A stretch of DNA of 64,000 nt, from IMG/VR virus record IMGVR_UViG_3300009788_000007, positions 16,601-80,600 of that record; one strand, given 5' to 3'. The translations under genes were made by a program, and so were the position numbers. Below the pieces are notes generated by a model. That model ran no database searches. It had not been told where the DNA came from and saw only the letters and a program-made list of their open reading frames with translations. Of this stretch, positions 1-64,000 are shown piece after piece. Source of the DNA: a virus. How positions within the stretch are numbered: the first letter of the stretch is position 1; every line of letters begins with the position of its first letter.

Positions 1-90
1 TACAGCTCACCTAAGAAACTACTTAAGGCTATTGCGGAAACAGAGTAACTTATTTATTAAGTTAAATATTACAAGCACAGCAGGTACTTA

Positions 91-124
91 GGGGGCCAAC
101 TTAGTAGGCTTGGCCCCCTTTTTT
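91..124 (+). terminator. Rho-independent terminator upstream of primase-helicase
   Basis: GGGGGCCAA-N10-TTGGCCCCC stem followed by T6. Confidence 0.8.
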
Positions 125-137
125 GAGAGATGGGGAA

Positions 138-3041
138 ATGGGCACATCATTAACAAAATTTGTACAAGATAATGTAAACCCTGCAGATTACTACCAGTGG
201 GTGTTTTCCAACACTTCAATAACATCCGGTGAGAATCGGGTGCTATCTCCTTTCTCAAATGAAAAAACACCGTCCTTAATGATTAATGGGTCCAGTGGCA
301 AATGGAATGATTTATCTGGTGGCGGTAAGGGCGAAAAATCAGGTGGGCCTTCTATCATATCATTTCATGCAGCCCTGGAAGACGAAAAACAAATCATTGC
401 GGCACGACAACTATTCAGTAAGTTTATACATCCTACTATTAAAAGATCAGTTGTAAAACACTGGGCACGTGTTCTTAGAAAAACACCTATTGCTAAAAAA
501 TATATCGTTATCAAAAGATTATTATCTCCTGAATTTATTAAAGAAATGAATATAGGGTGGGATGGGGACCGCATAACAATACCCGTAGAGAACGAATTTG
601 GTTTATTTGTAAATGCAAAGCTTTATGATTTTGCTGCTAAAGCAAAGTCAACTAAAAAATTCACAGTAGCTAAGATGTTAAATTATTCTGATAAGAAAGA
701 TCATAAAAAACCTAACGGCGAAAAAATGAAATTTGGCTCACCCGTTATGATTTACCCTTTCTCAGCTTTTAAGTTAGCCGAAAAAGAAGGTTACATTGTT
801 GTCACTGAAGGTGAATGGGATGCTTTGTTTTTATTGTCCATTGGTATTCCTGCAGTAACAAGTACAGGTGGCAGCGAATCGTGGCCGGTACAGTACAACC
901 ACATGTTTAGAAGTCTAGATGTTATTATAGCTTATGATAATGATTCTGCAGGATTTATTGGCCGTAAAAAATGGGTGATACCTAACCTTTCAAAATATGC
1001 GAAATCAATTAAAGTTTTAAAAATTCCTAAACTGGCCATAGGGGAAGGTAAAAAAACAAAAGATGTTTTAGACTGGGCATTAACTAAAAAATCAATGCGT
1101 AAAAAATCAGGGTGGTTAGAGAAGTTTGAAAAACGCGCAACTTTAGTTTTAAAAAATGATGAAAAAGATATAATACATGAAGAAATTTTACATGTACCTC
1201 TAGATAAAGCCAGCCTGGGGAAGTACTACCATAAACAAATAAAAGTAAAAGCACTTGTTAGCGGTAAGATAAATTCACCATATGTGATACCTAGAAAATA
1301 CCGTGTGTCATGTGCACAGCTTGACAGTTGTGACGCCTGCCCACTGCGAGAATACAACAAAGAATTCCAAGAAAATTCAGTGCAGGAAAACGACCCGGAA
1401 CTTTTAAAATTGTTAGATGTTTCTGATAAAGCCCAGCGGGAAATGCTGCAAAGGAAAGCAGGTTTTATTAAAACTACAGATGCTTGTAAGTGCAAAGTTG
1501 ACACTATCTCTAGCATGAACGTCGAGCAGCTTTTACTGATACCCACTCTTGATTCTGACAGTGTGTACACGAATCGAATGGCCTATTACGTGGGCCATGG
1601 TTTGGCGGCCAATAAAGCCTATGAATTTAAAGGCACTACCACATCATCCCCCAGGACCCAGCACGCCATACACCTGTTTGACAAAGCTTCGCCTATAGAG
1701 GGCGAAATTGACACGTTTTCAATGACTGATGATATCTATGCCCAGTTAAAAGTTTTCCAGCCTAAAGGCAAGGAGACCCCTCTGGGCAAGCTTATGAAGA
1801 TAGCAGACTGGCAAGCCCGTAATGTCACCGAGATCATAGAACGTCCTGACTTACATATGGCAGTTGACATGTCATTCCACAGCGTAAAAGAATTTAGGTT
1901 TAATGGCTCCCTTATGAAAAAAGGCATGATGGACGTGCTTATATTTGGTGATGGGGCTTGCGGTAAGGGCTGGGTTAGTGAGCGTTTAGGGGGGTACTAC
2001 GGGGTAGGCTCTGTGGTGTCTGGAGAGAATTGTACTTTTGCAGGTCTAGTAGGCGGGGTACAGTCCACAGGTAAGCAGTTTTTAGTCACCTGGGGGGCTA
2101 TCCCACTTAATAACGGGGGGCATGTGATCATTGATGAGGCTGGAGCGCTGGGGCATGAGGAATGGTCTAGGATGTCCAGGGTACGCTCTGAAGGTGTGGC
2201 TGAAATTAATAAAATTGTTTCAGAAAAAACTCAGGCATACACACGCCTATTATGGTTAGCTAATGAAAAAAACGGTAAACCCATAATGAGTTTAAATACA
2301 GGTGTTGAAGGTATCAAACAATTGATAGGTGCTAACGAGGATATCCGAAGATTTGATGTAGCCCTTACTGTAGCCATTGATGAAGTACCAAGCGAACTTA
2401 TCAATACACTTAATCCAGTCGATTATTCTGATTCTGGAAAGTACCCTGCAGAACTTTGTAAGCAGCTTTTAATGTGGTTGTGGTCTCGCACTGTAGACCA
2501 AATTGAATTTAGTGAAGCTGCAGAAAAAGAAATAATAAAACAATCGATAAAATTTGGTAGAATGTACTCTGCAGAAATACCACTAATACAAACTGAGAAT
2601 GTACGCTACAAGATTTGTAAATGGGCCATTTGGGCTGCAGGTAGACTGTTCAGTACTGACCCCACTGGAGAAAAATTAATTATACAGTCTAAACATGTGC
2701 GCACAGCCTGCCAAGTGGTAGACGGCTTTTATGAAAAAGAAAGCATGAATTATAAAATGTTCAGTGAACAGAAACATTCAACAGGTGGCAACCTGCATGA
2801 TAAAAAAGTTATTAAAATATTCAGCAGTAATGATGCTAACCGTGCAGTAGTTATTGAAGGGCTACTAAGACTGCATATAATAACAACAGATAACCTAGCA
2901 GACTATTGTGACGGTGACTTAGCAGAGGCCAAAATATTAATAGGTACATTGGTGCAGGCTAAATGTTTAAGCCGTGTTAAAAACGGTTACTTAAAAAACC
3001 AAGCTTTTTCTATGTGGCTCAGAGGCCAAGGGGGTATGTGA
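138..3041 (+). CDS. TOPRIM DNA primase fused to MCM-type AAA+ helicase
   Basis: TOPRIM motifs VVTEGEWDAL and AYDND; central Cys cluster; Walker A GDGACGK; MCM-like GAIPLNNGGHVIIDE; arginine finger RRFD. ATG 138 follows a purine-rich RBS (track start TTG 123). Confidence 0.85.
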   Translation: MGTSLTKFVQDNVNPADYYQWVFSNTSITSGENRVLSPFSNEKTPSLMINGSSGKWNDLSGGGKGEKSGGPSIISFHAALEDEKQIIAARQLFSKFIHPTIKRSVVKHWARVLRKTPIAKKYIVIKRLLSPEFIKEMNIGWDGDRITIPVENEFGLFVNAKLYDFAAKAKSTKKFTVAKMLNYSDKKDHKKPNGEKMKFGSPVMIYPFSAFKLAEKEGYIVVTEGEWDALFLLSIGIPAVTSTGGSESWPVQYNHMFRSLDVIIAYDNDSAGFIGRKKWVIPNLSKYAKSIKVLKIPKLAIGEGKKTKDVLDWALTKKSMRKKSGWLEKFEKRATLVLKNDEKDIIHEEILHVPLDKASLGKYYHKQIKVKALVSGKINSPYVIPRKYRVSCAQLDSCDACPLREYNKEFQENSVQENDPELLKLLDVSDKAQREMLQRKAGFIKTTDACKCKVDTISSMNVEQLLLIPTLDSDSVYTNRMAYYVGHGLAANKAYEFKGTTTSSPRTQHAIHLFDKASPIEGEIDTFSMTDDIYAQLKVFQPKGKETPLGKLMKIADWQARNVTEIIERPDLHMAVDMSFHSVKEFRFNGSLMKKGMMDVLIFGDGACGKGWVSERLGGYYGVGSVVSGENCTFAGLVGGVQSTGKQFLVTWGAIPLNNGGHVIIDEAGALGHEEWSRMSRVRSEGVAEINKIVSEKTQAYTRLLWLANEKNGKPIMSLNTGVEGIKQLIGANEDIRRFDVALTVAIDEVPSELINTLNPVDYSDSGKYPAELCKQLLMWLWSRTVDQIEFSEAAEKEIIKQSIKFGRMYSAEIPLIQTENVRYKICKWAIWAAGRLFSTDPTGEKLIIQSKHVRTACQVVDGFYEKESMNYKMFSEQKHSTGGNLHDKKVIKIFSSNDANRAVVIEGLLRLHIITTDNLADYCDGDLAEAKILIGTLVQAKCLSRVKNGYLKNQAFSMWLRGQGGM

Positions 3042-3184
3042 TGGGAAAATCTAAAGGTAAGCATATTAAATGTATGACATGTTTTGTTAAAAAGACTGAG
3101 CATAAATTTGATAGTAATGATGTATGGGACATGCACACAAACGGTGTGCGTATTACCTGCAAGAAATGTAAAGGTAAAAAATAA
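3041..3184 (+). CDS. 47-aa CxxC..CxxC zinc-ribbon protein (below track cutoff)
   Basis: MGKSKGKHIKCMTC...ITCKKCKGKK; TGATG and TAATG coupling at both ends. Confidence 0.6.
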   Translation: MGKSKGKHIKCMTCFVKKTEHKFDSNDVWDMHTNGVRITCKKCKGKK

Positions 3185-3453
3185 TGGCTGTATACGTTGA
3201 CCCCATACAAAATTGCCCCACAAATAAAAACTGGCCGTACACCCAGTTCTGCCACATGATTGCAGACACACCAAAAGAATTAAAAGCCTTTGCTTTAATA
3301 ATAGACTTGAAACTAAGTTGGTACCAAGAAAAATCATTTCCACATTTTGATTTAACAAAATCACGCAGGGTAGAGGCTATAAAAATGGGGGCTATAGATT
3401 TAAACTTAAGACAATTTGTAAAAAAGATGCAGGAGATTAGAGGAAATGGGTAG
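3184..3453 (+). CDS. DUF4031-like protein
   Basis: MAVYVD...CHMIADT..EL..FA...PHFDLT..RR..AI..GA signature. Confidence 0.8.
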   Translation: MAVYVDPIQNCPTNKNWPYTQFCHMIADTPKELKAFALIIDLKLSWYQEKSFPHFDLTKSRRVEAIKMGAIDLNLRQFVKKMQEIRGNG

Positions 3454-3594
3454 AGTACCAGACCAAGTGTTTACAATTGAAGGTGTAGTAAGGCATTTCG
3501 AATGTAAGATAACAAACCACCAAGCACGCTACTATAGAGAAACTACAGCTTTTTGGTTGTACGTATATGAAAACTTTATTGTGGGTAAAAAATA

Positions 3595-4284
3595 GTGCTC
3601 TGCAAGATTGACACCTGCACTCAACCCCAACTAGAGGGTAGACCTTTCTGCTGTAAAAAACATTGGAATAAACTACCACGCAAAATAAAAACCGAACTAA
3701 ATAAATTGTATGACGATGGTAAAGGATCTATTACAGTTATCGCTCTTGAACGTTTAACTATAAAAGCAAACTTTGCAATTAAGCTACCCAGTACCTGGGA
3801 AAAACGCGCTGCATTTTACTTAAAGAAACTTAAAAAACAGGTTAAGAAAGAGCGCATATTAATTGTCACTGGGGATGTTACAAGAACTAATAAAAATAGG
3901 GGCTTATGGAAGATCTTAAATAAATTAATTGTTAGGGCTGGTATTGAAAATGAATCTGCAGTAAGAACAAATTTTAATAGTGAGCCCCACAGCATCGCAG
4001 TAGTCTTAGGTGTAGAAGGCTTTAAACAAACCCTACCACCCTATAAAGTAAAAAATGGTATAGTGCATATGCAAAACCAGATAGTAACACCTGAAGATTA
4101 TATAAACGCAGCTTGGGCCACACGCCCTAATAAAGGCACACGCTTGGGTAACACATATATGATATCTTGTGAGCCCCACCCAGAAGAGTATGACGAATTT
4201 GGTGAAGATGAAATAACTGAAATAAAATTTTGTTTAGCGTGGGCCGCAAAACTATATAAATCAAAAATGAAAGTTGGTATTTAA
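3595..4284 (+). CDS. hypothetical protein with N-terminal Cys/His cluster
   Basis: 229-aa ORF packed in the operon; C..C...FCCKKHW. Confidence 0.6.
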   Translation: MLCKIDTCTQPQLEGRPFCCKKHWNKLPRKIKTELNKLYDDGKGSITVIALERLTIKANFAIKLPSTWEKRAAFYLKKLKKQVKKERILIVTGDVTRTNKNRGLWKILNKLIVRAGIENESAVRTNFNSEPHSIAVVLGVEGFKQTLPPYKVKNGIVHMQNQIVTPEDYINAAWATRPNKGTRLGNTYMISCEPHPEEYDEFGEDEITEIKFCLAWAAKLYKSKMKVGI

Positions 4285-4614
4285 ATGAAAGATAGTGTAT
4301 ACCCTATATGTTGCTGTGGTAAAGCAATGATAAGTACTATGGCGTTCCATGGTAAAGAATATTGGTGTTGGAATTGTGGAGAAACCGATAGCTTTTTTGT
4401 TTCTGGTGATCGTCGTGAAATAACAGAGGAAGAAGAAAAAGAACTACAGCAAAAACAAAAAGAAGCTATTGAATTTTTAGATGCTAGAGGCTGTAAATAT
4501 GGCGGCGGTATGCGAAAAGTAAATGATGGGTACACCCCGTTTGATTGCCTACCCGAAGAACTTAAAGAAGAGATTTCTAAACTAGCTGATTCCTGGGTAT
4601 ACCTAAATGAATAA
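4285..4614 (+). CDS. hypothetical zinc-ribbon protein
   Basis: CCG...WCWNCG; abuts neighbouring genes. Confidence 0.6.
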   Translation: MKDSVYPICCCGKAMISTMAFHGKEYWCWNCGETDSFFVSGDRREITEEEEKELQQKQKEAIEFLDARGCKYGGGMRKVNDGYTPFDCLPEELKEEISKLADSWVYLNE

Positions 4615-5080
4615 ATGGCAGTCACCAACATCTATAAAACTTAAAAATGGTAAACGTATGTACTTTAGACTTTATAGTATCTGGAGAGGGATGAAAATAC
4701 GTTGCTACAGTAAGAAAAATAAAGACTATGAAAAATATGGTGGCCGTGGTATTTTAATGTCCCTAGGCTGGTATGAAAGCTACGACGAATTTTATGAATG
4801 GTCTGTAAACAATGGTTACAAAGAAAACCTAAGCATTGATAGAAAAGAAAATTCTAAAGGGTACACACCTAATAACTGTAGATGGGTGGATAAATGGACC
4901 CAGACTAATAATAGAGATATCACATTAACTATGACTTATCAAGGTATGACAAGAAATTTATATTGGTGGTCAGACCAAATTGGGGTATCGTATGACACAC
5001 TAGTAAAAAGAAAACAAAGATACAAATGGTGTGATGCTAAATGTATTGAAACACCCTTGCATAAGGGTAGTACATGGTAA
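4607..5080 (+). CDS. free-standing HNH-like homing endonuclease
   Basis: RLYSIWRGMKIRCY...YGGRGI...SIDRKENSKGYTPNNCRW, a common phage HNH-type signature. Confidence 0.8.
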   Translation: MNKWQSPTSIKLKNGKRMYFRLYSIWRGMKIRCYSKKNKDYEKYGGRGILMSLGWYESYDEFYEWSVNNGYKENLSIDRKENSKGYTPNNCRWVDKWTQTNNRDITLTMTYQGMTRNLYWWSDQIGVSYDTLVKRKQRYKWCDAKCIETPLHKGSTW

Positions 5081-5090
5081 ATAATGTAAC

Positions 5091-7082
5091 ATGACAGCTT
5101 TAAAAAACCATTATAAAAAAACTAAAGTGCCTTACAAGTTATCTGGGAAATTAGTTGCACTTGACTTTGAGACCACAGGTTTAGACCTGTACCATGGGGA
5201 CCGTATTTTTTGCTGAGCTTATGTTACTGATGAAGCTGAAGCAGGTTTTATGTATAAAACAAAAGCTAACTTAAAATGGTTAGAGCGCCTAATGATGGAC
5301 CCTACTAAGCACGTTATTTTCCATAATAAAAAGTTCGATTTAACTGCTATGCTTGTAGAAGGTTTTAACATTTTTAATTTTAAAGCAATAACAGAATGCA
5401 CACTAAGACTAGCAAAACTTTTTAATGCTACCTGGAACAGTTACAAGTTAAAAGATTTAGGTGCTAGGCTACTGGGCGTACCGACTGCAGACAAAGATGA
5501 AATTGAAGAATGGGTTAAAGATCGTAAGCGTGTAAATTATTATCGTAGAGAGTTTAGCCGTAAACCTAATTTTTCTGACGCCCCTGCAAGCATAATTAAA
5601 AAGCGTGCCGTATGGGATGTTGAAACTACTTTGATGCTGTACCTTAAACTACGTCCTGCAATAAATAAGGCTGCTGAGAAACTATACCAAACAGAGCTTG
5701 AGTTAGCTTATGTGTGTGTTGACATGGAAAGCCATGGGGTACCCGTTGATATAACACGTGCCAAACAATTAAAATCTCAGGCTGAAAAAGACATGGCTAT
5801 TATTATGAAAGACCTGCGTAAACTAGTAGGTAATTTAATAGTAGATAAAACTAAAGCTGGTGAGCAAATAAAAGTGCCCATCACCGCAAAAGAATTTAAC
5901 CCAGGGTCCTCAAAACATTTAGCTGCTGCTTTTAAAAAAGTTGGTATTGAGCTTGAATATAAGACCGATAAAGGTAACTGGTCATTTGATGAGTATTCCA
6001 TGATTCGTTATGTATCAGACCCATTAGTTAAAGTAATGCGCAAAGCTTCAGAAAACGGGTGGCAAGCTAATCAGTTTTACAGACGTATTAAACATGCAGT
6101 AAAACGCTACGACCTGGACATTAAAGAATTATTACCGCCCCTTATTTTAAAACATCAAAATCTTAAAAAGATGATAAGTACTTACTATAATGCAATTATT
6201 AACAAGTCGCTAAATAAGTACACTGCACCAAACGGTATAGAGTACGGGACGTTGCATTGTTCGTTTAACCCTACTACAGCAGTAACAGGTAGATTTTCAG
6301 CAACAAACCCACCGCTACAAACTATACCTCGTAACAGCGGACCTAGAGAATGCTTTGTACCTCGTAAATCCAGGCGCAATTGGTACCTGGACTATGACCA
6401 AGTGGAAATGAAAATATTTGTGCATTTTGCCAAAGATGAAGACATGGCCCGTGAAATTGAGAATGATATCCACGCTTATGTCGCAGGGCAGGTGTACAAG
6501 GTCGCCAAATCCTCTGTAACGAAAGAACAGCGGAAAAGGGGTAAAGGGGTAGGCTTCGGGGTTTTGTACGGCTCAGGGGCTAATACGATGGCTGAGACGA
6601 TGACTAAACAGGGCCTTAAAACCACTAAAAAAGATGCCGTGTATCTGGTGCGCAATTACCATGAATCATTCCCTTCAGTGCGCAGAACAACACGGTACTT
6701 TGAAGCTCAACTGCGGAAAAAGGGGTTCCTTACAAACCCATTCGGCAGGCGGTACCATATACCCGTAAAATTCGCTTACAAGGCCCTTAACTATATGTGC
6801 CAAGGTACATCAGCTGACATCATCAAGCAGGCCATGGTGAAGCTGTGGAAGTGGTTACGCAAGCATAAATTTAAAACTAAACTTATAATGACAATCCATG
6901 ATGAAATTGTTCTAGAATGCCCCAGGAGTGAAGAGAAGAAAGTCATTCCCCAGGCCCTGCGAATCATGGAAGACCTTAAAAATTACTTTGTACCGATTAC
7001 TGCTAGTGCAGAAGTTGTCACGGAAAGATGGTCTAAAAAGAAAGATGCCGTGAAAGATTTAAATCTTGCATGGGCTGTTTAA
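5091..7082 (+). CDS. polA: DNA polymerase family A (3'-5' exonuclease + polymerase) with an in-frame TGA at 5214-5216
   Basis: ExoI LDFETTGL lies upstream of the TGA, in frame with track ORF 5250; ExoII FHNKKFDL; motif A DYDQVEMK; motif B RKRGKGVGFGVLYG; motif C TIHDEI. Confidence 0.9.
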
Positions 7083-7205
7083 TTTTGGTGTTTGAGTGAA
7101 CGCCCCGCCTCCCTGTCTCTGGCACGCCTGCTACTCAGGGGGGCATTTTTAACACTAAAACTACAATTTCTCCCTATTATGTAGCCCTTTCGTATAATTA
7201 AAGTA

Positions 7206-7234
7206 TTGCTTTAAGTTACATTAAGCAGTATATT
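7206..7234 (+). promoter_or_regulatory. sigma70-type promoter
   Basis: TTGCTT-N17-TATATT in the intergenic region before ORF 7399. Confidence 0.55.
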
Positions 7235-7398
7235 TATATAGGTACAGATGCAAATTTGTAATAAGCAGCGAGAGAGAACATACATGTATAAGCCTTTAAA
7301 ACCAATCCAAATTGGTAAGCATATTGATATATTTGCAGGTGTTCTTTGTAGTGCTTATACACCGACAATAGCTCAACAAAAACTATTTAAAAATATTT

Positions 7399-7902
7399 TT
7401 GAACATGAGAAGAGAGAATGTAACAATGGATATAAATATAAATTTCAAATTTCTAAGTGGCGGCCACGCCCTCTTTACAGTAGGAAGCCCACGTAATAGG
7501 TTTACATTTAAGATCATTAAAAAACCTGACAGCCCTTTTTATGTGTCGTATCTTACTGGTAAAGATAATACAAAAGATTATACATACTTGGGCTGTTTTA
7601 TCCCCCTATCAAAAGATAGGTTTTTAAAACTGACAAATAAAAGTAGGTTAGGGGTAGCCTCCCAACCTGTAAAAGTTTTTGAATGGGCTGCAGAGATATT
7701 AGCAGGCCGCAAAGACAATCATATAAACCACCCAAACACTGCAGGATGTTATATTATTCATGCGGGTAAATGTTGTGCTTGTGGTAGACAGTTGACGACA
7801 CCTGCATCAATAAAAAATGGTATAGGCCCTGTATGCGTTCAGCTTAGGGATGGTGCAAAGAAAATAAAACCTAAAAAAGAAAACCAAGCAGCATTATTTT
7901 AA
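7399..7902 (+). CDS. DUF6011-like zinc-finger protein
   Basis: C-terminal GKCCACGRQLTTPASIKNGIGPVC; true start may be the downstream MDIN ATG. Confidence 0.75.
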   Translation: MNMRRENVTMDININFKFLSGGHALFTVGSPRNRFTFKIIKKPDSPFYVSYLTGKDNTKDYTYLGCFIPLSKDRFLKLTNKSRLGVASQPVKVFEWAAEILAGRKDNHINHPNTAGCYIIHAGKCCACGRQLTTPASIKNGIGPVCVQLRDGAKKIKPKKENQAALF

Positions 7903-7921
7903 AATTGAAAGGATCGCCTTA

Positions 7922-8119
7922 ATGAGTGGTTTAAAAGTAGAAGTAGATAAGAAAAAGAAAGTTCTTAAAATTGAGCTACCTTACGGGGACCCCCGCCCAT
8001 CAGCATCTGGAAAAAGTCTTATAGTGGCCACAACCAGTGGAAGCATCCAAACCGATACAAAATTTGAAGGTAAAAATTTAACAATTGGTATTAATGCCTA
8101 TATACCTAACATCAATTAA
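7922..8119 (+). CDS. small hypothetical protein
   Basis: RBS GAAAGGA; PRPSASGKSLIVATT motif. Confidence 0.65.
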   Translation: MSGLKVEVDKKKKVLKIELPYGDPRPSASGKSLIVATTSGSIQTDTKFEGKNLTIGINAYIPNIN

Positions 8120-8171
8120 GCAGTAGTATATTAATCATAGCTTTCCTCAAATGGAATGCTCTCTTCTCTCA

Positions 8172-8207
8172 GGGGAGGCGGCTGCCCGGTCGTCTCCTCA
8201 TTTTTTT
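8172..8207 (+). terminator. Rho-independent terminator
   Basis: GGGAGGCGGC..GTCGTCTCCT stem then T7. Confidence 0.65.
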
Positions 8208-8345
8208 GAGGCGGGGTTAAGTTGGGTAATTGTGGGTTTAAATGGGCTACCAAGGTCAAGTGCACTACCCCTTCCCCCTCTCTTTTTCCTTAAAAATAAG
8301 CATTTTTAAATTAATTTTAAAAATATGGTTATTTTTATTATTTTA

Positions 8346-8377
8346 TACTGGACACGTGTACAGTAATCAATTAATAT
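8346..8377 (+). promoter_or_regulatory. promoter overlapped by a LexA-box-like palindrome
   Basis: TACTGGACACGTGTACAGTA containing TGGACA, then N17 to TAATAT. Confidence 0.6.
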
Positions 8378-8430
8378 TTAGTTATGAGATTTGAAGAACA
8401 GCCCAACTAACCCAGAAAGAATTGAAGATT

Positions 8431-8643
8431 ATGAAAAAGCCAACCATGAAACAAATAGCCGCCTACTGTATCAGAGAGGTATTCGATAATGCCGCCTACA
8501 CTCTTGGAGACAACTTTGACAGCTTGACCGAGAAGCAAAAAGACGAGGCGGTAAGACACATGGAGAACATGTTGAAGCCCATGTATGACAGAATGGACAA
8601 TATCGTTGGTGAGCAGGATTCTGACATAGGGGACTTGAGATAA
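8431..8643 (+). CDS. hypothetical early protein
   Basis: ATG ends the repeated leader CAGAAAGAATTGAAGATTATG. Confidence 0.6.
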   Translation: MKKPTMKQIAAYCIREVFDNAAYTLGDNFDSLTEKQKDEAVRHMENMLKPMYDRMDNIVGEQDSDIGDLR

Positions 8644-8933
8644 TGAATCTGAACCACCAAAGAACACTGTTTGAAAAAGTAAATGGTCATCCTTGGGACA
8701 ATAGGCCAAAGGAAATAGCCCAACTGAAACCAGGGCAGAAAGAAGTGAAGATTATGAGCTGGAAAAAGAAACATTTTAAAAGGGTGTCGGTCCATTGGCA
8801 CGAGAAACTAAAGCAAGTGGAAGTAGTTCACGGAAGTATGAACGAAGACCCGGAATATTTTGACAGTTTTTTAGGGGAACTAAAAGAAGCCATAGCGTTT
8901 GGTTTGACTAAAAAGGCTGAACTAAACAGATAA
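8643..8933 (+). CDS. hypothetical early protein (alternative start 8754)
   Basis: TAATG coupling; an internal leader-repeat copy ends at ATG 8754. Confidence 0.55.
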   Translation: MNLNHQRTLFEKVNGHPWDNRPKEIAQLKPGQKEVKIMSWKKKHFKRVSVHWHEKLKQVEVVHGSMNEDPEYFDSFLGELKEAIAFGLTKKAELNR

Positions 8934-8971
8934 AATAATGCTTCTTAACCACCCAGACCCTATCAGACCGG

Positions 8972-9268
8972 ATGACAATGAAACTAATTAGAAAGGTAAC
9001 AATGAAATTTTTACACGTACAGTTACTTAGAATAGCTCAAAAATCTAGTGCAACAGATTTTTCAAAATTTTCGTACATAGAGCTAGAATCTTATTTAGCC
9101 TGGAACAACTTACTACCCTCAGAACACCAACAAACAACTACAGGAAAAGTTAACGAGTTATCAAACGCTTTAGGAAAAGATACAAAATTAGTATATGAAG
9201 TCGCACTATTACTTGCAGAAAATAAAATTGGTACAATAGACCAACTTAAGGTACAATTGCAAAAATGA
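8972..9268 (+). CDS. hypothetical protein
   Basis: ORF in cassette; AAAGG precedes the internal MKFLH start. Confidence 0.55.
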   Translation: MTMKLIRKVTMKFLHVQLLRIAQKSSATDFSKFSYIELESYLAWNNLLPSEHQQTTTGKVNELSNALGKDTKLVYEVALLLAENKIGTIDQLKVQLQK

Positions 9269-9444
9269 AAAAAGTTACTCTATTACTGTTGATTATCTTT
9301 TGTACTGGGTGTTCCCATAAAACTAAAATGATGTTTGCTAATTTTGCTGCAGGCGCAGCCCAGGGGGCCATAGATCAACTATCTAATGACTTATTTGATA
9401 AAAGCCAAAAAGAATTTGCAAGGTTAGAGCGCCGTTTAAAATAG
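9265..9444 (+). CDS. 59-aa predicted lipoprotein (not in track)
   Basis: MKKVTLLLLIIFCTGC signal peptide with lipobox-like ending; ATGA overlap with upstream gene. Confidence 0.65.
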   Translation: MKKVTLLLLIIFCTGCSHKTKMMFANFAAGAAQGAIDQLSNDLFDKSQKEFARLERRLK

Positions 9445-9954
9445 CCAAGCTATCACCCACCCCACAACTGCAATGAAAAAAGTTAAGTAAAAACCATAAC
9501 GCCATTTTTTATCAGCGTCTGCTTTACCTTCAGCCTTGTCTTCAACATCAGCCACTGCTGCGGCTGTAGCTTCCTTAGCTTCTAAACTAGTTTCAAAAAC
9601 AGTTTTTAAATTAGAAAACCCATTAGTTATCTTATCTTCCATATTTTTAGTATTTGATTGTATCTTATCTTCTAGGTTTTCTTTATTTGTACCGCACAAT
9701 GTTTCATTACTCTTTACTTTAACTTTTATTGCGGCGATATCACGTTCATGTTGTGCTTGATTTGTTGTAAGGTTAACGCATTGAGTGGCCATAGCATCAA
9801 CGCATTTTTCCATACTCTCAGCTGACTTATTAATTTGGGCTACGTGCTGGCTTTGTAATTCCATTTGCCCATTAACAGTGGCTTTGAAAGTTTTCATCTC
9901 GCCCTCCAATTCTATCAACCTTCTCAGGTTTGTTTCTGCTGTTGGTTCGGTCAT
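9436..9954 (-). CDS. coiled-coil protein with C-terminal membrane anchor (possible lysis accessory)
   Basis: Heptad-rich body ending YGFYLTFFIAVVGWVIAWLF; last gene of the late operon. Confidence 0.55.
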   Translation of the reverse strand: MTEPTAETNLRRLIELEGEMKTFKATVNGQMELQSQHVAQINKSAESMEKCVDAMATQCVNLTTNQAQHERDIAAIKVKVKSNETLCGTNKENLEDKIQSNTKNMEDKITNGFSNLKTVFETSLEAKEATAAAVADVEDKAEGKADADKKWRYGFYLTFFIAVVGWVIAWLF

Positions 9955-10109
9955 CCCATTAACCTTTCAAATTATTTTTAACTATAAACTGCTCTAACAA
10001 CTTCCTAGCCGCTAGTCTTCTGTGTTGGCATTTTCTGTGGTCGCTAAACCTTATTAATGCAGTTGTCATCGCAGGCCATTTATCTCCCACAATTAAAAGT
10101 ATTTCAGCA

Positions 10110-10595
10110 TCAGACAAATTTGAAAGTGCTGTCATAACTTTCAAATTCTTCATCAGTGGGCATTTTACTAAATGCTACCTTCTGTTCCACTATTGCCCAA
10201 TCTTTTTGATTAGATACATCAAGGTTATCATGCACTAAACCCATCCAAATATACCTTTGTTCTCTTTTTACTTTTTCTAATACTTCCGCAGCTTTTAAAT
10301 CTACAGTATTCTGATTTACTTCAGCAACTCCGTCAATAATTTCGCCTGTATAAAAACAATGTGATACACCTTCTAAATCAAGAAAACATCCTAAAGGTAT
10401 TGTTTCGTCAAATTCAACTAACGCATAGTTTTTATTTTTAAATTGCAGTTTTGCAAAATGGTCTTCATCAGGGGTTTTTAATTTACCATCCTTACCTAAA
10501 CTACAGTGTACTTGTTTATGGCAAGCTTTGTTGACTGTAATAATAGGCATTTCTAATTTACCATCATCATCTATAGGTGTATAAAGTTGTAGCAT
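10110..10595 (-). CDS. hypothetical tail-associated protein
   Basis: TAATG-coupled to the DUF2793-like gene. Confidence 0.55.
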   Translation of the reverse strand: MLQLYTPIDDDGKLEMPIITVNKACHKQVHCSLGKDGKLKTPDEDHFAKLQFKNKNYALVEFDETIPLGCFLDLEGVSHCFYTGEIIDGVAEVNQNTVDLKAAEVLEKVKREQRYIWMGLVHDNLDVSNQKDWAIVEQKVAFSKMPTDEEFESYDSTFKFV

Positions 10596-11302
10596 TAGTT
10601 CATCTCCTTAACTTCAATAGAAAACGCACCGTCTTCTTGGTCAATTTCAAGTATTAAACAGGTAGCACATGAAAATTGTTTCAATTCATCCATTTGCACC
10701 CTACACCCAGTAGGAGTACCAGCCCCAGTATCAGAAGTTTTATCTGTCACAGATTTTATATAAAGTGACTTGTCACCAGCTAACCTGTCATTAAGTTGGC
10801 TATTTATATAAACATTTGTTACAAGTATACCTGTAAATGTTAAATCATAAATTCCAGCACTTGGGTGAGACACAGCCACACTCGCCCCTACTTCACTAGT
10901 TTGTAATAGAATACTTCCTGCAGCATTAAAGCGTGCTAAAAGTAAAGTATTACCGGACCCTATTCCCCCAGTCACCCATGCAGTACCATTAAAATTATAC
11001 TCAACAGATTCATCTTCTACAAAGGCTCTCCAGCCCTGCAGTGGTGTAATAAAATTCCAGGTATTCCCAAAGAAAAAAGCTATGTTGTCTTCTTGCCCAG
11101 TCCAGTCACCAGAAGCTACCGAGGCAACTATATACCTATCACCTTCTGCAGGTGACCCTGGGGGTGCTGTAAGATCTTTGTCTTTTACTCTTGTTTGCAC
11201 CATGGCATCAAGAATATTTAAGGCTTCGTTATGGGTCACCTCTGCATTAGCCTGTGATTCACGCAGTAAGGGCATCTGTAGGTTTGGAGTAAAATCTACC
11301 AT
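10595..11302 (-). CDS. DUF2793-like tail fibre/tip protein
   Basis: TPNLQMPLL..SQANAEVTHNEAL..LD; PPGSPAEGDRYIVA..ASGDWTGQE. Confidence 0.85.
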   Translation of the reverse strand: MVDFTPNLQMPLLRESQANAEVTHNEALNILDAMVQTRVKDKDLTAPPGSPAEGDRYIVASVASGDWTGQEDNIAFFFGNTWNFITPLQGWRAFVEDESVEYNFNGTAWVTGGIGSGNTLLLARFNAAGSILLQTSEVGASVAVSHPSAGIYDLTFTGILVTNVYINSQLNDRLAGDKSLYIKSVTDKTSDTGAGTPTGCRVQMDELKQFSCATCLILEIDQEDGAFSIEVKEMN

Positions 11303-13992
11303 TATAAAGTAGCCGCCTTTCCTTTTCCTCTTTGTTTAATTTCTGTAAGTTGGTATATGATCATGTTTACATCAGCCCCAGGTGCTAGCCCTGCAGCAGT
11401 TTGGTCTGCAGCTGTAAAAGTAAATTCTGGTAGTTGTGGTCTATCTACAGGCCATGGCCCCTCTACAGTAATAGTATCTACAATTACTGTAAATCCTGCA
11501 TCAAAAAAATCTATCTGGAATATTTCTCTATTTTCTAAAAGTGGGGTGGTTGTTCCTACTACAAAATGTTTTACTAGTGCCCTGGTTGCACGCTTCCAAA
11601 GTATCCTTAAATCGTTTGCCGTATTTCTAATACCTGTAATGTGTACGGGGCTAAAACCTTGTATTGTGTTTGCTTCTAAGGGTAACAGGGAAAACCCTGG
11701 GACCTGCCCAGGTAACACATTAGGGGGTACTGCTTTAAAAAATCTATCAAAATTTATTTCGCTTATGGCTACTTCATTAAACTGAACTCTCCCTATGTCC
11801 AATAAAATAAATCTTTCATCAGTTTGGGTGTGCGCCACTTCATCTGCAGTGTCCCTTCGTCCTCTGAGAAGTTTTGAAATCGTATAAATATTAGTGTCAA
11901 TGAGTACTGCATTTTGAAATTGTAAAACTTCTTCACCTATAATGCAGGTGTTAGCCCCTTCTAACATTTCTTCTTCAGTTACAGATTCTAAAGTACCATT
12001 AACCAAAGTAACATCTATAGTAGTGCCATTATCAAAATAACCTACTGGGCCTGCAGGAACAGCTACAGGCACAAAACCCATTGTGGATTCCTGAAAAATA
12101 GAACCTTTATAAAAAAAGTTTTGCCCATCATCTGATTTGAATATTTGCGCACTATTGAATTCTGCTGTAGGGTCTATTTTAGCTACTGCCATGTATACCC
12201 CAGGTGAATGATTTTGATCATTTGTAAATGGGGCAATATCAATAATTTCAAATAATAATGTGCCTCCTTGAAAAACAGCACGTGTAAGGTTTTGATTTGT
12301 ATTATCTTCTTCACCTACTTGTACGTTTGTCCTAATATCTTCAACAACACCTTCAATTAGCAAAACATGGTCTTTACCTCGGTCTATTTTTTTAGTAAGT
12401 ACTGTATAAGTTTCATCTTCAAAATTAAGATTAACTTTGTCATTTTCTTCTAAATCTATATATGCTATAGGTAAAGAAAATGTAATGGCTTGTCTACGTT
12501 GCCATGCGCTCCATAACTCACGCCTAGCAATAGTTCTAGCTTCTGCAGCACTCATAACAATAGGCACATTAAAAATAACTGATGTATTATTAGGTACATC
12601 TACTCTACGTTCTCTTTGGGCTGCTTCTTGAAAAGCTTGTTTTGGCTCAATAAATTTTACTATAATTTCGCTCGGTAAGTCAGGTCCAAAAGTATCTGAA
12701 ATTTCAAAAGGTCTTTGTATTGTGTTGTCTCTACCTGGAGAAGCTGCAAAATCTCCATCTTTAATTAGTTCTACAGTGGGGTCATCTTTCTTTTTAAATA
12801 TAATAGCCCCGTTACGCTCAAATGCATGAAGATTAGCGAAACGCATAAGTGGTATTAATAGTTCTACAGCTGGTTGAGGCCCTAATGCATGAAAGCCTTG
12901 CAATACATCTGTGGCCACAGAAGCATCAAATTCTGAGCTATCTAAACCTGCACGTGTTAATATTTTGTCAATACCACCCGCCACTGTTTCTGTAGCGGTT
13001 CGCTGCACAATAAATTGCATTTGGGGAAATTGGTTGCCAAAATTTATTAAATGTATTTTTTCTATAACTACATAACAAGTGCCTCTAAATGTAGGCACAT
13101 TACCAGTACCTTCTTTAGATTCTATTAATGGGTCTGCAGTTTGTACTAAATCACCTGGATAAAATCTAACATCAAAAATTTGATTAGGGTCAAAGGCATC
13201 AGTGTTTTCCTGTAAGGTTATAGTATTTCCTGCAGCCTCAGAGCCTGATGAGTTAGTTTCATTCTGTAAAGTCACAAAAGTCTCACTAGTAGCTGTATTT
13301 GTTCCTGATGAGCCTATAACCCAAGTGTCATTTAAAATGCTTGCGGTCCATCCTGACATAATCATTTCTTTACCACTTTGAAACACACTTAAGTCAACAC
13401 CAGATGCAACTGTAGCAATTACACGTACAAAGTTAGCCCCACCAACACTTTCTGCATTAGCCCTAATACCATCTGAAACAATATTTGTTAGTTCTGGGTT
13501 TTGATATATAACTTCACCATTGGCTATTATTTTGTCAAGCCTAGTACAGATTCCTTCACATAAACCTATAGCAAAATCTGCAAAATAATTGTAACCCACA
13601 ATATTGTTTTCAATAACTGTTTTAGACCTTGGTATAAGTTTTCCAGAATCTGAATTTGGTCTGGCTGTCTCTGAAGTTTCTGTTACGATTTCTTCGATTA
13701 AGCCTGATGTCCAAATAATTTGCCCTGCAAAACGATTTGTGGGACCAAGCACAAATGCCATAGGCCCGCCTTCAGCAGATGATTGTATTTGTAGCCCACC
13801 TACACGAGGCCCAACAGGGGATACAATTTCAGCCCCTAACCCACCATCACCAGCAATTTTTGGGAATAAATATTTGTTATCAATGTACGCACCTGCCGCG
13901 CTCCCAATTGCACCCCCAATTGCACCCCCAACTCCAGGTGCAATATAGTTACCAATTGCCGTACCAACGTAATTACCAACTATTGTTGCCAT
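11302..13992 (-). CDS. GTA-like tail tip / central tail (host specificity) protein
   Basis: Gly/Ala-rich N-terminus, YFADFAIGLCEG, VPTFRGTCYVV, LLRGRRDT; follows NlpC/P60. Confidence 0.85.
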   Translation of the reverse strand: MATIVGNYVGTAIGNYIAPGVGGAIGGAIGSAAGAYIDNKYLFPKIAGDGGLGAEIVSPVGPRVGGLQIQSSAEGGPMAFVLGPTNRFAGQIIWTSGLIEEIVTETSETARPNSDSGKLIPRSKTVIENNIVGYNYFADFAIGLCEGICTRLDKIIANGEVIYQNPELTNIVSDGIRANAESVGGANFVRVIATVASGVDLSVFQSGKEMIMSGWTASILNDTWVIGSSGTNTATSETFVTLQNETNSSGSEAAGNTITLQENTDAFDPNQIFDVRFYPGDLVQTADPLIESKEGTGNVPTFRGTCYVVIEKIHLINFGNQFPQMQFIVQRTATETVAGGIDKILTRAGLDSSEFDASVATDVLQGFHALGPQPAVELLIPLMRFANLHAFERNGAIIFKKKDDPTVELIKDGDFAASPGRDNTIQRPFEISDTFGPDLPSEIIVKFIEPKQAFQEAAQRERRVDVPNNTSVIFNVPIVMSAAEARTIARRELWSAWQRRQAITFSLPIAYIDLEENDKVNLNFEDETYTVLTKKIDRGKDHVLLIEGVVEDIRTNVQVGEEDNTNQNLTRAVFQGGTLLFEIIDIAPFTNDQNHSPGVYMAVAKIDPTAEFNSAQIFKSDDGQNFFYKGSIFQESTMGFVPVAVPAGPVGYFDNGTTIDVTLVNGTLESVTEEEMLEGANTCIIGEEVLQFQNAVLIDTNIYTISKLLRGRRDTADEVAHTQTDERFILLDIGRVQFNEVAISEINFDRFFKAVPPNVLPGQVPGFSLLPLEANTIQGFSPVHITGIRNTANDLRILWKRATRALVKHFVVGTTTPLLENREIFQIDFFDAGFTVIVDTITVEGPWPVDRPQLPEFTFTAADQTAAGLAPGADVNMIIYQLTEIKQRGKGKAATL

Positions 13993-14414
13993 GTCTCACT
14001 AACTCCTGGCCATTGGAAAGCATGTGTTATCCGCTCATCCCAATTATAGTGTGTGTGGGTCTCGACTACCTTTTTAACTTTATCATATGTGTGCAGGATA
14101 CCTATATCAGTCATCACACCTACATGCTGTGGATGTTTTGAAATATGGTTTACCCAATAAATAATAACATCTCCTGGTTGTCGGTCTTCCACAGCTATAG
14201 GTATAAAAACTTTTTTCATATGCTCCATTAATAAAGTACCATCAGAATAACGCTTATAAACTGTATGGTCATAGTTAAATAATTCAAGCTCTTTAGCTAT
14301 CCCAACTATTAAACCTATGCAGTCTACCCCTATACCCTTTTTTCTTGCTTGATGCACGAATGGAGTATTTAAATATTCCCTAGCTTTTTCTATAATATTT
14401 TTTCTTGTGACCAT
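13980..14414 (-). CDS. NlpC/P60 tail peptidase
   Basis: AREYLNTPFVHQAR..GVDCIGL...HVG...LH. Confidence 0.9.
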   Translation of the reverse strand: MVTRKNIIEKAREYLNTPFVHQARKKGIGVDCIGLIVGIAKELELFNYDHTVYKRYSDGTLLMEHMKKVFIPIAVEDRQPGDVIIYWVNHISKHPQHVGVMTDIGILHTYDKVKKVVETHTHYNWDERITHAFQWPGVSETWQQ

Positions 14415-15286
14415 TATTTAGCCTTTGGTGTTTCTAACATCGCATCTGAGCCTGGGATAAAGGGGAACCCCCCGAAATTTTCTATAATGTTAAACTTATT
14501 TATACAGGTATCACGCAATTTGTCACATCCTGGCTGCACATTAAATGTGTCTAACACAGATATATTAAAATCAGTAGGCAGTTGCAATTCTAAAGTTTGC
14601 ACAGCTGCTGGTGTGCTGTGTAACTTTACTACAGATGTTTTAGCAGTGTTTGGACCTGTTAACCATGTAAGCCTGCCATGAGTGAAAAAATCAGCTGATT
14701 CTGTTAGTCCTGATGCCTCAAACAACGATCTATTATTAAGGCTACCCCCTGTAACAGATAGTATAGAGCCTGCCTCACTAAGCCCAACAACATCTACCCT
14801 ACACACAGCATCACCTAAATCATTATCACACTCTCTTGTGTACATGCGCCCTACTCTGGGTATTATCCAACGTGTTAAACCTTCTACCTTTGCTTCCCAT
14901 CTTTCAGCTGAATATTTGACTTCAGTAATCCAGTATTTTGCAGTTGTTATAGCAGGCATCCATGGGAATCTGTAATCAATCCAACTTTCAGTTATTTCTG
15001 CTTCATTAAAAAGACCTGAACGTAAATCTTCATGAGTTATTAAATTTGAGGTTATTGGCCCAATCATCTCAAGATTCTCTATAGCTAAATCAGCTTCTTT
15101 TCTTCTAGCGCTTACTTGCACACTATCTACAGGAGTATATAGCTCATTTTCAAAAGTTATTTCCTGAGTGTTACTTGTAAATCTAAAAACAGTACTATCT
15201 GTGCGTTCAATTTTCCACAAGGTAGCTAACCAGTGTTTTCTTCTTTTCAGAAGTTCCCTTGTACCGTTATCTAGAGGTATTGTCAT
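14414..15286 (-). CDS. DUF2163/BR0599-like baseplate hub protein
   Basis: CDNDLGDAVCRV and PGCDK..TC..KF....NFGGFPFIPG. Confidence 0.9.
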   Translation of the reverse strand: MTIPLDNGTRELLKRRKHWLATLWKIERTDSTVFRFTSNTQEITFENELYTPVDSVQVSARRKEADLAIENLEMIGPITSNLITHEDLRSGLFNEAEITESWIDYRFPWMPAITTAKYWITEVKYSAERWEAKVEGLTRWIIPRVGRMYTRECDNDLGDAVCRVDVVGLSEAGSILSVTGGSLNNRSLFEASGLTESADFFTHGRLTWLTGPNTAKTSVVKLHSTPAAVQTLELQLPTDFNISVLDTFNVQPGCDKLRDTCINKFNIIENFGGFPFIPGSDAMLETPKAK

Positions 15287-15636
15287 GGTGCTAATTCTCC
15301 AGCAGTTGTGTTAGTTAGCCCAAATATTTTACCAAACCAGCGCTCCTGACCATCATTTTTAAACGCACCTAAAACAATACCTTCTTCAGTACCTAATGAA
15401 AATAAATCAAATCCATTAGGTGATTCAACATCAAAAGTAAAGGTGTCACTAGTATTAATTATATAAAAATGTGGCCCACCTTTTTTTAATTGTGCAGTGT
15501 CCGGTAGTTCTACAGTATACCCATTAGCATCAGGTGTGAGCACTTGCACACGTGGAGCCCCCCGGTACAAAGATGTGTTGGCAGTGAGCGCTATAAAAGT
15601 GCCATTACCCATAAATTCAAGCATACGGTTCATCAT
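15283..15636 (-). CDS. stand-alone paralog of the C-terminal domain of the DUF2460 protein
   Basis: LP....L..GGPHFYIIN matches LP....LEPGGPYFYLEN in 22312-23331. Confidence 0.65.
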   Translation of the reverse strand: MMNRMLEFMGNGTFIALTANTSLYRGAPRVQVLTPDANGYTVELPDTAQLKKGGPHFYIINTSDTFTFDVESPNGFDLFSLGTEEGIVLGAFKNDGQERWFGKIFGLTNTTAGELAP

Positions 15637-18248
15637 GCGTTAGCCAATCCTGCTTGTAAGTCACCTAAAATTTGAGATCGTGACTGTTTAAAACTATTAG
15701 CATCAGTAGCGTTTACTGTAAAATTAATATTATTGTTAACTGTAGTACCCCCACCACCATCGGATGATACCCCAAGTTTACCATTCTTACGTTTGAGTGG
15801 TAGGATAGCTTCAGGGCCTACTTCAGACATAGATGAAAGTTTTCCGTTCGCCTGATTAAACAATGTTGGAGTATTTACAACACCCCCATTTTGAAATTGT
15901 TGGATATTACCTTGATTAAAAACATTACCGTTCGCACTTTGAAAATTCGTACCCGCACTACTAAATGTTTGTGTTTGTGCTCCTGCAGACTGTAAAGCTT
16001 CTGCATTAGTTTGTGTACCTCCAGAGAACCCTGCACTAATACCAGTTGTGATTGCTTGTGCAATAGCTTGTTTCGCTATCTGCTGTGTAATCTGTCTACC
16101 TGTTTCATTTAAAACTTCTCGTAAACTTTTTGCCTGGAATAACGCTGTAGTCAAACCATCGGCAATACCGCTACCGATAATTTGCCCGGTTTTTTCCATC
16201 TGGCCCATAGTTTCATTTGCATCTTTTAATTTTTTAAGAACTTCATCTAAACCATTATTTGTTTTTTCTATAGAATCAGGTATTTTTCCTGCTGAATTAG
16301 CCATTTTATCAAAACTAATAGCAACATCAAAAGATGCCTTACTAGTTAAATCTAAACCTAAATTGAGTTCATTGATTCCTGTGATAAGTTCTTTAACAGA
16401 TTTTTTTGCAGCTTTAAATATGTCACCTTTACTTTGCTTTTTACCAAACTCTTTTTGTATTCTTAAAAATTCTTCATTAGCATTTTTTCTTATAGCATTT
16501 AGTCTTACTCCAGATTCTAAAGCATCTGCTATGATTTCAGCATTGGCTTTTTTCTCAGCATCCACAATATCTTTTAGAGAATCTTTAAGTACCTGATTAG
16601 CTTTGTCATCAACAAACTTCCTAGCTAAACTAACATCTAAGTTTTTATTAAAAAAAGAAGCTACATCTAAGATACCATTTTCTATAAATCTCTCTGCTTC
16701 AGACCACGCAATTTTAAAACCACTAGTAAACGTCACCCAAATTTTAGTTAATTGTGACACGCCAGTATTCCAACCAAACCTAATACGCTCAACAATATTT
16801 AAAAAGAATTCAGCAAAAGCAGCTGCGGCTTCTTGGGCTATTTTAAATTCATTAAATAATGTTTTACCTATAACTATACCTGCAGCTAAAGCAACGAGGC
16901 TAGCAAATATAGTTAATAAAGGTGCTGTAGATATAGCAGCTGCTGCAGAGCCTTTAGCCAGTGCAAACATAGCCTTACTCATTCCAATAATTACCGCAGT
17001 AAATTTAAATGCAATAATAGCCCCTATAAAAATACTTATTGCCTTTAATGTTGCGGCAACAGCCGCAGCCCTTTGTGCCGTACCTGATAAACTATCCTGC
17101 AAACCTAACAAAAATCTTATGCCATCAGTTACGGCTTCCACCATATTTTTTAAACTACCCGCCGCCCCTGAATCACCGATAGATAAAATAAATTCTTCAG
17201 TTGCAGAGATAAGAGATTTAAACGCACCGCCTAAAGTATCAGCCATTACTCTAGCCTGTTCTTCTGCCGCACCTCTATTTTCTTTTTGGGCTTCTGTGAG
17301 TTCATCAACTCTGTTTGCAGCTTCACCGATAATAAGAGCAGCACCTGCAAATCTAGTATTAAAAACATTAGCCGCCCTGGGTAAGTCTGCGCCTGCCGCA
17401 ACAAATCTTCTTAATATTTCTGTGGCGGATACCCCTTGCTTATTAAATTCATCAAGGTCTAGACCTAAAGACCTAAAAGCTTTTCTAGCTTTTACTGATG
17501 GGTTTTCTAAACTAAGTAATATACCACGTAGGGCAACGCCAGCTTTACTACCTTGAATACCAGAATCACCAAGTACACCTAACTGTGATGCAGTTTCTTC
17601 TAAGCTTTGCCCGGCAGCCTTGGCAATAGGGGCCACATCTACAAATGCTTGCGCGAGTTGTGCAACACTTGTGTTTGCTCTATTGGATACGTTAACTAAA
17701 GAATCGACCACACGTGAAGTTTCTTTTGCTTCTAAGCCAAACCCGCTTAAGATGTTACTAGCCACATCTGCAGCCTCGCCTAGTTCAATGGCTCCCGTAG
17801 TGGCTAGATCTAAAGTAGCTGGTAAAGCGGCTATGGCTTCTTCAGTCTCAAATCCCGCCCTAGCTAAGAACAGGAGCCCATCAGCAGCCTCTGTAGCACT
17901 AAAACGTGTTGTGGCCCCTAGTTTCCTCGCAGTTACTTCAAGGGCTTCCAGTTGATCTCCAGTAGCCCCTGCCACAGCACCAAGTGTCACCATCGATTGC
18001 TCAAAATCCGCTATGGTCCTGATAGCATCTTTTGCCGCAGCCACTGCAGCAAGTACAGTAACAAATTGACCTAATGAGCTTGTTACAGACTTGGTTGATT
18101 TTTCAAGCTCTTTGTTCTTCTTATCGAATTTATCCAGCTCACCACGGGCACCTTTTGCACCTGTTTTTAATTTCTTAAAAGCTCTATCGGCTTTTGAGGC
18201 CCCTGTAGTGGCTGGTCGTGCATCAATGGCAACACTTAGTACTGGCAT
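15633..18248 (-). CDS. tail tape measure protein (TP901-type core)
   Basis: LGATTRFSATEAADG..FLARAGF, GIQGSKAGVALR; C-terminal EVGPEAILPL. Confidence 0.95.
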   Translation of the reverse strand: MPVLSVAIDARPATTGASKADRAFKKLKTGAKGARGELDKFDKKNKELEKSTKSVTSSLGQFVTVLAAVAAAKDAIRTIADFEQSMVTLGAVAGATGDQLEALEVTARKLGATTRFSATEAADGLLFLARAGFETEEAIAALPATLDLATTGAIELGEAADVASNILSGFGLEAKETSRVVDSLVNVSNRANTSVAQLAQAFVDVAPIAKAAGQSLEETASQLGVLGDSGIQGSKAGVALRGILLSLENPSVKARKAFRSLGLDLDEFNKQGVSATEILRRFVAAGADLPRAANVFNTRFAGAALIIGEAANRVDELTEAQKENRGAAEEQARVMADTLGGAFKSLISATEEFILSIGDSGAAGSLKNMVEAVTDGIRFLLGLQDSLSGTAQRAAAVAATLKAISIFIGAIIAFKFTAVIIGMSKAMFALAKGSAAAAISTAPLLTIFASLVALAAGIVIGKTLFNEFKIAQEAAAAFAEFFLNIVERIRFGWNTGVSQLTKIWVTFTSGFKIAWSEAERFIENGILDVASFFNKNLDVSLARKFVDDKANQVLKDSLKDIVDAEKKANAEIIADALESGVRLNAIRKNANEEFLRIQKEFGKKQSKGDIFKAAKKSVKELITGINELNLGLDLTSKASFDVAISFDKMANSAGKIPDSIEKTNNGLDEVLKKLKDANETMGQMEKTGQIIGSGIADGLTTALFQAKSLREVLNETGRQITQQIAKQAIAQAITTGISAGFSGGTQTNAEALQSAGAQTQTFSSAGTNFQSANGNVFNQGNIQQFQNGGVVNTPTLFNQANGKLSSMSEVGPEAILPLKRKNGKLGVSSDGGGGTTVNNNINFTVNATDANSFKQSRSQILGDLQAGLANA

Positions 18249-18257
18249 ATCAAAACC

Positions 18258-19081
18258 TTATTTCTTCTTTGATGTAGATGGTAAAAGTCTGTCTGAATCA
18301 TTACCATCTTCATCTGTTTCAGATTTTTTTCTAATGTACTGGAGATATGAACTTTCAACTGATTGAAACATTTCCATAAGAGTGACACGGTCATCAAAAG
18401 TGTAGTCATTATCACAGTAGAAATTAATCCAGCTAACCGCCTCAGAGAATAGAATAGGGGTGATGCCTTCGGTGTGTGGTCGTATGTTGTGTAACATAGT
18501 CCACATTTCCCAAATGAAAAAAACATGTTCTTCAAGCTCTGGCTGTTTAAGGGCTGTAATTTCTTTACCCTTAGCTTTAAGCCTTTCATTATGTTTTTTA
18601 AGTTTGTTCGCATACTTACCCCATTCTAAATGCCATCTAAGGCGGTCAGTTAGTTTTTTACGTCTTCTTCTTGCCCTTCAACTTGGTAAGCTTCAAAATC
18701 ACCTGCATACTCAGTAATAATTTCTGCGAACTTATCCATTTCATTTAAGTATTTAAGTGCAACTGCTTCTGAATACAAAACATCAAAAACTTTTCCATCT
18801 TTGCCTATATCCTGTAGATGCTTCCAATCAAGTAGAACATGCTTTGCTGTGACTTTATTATTTAGTTCTTCTATAATCTCAACCTCACCAGCTTGTATGG
18901 CTATTCTGTTTTTTCTATAAAGCTTATTTCTGTACGCTTTTGCTTTAGGGTTATTGGAACGGGCTATAAGCAGTTCTAGCCCGTTATGGTCTTGCCAAAC
19001 TCCCTCAACATCTTTTGATTTGTCAGTACGTAAAGAGGCGATATTAAACCCCTTTACGTCTGTTTTGTTATCATCACTCAT
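18258..19081 (-). CDS. tail assembly chaperones G (18650-19081) and G-T (via -1 frameshift)
   Basis: Slippery A AAA AAC at 18653-18659 just before the stop; the -1 frame is open into ORF 18258-18506. Confidence 0.8.
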
Positions 19082-19113
19082 TTGTGATTTTCCTTTCTGG
19101 TAGGCTCATACTT

Positions 19114-19155
19114 TTTTACTTTTACTTTTACTTTTACTTTTACTTTTACTTTTAC
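19114..19155 (-). repeat. (GTAAAA)7 perfect tandem repeat
   Basis: Seven exact TTTTAC units on + directly after the tail tube stop codon. Confidence 0.95.
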
Positions 19156-21882
19156 TTAGCAGTCACCAACAATACCTGGGCCTGTGAACTTAGCTACACG
19201 TAAAGTAATGTCTTCACTTGGGCAGCGGACAGCGGTAAATTCCATGTCAGCAATGATGTCTGAGTTCTGGCCACCTGCAACTTTTTGACCTGAAGAGTAT
19301 TTAACTTTTGGTAAGTCGTAAACATAAACGTTACCCCCAGCGTCTGTAGCCAAGAATGCAATACTACTTGTTTCAAAATCCAGGTACCTTTGAATGATTC
19401 CAATGTTATTGAAATAACTTTGAAGAGTTCCAGTGATTGTCACAACACCAGCACCAATACTATCTGCACCAAGCACCCCAATTAATGGCCGTGCTCTTAA
19501 GTTATTTTCTACAGCCAGAGATAATTGGGTGGCTGCAAATAAAACACCATTTTCTAGAATAGCGTTTGTGTCTTCGATACCAGTCATAACCGGATTAGTT
19601 GAAAGTTCAAGTGCATCAACAGTACCTAGTGACACTATGTTACTTTGCTCATTTTTACCAATAAAACTAAATGACCCAGTGGCCACTGCTCCTGCAGCTA
19701 TCTCTAAAGACATAGTACTAACCACCATACCCTGGTATAAGTTAAATGCGCCGGGTACATCAGTAAACTCTTTCTCAATACTAAAGAAACTTGTAGTCAC
19801 ACCATTTGTAACTTCACTAAGTTGTTCAAACGTTGTCGTGTCACTGTTACCACTTCCTGCAGTAGTTGTACCTAGTGTCGCAGCATCAAAAAAGTTACTA
19901 CCAGACACAAATACTGAAGTAGTTACAATACTGTTTCCTCCAACACCTGCGAGGTCAGCTGTAATGATAGAATCATCAGTAGCAAAAGCACCAGCACCTG
20001 TAGTTGGGTGCTCAGTAGTTGCTAAAGAATAATCAGTACCTGGAGTACCTGTTAGGTTAATGGCTGCAACTGTGTTATTTTGAGCATCAGCAGCTGAAGC
20101 ACCTACATCAATAGCACCATCAAAATTAAGTATTGATGCGTCACTAACATATTGATAGGTTTTTGCATCAATAGTTATTGTGTCACCATCTACACCTGCT
20201 GTAGTTGTGCCAAGTGTTACAGCATCAAAAACGTTAGTACCTGCTGTAAAAGTTTGTGTAGTGCTCACAGAATCACCTAAAGTTCCAGGTAGTTTTGAAG
20301 TTAAGATTGCATCATCAACGATGAATGATGCAATACTTGCCTGCCCGTTAACTGTCATTGCAGCAGCATAGCCTACACCAGGAGTACCCGTAAGATTAAC
20401 AGCGTTTTCAATGTTGACTTTGCATTGTGCAAGTGTGATTGCATTTTCAATATTACCGTCAACATTAGTTAAGGTATCTTTAAAAGTGTAAGTTTTACTA
20501 CCTATGGTCATTGTATCCCCGTCAGTTGGGATAGTGTCTAAGGTAAGTGTACCCTGGGATTCTGTAGATGCTGTAGGTTGTACAGGCATAGTTAAAGTAC
20601 CTTGCGCCTGTACTCCGGTATCCTGTTCATCAACTACATCAGTAAACCCGCGTAAAACAGCTTTACCTGGAGTTACAGAAATAAGTTTAAAAAACCCATT
20701 ATTTTCTACATTCACCCAGTCTTTAGTATTGATCCATTTACCGACCACTAAACCTGCAGTAACCAAACCGTTACTCTCATCATTCAATGAGTTATCTGAA
20801 TCCAGCATGAAATAAGTTGAACCACTAACTATTACCGCAGTGTCAAACGGATCAGAAAACAAACCGCCTTCAATAAACTCTTCATGTGATTCATAAGACA
20901 GTTCTGTATTAATATCGCCTTCAGCTTGGATGTTTGTTCTAATCAAATCTGAAAGCTGTCTGTCATCACGAAGTTCTGCAGAGGCAGTGGTGTCTGTACT
21001 TTGAATAAGGCTCTCACTAGTTAGCCTTATCTCTTTCATTTGTATATCAGTACCCAGGGTGACATTACCCAAAGTGACAGCATCAAAAAAGTTACCTGCA
21101 TCAAAAAATGTTTCACTTAAGGGTATCGCATTTCCTGCAGTACCAAGATTATTTTTATCAGTCAATGTGGCAACATTCGCTACAAAACTAGTAGTGCTTA
21201 CATCAGGGTTTATTGTAGTAGCTGTTGAATATTGCGTACCAGCTACCCCTGTAAGATTAATTGCAGCGGCTGTGTTGTTTTGTGTGTCAGTAACTGTGGC
21301 ACCTATTTTAATTTCACCATCAATCAAGTTATCTAACGTATTTTTAAATGTGTACACCTTAGCATTAATAGTCATAGTGTCTGCAGTAGTACCACCCAAT
21401 AATGTAGCAGTTGAGAACCCATCGCCACCAGCAGTAAGACTACTGACTGTAGCAATACTATTACCTGCTGTACCTGCAGTTTGAGCCCGTACTACAGCCT
21501 CATTTACAACCAATGCCCCAAAGGCATCTATATCTACAGTAGGGTGTGCAGTCATTGACAAAGCATAATCAGTACCGGGGATACCTCCTGCAAGGTCAAC
21601 AGCATTTTCTAAGTTTAATTGTGCTTGTGCAAGTGACCCACCAATAGCGACATTACCATCAAAATCAGTAAGCGCTGTTTGAAAAGTATAAACTTTACCA
21701 TCAATTGTTACAGTGTCGGCATCAGTTGGCATAGTTGCAATAAGTAATACGTTTTGTGCTTTGGCCTCGCCTATAGGGTTTACAGCAATTGTCAAAGCAC
21801 CTTGTGCTGCCTGCGCAGTAGGTGGATTAGCAAAACCATTTTCCTTTAGGTAAGACACTTTAATTCTATCTGCATCAGACAT
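19156..21882 (-). CDS. major tail tube protein with four inserted decoration domains
   Basis: Tube core SAELRDDRQ..EGDINTELS and FFSIEKEF..ITGTLQSYF..LPKVKY; four D.DT.TI..K.YTF domains; precedes chaperones and tape measure. Confidence 0.85.
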   Translation of the reverse strand: MSDADRIKVSYLKENGFANPPTAQAAQGALTIAVNPIGEAKAQNVLLIATMPTDADTVTIDGKVYTFQTALTDFDGNVAIGGSLAQAQLNLENAVDLAGGIPGTDYALSMTAHPTVDIDAFGALVVNEAVVRAQTAGTAGNSIATVSSLTAGGDGFSTATLLGGTTADTMTINAKVYTFKNTLDNLIDGEIKIGATVTDTQNNTAAAINLTGVAGTQYSTATTINPDVSTTSFVANVATLTDKNNLGTAGNAIPLSETFFDAGNFFDAVTLGNVTLGTDIQMKEIRLTSESLIQSTDTTASAELRDDRQLSDLIRTNIQAEGDINTELSYESHEEFIEGGLFSDPFDTAVIVSGSTYFMLDSDNSLNDESNGLVTAGLVVGKWINTKDWVNVENNGFFKLISVTPGKAVLRGFTDVVDEQDTGVQAQGTLTMPVQPTASTESQGTLTLDTIPTDGDTMTIGSKTYTFKDTLTNVDGNIENAITLAQCKVNIENAVNLTGTPGVGYAAAMTVNGQASIASFIVDDAILTSKLPGTLGDSVSTTQTFTAGTNVFDAVTLGTTTAGVDGDTITIDAKTYQYVSDASILNFDGAIDVGASAADAQNNTVAAINLTGTPGTDYSLATTEHPTTGAGAFATDDSIITADLAGVGGNSIVTTSVFVSGSNFFDAATLGTTTAGSGNSDTTTFEQLSEVTNGVTTSFFSIEKEFTDVPGAFNLYQGMVVSTMSLEIAAGAVATGSFSFIGKNEQSNIVSLGTVDALELSTNPVMTGIEDTNAILENGVLFAATQLSLAVENNLRARPLIGVLGADSIGAGVVTITGTLQSYFNNIGIIQRYLDFETSSIAFLATDAGGNVYVYDLPKVKYSSGQKVAGGQNSDIIADMEFTAVRCPSEDITLRVAKFTGPGIVGDC

Positions 21883-21895
21883 TTCTAAATCTCCT

Positions 21896-22330
21896 TTATA
21901 ATAAGTTGTCTTTAAAGAATGGGCAACTTATTTCAGTTTGCCATTCGGAACCTTTGCGCCCTAAGTTACGCACCACCGGGGTTTGAAATGTAACGCCCTG
22001 GAACGTTAACCCCCTAAAAGCGTTTACAATAGCATCAGCCACTTCCAAGTTTTCACCGTCTCCAGCTTGTATTGGGAAGTGAACCAACGCTATTGCAACA
22101 CCACGTACCCTGAAGCGTCTTTTGGCTGCACCAACATCTACCTGACGACTAGATTCCGGTGTAATCCTAAGACGCACCCAACCATTAACGCAATCGTCTG
22201 GCTGGGGATCAGGGGCATTGTCATACTGCACAAATATAGGTAAAGCATCTTCTATATCTGTACCGAATTTACAGCGGATAGTATTGAATATGTCTACATA
22301 CACAGTAGCCATTACAGTAACCCTACCCAT
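21896..22330 (-). CDS. tail terminator-like protein (copy 2)
   Basis: VQYDNAP..WVRL..RVRG..G.G...AD.I...FR..W...I.CPF; directly before the tail tube. Confidence 0.7.
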   Translation of the reverse strand: MGRVTVMATVYVDIFNTIRCKFGTDIEDALPIFVQYDNAPDPQPDDCVNGWVRLRITPESSRQVDVGAAKRRFRVRGVAIALVHFPIQAGDGENLEVADAIVNAFRGLTFQGVTFQTPVVRNLGRKGSEWQTEISCPFFKDNLL

Positions 22331-23331
22331 TCTTTAGTGCCTGCATTATCTGCAAGCAGCACAATCATTGTTTCATCTTGCAGCAAGTTACCTAACTCAC
22401 CGCCTAACCCTATACCTTGTTCCGGTACAATTCTTAAAAGGTTTGAGCCACTATTTTCTAAATAGAAATATGGGCCTCCAGGTTCAAGGTCATCAACCAG
22501 CGGTAGGATTATTTCAAGATTTGGAATAACACCAGATGTCATACGCAATACTCGACCCATGGCTACTGATATACGGAAGTCTGCGATGATGCTAAAGTCT
22601 TTGCCACCACCATAAAAAAATTCAGATTCAGTAAAACTTTCATTACGAATTTCGACAATAGGGATACTTGCACTGGCTGCTTTAAATGCATTCCACGTGA
22701 TACTTAATAGTTTGTCAGCTTCAGTACTAAATCTGCAGGGCACATCAAATTCACCACCCCAGGTTAGCTGTACTCCTGTAGCAGGGGCAATAGTGAATGT
22801 TACTTTTCCTGTAGTCGTGTCAACTGAGAATCCAGCTGTTTGCAGCGTACCATCAAAGGCTATCTTTACAGTACCACTTCTGGGTTTGGTGATATTGCGT
22901 ATTTTGGTATTCAGACCATCCTGGTATCGCTTGATAAGTTGGAATTCTGTTTGAGAAGAATCACCCACACCAAATACCACATCTTCAGCATCTGGGAGCG
23001 CTGCCCCATCCCCAAAGGTAATATGGTTACTTGTTGTGGCGTAATCACCCCAATCTTTGAATCTGAAGGACCCCAGGGCCCCCTCACGGGCTAAATAGAA
23101 CTCCATTACAGCACTAAGGTCATCTTGATCCCGCACCCCGTAACGGGCGTTATATTGCCTCAGGGCATCCGTCCAACGTGCGGTACGATGTTCAGCACCT
23201 GAATCTGTGGTCACAATGGCCGTATTGTACCCAGGGCCACCCCTTGAACCAAAGCTTATATTATCAGGGAATAGTGGCTCATCAAAGCCTGCCTGAACAT
23301 CTAAATTAAATAGTGTTGACACCTGGGCCAT
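22312..23331 (-). CDS. DUF2460 distal tail protein with extra C-terminal domain
   Basis: FP.NISFGSRGGPGY.T.I....SG.E.R..RW; FRFKDWGDY; GEFDVPCRF. Confidence 0.9.
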   Translation of the reverse strand: MAQVSTLFNLDVQAGFDEPLFPDNISFGSRGGPGYNTAIVTTDSGAEHRTARWTDALRQYNARYGVRDQDDLSAVMEFYLAREGALGSFRFKDWGDYATTSNHITFGDGAALPDAEDVVFGVGDSSQTEFQLIKRYQDGLNTKIRNITKPRSGTVKIAFDGTLQTAGFSVDTTTGKVTFTIAPATGVQLTWGGEFDVPCRFSTEADKLLSITWNAFKAASASIPIVEIRNESFTESEFFYGGGKDFSIIADFRISVAMGRVLRMTSGVIPNLEIILPLVDDLEPGGPYFYLENSGSNLLRIVPEQGIGLGGELGNLLQDETMIVLLADNAGTKEWVGLL

Positions 23332-24077
23332 TAGTTCCCATCCTCTGCAATAACTTTGATGTTCAAACTTCCTATGTCATCTGTGGCGGGTACCCCGCTA
23401 AATGTCCTGGTTGATGAATCGAACATAAGCCAGTTTGGTAGCGGGTCGCCATTCTCAAGTTCGGCTGTATAGGTCAGCGTGTCCCCATCGATATCTTCAA
23501 AAGCATCACTAGGAAATTGGAAATTAAAGGCTGTGTCAGCTGTAGCTATCTGGTCTGATATCCCTTGGTCTACAGTAGGGCCATCATTCACATTTATTAT
23601 TTCAAGTTGGAATGTGTCAGAAACAGTGCTACCTACATCATCTTCAGCAATAACTTTGATATCTAAAAAACCCACATCATCATTAGTAGGGGTACCTACA
23701 AATCTACGGGTGGCCCCTGTGAAAGTTATCCAGGCTGGAAGAGGTGAATCATCACCTTTTGTTGCAGTGTATGTTAACGGCTGCATTTCAGGATCTTCAA
23801 AAGTGTCTTCAGCAAAAATAAAATCCCATATTTCATCTTCTAAATTTTGTTGATCAGGGATAGGGTTAGCCACTATAGGCGGTTCATTTATTGTAAAATT
23901 TACGCCTTGTTGAAAACTGGCAAATTTCCTAGTTCTAAATGAGTAGTTTTCGTCTAATGCCCATACAGCCGGATTAGAGCTTGAGAATTTACGTGTACGT
24001 TTAGAATAGTTCTCATCTAAAGCCCACACTGCAGGGTTAGAACTTGAAAATTTCCTAGTGAACAAAAAGTTAGCCAT
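23331..24077 (-). CDS. structural protein with two cadherin/He_PIG Ig-like domains and an N-terminal peptide repeat
   Basis: Two F.D.D...LTYTA....G.PLP.W..F...TR.F.G.P...D.G.L.IKVIAED repeats. Confidence 0.8.
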   Translation of the reverse strand: MANFLFTRKFSSSNPAVWALDENYSKRTRKFSSSNPAVWALDENYSFRTRKFASFQQGVNFTINEPPIVANPIPDQQNLEDEIWDFIFAEDTFEDPEMQPLTYTATKGDDSPLPAWITFTGATRRFVGTPTNDDVGFLDIKVIAEDDVGSTVSDTFQLEIINVNDGPTVDQGISDQIATADTAFNFQFPSDAFEDIDGDTLTYTAELENGDPLPNWLMFDSSTRTFSGVPATDDIGSLNIKVIAEDGN

Positions 24078-24078
24078 T

Positions 24079-26136
24079 TTATGTAGGTCCTACTGGTGAG
24101 CTTTTGAATGTACCACTGCTAAATTTAACATCATGGTAATTGTCATTCATTGGTGATTTATTATTAAAATCAGTACGTACCCATCTATCGATCCCTTCAG
24201 CATCCACACCTCCAGTGCCTTCGACACCAGAATCACTAGGGTCTCCAGTGCCTAGGTCATTCCAAATACCGCTAACAGCTGGGTCAGATACTCCATCGTA
24301 ATCAGTTGAAAATTCGTAAACACGTGCTGCATCGTAAAAATTTTCTAATACTGTATCATCAGCTTCATGGCTTGCGGCACTACCTGTATCAACAGGCCTA
24401 AACCCAGACCATCTATAAAAGAAATTAGCAATATCAGTACCTGTACCTGCAAGAATAACGAAGTTAGTTATAGCGCCTGAAACGGCAATACTCATTTTCT
24501 GAGTACCGGAATTATATGTGGGTGTGTACGTACCTGTGGCACTTGGTGCGGCTTCCATCTGTGTCTTAATTTCAGCAAGTACGGTTACAGTATTATAGAC
24601 ACCTACAGTTAGTGTAGCTGTACGTTCTGCACCACCATCTTCAGTAAAATTAATTTTGTTATCAGAAGTCGTGATATTTAAAGGCCATGCATCAAGAATA
24701 ACTAAGTCAGTATCCATATCAATATTTGAAGCCTGTAAAAATCTAGGCTGTACTGTACCTACACCATCAGGATCATCAGTAACTTTTGCGGCTAAGTAGA
24801 CTGGGCTAAAAGTAATAACATTTTTCGGTGACGCAACTTCTGCAATAGGAGGCAACATACCTAAAGCATTTTGGCATGGCCCTACCCCACGCTGTGAGAA
24901 TAAAGCATTACCATTTGCTGATGTTGCTGTACTGGGATCAACACTATCACCCCACAAGAAATTTAAACAATCGTAATCTTGATAGTCGTTACTACTTAAT
25001 GCATCAGTATGAAAAGAAAGTACTTCAGGAATACTACCTTTATCAAGTATTAGAGATGAGTTATTTAATGATGGGTCAGCATCAGAAACTATATCAGGGT
25101 CGCCTTCACTACTAAGTAAATCATAATTTGCACTAGGGCTAAATGAGCTTTCTACGGGCAGTGCAGAGTTCCATTTTGCAAAATCAGCACTATTTCTTAA
25201 CCAGTACCTATTATTATCACGCACCAAAACATTACTAATATCTGAAGACCCAACATTATTGTCATGGCATAATAGCCCTACTCCATCTAAATTAAAAATA
25301 CAATTCAAAGTTTCTGTTCTTGTGTTTATAGCTCCAGCCCAGTTATGTACTAAAATATTTTTTGTAGTATTGTGATAATAACAATTAACATGGAAGTAAG
25401 TGTCATTGTCAGCTGCAAATATATTATCAAATGGGTGTATTGAACAATCAAAAAATTGTGAGTGTGAATAACTTATCTCAGCAGCGCTTGTTGCTATTGG
25501 GTGTGAAGTTGTACCAACATGTGTATTACCTGCTTTAGTCGATGTACCACTATGACTACATCCGTAATATCTAATTCTGACACTATCTAGTATTGCCTGT
25601 GTTAGAGTAACTCTGATAGCAACATCTGCAAGATTAGCTGAATTATTTACAAATCTAATATCTTTCCATTCCATCAGCTTAGGGCCATGCAAATTTGAGG
25701 TTATAGTTCTTTGGAAATTACTAAACTCTGGTTTATGGGCTTGGCTTGCCCATCTTCCAGACTGGTCCCCGTAGAGTTGGTCACCCCATTCTTTTAGCCA
25801 TCCACGAAATGTAAATATAAATTGATCCGTAGAAGGGTATGTAGTATCAGAGTTATGGGTAATGGTCCCATAAGCACTTGCTTCATCATCATCAGTTAAA
25901 AATCTAAGTTCCCAGTCCTGAGTTACAAGCTCTTGACCTTCAAAAGCCCGTATCTCTTCCCAAGCTTGTTCAGGCGTAGCATAAGGAGCCCCTGCAACAT
26001 CACCACTGCGGCCATCTCCTGTTGTGTCATTACCAAGTTTCCAAGCCACACCGCCTTTAGTTTCAGGTACTCCTGTACCTGGGTCGTAACAGTAAACTAC
26101 TTTTAGGGCTGCTTGTCCGGCATTTAATGCACTCAT
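24079..26136 (-). CDS. large virion structural protein (possible beta-helix/spike)
   Basis: 685 aa, Asn/Ser/Asp-rich, RBS AGGAG, inside the morphogenesis operon. Confidence 0.55.
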   Translation of the reverse strand: MSALNAGQAALKVVYCYDPGTGVPETKGGVAWKLGNDTTGDGRSGDVAGAPYATPEQAWEEIRAFEGQELVTQDWELRFLTDDDEASAYGTITHNSDTTYPSTDQFIFTFRGWLKEWGDQLYGDQSGRWASQAHKPEFSNFQRTITSNLHGPKLMEWKDIRFVNNSANLADVAIRVTLTQAILDSVRIRYYGCSHSGTSTKAGNTHVGTTSHPIATSAAEISYSHSQFFDCSIHPFDNIFAADNDTYFHVNCYYHNTTKNILVHNWAGAINTRTETLNCIFNLDGVGLLCHDNNVGSSDISNVLVRDNNRYWLRNSADFAKWNSALPVESSFSPSANYDLLSSEGDPDIVSDADPSLNNSSLILDKGSIPEVLSFHTDALSSNDYQDYDCLNFLWGDSVDPSTATSANGNALFSQRGVGPCQNALGMLPPIAEVASPKNVITFSPVYLAAKVTDDPDGVGTVQPRFLQASNIDMDTDLVILDAWPLNITTSDNKINFTEDGGAERTATLTVGVYNTVTVLAEIKTQMEAAPSATGTYTPTYNSGTQKMSIAVSGAITNFVILAGTGTDIANFFYRWSGFRPVDTGSAASHEADDTVLENFYDAARVYEFSTDYDGVSDPAVSGIWNDLGTGDPSDSGVEGTGGVDAEGIDRWVRTDFNNKSPMNDNYHDVKFSSGTFKSSPVGPT

Positions 26137-26145
26137 GAAATTCTC

Positions 26146-26622
26146 CTAACCTACTTGGTCTGCCTGAAACGGGCAATTAATTAAAATCATCCATTCAGAA
26201 TCAAATCTTTTCCTATCACCTGTAAAGGGTGTTCTAAATCTAATACCTGAAACATTTATTGCTCTAAAATTATCCATGATGATATCGCTTATTTCATTCA
26301 TGCCACCATCACCTATTTCTATGGGTGCAAACAATTGAAAACGTGTGATACCTGCAGTACGATAAGTACGTTTACTGCCAAACATCACTTGCTTAGATTC
26401 AAGCGTTTTTATTTCAGCCCTTATCCAATGTGTTTTCTTTGGTTTTATAAATGGTGCGTTGTCGTATTGAATTAAACAAGGCACTGCACCAAAATCAATA
26501 TTTCCTATTTTCTTTCTGATAAGGTTATGGATTGCAGACATAGTTGGCACAACAACGACCAACGAATCCGATAAACCCCCAGGTGGGCAAATATAGCCAT
26601 TTGTTAAAAGACCTGTACCCAT
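26146..26622 (-). CDS. tail terminator-like protein (copy 1) with N-terminal extension
   Basis: IQYDNAP..WIR..G.G..ISD.I..NFR..W..LINCPF; paralog of 21896-22330. Confidence 0.65.
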   Translation of the reverse strand: MGTGLLTNGYICPPGGLSDSLVVVVPTMSAIHNLIRKKIGNIDFGAVPCLIQYDNAPFIKPKKTHWIRAEIKTLESKQVMFGSKRTYRTAGITRFQLFAPIEIGDGGMNEISDIIMDNFRAINVSGIRFRTPFTGDRKRFDSEWMILINCPFQADQVG

Positions 26623-27176
26623 TAGCCACCTACTCTTGTTTGAGTAAAGCTAACTAACCTGCCCTGTGTGTCGTATGTTGCCAAAACATCGTATGTGTCC
26701 TGCAAACCTAAAGCCGTATTCGCTGCAGCGTTTGCCGCAGTATCATAAACTTTTGCGGTACTGACTGTAGGCTGACTGCTTACAGGGTCATAGGCTGTCG
26801 ATTCAATTACAATATTTTCATGCGATAACCCAAGTATGCGCGATACCTTTTCTTCAAGGCTATTAAAGAACGGGTCAACATATGCAAATAAAACTTCAGG
26901 CTGTATCGTTGCAGTTAACGCTTCATTTCTCGGTTCAATAACATAATTATTTGTATCTAAACCTAATGATGTATTAAAATCAAATTTCCAAAATGTCCTA
27001 TCAACAGTAGTTTCTACTAAAAGCATAGCCACAGACACACGGGTACCTACAAAAACTAACCCATCAAAATACTCATCATTTAATTTTTCTCGTATAAATA
27101 CTACACCCGATGCGCCCAATTCCATAACAGCCTCGATAGGTATAATTTCACCAGTCCTAAATTTTTCACTGCTCAT
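26622..27176 (-). CDS. hypothetical structural protein
   Basis: Coupled ORF in the structural operon. Confidence 0.55.
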   Translation of the reverse strand: MSSEKFRTGEIIPIEAVMELGASGVVFIREKLNDEYFDGLVFVGTRVSVAMLLVETTVDRTFWKFDFNTSLGLDTNNYVIEPRNEALTATIQPEVLFAYVDPFFNSLEEKVSRILGLSHENIVIESTAYDPVSSQPTVSTAKVYDTAANAAANTALGLQDTYDVLATYDTQGRLVSFTQTRVGG

Positions 27177-30100
27177 TTATGTAATCCTCTTAATCGTCAA
27201 GCCTGATGTGCCTGTACCGCTTGTAGTTGTCATTGTTACATTAGCAGGGTCAGTAAGCCCAGGCTCCCTACGTGCGCCCAATGTTAAAATATCATTAATA
27301 TTTACTGATAAAATATCAGATATTGACGAGGTGCCCTGATTTGCTGCAGAAGAATTCCTAACGTAAGCCGCCCCAACAGGACCTAAGGAAGCGTTATTTA
27401 TCTGAAATCTTGTTTGTATAATATTTCTGTTCACACCTACACCGATTAAATCACTGGTACTACTAACTTCTACATCGCCCGTAAAATCGAATTGTATTTG
27501 AGTATCATTTAACCTTGTAAAAAGACCGTTTATAGTTGTTGTTGAAATACCAAACACTGGAACATCTGTGTCAAAATCGGCTGAAGCTACATTTAGGTTT
27601 GTCGTTACGTCTATATTTATAGCTCTTACAAATTGTTTTGGTATATCTATTGCTTCAGTTAACCCCACAACATCGTTTATAGTTATAAGACTTAGAGCGT
27701 CAACAAATGATCTTCTTGAGGACCCGAAAAATAATGTGAAATTCTTTACTCCGCCAGCCGTACCTATTTTTTCACAAAGTACATGGTATCTAACACGATT
27801 ACCCACTGCAAAAATAAAATCTTGTGATAGAAAGCCAACTAACCTTATAAAGAATTGGTCGTTAGCATCCATGTTCAATTCAGCACTAAGCATTGTAAAA
27901 ACTGGACGTACTCCTAAGTCGCCAACGGGTTCAGAGAGTATACCCGAATCAATAACTACTCCTTGGTCATCAGAATCATAAACTTCTATATGCAATCTCT
28001 CTTGAGCATTGCTATTATTAACAGTTATTTCTAGTTGACTTGTATGTTCACCCTGAGAAGCGCTCAGTGAGTTAGCCAGAACTTCTGTAAGGTGGTCTTG
28101 ATCTGATCCAATTGTAGAATTATCATTAACAGGAACTACAACAGTAGCGCTAGTTATAGTTCCTTGGTCACTTCTCTTTGCTAAAAATACAGTCTCAGGT
28201 GTTGTAGTTATTTCCTCATCAGCAGTTAACCAAACTCTATCAACACCAACAGGCACAAGAGTATCACCTACTTGATTACTAGATACTGTGTTAACAAAAA
28301 TTATTCCTTCAGTTGCACTTACTTTAGAAACTTTCCCAACAACAAAAGCATTAATAGTTGGTTTAATGTTTGTTAAGTCTCCTGTAGTTACTGGATCAAC
28401 ATACAGAACGTCATTAATACTCCATAGGGAAGTGTTTGTATCTTTAACTTCACCATAAGTAGTAATTTTACCCTTTGCATTATTTAATAAACTAGTAGTG
28501 TTTATTCCCCATAACCCACCCTCAATAATCGTTGGGTCTGAAGCAAGCGCCTTAACAACATCATGAAAATCTTCATCGCCTATTTTTGCCCCCGTAGCTC
28601 TAAATACTTTTGGGTTCAATGCTGTTACTGCAACATCATTATTAAAAGCTAGAAAAAAAGTTTCTCGACCTAAGTTTTGAGTTTGGCCATCTTGTGTTTG
28701 AGGTAAACAAAAAGCATCTGTAAGTGCATCATATTGTAGCGTAATATTTTGCCAAGCATTACCCCCTAGTATAGGGACTATAGATTCAAATTTATTTTTG
28801 GTGTCACTAGCAAACCATATTTGGTTCGGGAAAGAAGAAGGATCTGATGCAAGAATATTAGCTTCTGTATCTACACCATCATATAGAGGTTCCGCAACAG
28901 TTCTTGTAAAAAATATAATAACTCCACAAACTCTATTATTTCCTAAATCAACTCCCGAATTTTCAATTACTATTGGAATTTTAAAATAAGTTGTGGCATC
29001 GGTAGGGTCACCCGTAACCCTGGCTAAATGAAAATTATCTGATTCAGCTGATTCTTGAATGTACAAACGATCATTATTTTTAAGTTGAGCAATTATGTTT
29101 GAAGCATCAACACCACTTTCAGCAATATTACTTATAAACATAAATGTTGATGCTGACTGTGTTGCATTATTTAGTCTAAAGTTTTTATTTCCGGGGTCGG
29201 CGTCCGTTATCGTTGTGCTAAAACGCCACGTTGTGCCGAGCGTTGCCCCACCTGCATTTGAAAGTTCATCAAGGGCACCTTTTACAAAAACAGCGTCTAG
29301 ACCAGAATCAGTATTATCGTAGGGAACATTAGCGGCTATTTGGTCACCCGTGTTTACACCAGATTGATTATCAAGATTTATAACCTGTGCGTCTGTTAAG
29401 TGATTTCTTTCCCCAGTTGTGCCGCCTTGAATATTACTTAAATTATTATGGTCATTGATTGAAGAGGTCATTTTAAACCACCGACCAACCCCCACCGTTG
29501 GCTGAACAATTCTATCTATGTCTTCTGTGTCTGTTGCGTCCCGGTCTAGTCTATACAGACCGTTATCCTCAACATTAATTAATGTCTTATCTGGGAAATC
29601 TACTGCAACAGTAGTATCGATTGCTTTTAAAGCCGTAATATCTTGAACAGGTGGAAGAAGTCTTGAACCTATATCTGCAGCAATATTATCTAATTCAGTT
29701 TGTATTTTTGTACCCGAGTACAGTGTAGTTAAAGAAGCGGTTACATCATCTATCTCACGGTGAGGGTCAAGGTCAGCAATATGCGAATCAATTTGTGCGT
29801 GTGAGTTTGTACCAATGTCTTGAATATTTAAATGGCTGATTGAACCTTCAGTAAAATGAATTGTTGGATCAGACATATGGCCATCAATCTGACTATGAGA
29901 ATTAGTACCGATATTTTGGATGTTTGTATGATCAATACTTGCTTCAGTAAAATGCTCTGAGGTATTATCTAAATGTGCTCGTAAATCAGCAGCGGTCACT
30001 TCGTTAGGTTGCCCATTATCTAAACTAGTATCAGTATTTTGTGTGTGTGTCGAACCTTCCAGGCTGTCAATACGTCCATCATTTTCATCTATGCCATCTT

Positions 30101-30845
30101 GTGCATTTGTTGCGGCCATTCCTGATGCAGTATTATCAAATGGTACCTCTGCAGCATTTTGGTCATCTTTAGCATTTTCTTCAATGTTAAATAATTTGGT
30201 TTTTTCAGCCCCAGTAAAAACTTGATCAATAGCTTGCACATCAGTTAATTCTAAGTCTGTTAAGTGGTTTACATTAGGTACACCATCATCTAAATGCAAT
30301 CTTAAATCAGCACTTGTTACTTCATTAACCTGACCATTATCAAGTTTAGTGTCAGAATCTTGAGCATGCAAACCTAGCCTTTCTGCATCAGTTATTATTG
30401 ACCCACTACCTGCACTATCTACGTCATCATGAGCAGTAACTAAACCAGCGTCACCAGCAATGCCTGCAGGGTCTACGAAAATAACCCCATTAGTTATATC
30501 TGATAGTAATATTTGCCCTACCTTTAAACCAGTTTCAGTTATGGTTAAATTACCATTAGCATCAGAAAATATTAAATCTAAATTTGAAAATGTAGCAGTG
30601 TTCACCCCTTCAACAAATCCTAATGCAGTGATAGAACCATTAGAATTATTTAATATTTCAGCATTAATTAATCCAGCAGGCTCGTCTGTTTCTGCAGTGA
30701 TAGCAGTAACAGTTGGTAGCCCAGAATCAAAACCAGAATACTTAACGACTTTCAAAGAAGTTAAAGTAACTCCTGAGATATTACGTACCTGCACGTTTGA
30801 TGGTTCATGCAGATCTTCACCTACTAATAAATGATGGAAGCCCAT
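27177..30845 (-). CDS. 1222-aa fibre-like structural protein
   Basis: Mosaic with His-rich repeats (IGTNSH.QID.H x2; LDNGQ.NEVT.ADLR.HLD x2). Confidence 0.7.
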   Translation of the reverse strand: MGFHHLLVGEDLHEPSNVQVRNISGVTLTSLKVVKYSGFDSGLPTVTAITAETDEPAGLINAEILNNSNGSITALGFVEGVNTATFSNLDLIFSDANGNLTITETGLKVGQILLSDITNGVIFVDPAGIAGDAGLVTAHDDVDSAGSGSIITDAERLGLHAQDSDTKLDNGQVNEVTSADLRLHLDDGVPNVNHLTDLELTDVQAIDQVFTGAEKTKLFNIEENAKDDQNAAEVPFDNTASGMAATNAQDGIDENDGRIDSLEGSTHTQNTDTSLDNGQPNEVTAADLRAHLDNTSEHFTEASIDHTNIQNIGTNSHSQIDGHMSDPTIHFTEGSISHLNIQDIGTNSHAQIDSHIADLDPHREIDDVTASLTTLYSGTKIQTELDNIAADIGSRLLPPVQDITALKAIDTTVAVDFPDKTLINVEDNGLYRLDRDATDTEDIDRIVQPTVGVGRWFKMTSSINDHNNLSNIQGGTTGERNHLTDAQVINLDNQSGVNTGDQIAANVPYDNTDSGLDAVFVKGALDELSNAGGATLGTTWRFSTTITDADPGNKNFRLNNATQSASTFMFISNIAESGVDASNIIAQLKNNDRLYIQESAESDNFHLARVTGDPTDATTYFKIPIVIENSGVDLGNNRVCGVIIFFTRTVAEPLYDGVDTEANILASDPSSFPNQIWFASDTKNKFESIVPILGGNAWQNITLQYDALTDAFCLPQTQDGQTQNLGRETFFLAFNNDVAVTALNPKVFRATGAKIGDEDFHDVVKALASDPTIIEGGLWGINTTSLLNNAKGKITTYGEVKDTNTSLWSINDVLYVDPVTTGDLTNIKPTINAFVVGKVSKVSATEGIIFVNTVSSNQVGDTLVPVGVDRVWLTADEEITTTPETVFLAKRSDQGTITSATVVVPVNDNSTIGSDQDHLTEVLANSLSASQGEHTSQLEITVNNSNAQERLHIEVYDSDDQGVVIDSGILSEPVGDLGVRPVFTMLSAELNMDANDQFFIRLVGFLSQDFIFAVGNRVRYHVLCEKIGTAGGVKNFTLFFGSSRRSFVDALSLITINDVVGLTEAIDIPKQFVRAINIDVTTNLNVASADFDTDVPVFGISTTTINGLFTRLNDTQIQFDFTGDVEVSSTSDLIGVGVNRNIIQTRFQINNASLGPVGAAYVRNSSAANQGTSSISDILSVNINDILTLGARREPGLTDPANVTMTTTSGTGTSGLTIKRIT

Positions 30846-30847
30846 TA

Positions 30848-30991
30848 TTAAATGCCCCTTACTACGTTGCCGTTAAGGTCTACTACCACTAAAGGCCCAT
30901 TAGGTAGCTCTTCACCCACGCCATCGAATTTATGTGTAATAATAGTATCAACATTAAATCCAGTACCAGCCGTTTCAAGATTTGCAATCAT
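30848..30991 (-). CDS. 47-aa hypothetical protein (not in track)
   Basis: MIANLETAG...VVRGI fills the gap; ATGA overlap upstream and TAATAATG downstream. Confidence 0.55.
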   Translation of the reverse strand: MIANLETAGTGFNVDTIITHKFDGVGEELPNGPLVVVDLNGNVVRGI

Positions 30992-31386
30992 GCTTGCCCC
31001 CCTGGAAAAAGTAATAACAATTCTTCAAATGTTTCTGCAACCATACCGTTAGGTGCCTGGGGGCTTCCTGGTCCTGGTCTACCTTCTTCAAGAAAAATAA
31101 TATAGGGTACGTTGTTTGCAATGTAAACGATTTCAAAAGGTCCTAAATTAAGTTCAGGTACAGGTGGCTCACCTAAGTTAAATGTTTCTTCTTCAGCAGG
31201 CGCACCTATTGTCATTTGCCAACCACCACGCGCACGGCCAGTATCAACTGGAGTTTTCTGCACAATACGGCTAAAGGCTTCAATTGCAATTGCTTTTTGA
31301 AATATTACTATTTGTACTTGAGTTAGATTTTTAGAGAACGCATCTACTTCTTTATTGAACCTTTCAAGACTACCTATCCTAGTCAT
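30988..31386 (-). CDS. HK97 gp10-like neck/tail completion protein
   Basis: TPVDTGRARGGW; NNVPYI..LEEG; QAPNGMV. Confidence 0.85.
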   Translation of the reverse strand: MTRIGSLERFNKEVDAFSKNLTQVQIVIFQKAIAIEAFSRIVQKTPVDTGRARGGWQMTIGAPAEEETFNLGEPPVPELNLGPFEIVYIANNVPYIIFLEEGRPGPGSPQAPNGMVAETFEELLLLFPGGQA

Positions 31387-31390
31387 CGGC

Positions 31391-31777
31391 TCAACTCCTT
31401 ATCTGTAATTCCCACGCTGCAATAGATTCACCACTATAAATAGGGTTTGTACTAATGACTTCCCAGCAGATACTATCAATATCAATATTCCAACCATTTA
31501 AAGTTCCACCTTTAACAGGTGTAAAATCATTACCCTGATTTCCAAGTAACACTTTTGCATCACCTGCCTGGATTAAATCGCCATCGATAAAGAATTTTTT
31601 ATATGGATCTGGGGGAGATACTTTTGCGGTGTGTGTGGTTTGAGATGTCGGTGTAGTTACACCTGTATTACGATCATACTCCCCAGGCAGAGGAGCTGAG
31701 GTAAAGATAACTACTTTACCAAACTCATTAATAAGCCGTTCAGCAAGTGGTAAAAACACAGTGTCAAGTCGTGTCAT
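31391..31777 (-). CDS. head closure protein
   Basis: LINEFGK..YDRNTG..DGDLIQAGD..WELQIR; synteny. Confidence 0.7.
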   Translation of the reverse strand: MTRLDTVFLPLAERLINEFGKVVIFTSAPLPGEYDRNTGVTTPTSQTTHTAKVSPPDPYKKFFIDGDLIQAGDAKVLLGNQGNDFTPVKGGTLNGWNIDIDSICWEVISTNPIYSGESIAAWELQIRS

Positions 31778-32646
31778 CCTCTTCGTACCTCACCGGCTGG
31801 TCGTAAAATGTTCCAAAGTAAATCGGTTACTTTGCGATATCTTTTTATAGGCTCAAAACCACCAACATACCTAATACGCTCAAGTAGTGATGCAACTCTT
31901 ACTTCTGTTTCTGCAATAACACCATTATTATCTGAATCTGAATCAAATATATCTGTACCATCAACACCTTTTAAAGCCATCTCAGCAGTAGCATTTAATA
32001 ACTCTATTGGTAGTTCATTTGTCCCTAAAGAACGGCCATCATTTAAAACTACACCAGCACGTGGCCAATGGAGGCCCTGCTCATTAGAAAACCTGCTACC
32101 TATATAACGAGGTACGTATGTTGAATCTAGATACTGTGTACCAAAAATTAACGCCTGCTCTTTAGAATCTTCTCCACCTATTAAAAAATCAGATGAAAAA
32201 ATATTTAAAGCACTTAAAAAAGTTTCTGTAACTAAAATAGAATTACCCGCAGTACCGCCCACCTTTGCAGTAACCAAAACAGCAGCCGTACCGCTTAAAG
32301 CTGCAGCGACATCTGGGTGTGGTGTTGTCGTCGGTGGTATGTCGGGATTTCTCACAACATCACCATTAATCACATCTTTAGTATTTTTCAAAGATGCAGC
32401 AACATCTGCCCCTATGGGTATTTCACCGTCTGTAGGGGTTACTGTTGTTTTGTAAGTGTACACTGTTGCCCCTATGGTTATAGTTTCACCATCCAGGGGC
32501 AAAGTGCCCAAAGTCAAAGAGGTAGACGCTGCAGCATCAACCCAAGCAGCAGGGCTTCCGTGGTTAACGAAATATGCATCAGCATCTGCAACAGATAGAT
32601 AACTGTTTGCACCGACTACACCGCTACCGTCTTCGACTATGAACAT
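31774..32646 (-). CDS. head-tail adaptor (DnaT-like family) with an inserted decoration domain
   Basis: IVEDGSGV.GANSY.SVADADAYF; QGLHWPR; LP.EL..ATAEMAL. Confidence 0.8.
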   Translation of the reverse strand: MFIVEDGSGVVGANSYLSVADADAYFVNHGSPAAWVDAAASTSLTLGTLPLDGETITIGATVYTYKTTVTPTDGEIPIGADVAASLKNTKDVINGDVVRNPDIPPTTTPHPDVAAALSGTAAVLVTAKVGGTAGNSILVTETFLSALNIFSSDFLIGGEDSKEQALIFGTQYLDSTYVPRYIGSRFSNEQGLHWPRAGVVLNDGRSLGTNELPIELLNATAEMALKGVDGTDIFDSDSDNNGVIAETEVRVASLLERIRYVGGFEPIKRYRKVTDLLWNILRPAGEVRRG

Positions 32647-32663
32647 TTTCTAAAAGTCCTTCT

Positions 32664-33047
32664 CTACTCTTCTAATTCAAGAATAGAAATTACTTTATCT
32701 TTTTTCATTGAAAGAGTATCGCCATCAACAAAACCTGCATCAATGCTATACTCTTTTACGAATACATCCATATCTTTATTTGATCTGATATCACGAATAC
32801 TTTCTGCAGTAACCTCTTTACTAGAAGTTTCTCCAGTTTCAACATTTGAAGTTTTTATAGTAGGCTCTTTATGAATTTTAAAACCGTCACGTTCACATAG
32901 TTCTTTTGCTTTTTCTAGACTTACTTTACAAATACCTCCTGGACCTTTGACGGCTACCAGTTTAGTAGTAGTTGTTGGTTTTAGCCTCATATTATTATTT
33001 AGCTTAGTGATTGCTTTATTTACATGTTCTTCTGTATGGTTTGTCAT
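32664..33047 (-). CDS. hypothetical protein downstream of the capsid gene
   Basis: RBS GAAAGG; 127 aa. Confidence 0.6.
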   Translation of the reverse strand: MTNHTEEHVNKAITKLNNNMRLKPTTTTKLVAVKGPGGICKVSLEKAKELCERDGFKIHKEPTIKTSNVETGETSSKEVTAESIRDIRSNKDMDVFVKEYSIDAGFVDGDTLSMKKDKVISILELEE

Positions 33048-33191
33048 TATTACCTTTCTGCTTAGTTAAAAAAATTCTATTTTAAAAATACCCACCCACC
33101 AACTACCTCTGAGCCTACCAGCTCAGTAGTGTGAAGTAACCCCAGCGAAAAGTTTAGAAAGCTCTCCACTAGGGCTACAAATTAGTGCGTG

Positions 33192-34442
33192 TTACCCAAG
33201 CAAACGTGCAGCAAGTTCTGCACGAATAAGGCGGGTACCCCATAAGATATCAAATTCCCAAACAACTTGTTTATGTTGCCTTGATACTTCAAGACGTAAA
33301 ACAATACCTGTTTTAGGGTCTTGCATTGACATGATTTTAGAACCCAAAGCCAAATCTTGAGTGCTTTGAGTAAGTGGGCGTGTCGCAAAAGCAAATGCGT
33401 CACGATGGAACACAAGGTTAACTACGTGGTCATCAATAACAGTCAACACTTCGTCATCAGCAACAGCAGTTTGCAAAGCTGGGAAAAATTTTAGTGCAGT
33501 GATAGCATTTGCAGCAAATGTGTACGTGCCAACTGTACCTGCTTGGTTATCAGTAACATTAGCAAATTCAGCAGAGGCTGCGTTATCTACAACCACATAA
33601 GATTGTGCATGACCAGCAAAAGTGAAAATGTCACCATTAAGCAAAGTGCCAGCAACAGACACTTCAGCACCATTGTCTATATTGATGGTGTCGATGCCAA
33701 TAGCATAACCAGCACCATTATTAACTGCAGCTGTACGTGTGGCACCCGCAAGAATAGTACCGGCTATGTGTGTGATAACTTCGTCATCAGCAACCCAGTC
33801 AATACCAAATTTCCGGCCAATCTCACCTTCAAGAATAACGTCTGCACTCAAAGTATTGTTTGCAGAAAAGAACGGTTCAAGCTCAAGCGCTTGGGCTTCT
33901 GCATCAAAATCAAGTACACCGCGCCTGTTATCTTTAGGGCAAACCTGCTGATTCAAAATTTTACGTACTTGAGTAGCTGATTTAACGCCTACGCTTGTAC
34001 CAAATGGAGTTGTGCCAGCTGTTCCGGTAACACCAAAAACACCACGCACTGGGCCACGGTACTCTTCATGAATAGAACGGTTTACATCATTGGCTAGTGT
34101 TCTGATAGCTTCTGACATTTGCATAGGTAAAAAATCTTCACGTGCGTCAATTTCAACCAAATCTTTATCGGTCAAATGGATAGCGTCGTTCTGCCTCCAA
34201 TAATTCAAAGGGATGGGCACTGTTTCAATCGTGGTGCTTGCAGGTACTGGGGGTGTGTTTGATGGTGCTACATCAGAAGTAGATACTGCAGAAGGAATGG
34301 GCACATTAATTGTGTCGCCTTTTTTTGCAGCCTCTTGTGCGTAGTCACCATTGACCAAACGAGGCATAACCGCAGCCTCGCGTAATGCCAAAAGTCCCCG
34401 TGCGAGAATTTTTGGTAGGATATCATCCAAATTATTTGCCAT
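33192..34442 (-). CDS. major capsid protein, P22 gp5-like
   Basis: MANNL...KKGDTINVPIP; LANDV; NLVFHRDAFAFATRPL; FDILWG; RBS AGGAGG. Confidence 0.9.
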   Translation of the reverse strand: MANNLDDILPKILARGLLALREAAVMPRLVNGDYAQEAAKKGDTINVPIPSAVSTSDVAPSNTPPVPASTTIETVPIPLNYWRQNDAIHLTDKDLVEIDAREDFLPMQMSEAIRTLANDVNRSIHEEYRGPVRGVFGVTGTAGTTPFGTSVGVKSATQVRKILNQQVCPKDNRRGVLDFDAEAQALELEPFFSANNTLSADVILEGEIGRKFGIDWVADDEVITHIAGTILAGATRTAAVNNGAGYAIGIDTINIDNGAEVSVAGTLLNGDIFTFAGHAQSYVVVDNAASAEFANVTDNQAGTVGTYTFAANAITALKFFPALQTAVADDEVLTVIDDHVVNLVFHRDAFAFATRPLTQSTQDLALGSKIMSMQDPKTGIVLRLEVSRQHKQVVWEFDILWGTRLIRAELAARLLG

Positions 34443-34450
34443 TGTTATAG

Positions 34451-34545
34451 CCTCCTAGATAGAGCTTAATTGTTTACGATTCATGTTTAACAGAAAGCTA
34501 CCATCTCGGAAGCTACGCAGCGTCTCGCCGCGATTTATCTAGGGG
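34451..34545 (-). promoter_or_regulatory. structured 5' leader of the capsid gene
   Basis: Two GAGAY-loop hairpins enclosed by a CCTAGATA/TATCTAGG stem that covers part of the RBS. Confidence 0.6.
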
Positions 34546-34567
34546 ATTTTTAGGATAACTTCAATCG

Positions 34568-35383
34568 TTAGCGTACGACCTTAGTGTTCCCTTTTGCAAT
34601 TGCCTCTAAGCTATTATTGATAGCATTTTGATCATTACCATCAACTTCACCTTTAACTACAGGTTTATTGCCACCCCCTGTGTTTCCTGCATTTTTATCG
34701 GATGAATCGCCAGACCCTCCACCACTGCCGGAATTTCCAGTACCACTAAAAGCAGCACCAAAACTATCTTTACTTTTCATTTCTTCGACTAATTGAGTTA
34801 TTGTCATTGCCGTACCTGCACTACCTGCAATGCGTGCCACACCTTCTGCATTAACAACTTCTGCTACAAACTTATCGTCTACCTGCTTCATCTTTACATG
34901 TTGTTTAACGTGCGGTAAAAGTAACTCAATAGAACCCCCAGCTTCTTGAATAGCCTTTGTTGCCTGGGCATCAATCAAGTTTGTTCTCAATTGCCCCATA
35001 GAGGCGTCCACTACTTGCTGCATAGTTGCCATCTCGGTAGTATGCGCTGTAATAAGATCACCTTTCATTCCTTCAAACTGCTCTTTAGCCTTAGCGTCCG
35101 GGTCCAAGTTTTTAAATTCTTCATACTTGGCTATGGCTACCTTTGCGGCTTTTGCATCAATACCATCAAAAACTTTTAAGGCTTTAACGCTTTCAGCGCC
35201 AGTATGCCTTTCAGTTTCGAGAGCTGATTTTAATGCGGCTGTGTTTGCAAATTCAAAACCGTCCATAGGTTTGATATCTGGGATGAATTTCCCAGGCTCT
35301 TTTGGGTTTTCAATGTACTCTGCTTTAATCACATCTTCTAGAGTGTCGTATGCTTCTTTGTTAATTACTGCTGCTAGTGTCAT
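34568..35383 (-). CDS. capsid scaffolding protein
   Basis: Coiled-coil LKSALETER, Gly/Ser-rich tail, directly before the capsid gene; ATG 35383 with AAGGA preferred over GTG 35428. Confidence 0.75.
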   Translation of the reverse strand: MTLAAVINKEAYDTLEDVIKAEYIENPKEPGKFIPDIKPMDGFEFANTAALKSALETERHTGAESVKALKVFDGIDAKAAKVAIAKYEEFKNLDPDAKAKEQFEGMKGDLITAHTTEMATMQQVVDASMGQLRTNLIDAQATKAIQEAGGSIELLLPHVKQHVKMKQVDDKFVAEVVNAEGVARIAGSAGTAMTITQLVEEMKSKDSFGAAFSGTGNSGSGGGSGDSSDKNAGNTGGGNKPVVKGEVDGNDQNAINNSLEAIAKGNTKVVR

Positions 35384-35622
35384 ATTTAATCCTTGGGCGT
35401 CTCGCCCTGTTGGGTGGCGTCTCGCCACGTTTTAAAATACTGAGGTTTCGCTCAACTGCTTACTAAATAATATATGGTCTCAAAACAGACTTTTCAAACC
35501 CTTAAAATTTGGCGTTTCTGGTCCCTCCCTCCCTATAGGGGGAAATGTGGTTTTTAGAAAAAGTTTTAAATAGTCCTAAATAGTTACAAATATTTTAAAA
35601 TATTTCAAAGTATCTACACAAA

Positions 35623-37710
35623 TTAATCTAATTTTGCTTCAGCTGCACGCATCTGTGGAAGGGTAAGCTGCTTAGTTTTATCATTAAAAAAGAACTTATC
35701 GTTCAGCTTCCCGCGCCGAAATAACGCAGACCTTTCTTTGCCTAAAGCCATTTGCTGGGTAGCCTTTGACTGATTGCGTAACCACTGGGGGTATGTTTGA
35801 GTAGCCGGAACCTGCCCTTTAAAGGTATCGCTTGCTGATGCCCTGGTAGATGGTGGTAATTCATTAAGCCCTGGTATGCCTAAATCCTCAAATGATTTTA
35901 TTACAGGTACCGTGGTACTCCTGCAATTATGCACTAATAACCCATTAGCTAAATAAGTCTCGTCATCCACAACAGCTAGATTGTAAACATACCCGTTGTA
36001 GTACTCATCTACATTTGATATGCTTGATGAGGCAAACCAATTAGAGGGGGAGTTATGGCTACGTTCACTAAAAAAGAACTTGAAAAAATTATTAAAAGAG
36101 AGCACTGGAAATTGGGTAAACCTCTTAGACAAATTGAAAGAGAACTTGGGGTAGGTAAAACTGTTGTGCAAAGTAGTTGCAAACGCTTGGGAATTAAGAC
36201 ACGCACCAGAACCGAGAGTATTAGAAGTGGGCACGCTAATGGCCATCTTAAGGGGGCATCTGGTGCTGACCATTGGAGAAAACAGAATATCAAAAAAAGT
36301 AAAAAGCTTGCTAAACAAAGTTCTGCAAGAATGAAGAAGTCTAACCCAATGTTTGATAAAGGCACTAAAGAAAAAATTCTTAAAACACGTGCTGATAATT
36401 ATAGTAAAAATCCAACAAGACATGAAGCGGCACTTATTAAAATATTTCAACGCAGGGGTATAATATTTTGTTTTCAAAAATCTGTCAGGGGTGGTATTGC
36501 TGATTTTACTTTTGGTAAAGTTATCCTTGAGATTGACGGTAGAGGACATGCCAGCAGAAAAACTGCTGATGCTATACGGGATAAGGTCCTCAATACACTT
36601 GGTTGGCATGTTGTGCGAGTTAGTCAAGACAGCCTGCGTGATTACAGACGACACCCCAACGGCCATTGGCATCTTAGTAAACTTTTCAAAGTTTTGAAAA
36701 AGTACATCACCTGTACAAACATCCCTAGCATTAAGCCATCCTCTGGTTTTGGTAAGTATCGGGTGGTCGTCCGTGAGGCTAACACAGGTATTGAAAGACG
36801 TTTTTAGTTTTTTAATTTTACCGTTATGTGATTTAGCCATAACTGTATAAACTTTTTTCCATCTGTTTAAATGTGTCAATACCTCGTCACCTACCTTAAC
36901 ATCTTCAATAGGTGTTAAACCTTTTTTTGTAGTTATTAGAGTACCCCCCACAAGCGCATTAAAATGTTGGGGAGGCCTGGGGCCTTCACCAATTGGGAAT
37001 ACCTCACCATCAAGAGAAGCGCAGATAGGTGTTGTACGGCTGTCTAGTGTTGCGACATATTTTACTTTATCAATCACATCAGAATTTGCTTCGTAGGTTG
37101 CTTCTCTTGCTTTTACAGTTACCTCGGTCACAGATGTGCGCACTAACGTCTGCGCGTTATGGCGAGTACCATTAAAAACACCATCTGAAAAACCTTGTGC
37201 TTTTGTGCCGACAATCCTACGCGTCATATCCGGGATACTGTCACCCTCTGCTAAACCTATACTAAGCCGTCTTGTAATTTCATTGGCGTCCCGGTCTGCA
37301 TACTGATTAAAATATTTTTTAATAGTTTGCCCTCTTACTTTACCATTTACAATTTGCCGCATCACTGCTTGAGAGGGTACAGTTAGTGCTAATGAAATAG
37401 GGGAATTTTTATTAATAATACGTATTTGATTCTCTGCTTCATTATTTGCAATGTCTAAAAGATCACTCTTAAGGTCAACACCTAAACCCTTGTACCCTTC
37501 ACGCAAAAGTATTGTGTATGCTTTTCGCATTCTGATAAATCTATCCGCTGACATATTTCTGCGCAGTCTGCGGTTTATCTCTTTTTCGACATCAGGCAGC
37601 ACATCATCATTAAGCGTGGCTAAAATTTTATTGACTTCTTTATTACGCAGGCGCTCTAAAAAAATAGCATGCTTTATGGCCTCATCTTGTATGTCGTCAT
37701 TTATTGCCAT
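35623..37710 (-). CDS. head morphogenesis protein (SPP1 gp7/MuF family) containing an intein
   Basis: YVATLDSRTTPICASLDG...PPQHFN|CRST motif split by the intein. Confidence 0.9.
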   Translation of the reverse strand: MAINDDIQDEAIKHAIFLERLRNKEVNKILATLNDDVLPDVEKEINRRLRRNMSADRFIRMRKAYTILLREGYKGLGVDLKSDLLDIANNEAENQIRIINKNSPISLALTVPSQAVMRQIVNGKVRGQTIKKYFNQYADRDANEITRRLSIGLAEGDSIPDMTRRIVGTKAQGFSDGVFNGTRHNAQTLVRTSVTEVTVKAREATYEANSDVIDKVKYVATLDSRTTPICASLDGEVFPIGEGPRPPQHFNALVGGTLITTKKGLTPIEDVKVGDEVLTHLNRWKKVYTVMAKSHNGKIKKLKTSFNTCVSLTDDHPILTKTRGWLNARDVCTGDVLFQNFEKFTKMPMAVGVSSVITQAVLTNSHNMPTKCIEDLIPYSISSFSAGMSSTVNLKDNFTKSKISNTTPDRFLKTKYYTPALKYFNKCRFMSCWIFTIIISTCFKNFFFSAFIKHWVRLLHSCRTLFSKLFTFFDILFSPMVSTRCPLKMAISVPTSNTLGSGACLNSQAFATTLHNSFTYPKFSFNLSKRFTQFPVLSFNNFFKFFFSERSHNSPSNWFASSSISNVDEYYNGYVYNLAVVDDETYLANGLLVHNCRSTTVPVIKSFEDLGIPGLNELPPSTRASASDTFKGQVPATQTYPQWLRNQSKATQQMALGKERSALFRRGKLNDKFFFNDKTKQLTLPQMRAAEAKLD
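35926..36957 (-). mobile_element. 344-aa intein starting with Ala and ending His-Asn before Cys+1
   Basis: Block A ALVGGTLITT..G..PIEDVKVGDEVLTH; block B LTDDHPILT..GW; blocks F/G VYNLAV.DDETYLANGLLVHN|C. Confidence 0.9.
36055..36807 (+). CDS. Vsr/DUF559-type endonuclease with N-terminal HTH/NUMOD3-like region, antisense inside the intein
   Basis: PTRHE..L...FQK....IADF....VILEIDG.GH......RD..L...GWHVVRV; RBS GAGGGGGAG just before the ATG. Confidence 0.85.
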   Translation: MATFTKKELEKIIKREHWKLGKPLRQIERELGVGKTVVQSSCKRLGIKTRTRTESIRSGHANGHLKGASGADHWRKQNIKKSKKLAKQSSARMKKSNPMFDKGTKEKILKTRADNYSKNPTRHEAALIKIFQRRGIIFCFQKSVRGGIADFTFGKVILEIDGRGHASRKTADAIRDKVLNTLGWHVVRVSQDSLRDYRRHPNGHWHLSKLFKVLKKYITCTNIPSIKPSSGFGKYRVVVREANTGIERRF

Positions 37711-37935
37711 TAGGTTTATTTTTCTTTTTAACAGTACGTTTAGTTATAGATCTTTTGGTTACAGATTTTTTAGGTGCAGTAGTTTTTTTAAGGTGTTTTG
37801 GCATCAGTGTCTCCCATTATTTTATCTATATAGTGTTGCCGCATGCCTTTATCTAAATGGATAAAAATTCTTTCCATCATTTCACGCCCACGTATACCGC
37901 GCTTGTATTCAAGATATAATAAAAACGCTAGTTCT

Positions 37936-39444
37936 TCACTCGTCCATTTCAAGTTCGCTATCATCTTGGTTTGTCCCATCATCATCGGGGTCATCATCGT
38001 CCCCTGTAATAAGTCCTAAAGCTGGGCCTTCAGCTAAAATAGCTTCTATCTCATCTTCAATATTTACATTTTCAGATAACACACTTCGGCGTTTCAACTC
38101 AGTTAAAAATGTAGTTTGTGATATTTCTTTAGCAGCTCTCATGTTAAAAAGAATTGTTAAATCTTCTTTATTGCTAAACACCACACCAAAGTCATTAAAA
38201 ATATCAAATGAAAAATCTTTAGGTAATTTTTTATTTAACCACCGCGCAGAAAATTCTGCAGATTTATTTAGGGCTTCTTCTTCTCGCCTAATCCAAGCTT
38301 GTACAGCACTCTCATTGTCATTAGCATCAATGGCCCTACCAGTAGCACTTACAGAAGGGCTTGTAATAACCAAAGGTTCAGTACCTACCACAGTCATTTT
38401 ATTTTCGATATCCATGATATCATCTTGACCTACTTTAATTGAATTTCCTGAATGTTCTACCCATTTCATATCAGCCTCATGGTTCGCTGTAGCAAATTGT
38501 GCACGAGGTCCTATAGTAATACCATTATCTACTTGTTCTTGTGTGACACCTTTAATAAAAAGTACACCTGCACGTGCAACATTAAGTAAGCTGCGTTGGT
38601 CAGAGTATGATTGCCAATGTGTAAGGTTTAACCAAGCTAGTTTTAAAAATGGTGGCTTTGCTGTTAGGTCTCCATCTTGATCTGTGTAGTAAGTAACTAA
38701 AGGTATCTCCCCAAATGTATGTGTGTCACTTTCCTTTAGAACCCAAGTACTAGAGCTATCAGCATTTTTACTTTCTTGCCATAGTTCCCATTTTGTACGT
38801 GTCCATCTTTTAATTTGTTTAACTACTTCGTCCCCAAAATCACCTTCACTAGAAATAAAACTTTGAAAATACCTTATCTCATCTAACTTTGTGTCCTCTC
38901 CCACCTTCCAGAAGAACAAATTTAACGGCGAAATCTCAGACCATACAGGCCTTGCCCCTGCAGATTTTTCTTCTGCTATTGTGGCTGTTCTTGGCACATC
39001 ATTTTTATCAAAAAATTTCATTGTGTTAAAATCTACAAGTACATGTGAAAGGCCCCACTTTAAAGATGTTCTAAAAAGGTCATACCCAAACTGAGTTACA
39101 CTCCTGCCTTTTTTATCCACATCTTTAAAAACAGCTTCTAAAGCAGGGTCTAAACCTTCAGTAGGAGCCCATGTAACCTGTTTTTTAAATGGTTTTGCAG
39201 ACAGCCTATCAATAGTGTTTCCCAAACCTTCAAACAAAAATGATCTATCTAACCTGTTTTCATATGCAGTTTGTGATTCGGCTTCCTGCTTAGGTAGCCA
39301 CTTGGTAGCACCTTTACGCATTGCTTTTGTGCCATCAAGTAAATCTGATATTAAATCCCAAGAGAACTTTTCACGCATGGTATCATAGCGTACTGAAGGT
39401 GTAGATACATCAGCTTTTTTAGGAGTACTTACAGTGTTCACCAT
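37936..39444 (-). CDS. portal protein (DUF4055-like)
   Basis: DLLDGTKAMR..WLPK..AES..AY..RL; EIPLV..Y; PPFL.LA.LNL.HWQSYSD. Confidence 0.9.
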   Translation of the reverse strand: MVNTVSTPKKADVSTPSVRYDTMREKFSWDLISDLLDGTKAMRKGATKWLPKQEAESQTAYENRLDRSFLFEGLGNTIDRLSAKPFKKQVTWAPTEGLDPALEAVFKDVDKKGRSVTQFGYDLFRTSLKWGLSHVLVDFNTMKFFDKNDVPRTATIAEEKSAGARPVWSEISPLNLFFWKVGEDTKLDEIRYFQSFISSEGDFGDEVVKQIKRWTRTKWELWQESKNADSSSTWVLKESDTHTFGEIPLVTYYTDQDGDLTAKPPFLKLAWLNLTHWQSYSDQRSLLNVARAGVLFIKGVTQEQVDNGITIGPRAQFATANHEADMKWVEHSGNSIKVGQDDIMDIENKMTVVGTEPLVITSPSVSATGRAIDANDNESAVQAWIRREEEALNKSAEFSARWLNKKLPKDFSFDIFNDFGVVFSNKEDLTILFNMRAAKEISQTTFLTELKRRSVLSENVNIEDEIEAILAEGPALGLITGDDDDPDDDGTNQDDSELEMDE

Positions 39445-39697
39445 TATTTTTTACTCCGCTTTTCTCCAACAATATAAGTGCAGCTTAAGTAACCCCCAAC
39501 ACCCCAGGCACTACCTACACACCACTTAACACTAATGTATTGATCTTCTGAGTATCTAAGCATTCGGTTGATCCATTTCTTTAGGATGATCTAAAAAATC
39601 TAGTTCTGATTCTATCTCTACTTCGTTGAAATTATCCCATTCAGGCAATAACCCTTTAAGTATTGAGAAAATGAATTCGCCAAGTGCAGCACACATA

Positions 39698-39949
39698 CTA
39701 AAAATTATCTATGGTCATATCATCATGTGTATGGCGGTCTTCACCACCTGGGGAAAATGTCACTTCAAACTTCTTTTTATCACCATCCCACCACATAGAC
39801 CAATTATGATCATGAAATCTTGAAGTGCGTGTACCGTCTAAAGTAGTTTTGCCAAATGCATGTGTTGCATTGTCATCAAGCCTTTTACCGTCTTCTTGCA
39901 TTGGCACAAACGCATGGCTATGGCCGTTAACTTCTGATGTTCTGGGCAT
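39698..39949 (-). CDS. small His-x-His repeat protein
   Basis: GHSH, FHDH, RHTH motifs. Confidence 0.6.
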   Translation of the reverse strand: MPRTSEVNGHSHAFVPMQEDGKRLDDNATHAFGKTTLDGTRTSRFHDHNWSMWWDGDKKKFEVTFSPGGEDRHTHDDMTIDNF

Positions 39950-40161
39950 TATATCTTCTTTCCTTGAGATGACTTATCGCCGTCACGTGAAGCTGCAAAA
40001 CCAAGCAGGACGCCAACAGCCCCCAAAACTATTTTCCACTCTGGGTTAGTTGTGGGGTCATCGTCAATGTAGTACTGCACTTGTGGAAAAATAATAGCAC
40101 CTGCAGTGACAACACCTGCAGCAGTAGTTTTCCAATTAGTTAAAAATTTAGGTTTCTTCAT
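39949..40161 (-). CDS. putative holin (two hydrophobic segments)
   Basis: MKKPKFLTNWKTTAAGVV...IVLGAVGVLLGFAASRD; start at the internal MKKPK. Confidence 0.55.
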   Translation of the reverse strand: MKKPKFLTNWKTTAAGVVTAGAIIFPQVQYYIDDDPTTNPEWKIVLGAVGVLLGFAASRDGDKSSQGKKI

Positions 40162-40288
40162 ATCCCATTCCTTTGCTAAAAGTATTTCAATAATAGCAAA
40201 AGAATTTATTTTTACCACATGAGGTTATTTAAGTATGATTTAGCAGCCTGCTCCCTATAGGGAGCGAGGGAGGGAGGTAAATAAATAG

Positions 40289-40320
40289 AAAAACCCCAAA
40301 TGACATAATCAAATGGGGTA
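40289..40320 (-). terminator. terminator ending the small-gene island
   Basis: ACCCCA..TGGGGT stem followed by a T run on -. Confidence 0.45.
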
Positions 40321-40368
40321 AAAAGTAATTATTATGTGCTTAATATTATAGCAGATTTCTTATCTGGT

Positions 40369-41401
40369 TTATACTCTGTTCAATCCTTCCATTAAAATTT
40401 CTAAGGCTTTGTACTGGCTGTGGTGGAAAATTGTTTTACTCCTATCGTTTGCATTCTGAGCGTGAATGTACTCATCACAGTGTTTTTTGAATTCATCTTG
40501 ATAAATCTTTTTTAATTCTTCTTTTTCCATAATCTTCAATTCTTTCTGCCCTTGTTGGGCTGTTGGTGGTTAAGAAGTCGTTTCGATAGGGGTTATTTAG
40601 AGTTGACTGAATTTTTAAAACACTCAAAACTTAAGTACCCTAGATTTAAGTTAATTTTTCTTTGTTTGTAGATATCGTATGCCAATTCTATTTCCTTCAA
40701 TGTGTATTTCATAATCTTCAAATCTTTCTTAAGCATTTCTGCTAATCAATGGCCAGCGTCCCGCCTCGTATTCTTTTAAATCTGGGGCCGGTACGTACAC
40801 CCCATCTTTTGCTTTTTTATATTTTTCAAGTGCCAAAATATTTAAGTGGTCTTGTGGGCATGTGTGCCTTGTTTGCCGCGCTGTTATAAATTTTACTACT
40901 TGCATGGCTCTGACCAAACATTAGTAATTTCAACATCATTTTTAAACTGCAGAAATAAATATCCATGTAAATTATATAATGGCGTGCCTTCTTCTTTTTC
41001 GAAATCAAAATCAAAATAGTCTATATTTATTAGTTCTGATACAAGGGATTCGCAACCCGCAACTTCAGATAAAATACTTTGATCTATTGTTTTAATTTCA
41101 CCGTTACCTTCAAAATTAAGTTTCATAATCTTTTCACCTTTTGTCATTTCCATATAACTATAATACTAAACTACTGTACAGATGTACAGCAGAATAGTAT
41201 ATATTTTTAAAATTAGTTTAAATGTTTGAATTTTGCTGCATAGTTAACACATTTTATTAAAGCCTTGGCAAATTTACGTGCCCTTTTATCACTTTTTGGC
41301 CTGTGGTCATTAAAAAATATGGCCGTATCTACCATAGGGAATTTGTCTGATAACTTCTGCTTAACAAATTCCTGCAAAAATATAGGTTGTGGCTTATTCA
41401 T
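40369..41401 (-). other. island of small early-type ORFs (40369-40530, 40729-40917, 40896-41153, 41213-41401)
   Basis: Short ORFs, several preceded by the AAGATTATG leader repeat also seen at 8.4-8.8 kb. Confidence 0.55.
41159..41191 (-). promoter_or_regulatory. promoter with LexA-box-like palindrome
   Basis: TACTGTACAGATGTACAGCA; on - TGTACA-N17-TATTAT. Confidence 0.6.
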
Positions 41402-41648
41402 AATAAAAACTCCTTTTGCTAAGTCCTGTTACTTATGTAAAATCCCCAGGCACAAAGTACCTAGGGTAAAAAGTATTTGCTAATCTTTTTTCTTTGGCCA
41501 AAATTTAGAGATTAGCCAAACTGTGATATTTAATATCACAGTAAGTATGATAGCTGACCATATGATATAGCCAATATCTCCTTGTCTTGCCTCTCCTGGA
41601 AAGTCTTTTGCAATTAATAGTAGCATAATGTATACTCCTTTCTACTAG

Positions 41649-41683
41649 AAAAAGGCCCTGTTAACAGTTAAGTTAACAGGACC
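41649..41683 (-). terminator. Rho-independent terminator
   Basis: CCTGTTAAC-N6-GTTAACAGG stem then GCC-T5 on -. Confidence 0.75.
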
Positions 41684-41704
41684 ACAAACTAAAAGACTTA
41701 CTTT

Positions 41705-41917
41705 TTAAAGATCTTTGATACCTTGCATAATAGCTTCGATCTTTTGTATAGCAACGGTATGAAAAACTACTTCTGTGTTTGCTTTTTCTTTTTTCACATC
41801 GTCTGCAGCCTTCACAGCTTCATTAGCTGCTAATTCTGCTTTTGCTTTTAGTTCTCCATGCTTCTGCACTGCTTCCTCCAGTGCCTTAAGCATTTCTTCT
41901 TTGTCTTTTTGTACCAT
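41705..41917 (-). CDS. small coiled-coil protein
   Basis: Strong RBS AAAGGAGGG; Ala/Lys/Glu-rich. Confidence 0.65.
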   Translation of the reverse strand: MVQKDKEEMLKALEEAVQKHGELKAKAELAANEAVKAADDVKKEKANTEVVFHTVAIQKIEAIMQGIKDL

Positions 41918-41968
41918 AGGCGGTACCCTCCTTTCTGGCCTTTTGGCCGGTTAGTTGTTTTGTTTTAT

Positions 41969-42292
41969 TTAGCTTAAAACATCCTCCACATTTGCTACCC
42001 ATTTAGCCTTGCGGCCATCACTAACACCCTCACGTTTACTATGTGTGGCTTTAACAATCTTAAACCATGTGTCTATCATGTCATCTTTTAATTCGTGAGT
42101 TATCCAGTCACGACCACCTATGATTAGCTCAACTTTTCTACGCAAGCCAGAACCCAGCACTACTTGCGCTTTCCAGTCAACACCTACTTTATGTTGGTTA
42201 GTTACTTGCCCTTCTATTTGGTTATCCCTCACTGTATCAATAATGTGGCTCTTACTGATGAGTGTTTCTATTGATTCAAAAATATCTTTCAT
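41969..42292 (-). CDS. hypothetical protein
   Basis: AAGGA precedes MKDIFES; track start 42337 falls within the promoter. Confidence 0.55.
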   Translation of the reverse strand: MKDIFESIETLISKSHIIDTVRDNQIEGQVTNQHKVGVDWKAQVVLGSGLRRKVELIIGGRDWITHELKDDMIDTWFKIVKATHSKREGVSDGRKAKWVANVEDVLS

Positions 42293-42322
42293 TTTGTTTC
42301 CTTTGTCAGTTGTCATATAAAT

Positions 42323-42354
42323 ATTATCGTCTATCACTGTATGCGTGTACAGTA
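42323..42354 (-). promoter_or_regulatory. promoter with LexA-box-like palindrome
   Basis: CACTGTATGCGTGTACAGTA; on - TGTACA-N17-GATAAT. Confidence 0.55.
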
Positions 42355-42514
42355 CTTTATTAAAAAAATATTAAAATAAATATAATAGTGCGTTTTTTGT
42401 AAAATAATGGGGGTTATGGGGAAATAAAAGTACAGGAGGAAGGGCATACCGACCCTTCCCTTAATTACATCCTAGCATTGGAAGATACTCTCAATAATTA
42501 ATTCCTGCACAAAA

Positions 42515-42755
42515 TGGTGGGATCTGCCAGATGTTTCCAGCATCGTGACTTTCTAATCACCGCAAAGGCTGTTAACCTTGAACGCCCATAATATGGGAGG
42601 AAGGGGAGGGACTTGCACCCCCTTTTAAATCCCCTCATCGCGTTTAGGGAAATACGGCTATCCGCTGCCTCGATTCTTCAGCATCACTTCCTATAAAAAA
42701 AATATGGTGGACGCGGCTAGGTGAGGGTGTCCCTCGATGTTCCCTACCCGTTTCC
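42515..42755 (-). ncRNA. cluster of three CCA-terminated tRNA-like structured RNAs
   Basis: GC-rich units 42705-42755, 42594-42692 and 42515-42587, each with paired ends and 3' CCA, separated by short AT linkers; no canonical anticodon arm. Confidence 0.5.
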
Positions 42756-42892
42756 ATGTAAAAATTGATGCTCGTTTGCCTCGTCACTTAATTTTAATGG
42801 TGATATTCTAGCCTAGATTGCTTATCGGTTAGGCGGTGATCTCTTATCACTATTGGCTATCCATTAAAAATAACATCTGCTTAACAGTATAC

Positions 42893-44386
42893 CTAAATAT
42901 CAGTAATCGCAATACCACCTTCTTCAATTGGGAATTTATTGACCACATAGTACCCTACTGCATCGGAAATGTGGGTTAAATGCTTTTCTGACTTTTTATC
43001 AATCTCGCCGCTGCCGCCCTCGACCACAGAAACACCTTCAAAATCTTTTACCACATGTGGTGCGTTATCGGGGTCAACTAAAAACCTTATCTGGCCGTCC
43101 ATAGTTTGTATACGTGAATTCATAGCATTAACACGCACACGCTCTGGTCCGTTTTTATTTGCAACTCTATATTTTAATCGAGTGCCAAACACAGGTTTTA
43201 ATTTCTTGCGTATCAAATCCCAGTCAGACCCGGCTACCTTTGCGCTGCCCTGATTACCCCCTGTAGAATCACCATATAAATATACATCACCTGTATGGTG
43301 TTTCCAGTCTTTGATTATTCGGTCACAGACTATCAATGTATTTGAATGCCTGGGAATATAAACTTCACCTATTACTGCAGTGAATCGTCGGGACACCTTT
43401 GGGTTTTTGCCTTTATACAATTGCTCCTGCATAACTGCACAAACACCTGGAGCGATATTAAAATCAAAGGCTAAGATAATATCTTTGTCTGGGTCGTAAT
43501 CTAAAGATTCAACGGCGTGCACCTCTGAATCAAAATCATAATAGGCCCTGCCCTGGAAATTAATAAAGAGCCCCAGGACCTCCTGCCGATATGACAGCTC
43601 ATCCATGTCAGCTTTCATGGCTTCAATTTCACTCGGGTCTAAAATGTCTTCAGCTGACCAATGGAAGTACCCCCAATTTTTATTACGCTTACCTTTGGCC
43701 TTCATTGCCAAATCGTAGTAATGGTTGCGCCCTTCAGGTACACCGATAAACCAAGCGAACCCAGGGCGGCCTATGGTGGCCAAAGCTGGACGGATATGGT
43801 CTATCCATGCAGTCTTTTTCATGTTGCCGAACTCGTCAAGTATGATGCCATCCAGAGGTGAGCCCTCAATACGCTCCGGTTTGTCCATCCCCATCACCTG
43901 GATTTTAGGACCATGTACCAATGTAATTGTCAAGTCAGATTCTGATATTTTGTCAACACAGGATTTAGGCACCAGCTGTTTCAGGTCTTCCCAGTAGATT
44001 TGCTTAGCCTGGGCTCTGGTGGGCGCTGCAGCCACAAACCACCCGTTAGCGTGCATACAACGCAAGGCTTTGATAATAAGTGCCCTTTTGCAGTATTCCG
44101 TCTTACCAGAGCGCCTGCCGGACGGTACAACGACAAAACGCTTTATTCCCGACACGATGGTGTGGTACAGCGCTAAACGTTCCTTGTGTGGCCTGAGAGG
44201 GTACCAGCGATGCCCCAGGGTGGTGTTTACGGCCTGCTGTATGGCGTCATCGGCTTCCTTGAGGGATGCAGCCTTGATCTCATTCTCACCAATAGGGTCT
44301 TTTTTGGCTTTTTTTGGGTGTTTTAAGGCCTTCTGCCCTTTGACCAAGCGCACCGATTTCTTCAAATTTACTGATTTTGTGGTCAT
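42893..44386 (-). CDS. terL: terminase large subunit
   Basis: Walker A SGRRSGKT; APTRAQAK; Walker B IILDE; GVPEGRNH; nuclease AFDFN and HISDAVGY. Confidence 0.95.
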   Translation of the reverse strand: MTTKSVNLKKSVRLVKGQKALKHPKKAKKDPIGENEIKAASLKEADDAIQQAVNTTLGHRWYPLRPHKERLALYHTIVSGIKRFVVVPSGRRSGKTEYCKRALIIKALRCMHANGWFVAAAPTRAQAKQIYWEDLKQLVPKSCVDKISESDLTITLVHGPKIQVMGMDKPERIEGSPLDGIILDEFGNMKKTAWIDHIRPALATIGRPGFAWFIGVPEGRNHYYDLAMKAKGKRNKNWGYFHWSAEDILDPSEIEAMKADMDELSYRQEVLGLFINFQGRAYYDFDSEVHAVESLDYDPDKDIILAFDFNIAPGVCAVMQEQLYKGKNPKVSRRFTAVIGEVYIPRHSNTLIVCDRIIKDWKHHTGDVYLYGDSTGGNQGSAKVAGSDWDLIRKKLKPVFGTRLKYRVANKNGPERVRVNAMNSRIQTMDGQIRFLVDPDNAPHVVKDFEGVSVVEGGSGEIDKKSEKHLTHISDAVGYYVVNKFPIEEGGIAITDI

Positions 44387-44736
44387 ACGTACTTAATTAT
44401 AACAACAGCTTTGCAAGATTCCTTGAACAAATCTATAGTGTGCCGGGTGCCGGGGGATTGGCCATCCCAGAAAGCTATGCATTCATCAGCGCGTTCTTCG
44501 ATCTCAGCATTACGGATAAAGCCTGCATCCTTGCCGTACAGGTCCCAGTCAGCCTTTAATTTTTCGTAGGGTATGTGCCAAACTTTTTTAGCCAGCTTCA
44601 CTGCGCAATCATCAGCCCCTTTGGCATCTCCGGTAATAATTTTAATACAGTCCAAATCGTAACGTTGCTTAATCTCATTAATCATAAATCTAGGTCGACA
44701 AAAATCACGACCACCAACTACTGCAAGGTTAAGCAC
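44383..44736 (-). CDS. SLOG-family (DUF2493/YspA-like) protein
   Basis: LAVVGGRDF; IITGDAKGAD; ADW..YGK.AG.IRN; AFWDGQSPGT. Confidence 0.85.
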   Translation of the reverse strand: MLNLAVVGGRDFCRPRFMINEIKQRYDLDCIKIITGDAKGADDCAVKLAKKVWHIPYEKLKADWDLYGKDAGFIRNAEIEERADECIAFWDGQSPGTRHTIDLFKESCKAVVIIKYV

Positions 44737-45367
44737 CTCGTATTACCAAGCTCATAAGCATTACTATTGCAGAACCAACAAACACAATATTACCCTGTAT
44801 TGAGCCTACCAATAAAAATAATACTGCAATAATAAACCGTATAGGGTGCTTATTCATTTTCTCTTCTTACTCTTCTTACGCTTTTTAGATTTTCTAGCCT
44901 GCTTAAGTTCTGCAGTACACGTGGTGCAGCGCTTTTTGTTGTCTACCCAAAACTGCTTAGGTGTTCTTAAGCCGCATTCTACACAAAGGCATTCAGGGTC
45001 ATGTGGCCTGAAGCCGCTTTCGTTAGTTGTACTCATAGTGTCCCATTCTACTAAATTCTAAAAAAGTATTATCGTGCACGGTAAAAGTTTTACAGTGTAA
45101 GTTACCAACCTCATCTATTTTTATAAATCCAATTTTACCAGTTCGTCTTTTAGTTTCTTTTTCTGCAAATAACTCTTGGTAAATATCTTCACTGTATTTT
45201 AAATCAGTCTCATCTGTTATTGTCATTTGTATGTGCTTTCTAAATGGTGGTAGTGTCAGTTTGCATTAGCATTTCCCCACTGCGGGTAATAAATGAGGTG
45301 GTAAAATGATTAAACAAAACCCACCCTCTAAGCCATGGCCCCATACCAAAGGCCACACTACCATATG

Positions 45368-45811
45368 TTATTTTTTCTTTTTAACTTTCTTTTCTTTCTT
45401 TTTAGGCTTAGGTTTTACTAATGGTATGCCTAAGCTCTTTAGCATAAATTCTAATTGTTTAACAGTCTTTTCACAACAGGCCCCAAACACTACATCCATT
45501 GCCATAAATTCTGGCTTAGTCATGAGCAGGCTAGCAGCCTTTCTGTATGTTTCAAATTCTGCATGTACTACGTGCAGCATTTCATGACGTATTGTGCGCA
45601 CTAAAATTTCTTCGTTTTCATGTAGTTCAAAGTTAATTTTTATAGTTGCAGTATTGTAGTCTGGATCAGGCCAACACTTACCATAAAAACTATCTTCAGC
45701 GTCGTCTATCCATCCGTATTGAAAGTTAAATATCCAATGGGGTAAATTTAAAAGCTTTTGATAACGTGGGACTTCTCGTTTAGCTATTTTTATTACTTCT
45801 GGTTTATCCAT
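45368..45811 (-). CDS. putative zincin metallopeptidase
   Basis: TIRHEMLH (HExxH) preceded by YGKC...ATIKIN. Confidence 0.6.
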   Translation of the reverse strand: MDKPEVIKIAKREVPRYQKLLNLPHWIFNFQYGWIDDAEDSFYGKCWPDPDYNTATIKINFELHENEEILVRTIRHEMLHVVHAEFETYRKAASLLMTKPEFMAMDVVFGACCEKTVKQLEFMLKSLGIPLVKPKPKKKEKKVKKKK

Positions 45812-48800
45812 TAAAATAACCTTTTTATAATTTCTAATTCCTGGTCTTCATTACACACACCGCTATCACCATCAGCCCAAAATATAACACAGTCACCCGA
45901 ACCATAAGGCCCACCTATACCTTCTCCCAGTTTAATAGCGATGCCCTCGATATCCATACTAATAATACGCACTAGGTACGCAGGCTGCAGGCAATCATCA
46001 ATAGCTTTTAAATGCTTCTCAAAATCTTCCCATCTCATTTATTCAATCTCCAGCTCTGGGCATTTGTGGTTTTGTAGCTTATCGTGGTCTTTAAATTTTT
46101 TATCACACAACATACATTTAAGTTCATTCACCCATTTATCTAAAGGGGCTGCATTTTTTAAATGGTAAGGGCTTTCTGTGCTGTACAAATCACTAGGGCC
46201 AATCATGGGCTGCACTAACGCTTTAGTTTTTTTGGCGATATTTGCCAACACTGGATTCATCAACGGGTGCTTTAATGGTAGTGCGCAGCCAGGGCTGCCA
46301 GCTTCCCCCATAATAACAGGGCCTTTAAGTTTAACAATACCACCACTAGCTAATCTACTTTTGCAGTTTTTTGTATGGCCAAATTTTAAAAAATCTGCAG
46401 GCTCTAATTCTGCAACAGCATCAGCACCACAGTCACAATTTTTAAGGCTGTCTAATATTTTTTGTCTAAACCCAGGCATATGGGGTGCTTTGGCTACGGC
46501 TTCTTCCATAACTTTTTTACCTGCATTTTTAAGCATAACCTCTTGTATATTACAGGCACATACAATCTGGTCATCTACCTTAAGTTCATAATCTTTTTTA
46601 CATGTTGGGCAGATATCCCCAGGGCGCTTTATTTCACCACTGCGTAATTTAGCATAATACTCATCTGTTAGCTTTTGGGCAATACTTGTATTCGTTGCAG
46701 GTGCTGTTGGCATGTTGGCCATAGATCTAATAGGGTCTTCAGTATGTACTATTTTTATAGGCCCTACCATTTCAAAATATCGTGACCACCTATCAGGGTA
46801 ATGGTACTCTGTAGTCCTGAATAAATCAGCTATGGCTAGTTCTGCTGTGTCCCCTGATCCTACATGCCGTAATAAATGTACTTCTGGAAAGCTTGCCCTA
46901 AAATGGTCAGTATGTTCTGTTATATTAATTTTCATTTTTACCTTTATTGTAGTAGGGCTCCATTACTTTAATAGTTTCTTCATAAAGTTTAAGTATCTCA
47001 CATTGCTTTTCTATAATTTTATCTTTCATCTCGGTCTGTTCTGTGTGACACTTAATTAATAAATCTTTTATTTCTTCTATTTTATCTATTTTATCCATCT
47101 TCTTCCATTTCCTTTAAATGTTTCTCTACCCACTCCATCAATGCAGGGCTTTCATAATAAACTTCCATAGTGCCAGTTATAGTAATACTCCCAGATAAGC
47201 CTTTTGGTTTTTCCTCTGGTTTTGGTATGGGCATAATCATCAATCAAATGGGTGGTTTATTTTACAGCTATCACACAGCCCATTATTCCTATAATCTGTT
47301 TCTTCAGTTATTGGTGTAAAACAATCATCGCAACACCGCGACATCATTAGTATGTTTGTGCCTACTGTAATAACTCTACCATCAGATTTAACATAACCTA
47401 AAGGCTTTGTGTTGTCGCATAGTACTTTAATTTGTAAGGTTACTTTAGGCACTTAAAATCTCTAATGCCATTTTATATTATTTTCAATTTCAATTTTCAA
47501 TTTCTACCCCTTCTCTAAATACTCTGCCTACAGTTAAACCTTCTTTCTCTACTCTATCTTGAATATCTTGCCACATCTTTAATTTTTCTAACTGCCATGG
47601 GTGTACATTCTGGCTATAATTATGCTTTTTAATAAATCTATTTATGGCTCTAACTTGTGTCTCAAGTTCAAATATATTCATGTACTTAAAATCACCTTCT
47701 CTATTAAAATAATCATCAATAATATTCATGTATTTAAGCTCCTAATATTTTCAGTGCTTTTTCGTAGTCAGTCATTTTAAATAACCTCAATTTCTATAGT
47801 ATTACCTCTGTGTATTCTTGGCCAGCCTTCCAGGCGTTCAGTCATACACAAAGTTAAATCAGTAAAAGCTGTAGCCTCACACATACCTTTTCCCTGCAGT
47901 CCGTTAAAGTGGTCTATATCTAGTACAAAGGCTTCGTACAGATAAGGCGCAGTACTTTTGTTTATGGCTTTTCTAATTTGTATTTTCATCAATCATTTCT
48001 ATTTCTATATTTTTTGCCCAAGGCTTTGAAGGCCAGTTAGGAAAACTTACAGATAAAGTAGCCAGTAACCCTGTAACTGTACGGCCTGGGTCACGTTCCC
48101 TATATGCAGTGTTTTTAAAACTAGGTGCACCAACCACACATGCTTGGTAAAGTTCATCTACTCCTTCATCCTCTATTCTTTTAACTTCAATTTTCATTTC
48201 TTCTTAGGCCCATCATTACGCACTGCGCCCCTAATGCCATCCATCAGCTTAAGGTAATTATCATGATGCAGCCCAGACAGTACTTCATCACTTAGGTACT
48301 TACCTAAAGTTATCATGTGTTCTTTGCAGTTGTCTATGGCCTGGGTACAACTTAATTCTTTAGGTGCAGCATTCTCGGCTTCTTTTTGCCTGCGTTGTAT
48401 TTCTTTGCCCATTAGTATTTGTGGGCATGTGCTCTTATGGGGTGTCATAAATACTGCGTTACAATCTGGGCACGGTGCGCTTGCTTCCTCTGGCGTCTTG
48501 GCTTCTTTGATATTGTCGTCTTGGCTTTCTATGCCTCCAGGCTGTGCCCCTTTTAAAGGTTTGCCATTCTCATCTACTTGATCCATCTTTATTAATCTCC
48601 TGTTACTTGTGTACTTACTTAGTTTTTATTAACTGGTTTGCATCTTCGTGGTGTCGCCTATTAGTCTTTACTGCTAATTCATATGCATGTAAACAGTTTA
48701 TCAAATATTCAGACAAAACATAATCAGGGGTGTCTGAAAAATTCTCTTGGCTTGTGCAATTTAGTAGCTCAGTAAGTTTATCATAAAAAGTTTGTCTAGC

Positions 48801-51800
48801 ACTGCCACCAGTACCCCCGCCTTCTTGTTGTTTGTCTTCTGCAGGTATTGGCTCACTGCATGTCACATTCACTACATTATCAACTAAATCATTCTGTACA
48901 CGCTCAATTAATGTATTCATATCACGCTCTCTAATATTCATGTCATTAGCAACATCAACACAAGCTTCAGACCATGCCCAGCCCACAGCCTCAATACGGG
49001 CATCTCTAATTAGTTGGGCTACACGCTCTGCCATTGTTGTACCATTGTCGTGTATCTTAAGGGCCGCTGCTACTTTTATTAAATCATTGTCCATTTTGCC
49101 ATTCTTTCATTCTTAGTTGCCATAGTTTATCACGTTCTTCAACACTTTTTATAGACCAATCATATCTAAATTTTTCAACATTATCCGCTATTGGTTGATC
49201 TATTATTTCGTAGTCACTATCCCATTTAAGTTTTTTACTATCATGGTCAAAAATAACAGGGGCGTTATTAGCTAACATTACAGTAAGTGTAATTTGTTTT
49301 GAATCCATACCTGTTAGCTTCAATAAATCAAACACACGGTGTAAGACTACTACACAGCCTGAGTTATACATTTGTTACCTCTTTTCCTAAATCATACCAT
49401 GTAGCATTTTCCATATCACCTGCATAATTAACTGAGCAATGGAAAACTAATTCAGGGTGGGTTTTCTCGGTCACTACTTTTTGTTTAATAATCTCCCCAT
49501 TGTCGCAGTAAGTAATTATCATGCGTTTAGTGATATCCTGGTGCTTAATCAAACCTATACCTTTCGCGCTCTACCTGCATAATAATAACTAAACATTTTT
49601 CGCAGTAAATGGTAACCCTTACTTTACTAATCTTTTCTTTATTCTCGGATACATACGTATCATGCCCAAACCATTTGCACCTAAAATAATACCAAAGAAT
49701 AACTGGTACCTGCTGCTTTACAATCGCCCATCGCCAACTTAAAGGTAGGTGGTCCTCATTAATCCTAAAAGCCTCAAAAAGGTGGTACCACAATCTAGGC
49801 TTTCTTTTGGGGTCCCATTCAATCATGTGCCATCATACCCGTGTATAGGACCAGTTGCATTATGTAGTTTATTAAACTTGGTATGATTTTTTCTAGCCAA
49901 CCATGCAGCATATTTTGCTACGACTAGTGGGTGGTCACATGTAGACACTTCAAATTCTTTATAGTCACCATTTTTAAATTGTTCAATATTTACTGTAGTT
50001 ACTTTAGTTTTATTTAATAGCTCATGTAAAACAACACCATTAAGTTTACCGTTTGGTGCAGCAGCTTGTTTAACTGCATCTTCATGCTCTACTAACTCAT
50101 AAGTGTACGACTGTACTCTAAATATCTGCCCTACTCTATTAAAAACAAATCCTATTGGTCTATCCATTAGTCATTTTCTCCTGTAACAATTCTTACAAAT
50201 TTTATCATTCATAAACACTGCTATATAATTTTCAGGGTCTTTTGCATTTTGGTGTAGCCCTATCTTACATAAAGTTTCTTTCTTAACTACACGTACAAAG
50301 TTAGCCCACTCACGCTTTAAGTTTTCCCAGGGTGTGCGTGCCTGTACACCTTGTAGAAACCTGCATCTATAACAAAGTTCATTTAGTACTGGGCTATAAA
50401 CCTGAGCTTTACCGCACTTAGGGCAAGGGTACGGGTCAGGTATTATAGCTTTTAGTAAATCGTATTTTCTCAGCTCATTTTTTAAATTTTCAGTATTATA
50501 AATAGGCTCTAATTCTACATCAGGGAAAGGCACACAATAACTATCATCGGGGCAGTACAGTAAATCATTTGCATTAGCCCCTTTAGGCCATACAGTATGC
50601 TTATGCACTGGCTCATTACAAATTGTACAAATCCTATCAGCATCTTTTTTAAGATCGATCATCTTTTTTCATCTCTTCCAGTTCATCATTGCACCAATGG
50701 TGGTAAATACTATTCAATCGTGTAAGCCCTATATTTGCAGGGCCTTTACCAATCCCATATTTACCAGAGCCTATACTGTTATGGTTAAAGGGTTTGTTAC
50801 TCATGTTTACTCGATGTCTCATCTAACACAATTATTTTTGTCCCTGGTTTTATCACTATAGCACTAATACCCAGTTCTATTGTTAGTGGATCAGCCGCAA
50901 TGTACTCTGCAAATTCTACGTGCCCACCTTTACGATGAATATCAAATAGCTTAGATATTTCTGGCCTATGCTCCCAAGCAAACTCACCTTCTATTGATAA
51001 AACTATCTTCCTACTCATCGTACTTTTCCAAAGATTTTTTAATTAGAGATATCTTATCATTAATAAGGTTTATAGTTTCATCAATACTTTGCCTAATCTC
51101 ACCTACTCCTTGCACGCTATTTGTGCAGGCTTTGGTTTGATATGCACACCATTCACATCTTTTTAGAGCTTCCACAGCATCTTTTTGTTGCTTTAAAAAA
51201 CGTTCTTTTGCGTCACTCACTTCATTAACCTATTAGTACGCACAATAACACCTGCGAACATAAAGGCAATACAAACAATAATAATAAAATTACTCATCGT
51301 TCCAACACTGGCAACCTTTAGCATTATCCCAACATACAGTACAAATATCTTCGATTACTCTTTTAATAATGTCTATGGCTACATTATTAAAGCCTTCGTC
51401 TGCAAGTTTTTTATCAAATGGTTTCATTTCAGGCTTATTCTCAAAAAAATAGCAAACAATAAATCTATCATAGCCTTATCATATTCTTCTTTATAGATAA
51501 AAAAGGTAACAGCGCCTATTAATAAAACTATGCATATTTCTATAAAAATTTTAATCATTGCTTGCAAACTCCTATAACCTCATTGATATCTGTCACTGTT
51601 TCCTGTATCTGCAGTTTTGCCCCTGGCTGTAGTTCAATCTTAACTCTGCCCAGGTTAACCATTAGTGGCACTGCTCCTGTGTACTTTAACTTGCTTACCT
51701 CGCCCATTATCTGTTCAAACTCTGGGGCCATATCACAGTTAGTAAATACTTTGTAATCATCTTCTATAGTAATTCTTATTAATTTAGCCATATTGTTTTA

Positions 51801-52616
51801 CCTTTACCAAAACTTCCACCATTTTTTAGCAGGGCTGTAAACTTCAATACCGGCTAACTCCATACCTGAACCCCCTGCAACCTTATCAGCATCATCACAA
51901 AATTTTGTTATATGGTCAACCACTTCTTTTAATTCCACTGTACTTAACCCGCTAGGTACTTCAATTTTAACAGTCAATATCTTGTCAGTGCAGGCAGCCC
52001 CTAAATATTTAAATTTCGTCATGGTAAACCTCTCTCTTCGTACCACAGTGTATACAAAATTCGCCTACATTAAAAATACCGTTTGATTTATATTTAAATT
52101 CATGTTTAGCAAAGATGCGCATACTAATCAGTAGCGCCATAGCGTGGCAGTACTTGGCCCACTGGTTTAAATAATGCGTAGGGTTAGGGTGCCCTGTAGC
52201 CTGGGGTAATTGTACTAAATTAATTCTTTCTTCCAAATCTTTGCATAGCTGCTGCCTCATCGCCATAACAACGCATCAACTATATTTATCATTATCTGGG
52301 TCTGTGTCATCTCTGGGTGACTGAATGCATACGATGCTTCTGCAATTGTAAGATAGGCAATTACAAAGATTAGCCCGTAGTAGAATACCTTTTCTTTTTT
52401 AGTCATGATAGGTGACGATATATAAAGATAATAATATTTATCAGTACAAAGATAAGGGACAGGGCAGAACGTTTACGATACTTATCCATCGTTCTCACAA
52501 TGACAGGGGGTAAACTTCATCCCAACAACTATTACAGACATACGTAATAGCCAGATTAATCTGTTTAATTTGTAGTTCACTAAAGCCCTTTTGGGTAAGG
52601 TATTCTTCAAATAGGT

Positions 52617-53030
52617 TCATTTGTTTAATATCTCCAATGCACGTTTATATTTATTTCTACGGTCATCATACTTAGGATCGTCAGGCATGGTAGACGTGTT
52701 ATGCTCAATATCTGCAATCTTAATCAAACGGGTTGAACTGTCCGAGGCAACTAACCGTATGTAGTCAAGGTAGTCCATGTTTTTATCTTTACTGAGAAGT
52801 TTAATTCGGAAGATCATACCTTCACTAAACCCATTAGAATATAAAATACCTTCAGTAATTTTAGTATCTTCAAAGATGTCATGGAATACGGCAAGTATCC
52901 TTAATGACTCATCAGTGAATTGGTTAGATACCATGATAGGGTGTACTGATGCAGGTGTAACACCATCCATCCTATATTGTCCCTCATGATATCGTAGACA
53001 TAACCCTAGTGCTTTTTCATATGTGCTCAT
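52617..53030 (-). CDS. HD-domain hydrolase, RelA/SpoT (p)ppGpp hydrolase-like
   Basis: HEGQYR.DG.TP...HP..V; HDIFEDT; IKIADIEHN. Confidence 0.8.
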   Translation of the reverse strand: MSTYEKALGLCLRYHEGQYRMDGVTPASVHPIMVSNQFTDESLRILAVFHDIFEDTKITEGILYSNGFSEGMIFRIKLLSKDKNMDYLDYIRLVASDSSTRLIKIADIEHNTSTMPDDPKYDDRRNKYKRALEILNK

Positions 53031-54165
53031 TGTATTCTTCCTTTTGTTTTCTTTGGTAGTTTGGGTTTGTTGTGCCTACACTCATTACGCTTTACATAAC
53101 GATTACAGGTCTTACACCATTTCATTTTCATGACTGTCTTTCTTCGTATATGTCTAAACCTATTCACCCTTATCAGGATCTATAGTTATACATAGTACCA
53201 TTTGTTCTTTACCCATTATATTTGCTCCTTTAGTATTTCGTATTCTTCTCTTGTTATCTCTTCGCTATATACTAATGTATATTCCTCATCTTTGAGTTTG
53301 TTACACAACACACCAGCATACATAGCGGGCTTTTTCTCTGTAACGGTATGCCAGTAATCACCCAATTTTAATGCTTGTTCAGAATTAGGTTTCGCCTTTT
53401 GTTCATCAGTCATCAAGTTAAATATTAACGCTATATAATCAGCGCCTTCACAGTTTTCACACATACTCACTGTGACATTAGGATTGCTAACTAAAATACT
53501 ACTCATCACTACTGCTTTCTGGTGCTTTAGAGATACACCGCCATGAATTAAATATATGGCTTTCCCACACAGAACCATCTTCTAAAGCTGCCACTTTACT
53601 ACCACCACGATTAACACTAACATCAACAGCTTTTCCAGGTAAGTCTTTTACTACAATGCCTGCTTTTTTATCAAAGTGGTATTGCTGTACTTTTTCTGCA
53701 GTGCGTGCATCACGATTTTTTCCAAGCTGTCTATCTAAAAATATAATTGATGAGACAACAACTAAACCAAAAGCAAGTAGAGCCTTATCTGAATGCCTCA
53801 TTTTTTACTTACCTCTCTAATAACATTTTCAAAGTCTTCAAGCATTTTAGATAAAGCTTGTGCCTCTCCTGCGTGCTCATCATCTATCTGTTCGTGTGGC
53901 TTAAAAGTCCATAAATCTTTTATACGTACAGCAGCTTCTAATGCTGCAAGCATAACGGGTGCATTCTTAAATAAGTTAGCGTAATACTTTTGTTCAGATT
54001 CAAAAGGTTCATCGTAACCAAGCTCTACAGCACAGATACAAATTTTACTATCTGCACATCGTTTATCTGTTGTTATTGAGATTTTATCTGCATCATCGCA
54101 GTAAAATGTTTTTAATTGATCTCCCATAAGAGTAACCTTTATTTTTTGTTTCCATTAAGCAAACT

Positions 54166-54196
54166 ATTATAAAGCATTACACTAGTGGTATGTCAA
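54166..54196 (-). promoter_or_regulatory. sigma70-type promoter downstream of terS
   Basis: TTGACA-N19-TATAAT on - (consensus hexamers, long spacer). Confidence 0.5.
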
Positions 54197-54202
54197 GGGC
54201 TT

Positions 54203-54949
54203 TTATTCTATCTCCTCATCCCAGTCTGGGGGCGGGGCCATAACCTTTGTTATCTCGGCTAAAACTTCCCTTACCGCTGTCGCTTTATCGTCTGTGGTGC
54301 CGCCTGTACCCTGGTTTTCTGGGTAGTATGTTTCTCGTCTTCTGCCTCTAAGCATAAAAGTAGTCAGCTGAGTTTCCCATTTTTTCTTAGTTAAAAAACA
54401 TTTCTCACCTGTTTTCGGGTCTTCAGTAAAAACAGGTTCACCTTCCCATAAGTACAATTCATCAGTGCCATGTATCGCCCTGTGTGTGGCTGACTTTTCA
54501 ATTTTATCTGTGATGCTATCCCTAACATCTTCACAGGCTGTTCTAAATTCTCGGCATCCACGCATGTACCTACGCAGTGTGTCTGCGTGTATAGGTAACT
54601 CAGCACAAGCAATACTTTTCGTGTAGTGTGTTGCGTATAGTTCTAAATATTGTTCAGCCCAATCAGGCCAATGTTTATAAATTTCACCTGTCACATCATG
54701 TGCTGGTGGTCTACCTACTCTTCTAAAAGGGGGGGTACTAATTACAACACTATTCTTATTATTTTTATTTTTAGTAACGGCTTTTTTCTTAGTAGTTTTC
54801 TTTTTCGTACTCTTTTTCTTCTTATACTTATCAGCTGCCGTAGGTTTACGTTTTTCTTTTTTAATAACTAACTTACCAATTATTTTTTTCTTAGTACTTT
54901 TCTTAATATTTTTATCTGTCATATAAAATATAATACATAATCCCTGCAA
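54203..54949 (-). CDS. terS: terminase small subunit with Lys-rich N-terminal extension
   Basis: GRP, HTH-like segment, then IEKSATHRAIHG..E....GE...TFMLRGRRRETY, a pattern typical of one TerS family. Confidence 0.7.
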   Translation of the reverse strand: MQGLCIIFYMTDKNIKKSTKKKIIGKLVIKKEKRKPTAADKYKKKKSTKKKTTKKKAVTKNKNNKNSVVISTPPFRRVGRPPAHDVTGEIYKHWPDWAEQYLELYATHYTKSIACAELPIHADTLRRYMRGCREFRTACEDVRDSITDKIEKSATHRAIHGTDELYLWEGEPVFTEDPKTGEKCFLTKKKWETQLTTFMLRGRRRETYYPENQGTGGTTDDKATAVREVLAEITKVMAPPPDWDEEIE

Positions 54950-55023
54950 CTAATACAATCATACCTCTTTACTGCATTTACCCTTAGTCTACAGCATTGC
55001 ACCCCTAGTCCCTCAGTCCCTCC

Positions 55024-58000
55024 CTATGGGGTAGGTAGTACAGTTTCGTCAGTACCTATTAAATATTTCCAAAATTTATACATAAACCCTGATAAATGTA
55101 TTGATGGGTGTAACCTATACACTGCATAAATAACTTCAGGGTCGGTCACTGCATCGCACTCTTCCATGTCTAATATATTCCATGTGTAGTGCACTGCATC
55201 TTTATTACGTGTAAACATTGTATAGTTAAAAGGGTCTTCATCCTCTAACCATACCTGCACATAACCGTCTTGTGGGCCACCTATAAACTTATACTGTTTA
55301 GCATTACCTTTTTTATTACTGCGCTGCATTAAATTATTCCAAGCATCCTTGGCTGCTGTGATATTACTTTTAGCCTCAACACTAAACTTCTTACCACAGC
55401 TTGCATTGCTACATGTAAAAGTATGTGATGCAAATAATTTTTGGTACATAGGGTGTGCCCCGCATCCTGCACAATAATCTAATACAAATAAATGTTTATT
55501 AATTACTATAGTATATGTTGGTTTAGGTTGGCTTGGTAGCATTTTAAAGGCTTTCTCTTGCACATAACTTATACCGGCCTCTACAGGTCCTTCTGTACCA
55601 CCTCTACATTCTGCACTAATCATCTCATTCCAATGGTCAACGGCTTCTGCAACACTGCCACACTGTACCCTGGGGGTATGCGTGCACTTTTCATCCTCAC
55701 ACTGCATCACATGCTGGCTGGTAACCATTATCTCTGTGTACTCTGGCCTGCTGCCGCACACGTAACAACAATACACTTTGTACATAGTGCCATTTATTTC
55801 AATGGGTTTAATCATAATTCAATTACCACGGGTTTACCTACCATATTGCCATCCCAGTCATTCGGTGCAGAGGCATCAAGCATTTCCCATTGTTTCTGTG
55901 TAACTAAAATACATGTCAAATTCCCAACATATACATGCTGTTTATCTGCCCAATAAGTTCTTAACTTACAAATAAATTCATCAGGTGTGGTAAGTGGTTC
56001 ACTAGTTAAATTAATAACATACTTAGGTCGCCTAACATTTTCTAATTTATGGTTTAAAGCCTCTTCAGCTGTGTGTGGCTTGTTCATTAGTTACGCCTTT
56101 CTTCAATCGCTTCTGCACATACTGCACTAAATTACCAAGTAACAATTCATGCGTTTTACCACGTGCTACGGGCTGCTCGGGCGCTCGATCTACATAATTT
56201 TGATTAAGTACCCAAGCAGCATATTTACCCTCTGTAGTAGCACCTATAGAACGCCCAACAGTGTACAGCACGCCATCTTTGCCTGAATAAATTGTGCCTA
56301 CTTTGTACAAACAATTACCAACAACATCTTCAGTTTTCATTATACAAAGCACCATGTCAAAAGCTTATAGCATAGCCCAATTAAAACCAATAGCACCAAC
56401 ACTACAAAAAATATAAAAGTAAAATAACACCCAGTAGCTTTAGGTTTTAAAAAGCTAAAAATGTCATTACATAATTCTGCAACTATTTCTTCTGTGGCGT
56501 CCTTAGTAGCATCTTCAATAATCTCATCTATTTCCTGGCCTAAATTCTTATAGTCATTCATTTAACCATCTCCATTACAGCCTGCAATGCTGCGTACTCA
56601 GGGTTTAAAAATACTGGCATAGCATTAAATATATTAAAGGCTACCGCACACATAGCAAATATTAAACCGCATCCTGCAAATATTACAGGTAAATAATTGT
56701 CACTATCCCATTCAGGTAAGTCTTTAATTTCTTTATAGCCTTCCCCATACTTAGGTATCCGTTTTTCAATATTATGTTTTTTAGCAGCCTCATTTTTTTC
56801 TTTTGTTTCTTTTAAATCTGCATTAAATTTATCTAACTTATTTTTATGCCTCTTTTTTTCAAAATCAAAAATAAGCGCTAACACAATACTAAAAAACAAC
56901 CAAATAAAAATATCTGAGAGTTCATTAAGTATTTGCTGCTTAACAAAAATAGGCCAAAAGTGTTCTACACCTGTACCTAACTTATCTGCAATAACATCAA
57001 AAGCCTCTATAACCTTTTGTTCTACATTTTCCATTTTTTCCTACTTTCTAAATTACTTTCTTATCCCACGGCATTTTAAAAATTTTATAATCAGGCACTC
57101 CTGATATATTTTTATTAAGCCCTATACCTATACGCTTATTTGCATCATAGCATTTTCTGCACATCCTTGCACCTGCAAAATAATAGCTGTACACATGCCA
57201 CCCATTACAGCTGCTACAACTACACACTACCAAAACTTTCTAAAATGGTTAAGGCCGCATTAACATACTCTTCTTGATGCTGTGTAAACCCACATGCTTT
57301 AATATTAGTAATTAACTTATCTAACTCTCCAACAACATTATCAACTTCTTCAGCCCTGTACACCTCAACACCTTCAGAAGGTATTTTTACTAGCTGGCCT
57401 TCACACTCTGTATTAAGGGTAGGTATAGGTGCCTGGGTACTATTCATGCCTCTATCTACATGTTTTGTCTGTGCACCTAATTTATATTTTCTCATTCGCT
57501 TTCTTTCTCCATTTTATAAAACTGTATTTATACCCCCAGTAGGTTTTATGGAATGCCCACTGTTTACTTTTGACTATAAAAGCTATGAATTCAGTGAAAG
57601 AATTTGTCATAGCAATACAGTACTTCTCGCCTTCACTCTCGCCGTGGCTGAATCTCATTAGCTTTTTCCTGTTCAGGTGTGGGGAATAGTTTTAAATCTG
57701 TTAGGTAACAGTAAGCACACCATTCACCTCTTATTAAATGTGGTTCACAGACATCATCATTGTAATGAAGGCAACCGTCACTTCCCTCCAGTAAAAACTT
57801 AACGCTCTCCATAAAATCAGCAGGGTCTTTTATACCCTTGAATTGCTTATGTAACGCAACAGCCTCCGCAAGCTCCTCTGTGGTTAGGTCGGCTGTGAGG
57901 TTTGCTATTTTAAGAAACTTAGCAGCCTTTTTATCAGCTTCTCTAGAGTGTTCCTCGTAATATGGATAGAAAACAATAGTAACTCCATACCCTCTTTTCT

Positions 58001-61000
58001 CAAGACAGGGCGCATCATAGTTAGGGTGCTTTCTTTTAGTCCACTTCTTCCCATCATTTGTCATTGGTTTTTCTCCTTTGGTTTAATCACAACAACTTTG
58101 ACAGCCTTTACAAAAACAAGGCCCGTCCCATTCTTCAGGGTGTTCATCTATATTTTTTGTAAGAGTAAAAATATGAGACGGTTTAGTGTTTTTGTCTAAC
58201 AATCTTTCCTCTAACTTCTTTGACCAGGATGTAAATGGTTGTACTTTTTTCACTCCTCCCCGCCAATCTGCCTAAAGGCTTCTATGATTGCGATGACTAG
58301 TGATCGATAGAGTTGATCCCTAAAAGAGATTTCCATTATTGGTTTATCGTTACCAAAAAACATTGCTACAAAATCTGGCGACCCTTCGCCTTCCCCAAAT
58401 GTTATTTTAGTTCTGATACCTTTCTTCTTCAACTCCGGCAGCAAGTAGCGGAAAATCTGGTTGTAGTCTTGGGTGGGTTTCCAGAATTCAGTCCCATCCT
58501 GGACAACCATTAATGGTTTTAACGGAATATCAGTTTTTATTAATTCAGCCACAATCCGATCAAGCTCAGAATCTTCAAGATCGCTTAGGGGTTTATTCAT
58601 GATTGCTCGCTTTCTAGGACTTCAGTAAAATCTTTCTCACCTCTATGTACTTCATCCCAATGGTCGGCAAGATCAGGCATACTTTCAAGATGCTTTGAGC
58701 ATTCAGGGCATACGATCATTAACTCAGCCGACAATTCTGTAGAACAAACAGAGCATAAAGCGCCTCCGTCTAAAACGGTAAAATTACAATCTTTCGAGAT
58801 ACACTCCTTCAACTCTTCTCCTGCGGGGTTCGGTGGGGTCATTTTAGAGACTTCCACATTTTAGGTACAAAATAAACATACATTGAATCATCAGGAAACC
58901 ACCAAAGATTTCCTCGCTTCTTTAATTCCTGTACGTGTCCTCCACTGTCCATAACAGAAACAACTTCGTTTTCTGGAGGGTCTATTTTTTCGGTAACATT
59001 CCAATCGTCACTCATCTCCTAAAATTCCTTTCTCGTTGTGTGGGGGTTTGGTTTCTTTATCTAAAATCTTTTGATAGTAAGGGTCAGGCTTATCGTGTGG
59101 GTAATGCGCATTTTTAGGGCACCATAAAACATGATGACGGTACATGTGGCAGCCTAATTCTATACACTTGTCATTATACTTACCCTTCATTTACTCTCTC
59201 CATCCGTGGGTTGTGGGTTTAGGGCTTTTTGAAAATCATTAGCCATTTTACATAAGGCTTCAGCTTCACCTATATTTTCATCTGAAACAACGTCTGTGTA
59301 GGTCCATAGAGATTTTATATTTAATGCACTTTGTATTAAACCTTTCAGCCTCTCCACCTCATCCAAAGCCGCCTTAAGCTCATCTTCAGCAATAATCAAC
59401 CTATCTAAAATACTACCCTTAACAATCGTGTAAGAATCACAACCTGTTATTTTCCATGTGGGCCATTGCTCTATCTGGTCACGTACTGAAATATCATGCT
59501 TTAGTTTTTGGATTTCGGTTTTTAGGGTTTGGTTTTCTTCATTTAATTCACCAATAGCTTTATTAAAATGGGCATAGGGTCTTGTAATTGTTACGTCTTC
59601 AGCGATTGCTTTGCCTTCCAGCTCTTCCACCCTGGCTTCTGAGGCTTTTAGTTTTTGTAATGTATTTGTTAACAGATCACCGTCAATACTTTCATATTCT
59701 TCACTCATTTGCTTCCTATCTCCTTTGCTTTGTCTAAGTAAAAACTAGCTATTGTGACACAAGATGGTTTATCTAGTTTCCCGGTAACAATAGCCTCCAG
59801 CCCCTTTTCCAACTCTTCTTTTTGGGCTTTTAGGGTGGTGAGAAGATTGGCAGCTTGCATAAGGTATTTTGTATTTTTTGAAACACCCAATTCTCTTGAA
59901 GCAGCTTTGATACCTTCTATTATCTCGGCAACATCAGGGGTTTGTTCAGCTAATTGCTTTCTGAGATTGTCGTTTATCAAACGTTCTGTTTTGACTATTT
60001 TTTTATAATCTTCTAATTCTTCGTTTTGGGCTTTTAGGGTTTTGAGAGCATCGGCCATACCACTAAAACTTTCTGCGATAGGGTCTAGCTGCCCCTCAAC
60101 AAGTTCTGTAAGTACTGCGTGATCTATATTGTCAACACCCACTATTTTAAGTGTCTCTTCCATAATAGTCATGCTTGCCGTGTGTACTTCCATACTTGCT
60201 TTACTTTCTGGATCATTGGACAATTTTTCATATTCTGTTAGATTTTTATCTACATCAGGTTTGTTTGTCATTTTTAATCCTCTCTTCACCGTGAATACAG
60301 AGCGTGTATTGATCAGGATGAATTGTGGCAAACGAAGTTTTACTTTCCCTATGCCATTCACTCATTTTAACGACATCATTAACGGTTTCTGAGCTTACCC
60401 AAAGTAATCCATTATCATCTATCTCAACTCTCATCAGCTCCATTCCTTTCTTGTGGGTGGCGGGTAATGCTTCTGTATGTGAACCAATAGCTGCAATTAG
60501 TTCTATGACATATAGGGCAAGGCTTCAGCGGTTCAGTGGTCATTGTTGGGCCTCTTTTTTCTTGATAACACTTTGCATTTCAGCAACAAAGTCTTTAGCT
60601 TCGTCTATCGTCATCTCTACTGCACTATCATAGCCCTGTAACCTGCAAATATAAAAACCAACATTATTAATTTCATTTGAAAACATAACCGGGTTAACCT
60701 CAGTTTGTACTGTTGATAATAGTTTGAAGTAATCATATTCTAGGTAATTCATCCCTCCCCTCTCATCTTTTTCTGCGAATCCACCGCTGCAACAATAACA
60801 TGTGGCCTAATCTTATCACAGACTGTACAAATAACTTCAGCGTTTTCATTATTCATATGTTTAGTACGCATAAAGTTAGCGTAGCCACAATGGTAATCAA
60901 TATTGCTTGACGCATGGTAGTCAATTTTACCGCAAAAAGTACATCTAGTTTTAAAAACAATTTCATCTTCCATTATCTATACCTCTACTTTTTATCTTCC

Positions 61001-63890
61001 TCATTATTAAATGGTTTATCAAATGAACTGTAAACATCTGAACTACCGCCCATCCTATCTCCATAAGCAATTTGGTAACGCTTACCACATGGGCACCTAA
61101 ACTTAGCTACCCATGAGCTATCAGTCACTAACCTTATCAATTTTTGCCCACAATCGCTGCAATGTTTCATCACTTACCGCCTGGGTGGTTATTACCTAAA
61201 TTCTCAGTATCAAAACCATCATCACCTTCAACCTCATTACACCCGTCAATAATATACTTATCATTGTCCTGCACAAACATTTCAGCTTCGTCCCCATGCT
61301 CAAGCCAATCACTATTATTAACTTTGTCTAGTAGCTCTATAGCATCTGATAATGTTTGCCGCCTACCTTTAATATTTGCAAACACCTCTTTAACAACTTT
61401 AATGTTAATGGGCATTTCACAAGCAAGGTTTAAAAACTCTTTTCTAATTTCTAATAAAGTTTTCATATCCATCCCTACTATTAAAGCCCTACTGTTTAAT
61501 AACTGCTCAAAAAATCCATCCTCATCAAAGTATTGGTAGTTACCGTTTTGGTCTTGTAGCACTATTTGCTCTGCCATTTTAATAACACCTTTCATCATCT
61601 GCGTTTATTTCATCCACATAATGCCATTTTATTTCATCCATAGTGCTACCCATTCTATAAGCAATATCAATTTTTTTAATAGTACAAACACGGTCTACAT
61701 TAAATTCTACCCATGCCCCACACCCACCCTTATCTTCACTTTTATCTTTCTCACACTCAGTATAAAAATTACTTACTTGCTGTGGTTTTAAAGTCTTTAA
61801 ATTACAAGGCCCATCTTTACTTTGGAAGCCCTCTAAAGGTTTACCACAGTTTGGGCAATTAGCTTCATGCTTTATATAATCATACATTCCCATTTTTAAT
61901 CCTTTTCATCGTAGCCACATTCACATCGGTCTTCATCCTCACCACAAAAAGTGCAAATACTATTTGCGGTGTACCCTACAGAGACTTCCAGGTTAACAGC
62001 ATCTTTTCTTAGCCTTATAGCCTTAACTAATACCCCTTCTACACCTTTATTTTTCTCAAAATAAGCGGTTACATCTTTTATAAAAAGTTTAGTGCATGGC
62101 ACACACAGATTACCTGGATCATTTAAAGTACTGTGTGTAATACAGGGCTTAGTTATATTACACCCGTAACATGTACCCTTACTTAAACCTATTTTATTGC
62201 TAACAAATTTTACTCTTTTTTTAACAGCTTTACGTTTCTTAGTTGATTTTTTCTTTTTGCTCATTCTTAAATCTCCCATTGCTTAGTTATTGTTAGTAAT
62301 TTTACACTACTACTGTCTATGTATATAGGTATTTTATAATTATAAAGTTTAATATTTCTCTGTACCCCATTTTCCCCAAATCTAAAGCCTTTTATGGGTA
62401 AATTTCTATAGCCTTCTTCATAACCTTTTCTCGTATACCCTATATTGTTTTTTGTTTTAGCAACAGTTTTAAGTGGGCACTCCATAGCCTTATCATGCAC
62501 GTAACCTGCTTTATTAACCACTAACTTAATGCCCCTACTTTGTAACTGCTTATAAATTTCTCTAATACTTCTGGCTTCTTTTATTTGGTGTACCCCAAAA
62601 ATATATAATAATCTATTTGTAAAAGGTTTTTCTTTTTCCATACGCCAGTCATACAAAACTACTTTACCCTTAGCCCTAACACTTTTTATCTCATAAAAAT
62701 AATCTCTTTTAAAAGCATCAAAATTTATTTCATAGTTACCATTAATTGGTATAGGGTTAAGCTGCAAAGCTTTGCACACAACATTTTCTACAGCTGCACC
62801 ATAATAATTACGGGCTGCACCGCTAGTATCAAACTGTACATCTTTTAAAAACTCAAACAGTACACCCTGTACTTCAGTTGGCCTATTTACGTTTAGCATA
62901 TCTTTGTTTTTGTTTTTCATTTTTTATTGCCCTACAATACTTACACTCTGCAGCTAAATGTCCACTAGCCCTTTGGTAGTCTTTAATGTTGTATATATCT
63001 TGGCACCCTGGGCACCAGCGGCTACCTTTTAACATAGGGCGTATTCTTCTAAGCACTTAAATTTGTTCCTTTAAACTTTTAATACACTTATTACACAAAC
63101 TTAATGTACTATGGTACCTGCTATGGTGGTGTACAACTGCACATTCATTAGTGTGGGTGCCGCATACATAACAAGTTCTGTTGGGCTGTGATTTTCTAGG
63201 TTTACAGCAAGGCTTTGTGCAGATACGTTTAACTTCCATCAGTAATACTTTTTGCAAAATCTAATAATACTTTTAAGTCACTCGCACAATAACTATTAAA
63301 CCCTACAGGTGTACGTGGGTACCACTGCATAAACCAAAAATCATTAGCTGCAATGGCTTTTTGTTTTTCTTCTTCAGATACCCATGTATAGTAATCGGGC
63401 TGCGCGTCTGTATATTGCTCTACAGTTTCATACACGCCCTTATGGTCATTGTGCTGAATTGTAATACCGCCTTCATGGGGTGGCAACATCTTTTCAAACT
63501 CTTCAGTTACTTCTTTTTTCCAGCCTTTAATTTTATCCATTATCTTTTAACCTTCTTTTTAGTTTTTTGCATTATACGTATTAGCAAGCCGTAGCACTTA
63601 CCGCCCATTTGCCTCCATTGTATATCCATGTGTGACTTGTAGCCGTATTTACCTACGGGTTTTCTTTTATCTGTGTACAAAGTGTACATTTTTGTTTTAT
63701 TATTGTATGAGTAATAAAATATTTTATGCAAGGGCGCAAAGCTTACCCCATTATCCCACATAACAGCCCCGCACAAACCACAATCACTACCTAATAAAGT
63801 GCTATATGGATTTGAATTATTTATACGTTTTAGTTTACCCCTACATATTGGGCAATATTTTCTGTGTGCCCAATTTTTAATTTTACCCAT
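55024..63890 (-). other. block of about 25 small hypothetical ORFs, many with CxxC zinc ribbons
   Basis: Coupled - strand ORFs; 55024-55815 has two Lar-like C..CG...C....C..A...WN modules. Confidence 0.7.
62267..62920 (-). CDS. putative PD-(D/E)xK nuclease
   Basis: GAAVE...NFDAF...FYEIKS catalytic pattern. Confidence 0.55.
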   Translation of the reverse strand: MKNKNKDMLNVNRPTEVQGVLFEFLKDVQFDTSGAARNYYGAAVENVVCKALQLNPIPINGNYEINFDAFKRDYFYEIKSVRAKGKVVLYDWRMEKEKPFTNRLLYIFGVHQIKEARSIREIYKQLQSRGIKLVVNKAGYVHDKAMECPLKTVAKTKNNIGYTRKGYEEGYRNLPIKGFRFGENGVQRNIKLYNYKIPIYIDSSSVKLLTITKQWEI

Positions 63891-64000
63891 TATCTATTCC
63901 TTGTTATCCCTGCGTTCATAAATGATATCGTGGCCTCAAGTACTTTAATATGGTTAAGTAAACCCTTCCTATCCATTGTAGATAAATCTGGCTGCACGTA

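What the first reader, a model, noticed from the sequence alone, without database searches (positions are those of the whole stretch)
35926..36957. Intein carrying its endonuclease as a separate gene on the opposite strand, in exact codon register
Seen: the MuF intein has intact Hint blocks, but where an in-frame homing endonuclease normally sits there is about 215 aa of Phe/Ser-rich low-information sequence. That stretch is the reverse complement of a 250-aa ORF (36055-36807, +) with its own RBS, HTH/NUMOD3-like N-terminus and a full Vsr/DUF559 motif. The two frames align codon to codon (36055-35623=432), so the intein frame stays open only if the nuclease never uses TTA, CTA or TCA. By my count it has about 16 Leu and 18 Ser and uses none of these, although TTA is abundant in other genes here. 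The nuclease C-terminus also overlaps intein block B. Established: canonical inteins encode the nuclease in the same polypeptide. Inference: this is a two-strand mobile element in which splicing discards the shadow peptide and nuclease expression is uncoupled from the late structural gene, possibly allowing homing during DNA replication. I know of no described intein with this layout.
Basis: partly seen in the sequence, partly recalled or inferred. Interest (0 to 1): 0.93.

Follow-up and report, generated by a model that had tools for sequence, protein, structure and literature searches.

The report
Intein with antisense homing-endonuclease gene
A self-splicing protein insert (intein) in a phage head-assembly gene carries its DNA-cutting "homing" enzyme as a separate gene on the opposite strand, codon against codon; the layout is real and kept by selection, but a 2025 preprint already describes it, so this is a new example, not a new kind.

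Summary
The MuF-like head gene (35623-37710, minus strand) holds a 344-aa intein at 35926-36957. The middle 214 codons of that intein are the exact codon-register antisense of a 250-aa Vsr-like/DUF559 nuclease gene (36055-36807, plus strand). The nuclease uses no TTA, CTA or TCA codons, against about 14 expected (P about 7e-9).

The same layout, always in the same register, occurs in 13 further loci, in three Vibrio phage genomes and 10 metagenomic viral contigs. Eight other related loci carry 5-19 such codons. In those, MuF is split into two genes with a split intein.

Free-standing relatives of the nuclease do not avoid these codons. Intein-less MuF alleles exist and read PPQHF-NCRSTTVP. Between two Vibrio phages the intein is 97-100% identical while the flanking exteins are 69-85% identical, which points to recent transfer.

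The novelty claim fails. Gosselin et al. (bioRxiv 10.1101/2025.01.02.630785) describe antisense VSR-like endonucleases in full inteins and report non-canonical endonucleases in minor-capsid (MuF-like) inteins. By their account, antisense endonucleases in inteins were noted as early as Gorbalenya 1998. This scan has also reported the arrangement on other DNA.

Verdict: a new member of a known, rare kind. Splicing, expression and cleavage remain untested.

The parts
35623..37710 (-). MuF-like (SPP1 gp7 family) head-morphogenesis gene with intein; 695-aa precursor
   Evidence: ORF. Pfam Phage_Mu_F 8.3e-11 and PHROG 241 'head morphogenesis' 6e-91. It lies between the portal-like gene (37936-39444) and the scaffold-like and capsid-like genes.
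36958..37710 (-). N-extein (residues 1-251), ending PPQHFN
   Evidence: Alignment with intein-less alleles P0001-P0004. The Pfam MuF match ends at N251.
35926..36957 (-). Intein, 344 aa, Ala1 ... His-Asn, followed by Cys+1
   Evidence: Gap in the alignment to intein-less alleles. Pfam Intein_splicing and Hint_2. Boundary motifs are shared by 11 contiguous homologs.
36685..36957 (-). Hint N-lobe (intein residues 1-91; blocks A and B with T313-x-x-H316)
   Evidence: AF2 pLDDT 70-87. With the C-lobe it aligns to the Ssp DnaB mini-intein at Z 21.6, rmsd 2.2 A, 140 residues.
36043..36684 (-). 'Shadow' linker of the intein: 214 codons that are the antisense of the nuclease gene
   Evidence: pLDDT below 50. 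Phe/Ser-rich. Substitutions concentrate at plus-strand third codon positions, which are minus-strand first positions. No Pfam match.
35926..36042 (-). Hint C-lobe (blocks F and G, ending VHN)
   Evidence: pLDDT 76-89. Structural match to mini-inteins.
35623..35925 (-). C-extein (CRSTTVP...), 100 aa plus stop codon
   Evidence: Alignment with intein-less alleles.
36055..36807 (+). Nuclease gene, 250 aa: N-terminal helix-turn-helix region, helical middle, Vsr-like/DUF559 catalytic core
   Evidence: DUF559 1.8e-10. PDB sequence hit 3HRL at 2.2e-8. AF2 pLDDT 87.7. Top Foldseek hits are I-Bth0305I (3R3P), 3HRL and Vsr. 16 homologs keep E124, E159, D161, R168 and D176 in every sequence, and D150 and H165 in at least 90%.
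36382..36636 (+). Vsr-like catalytic core (nuclease residues 110-194), motif D150 ... E159-x-D161-G-R-G-H165
   Evidence: Pfam stretch; invariant and nearly invariant columns.
36044..36052 (+). Shine-Dalgarno motif GAGGGGGAG for the nuclease, ending 2 nt before the ATG
   Evidence: Sequence. GGAG or GAGG at a similar distance in nearly all homologs.
36685..36807 (.). True dual-coding zone: nuclease C-terminal tail against the folded Hint N-lobe (block B)
   Evidence: Coordinates. Here plus-strand first codon positions vary most (0.656 against 0.557), which is the signature of selection on the minus frame.
35996..36024 (+). Weak promoter-like element TTGTAG-17-TATGCT with a TGn extended -10; a hint only
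   Evidence: Read from the sequence. It falls below the scan tool's threshold. Similar elements occur upstream in several homologs, and L019 has a consensus TTGACA-17-TATAAT.

Best explanation
This is a composite selfish element inserted at the conserved H-x-N|C-R-S motif of a MuF-like head-morphogenesis gene. It consists of an Ala1 (class-2-like) intein whose endonuclease slot holds a free-standing-type Vsr-like/EDxHD homing-endonuclease gene, written on the opposite strand in exact antiparallel codon register.

Shown by sequence and comparison:
- Both reading frames are intact.
- The nuclease frame is the one under protein-level selection across the middle 195 codons.
- The intein frame dominates over the last ~55 nuclease codons.
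- The host frame is kept stop-free because the nuclease avoids TTA, CTA and TCA. This is the only antisense register in which synonymous codon choice alone can achieve that.

Inferred:
- The MuF precursor is translated through a 214-aa unstructured linker. The two Hint lobes then fold together and splice it out.
- The nuclease is made from its own transcript and its own Shine-Dalgarno site.
- The nuclease cuts intein-less MuF alleles (PPQHFN|CRST) in co-infecting phages, and repair copies intein plus nuclease gene as one unit.
- When the frame constraint is lost, the host gene becomes a split-intein pair, as seen in sister lineages.
For: - Pfam, PDB and fold evidence supports both proteins.
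- Antisense-stop codons: 0 observed against 13.8 expected in the window, P 6.8e-9. The same holds in each low-GC contiguous homolog, with P from 1e-6 to 1e-10.
- Pooled over 10 contiguous loci, 0 of 343 Leu+Ser codons are TTA/CTA/TCA. In the unconstrained zone of split loci the figure is 79 of 168.
- Distant free-standing or in-frame relatives carry 5-59 such codons.
- The register is 0 in all 19 analysed loci listed.
- Only register 0 can be made stop-free by synonymous recoding: minimum 0 stops, against 3 and 2 for the other two registers.
- The codon-position pattern switches at about nuclease codon 195.
- L001 against L003: 6 synonymous and 4 nonsynonymous changes in the plus frame, 1 and 9 in the minus frame.
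- A Shine-Dalgarno motif is conserved upstream of the nuclease start.
- The nearest relatives of the window's MuF (64% identity) carry intein-less alleles.
- Between two Vibrio phages the intein is 97-100% identical and the flanking exteins are 69-85% identical, with the step at the intein ends.
- The published description of this architecture reaches the same interpretation.
Against: - There is no expression, splicing or cleavage data of any kind.
- No promoter reached the scan threshold upstream of the nuclease.
- Ala at intein position 1 means the standard first splicing step is impossible. Splicing must rely on a class-2-type route, which I inferred from motifs only.
- Foldseek E-values for the nuclease core are marginal (6.7e-3), although the ranking is coherent.
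- The nuclease target could be something other than the empty MuF site.
Confidence: 0.8

Rival explanations
1. Two nested selfish elements rather than one unit. The nuclease is an independent free-standing-type homing endonuclease gene whose target is the nuclease-less (mini-)intein sequence, as in the Dassa et al. 2009 invasion model. It would not target the intein-less MuF allele. The intein would then not depend on it for spread.
For: [quoted passage not shown] The nuclease family has many free-standing relatives in viral contigs. The same MuF site hosts unrelated inteins with other endonuclease types or none.
Against: The high-identity tract between Vibrio phages 1.266.O and 1.082.O spans the whole intein and ends at the intein boundaries, not at the nuclease gene's ends. 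No Ala1 mini-intein alleles appeared among homologs covering the N-lobe. Their lengths cluster at about 700 aa and 425-437 aa, but that survey was not exhaustive.
Confidence: 0.15
2. The plus ORF is a decaying or silent relic. The intein behaves as a mini-intein with a junk linker, and the open nuclease frame is a leftover.
For: No direct expression evidence. No strong promoter detected. The homing-cycle model predicts endonuclease decay after fixation.
Against: The ORF is intact in 21 loci at 25-45% identity, with invariant catalytic residues. Third-position-biased substitution indicates selection on the plus frame. A Shine-Dalgarno motif is conserved. The AF2 model is confident. An unselected antisense ORF in 38% GC DNA would quickly collect stops.
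Confidence: 0.04
3. The open host frame is an accident of arrival: only insertions that happened to be open survived. There would be no continuing selection on codon choice.
For: In GC-rich relatives an open frame is expected by chance, with P0 0.29 in L014 and 0.10 in L019. The arrangement could therefore have originated without selection in a GC-rich phage.
Against: Low-GC lineages that have diverged to 38-45% amino-acid identity still show 0 against 10-17 expected. Once the host gene is split, the same nuclease codons fill with TTA/CTA/TCA at the background rate.
Confidence: 0.02

Closest known systems
Non-canonical inteins with an 'anti-sense VSR-like HEN' (Gosselin, Arsenault & Gogarten, bioRxiv 10.1101/2025.01.02.630785)
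   Same: Both are full, contiguous inteins with a Vsr-like endonuclease ORF on the antisense strand of the endonuclease slot. In both, the in-frame stretch is predicted to be unstructured. The preprint lists minor capsid protein (IPR006528, which I take from memory to be the MuF/SPP1 gp7 domain) among the four host types of non-canonical endonucleases. It proposes origin by invasion of an intein by a free-standing endonuclease gene.
   Different: The host phages differ. Here it is a 38% GC phage whose relatives infect Vibrio, against actinobacteriophages in the preprint. tblastn with the window's nuclease finds no actinophage. In the passages I searched, 'codon' occurs only in 'stop codon', so I found no mention of codon register or TTA/CTA/TCA avoidance. 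The preprint predicts split-intein derivatives but did not survey for them.
'Fractured genes': split inteins with a free-standing Vsr-like or GIY-YIG endonuclease gene between the halves (Dassa et al. 2009, PMC2677866)
   Same: The endonuclease superfamily is the same (Vsr-like). Both occur in phages, and in both the endonuclease gene sits in the intein's endonuclease slot. Sister loci L002, L008, L010-L013, L015, L017 and L020 are truly fractured.
   Different: In Dassa's 26 loci all three ORFs lie on the same strand and the host gene is broken. In the window the nuclease is antisense and the host gene is one ORF. MuF is not among their host enzymes.
I-Bth0305I, prototype of the EDxHD homing-endonuclease family (Taylor et al. 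2011, PMC3239194; PDB 3R3P)
   Same: It is the best structural match of the nuclease core. The architecture is bipartite in both: an N-terminal DNA-binding region plus a C-terminal Vsr-like catalytic domain with conserved acidic and His residues.
   Different: I-Bth0305I is encoded in a group I intron of recA, on the sense strand. Sequence similarity is too low for an HMM hit. I did not map the catalytic residues one to one.
Antisense or out-of-frame LAGLIDADG genes in inteins: Ssp DnaX, Chloroflexus SpoVR-like (Gorbalenya 1998, cited second-hand), Gordonia phage MuF inteins
   Same: The principle is the same: an endonuclease in a separate frame inside a functional intein. Gordonia phage Lennon's MuF intein sits at the same H-x-N|CRC site and has an antisense LAGLIDADG ORF, also in register 0. 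The dnaX preprint shows frame-dependent selection like mine.
   Different: The endonuclease family differs. Those inteins start with Cys1, this one with Ala1. The dnaX endonuclease is described as a +2 ORF in the 2026 preprint.

Membership tests
Intein (Hint-fold protein-splicing element) | Hint fold formed by an N-lobe and a C-lobe | tested here: met
   With the low-confidence middle trimmed, the AF2 model aligns to the Ssp DnaB mini-intein at Z 21.6, rmsd 2.2 A, 140 residues. Pfam Intein_splicing scores 35.8 bits, right at its cutoff.
Intein (Hint-fold protein-splicing element) | In-frame insertion at a conserved host site, with intein-less alleles that read straight through | tested here: met
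   P0001-P0004 read PP-x-H-x-(N/Q)-CRSTTVP with no insert.
Intein (Hint-fold protein-splicing element) | C-terminal His-Asn followed by a Cys/Ser/Thr +1 nucleophile; block B T-x-x-H | tested here: met
   VHN|C596 and T313-D-D-H316.
Class 1 intein | Cys, Ser or Thr at intein position 1 | tested here: not met
   Ala252 occupies position 1. Ala is found in 10 of 11 contiguous homologs; L016 has Ser. The class 3 W-C-T positions are also not seen, so a class-2-like route (as in the Mja KlbA intein) is inferred from motifs only.
Intein (Hint-fold protein-splicing element) | Protein splicing activity | not testable with these tools
   Needs expression of the precursor and detection of ligated exteins.
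Vsr-like / EDxHD homing endonucleases | Vsr-type nuclease fold | tested here: met
   DUF559 1.8e-10. 3HRL 2.2e-8. Foldseek top hits are 3R3P (prob 1.00, TM 0.65 on the target), 3HRL, 1CW0 and 1VSR, with marginal E-values.
Vsr-like / EDxHD homing endonucleases | Conserved catalytic acidic and histidine residues (composite EDxHD motif) | tested here: inconclusive
   E124, E159, D161 and D176 are invariant in 16 homologs; D150 and H165 are kept in at least 90%. I did not make a residue-by-residue superposition on I-Bth0305I D196/H213.
Vsr-like / EDxHD homing endonucleases | Site-specific cleavage of the element-free allele | not testable with these tools
   Needs purified protein and the PPQHFN|CRST-coding target.
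Non-canonical intein with antisense endonuclease gene (Gorbalenya 1998; Gosselin et al. 2025) | Separate endonuclease ORF on the antisense strand of the endonuclease slot, with the host frame open across it | tested here: met
.
Fractured gene (Dassa et al. 2009) | Host gene broken into two ORFs by a split intein, with all ORFs on one strand | tested here: not met
   The window's host gene is one ORF and the nuclease is antisense. The sister loci are broken, but their nuclease is also antisense.

The most novel reading that the evidence does not exclude
Contiguous antisense-endonuclease inteins may be the direct ancestors of a set of naturally split MuF inteins ('antisense fractured genes'), which would be a route to split inteins that Dassa's same-strand model does not include. 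On the nuclease tree the contiguous forms are basal and the split forms are nested, with 2-3 transitions. The C-half start codons are the antisense of His (CAT) codons of the nuclease. The exact antiparallel register would be a general rule for such elements, because it is the only register that synonymous Leu/Ser choice can keep stop-free.
Probability: 0.5. Interest if true: 0.5.

Novelty: new member of a known kind. Interest (0 to 1): 0.35.

Why it matters
Annotation. Gene callers and curators miss these nuclease genes. None of the three Vibrio phage GenBank records annotates one. The inteins are therefore read as decaying or 'hint domain' proteins.

Dual coding. The case is a clean natural example of antisense dual coding under measurable selection. 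A structural gene constrains the synonymous codon choice of a selfish gene on the other strand. The constraint disappears as soon as the host gene is split.

Practical use. The family offers a set of related contiguous and naturally split inteins with Ala1 chemistry, plus compact Vsr-like endonucleases.

Novelty. It does not open a new category. The architecture is in print (preprint 2025, forerunners 1998), and this scan has reported it repeatedly on other DNA.

Tried and rejected
- Literature searches with 'opposite strand', 'antisense', 'DUF559' and strand synonyms found nothing relevant. The 2025 preprint surfaced only after a lead from an earlier scan note, followed by a bioRxiv-only search.
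- Gorbalenya 1998 is not held. I cite it second-hand through.
- The first viral-contig scan, with a two-sequence profile, gave only one locus. A four-sequence profile gave 66.
- The sigma-70 scan found no promoter at threshold upstream of the nuclease. The weak extended -10 that I read by eye is only a hint.
- A PDB sequence search with the nuclease profile found 3HRL but not I-Bth0305I. The link to 3R3P rests on the fold search.
- I considered and rejected the idea that the minus-frame middle encodes a real domain. It has no family hit and pLDDT below 50, and its substitutions fall on minus-frame first positions.
- I considered class 3 splicing. The W-C-T positions are not present.
- The zero count in the 'overlapped zone' of split loci is partly circular, because ORF ends define that zone. 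I rely on the free-zone rate and on the contiguous loci instead.
Full report
**What is there**

The minus-strand ORF 35623-37710 encodes a 695-aa MuF/SPP1-gp7-like head-morphogenesis protein (Pfam Phage_Mu_F, PHROG 241). It is interrupted after Asn251 by a 344-aa intein. The finding's coordinates, 35926-36957, are exactly that intein.

Inside it, on the plus strand, lies a 250-aa ORF (36055-36807). This ORF matches DUF559 above Pfam's threshold and the DUF559 structure 3HRL by sequence.

An AlphaFold2 model built from 16 homologs is confident (pLDDT 87.7). It shows an N-terminal three-helix region, a helical middle and an alpha/beta core. The best solved matches of that core are the I-Bth0305I catalytic domain (3R3P), 3HRL and E. 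coli Vsr. The E-values are marginal, but the ranking is coherent.

The plus and minus codons occupy the same triplets. The nuclease contains no TTA, CTA or TCA among 16 Leu and 18 Ser codons.

**Is it more than chance?**

- TTA, CTA and TCA make up 5.9% of codons in the other genes of the window.
- The chance of none in this protein is 6.8e-9.
- The two other antisense registers carry 6 and 29 stops.
- For this protein, only the exact register can be freed of stops by synonymous recoding. The minimum is 0 stops, against 3 and 2 for the other registers. This explains why the register is what it is.

**Anatomy of the intein**

An AlphaFold2 model of the intein gives two confident segments: MuF residues 247-342 and 557-597, with pLDDT 70-89. 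A 214-residue middle scores below 50. With the middle trimmed, the model superposes on mini-inteins at Z about 21 over 140 residues. The two lobes therefore make a complete Hint fold, and the shadow stretch sits where inteins normally carry their endonuclease.

The shadow is Phe- and Ser-rich because it is the antisense of a Lys-, Glu- and Arg-rich protein.

The intein begins with Ala, as do 10 of 11 contiguous homologs. It has T-x-x-H in block B and ends His-Asn|Cys. From motifs I infer a class-2-like splicing route. This is not tested.

**Relatives**

tblastn and profile-guided scans found the same nuclease family in three Vibrio phage genomes and in IMG/VR contigs. The Vibrio phages are 1.266.O, 1.082.O and 1.265.O, and none of their records annotates the nuclease.

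Every host ORF I scanned with Pfam is MuF-like or carries the intein at the same PP-x-H-x-N|CRS site. Some are fused to a portal domain or to an ADP-ribosyltransferase domain. In all 19 loci listed the nuclease is antisense and in register 0.

The loci fall into two classes:
- **Contiguous:** 14 loci, including the window, have no stop in the host frame and one ORF of 600-1076 aa.
- **Split:** 8 loci have 5-19 stops, all within about the first 130 nuclease codons in the six closest loci. There the host gene is split into an N-part carrying the N-lobe and a C-part carrying the C-lobe. Each C-part has an ATG and most have a Shine-Dalgarno-like motif.

**Selection**

- In low-GC contiguous loci the expected number of antisense-stop codons is 10-17 and the observed number is 0. 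P ranges from 1e-6 to 1e-10 per locus.
- Pooled over 10 contiguous loci, 0 of 343 Leu+Ser codons are TTA/CTA/TCA. In the released zone of split loci the figure is 79 of 168.
- More distant free-standing or in-frame relatives carry 5-59 such codons.

The nuclease family therefore has no intrinsic bias against these codons. The avoidance appears only where the other strand must be translated.

Across nuclease codons 1-195, third positions vary most (0.67, against 0.54 and 0.46). This marks selection on the plus frame. Across codons 196-250, which face the folded Hint N-lobe, first positions vary most (0.66). This marks selection on the minus frame.

Between the near-identical Vibrio phage pair, the 10 differences in the nuclease ORF are 6 synonymous and 4 nonsynonymous in the plus frame. 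In the minus frame they are 1 and 9.

A GGAG/GAGG motif precedes the nuclease start in nearly all loci. Promoter-like elements occur upstream in several loci, including a consensus TTGACA-17-TATAAT in L019. In the window only a sub-threshold element exists.

**Mobility**

The closest MuF relatives of the window (64% and 60% identity, on ~62-kb contigs) lack the intein and read PPQHF-NCRSTTVP.

Between Vibrio phages 1.266.O and 1.082.O the intein is 97-100% identical. The exteins on either side drop to 69-85%, with the step at the intein ends. This is what recent transfer of the whole intein-plus-nuclease unit between diverged alleles would give.

On a nuclease tree the contiguous forms are basal and paraphyletic and the split forms are nested, with 2-3 changes of state. 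The tree is midpoint-rooted with weak deep support, so the direction of change is only suggested.

**Comparison with what is known**

- **Dassa et al. 2009** described Vsr-like endonuclease genes between split-intein halves, with all ORFs on one strand.
- **Taylor et al. 2011** characterised I-Bth0305I as the prototype of the family.
It reports 'anti-sense VSR-like HEN' in full inteins of actinobacteriophages. It finds that minor capsid (IPR006528) inteins carry only non-canonical endonucleases. It shows that the in-frame stretch has no recognisable structure, and it proposes invasion by a free-standing endonuclease gene. It credits Gorbalenya 1998 and Gogarten 2002 with antisense LAGLIDADG genes in the Ssp DnaX and Chloroflexus inteins.
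- **A 2026 preprint** shows frame-dependent selection in the dnaX case.

I checked one actinophage example myself. Gordonia phage Lennon's MuF gene has a Cys1 intein at the same site, with an antisense LAGLIDADG ORF also in register 0.

The architecture is therefore described.

**What this analysis adds**

I did not see any of the following in the passages of those papers that I read:
- the exact-register rule and its explanation from the genetic code;
- the quantified codon avoidance, with free-standing relatives and split loci as comparisons;
- the dual-coding switch over Hint block B;
- split-intein sister lineages with an antisense nuclease gene.

All four are refinements of a known kind.

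**Verdict**

The window holds a new member, in a low-GC phage related to Vibrio phages, of the rare class of inteins with an antisense homing-endonuclease gene. This scan has already reported the same arrangement on other DNA. Expression, splicing and cleavage are all inferred.

Noticed in passing
L002:2581-4632; also L008, L010, L011, L012/L013, L015, L017, L020: In these viral contigs the MuF gene is split in two by 5-19 stops in the intein frame. The Vsr-like nuclease gene is still antisense and in register. The C-half genes start with ATG (GTG in L012), most with a Shine-Dalgarno-like motif. In at least L002 and L010 the start codon is the antisense of a His (CAT) codon of the nuclease. 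I did not find this 'antisense fractured gene' form in the papers read.
   Followed up: partly
L072:1577-4687 (Gordonia phage Lennon, MF919514.1): The MuF-like minor capsid gene has a Cys1 intein at the same H-x-N|CRC site. An antisense ORF in register 0 carries a LAGLIDADG-type motif. The GenBank record annotates only the host gene.
   Followed up: partly
L001, L003, L004 (Vibrio phages 1.266.O, 1.082.O, 1.265.O): The GenBank records annotate the host ORF as 'hint domain protein', 'coil containing protein' or 'hedgehog/hint domain protein'. The 245-246-aa antisense nuclease ORF is not annotated at all.
   Followed up: yes
L001 vs L003, locus positions 2000-3900: The MuF exteins that flank the intein are the most divergent parts of the two otherwise ~95% identical loci (69-85%), while the intein itself is 97-100% identical.
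   Followed up: partly
P0131 (547 aa) and P0178 (612 aa): These MuF homologs carry a different, Cys1 intein of about 196 and 260 aa at the same insertion site. I did not examine whether their middles shadow another antisense gene.
   Followed up: no
L019:2050-4461; L009:2779-6006; L017:3490-5892: The host proteins vary. L019 is MuF plus a C-terminal ADP-ribosyltransferase domain (PF03496). L009 and L017 are portal-MuF fusions. All carry the intein at the same motif.
   Followed up: no
L005:1300-4281 (Vibrio phage CP-T1 gp10); L023-L030, L033, L034 and L037 (~706-724-aa ORFs): A related Vsr-like nuclease core lies in frame, on the same strand, inside long proteins annotated as helicase or unannotated. 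These may be fusions or canonical in-frame inteins.
   Followed up: no
window 9436-62920: In the non-overlapping set of long ORFs (120 aa or more) built, every ORF in this stretch is on the minus strand. The nuclease would be transcribed against the whole late-gene block.
   Followed up: no
L019, about 51 nt upstream of the nuclease start (2863): A consensus TTGACA-17-TATAAT promoter sits inside the intein C-lobe coding region of a 58% GC contig. It is placed to drive the antisense nuclease gene.
   Followed up: no

Follow-up and report, generated by a model that had tools for sequence, protein, structure and literature searches.

The DNA considered here is a window of 64,000 nucleotides, bases 16601-80600 of an 80.6-kb virus record from IMG/VR that carries direct terminal repeats and is rated complete. 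The G+C content of the window is 0.38, and nearly all of the genes are oriented on the minus strand. One of these is terL, the gene for the large terminase, whose product is identified by a weak match to the Pfam family Terminase_6N, by thousands of TerL homologues, and by its match to the annotated terL genes of GenBank phages. The start of terL is overlapped by an open reading frame of 117 amino acids (44383-44736, minus strand), which aligns with the opening quarter of PHROG 289 (500 positions, "GTP-binding domain"; E 2e-24). The structural genes include those for a portal and for a MuF-like head protein, and the tail module is GTA-like, with members of the DUF2460, BR0599, and Rcc01698 families.

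After the terL stop codon comes a stretch of 555 nt (42338-42892) without any open reading frame of at least 60 amino acids; no gap of this type in the window is larger. Small open reading frames within this gap (46 and 47 amino acids) were considered and rejected; they have no ribosome-binding site and, as judged by eye, an odd composition. The gap and its surroundings hold the following features, given in the order in which the minus strand would be read.

42893..44386, minus strand: terL (large terminase), 497 amino acids, with its TAG stop codon at 42893-42895
42798..42870, minus strand: structured segment following terL, predicted to fold as two small hairpins within a 9-pair A/U-rich stem that holds a CCA
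42705..42755, minus strand: unit a, a 51-nt imperfect rod of 15 pairs, with U at -1 and an ACCA tail (minimum free energy, MFE, -20.3 kcal/mol; z -2.6)
42693..42704, minus strand: A/T-only, T-rich spacer between a and b, 12 nt
42594..42692, minus strand: unit b, 99 nt, ending in C-CCA (or in U-CCCA, for a helix of 7 pairs; z +0.9)
42588..42593, minus strand: A/T-only spacer TATTAT between b and c; together with the flanking CCC and GGG, a small palindrome like the regulatory core motif of the phage
42515..42587, minus strand: unit c, 73 nt, with three hairpins closed by a 3-pair GGG/CCC stem, an ACCA tail, and U at -1 (z -1.45)
42430..42514, minus strand: Y-shaped terminator structure, 85 nt, whose core hairpin (42437-42460) is followed by a U-rich run, from a terminator scan (z -3.9)
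41969..42337, minus strand: the next open reading frame, 122 amino acids without a family match, which opens a block of ~2.1 kb that is absent from L002, a related contig
37936-39444: portal gene
35623-37710: gene for the MuF-like head protein, with an intein

An earlier note on this DNA had proposed that an array of CCA-ended, tRNA-like units lies here, and units a, b, and c read true on the minus strand, both in sequence and in coordinates. All three are built to a common plan, in which the first bases of the unit pair with the bases that stand immediately 5' of its N-CCA. Their G+C contents are 0.63 (a), 0.54 (b), and 0.51 (c). The spacers, TATTTTTTTTAT and TATTAT (12 and 6 nt), are made of A and T alone, with no G or C, just as had been described. 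No direct repeats are found among the units. Among the sequencing runs listed, the source DNA sample alone contains the array stretch, and no RNA run is listed; within that sample, the array shows no sequence variants.

The terminal helix of unit b is formed by AGGAAGTG, which pairs with CCCTTCCT (8 pairs, one U.C mismatch). Two bases past its 5' strand stands a D-like arm (GCTG/CAGC, 4 pairs, 11-nt loop), and a T-like arm, GGGGG-TGCAAGT-CCCTC (42606-42622), abuts its 3' strand. The T-like loop has 7 nt on a 5-pair stem; its U1 and A5 fit the T-loop consensus, but its position 2 is G. Two irregular hairpins do indeed occupy the space between these arms. No T-loop is present in units a and c, whose uninterrupted closing pairs number only 3 each. 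A U at -1 precedes both of them; it precedes b only if the helix of b is counted as 8 pairs. Set beside the single-stranded 3' RCCA of hairpin substrates for RNase P, units a and c have A-CCA together with the U at -1, and unit b has C-CCA or U-CCCA.

Are these units decoding tRNAs? The earlier note had supposed that they are not, and this stands, since searches for tRNAs with ARAGORN and with Rfam both came back empty. ARAGORN at its default settings finds no tRNA and no tmRNA in the window or in the whole 80.6-kb genome. Rfam returns no family at its gathering score, with tmRNA again absent, and the tRNA model fails to appear at E <=10 even when the units are submitted one by one. Further, a 5-pair stem with a 7-nt anticodon loop at the right place is present in no unit.

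More permissive searches do, of course, return candidates, and these were rejected. ARAGORN reports unit b as a "tRNA-Thr(cgt)" at 80% thresholds only, where the genome yields 28 hits, which is noise. Its modes for permuted tmRNA, introns, and mitochondrial tRNAs likewise respond at lowered thresholds only, again as noise, and the tmRNA candidate lies on the opposite strand. The only tRNA-related family to appear in permissive Rfam searches, the tymovirus-type tRNA-like structure (TLS, RF00233), scores 9.5-12.5 bits on the T-like arm of unit b against a gathering score of 40 (E 6-8), which is the level of chance. With tRNA-Sec and allo-tRNA, unit b shares the 8+5 count only, and it has no Rfam tRNA-Sec match. 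Nor is a reading of the array as an attP-type tRNA 3' fragment of a temperate phage supported, as no integrase or recombinase family occurs among the 134 open reading frames of the complete genome (for PHROGs, among the matches listed). The same 134 reading frames, with the same scope, include no recognisable tRNA-related enzyme such as a CCA-adding enzyme or an RNA ligase, and no RNase P RNA is matched by Rfam in the genome.

The array had also been likened to a phage tRNA operon. This likeness holds for composition, for spacing, and for the CCA ends. In anatomy, non-decoding units that are arrayed in this way, each with a terminal helix and with a 3' end of the tRNA type, are in turn of the kind known from rnaC and rnaD of phage T4, which is a loose class and not a sequence family.

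A fourth CCA-ended unit had been suggested between terL and unit a. Its G+C is 0.38 and its z is -0.8, and its CCA lies inside the 9-pair stem in every regional fold. Because the CCA is base-paired in this predicted stem, the fourth unit is not supported. Within the hairpin that follows terL, 13 nt (42827-42839) are a perfect complement, in the sense of the minus-strand RNA, to 22397-22409 in the 3' part of the DUF2460 tail gene. A match of this kind is at the level of chance, with ~0.4 expected by a rough estimate.

Folding treats the three remaining units differently. When the whole precursor is folded, the closing stem of unit a forms with a probability of 0.97-0.99, and those of b and c have probabilities of about 0; the value for c rises to 0.35 if the span of a pair is limited to <=105 nt. 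Taken alone, unit b has a fold energy no better than that of shuffled sequence. For unit c, the minus strand gives an MFE of -21.9 and the plus strand one of -15.1.

Nothing else in the gap folds as well as the terminator structure, a three-way junction whose last arm is the terminator hairpin; none of 200 shuffled sequences folds as well. Like unit c, it folds better on the minus strand than on the plus strand, and the neighbouring genes are all on the minus strand. A simple scan of the minus strand finds no sigma-70-like promoter between terL and unit a. With no promoter before unit a and a terminator right after unit c, the simplest reading is that the array would be the tail of the terL transcript.

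These observations suggest a model to which we give a probability of roughly 0.4. Here, units a, b, and c would be non-decoding, CCA-ended small RNAs of the T4 rnaC/rnaD kind, cut from the 3' untranslated region of terL by enzymes that process tRNA. The anatomy, the composition, and the tiling of the units are read directly from the DNA; from these we infer co-transcription with terL, processing, stability, and function. Under the model, the terL transcript would carry three small RNA genes in its 3' untranslated portion, ahead of the terminator. Each would have a compact body whose terminal helix leaves the N-CCA single-stranded, with a U before its first pair and a trailer of A and U only. 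The U at -1, the closing helix, the N-CCA, and the A/U trailer are the marks that bacterial tRNA-maturation enzymes would read. RNase P would then cut at the 5' end of each unit, and the A/U spacer would be removed as far as the CCA by RNase E together with 3' exonucleases. The products would be stable RNAs of 51, 99, and 73 nt, unable to read codons and mimicking the acceptor end of a tRNA. One report describes that, for a small substrate other than tRNA, cleavage by RNase P needed a 3' RCCA motif (PMC12710915).

The same anatomy would be expected if the units were cis-acting cutting marks only, with RNase P recruited to define the 3' end of the terL mRNA and with the released pieces having no role. 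The location of the array, between terL and its terminator, suits that purpose as well. One mark would suffice, however, and three different units are present. Further, no gene stands before the terminator on the same transcript, so there would be nothing for such marks to separate. We hold it to be quite improbable that the units are only marks.

How easily might such units arise by chance? For this purpose, a "CCA-closed unit" was defined as 45-105 nt in which three Watson-Crick pairs join the extreme 5' end to the bases before N-CCA, with G+C of at least 0.5 and with at least 5/6 A/T on both flanks; these criteria were set after the data had been seen. Counting both strands, 12 distinct ends of this type are present in the real genome, three of which form a head-to-tail tiling at 42515-42755. 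The others, where located, fall in coding sequence or in a terminator hairpin read backwards. For example, the terminator hairpin at 7086-7161 meets the definition by chance on the opposite strand, and a pair at 9.2-9.4 kb of the genome was rejected as antisense within an open reading frame of 124 amino acids. Under these post hoc criteria, a cluster of at least three within 300 nt appeared in one of 633 first-order Markov genomes, and a cluster of at least two in 44 of the 633.

A second test sought the frame of a tRNA: an acceptor with 6 of 7 pairs, a 4-pair D stem after 2 nt, a 5-pair T stem, a loop with U1 and A5, and abutting strands. Unit b is the only place in the genome where this frame is joined to an NCCA or NCCCA tail, with 0.1 expected per simulated genome, again by post hoc criteria. 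As both sets of criteria were chosen after seeing the data, these chance figures are rough. For a, b, and c the observation holds, and it is moderately unlikely to have arisen by chance.

Parts of the array also match sequence that recurs elsewhere in this phage. The string CCCTTCCTCC occurs only twice in the 64 kb, both times on the minus strand: at 42435-42444, in the 3' arm of the terminator, and at 42596-42605, in the 3' strand of unit b (0.04 expected). In both, it is the 3' strand of a helix, opposite a G/A-rich 5' strand, and it contains CCTCC, which is anti-Shine-Dalgarno-like. In addition, the genome has five copies, all of them non-coding, of a G-rich motif in two parts (bipartite; A/T-GGGA, 2-9 bases, GAGGGA-C/G), where 0.08 were expected and simulation, repeated 200 times, gave at most 1.

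35521-35534, minus strand: bipartite motif
40259-40276, plus strand: bipartite motif
55008-55025, minus strand: bipartite motif
42729-42745, minus strand: bipartite motif, inside unit a
42594-42612, plus strand: bipartite motif, over the T-like arm and the 3' strand of unit b

The first three of these are palindrome sites of the late operons, which stand before the scaffold/capsid, holin-like/portal, and small-terminase genes. Further, CTCCC followed by an A/T core and GGG is found at 4 places only, one of which is the junction of b with c. Read on the minus strand, this junction has a C-rich tract, CTCCC, an A/T core, and GGG, and the site at 40250-40265 has the same build; that site lies on the same strand and precedes the holin-like gene by 32 nt. 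The string GGGGTGCAA from the T-like arm of unit b recurs after the site at 55008. The C-rich tract of unit b is a perfect complement, over 9-10 nt, of the G-rich leaders at two of the regulatory sites; at one of these, 42604-42613 is complementary to the leader at 55015-55024 over 10 nt. All of these motif patterns were defined after the sites had been seen.

As a separate observation, CTCCC followed by TATTATG is found at 7170-7184 (plus strand), after the DNA polymerase gene and upstream of genes on the plus strand. Its build, and its orientation relative to the genes, are those of 40250-40265 and 42585-42599.

The motif copies invite a different view of the region, in which it would be a structured, regulatory intergenic segment specific to this phage, with hairpins, a terminator, and copies of its own motif, and in which the CCA ends would be incidental. 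The b/c junction would then be a further copy of the site before the holin-like/portal operon and could be a promoter or a protein-binding site; if so, unit c might be transcribed separately, in a short RNA that ends with the terminator. Another possibility is pairing of the C-rich tract with the G-rich leaders of late mRNAs. Such a view would accommodate the disappearance of the closing stems of b and c from the precursor folds. The motif copies in themselves weaken unit b as an independent CCA end, since the CCCA of b and the GGG of c can be read as the two halves of one motif site.

Against this view, the b/c junction has an A/T core of 7 nt, where that at the other sites is 3-4 nt; no -35-like hexamer precedes the junction, and the promoter scan is empty there. 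Nor would regulation explain why the stems of a and c end in A-CCA exactly at the edge of an A/T spacer, or why three units tile in a row. Further, the bipartite motif is absent from the contig L002, whose post-terL gap nevertheless holds tRNA-derived elements. With these points, and with the post hoc nature of the patterns, we find a regulatory or structured region with incidental CCA ends somewhat unlikely.

Relatives speak both to this view and to the small-RNA model. The closest TerL homologues (P0002-P0007) are 66-74% identical to that of this phage. A scan with a TerL profile found one close locus, L002, a 5.8-kb IMG/VR contig whose TerL is 67% identical; elsewhere, the identities found in these scans were <=57% in metagenomes and <=53% in genomes. 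Scans of IMG/VR with TerL alone, with the portal, and with the 122-aa open reading frame returned nothing. Exact-pattern scans, with the T arm and acceptor strand of unit b and with the L002 element, returned nothing new. When the gap was compared by blastn with GenBank phages and with loci L002-L081, no match rose above chance.

L002 is syntenic with this phage. There, terL is followed by a gap of 470 nt, by homologues of 39949-40218 and 39698-39949, and then by the portal. The block at 40219-42337, small open reading frames and non-coding sequence that lie here between the array and the holin-like genes, is what L002 does not have. The post-terL gaps of the two phages do not align. That of L002 has two exact copies of the T-loop GGTTCGAATC, for which the relatives' loci examined give a background of 3.2e-5 per base, and these T-loops belong to two elements.

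L002:1551-1612: T-arm stub at the terL stop (Rfam tRNA 19.5 bits, E 0.24)
L002:1777-1857: 81-nt element (z -3.3) with an acceptor helix of 7-9 pairs, a perfect T arm, and GCCA; a single 10-pair hairpin stands where a tRNA would have its D and anticodon arms

ARAGORN at default settings misses both. A hairpin of the GGAAGGG type with a T-run, read as a terminator, is common to both phages; in this phage it follows the array, and in L002 it precedes the tRNA-like element. The post-terL slot is thus occupied in both phages by predicted tRNA-like, non-decoding elements, which are not orthologous. In more distant relatives (TerL 46-57% identical), the next gene mostly starts at once, and no such units are seen; none are seen in their larger post-terL gaps either. 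True tRNA genes do lie 1.8-3.4 kb downstream of terL in three loci (L063, L080, L081), and upstream of it in a fourth (L083).

Given these tRNA genes downstream of terL in the wider TerL family, and given the tRNA-derived fragments in the gap of L002, the units might be remnants of a former phage tRNA cluster, pseudogenes that decay without function. Unit b looks the part: it keeps a tRNA-like frame with mismatches, its T-loop differs from a common form by a single base, and ARAGORN recognises it when thresholds are lowered and not otherwise. Units a and c, however, have no residual similarity to any tRNA model. They keep a G+C of 0.51-0.63 and intact helices in a genome of 0.38, where neutral decay should erode both, and all three units still pair their 5' ends with the bases that precede N-CCA. 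Decaying pseudogenes are, on this evidence, improbable.

The weighing of the small-RNA model can now be set out. Its tiling, the spacers free of G and C, the U at -1, and the tRNA frame of unit b were counted in its favor. So were the T-loop elements of L002, the likeness of fold to T4 rnaC, and the RCCA that RNase P needed on a small substrate other than tRNA, as were the better folding on the minus strand, the lack of a promoter after terL, and the strong terminator. Against it were counted the closing stems of b and c, which are not predicted in the full precursor, the z of +0.9 for b, and the tail of b, which is not RCCA. Also counted against it were the L002 gap that does not align and the L002 element that lies across the shared terminator; the overlap of b and c with the motif, the chance unit at 7086-7161, and the lack of a tRNA-related enzyme; and units a and c having no T-loop and just three uninterrupted closing pairs.

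What might such RNAs do? Several toxins are known to act on the 3' end of tRNA, including CCA-pyrophosphorylating toxins of the toxSAS/CapRel type and nucleotidyl-transferases of the MenT/AbiE type. The likeliest role for the units, speculatively, would be to engage proteins that recognise the acceptor helix and the CCA end. Candidates would be processing enzymes, or toxins by which the host modifies or cuts the 3' ends of tRNA late in infection. In a more specific form, which we regard as a long shot, RNAs with an acceptor and a CCA and no anticodon, made late along with the packaging genes by a phage that has no true tRNA, would serve as decoys or inhibitors of abortive-infection enzymes that attack the tRNA 3' end, or else the C-rich tail of unit b would have a second role, regulating late operons in antisense through their G-rich leaders. 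The decoy idea is pure inference. Three recent reports describe that phage tRNAs can neutralise defences that cut tRNA (PMC11464382, PMC11555353, PMC10264068).

The evidence comes from one genome only, which makes the array a candidate and not a result. Should the small-RNA model be true, this phage would have look-alikes of the acceptor end only and no decoding tRNA, which would isolate a non-decoding function in a form that is directly testable. Should the CCA ends prove incidental, the region still adds two sites to a regulatory motif specific to this phage.

Several known systems may be set beside the array. The tymovirus TLS (RF00233) is one, where the loop UGCAAGU and the C-rich strand of unit b align to the T arm of the model, at the level of chance. 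The tymovirus structure is the 3' end of a genome, whereas unit b comes from a DNA phage and would be internal to a transcript.

A second comparison is with allo-tRNA and tRNA-Sec. These have pair counts of 8/4, 9/3, and 8/5, a long D stem with a tetraloop, a long V arm, an acceptor branch of 12-13 pairs, and an anticodon arm; irregular 8/4 and 9/3 tRNAs occur in bacteria and in the tRNA clusters of phages (PMC5389517). Unit b resembles them in its 8 acceptor and 5 T-stem pairs, in its 99 nt, and in a start like that of many tRNA-Ser. It differs in having no long D stem with a tetraloop, no anticodon arm, and no clear V arm.

Canonical phage tRNA arrays (RF00005) are similar in another way, as they too consist of G+C-rich units of 50-100 nt with A/T spacers and encoded CCA, on the strand of the flanking genes. 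In the present array, however, no unit is recognised by ARAGORN or Rfam, and none has an anticodon arm. The hairpin and minihelix substrates of RNase P resemble units a and c more closely, with a helix, a single-stranded A-CCA, and a U before the first pair. Those model substrates are synthetic, whereas the helices here have internal mismatches and unit b has a pyrimidine before its CCA.

The closest comparison in our model is with rnaC and rnaD of T4, late RNAs whose function is still unknown (PMC9697503). Like the units of the array, they are small and non-decoding, and lie head to tail with short spacers, in their case beside a tRNA gene. When folded here, rnaC (species 1) has a terminal helix and a canonical T arm, with long hairpins where a D arm and an anticodon arm would be, and rnaD (species 2) is followed by an encoded CACCA. 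The 81-nt element of L002 is built like rnaC. Comparison by eye finds no sequence similarity between the T4 RNAs and the units, and a and c are without any T arm. The T4 RNAs adjoin eight true tRNA genes, whereas the present phage has none and its array lies in the 3' untranslated region of terL. The array may thus, tentatively, be viewed as a variant of the rnaC/rnaD kind, carried by a phage that has no true tRNA of its own.
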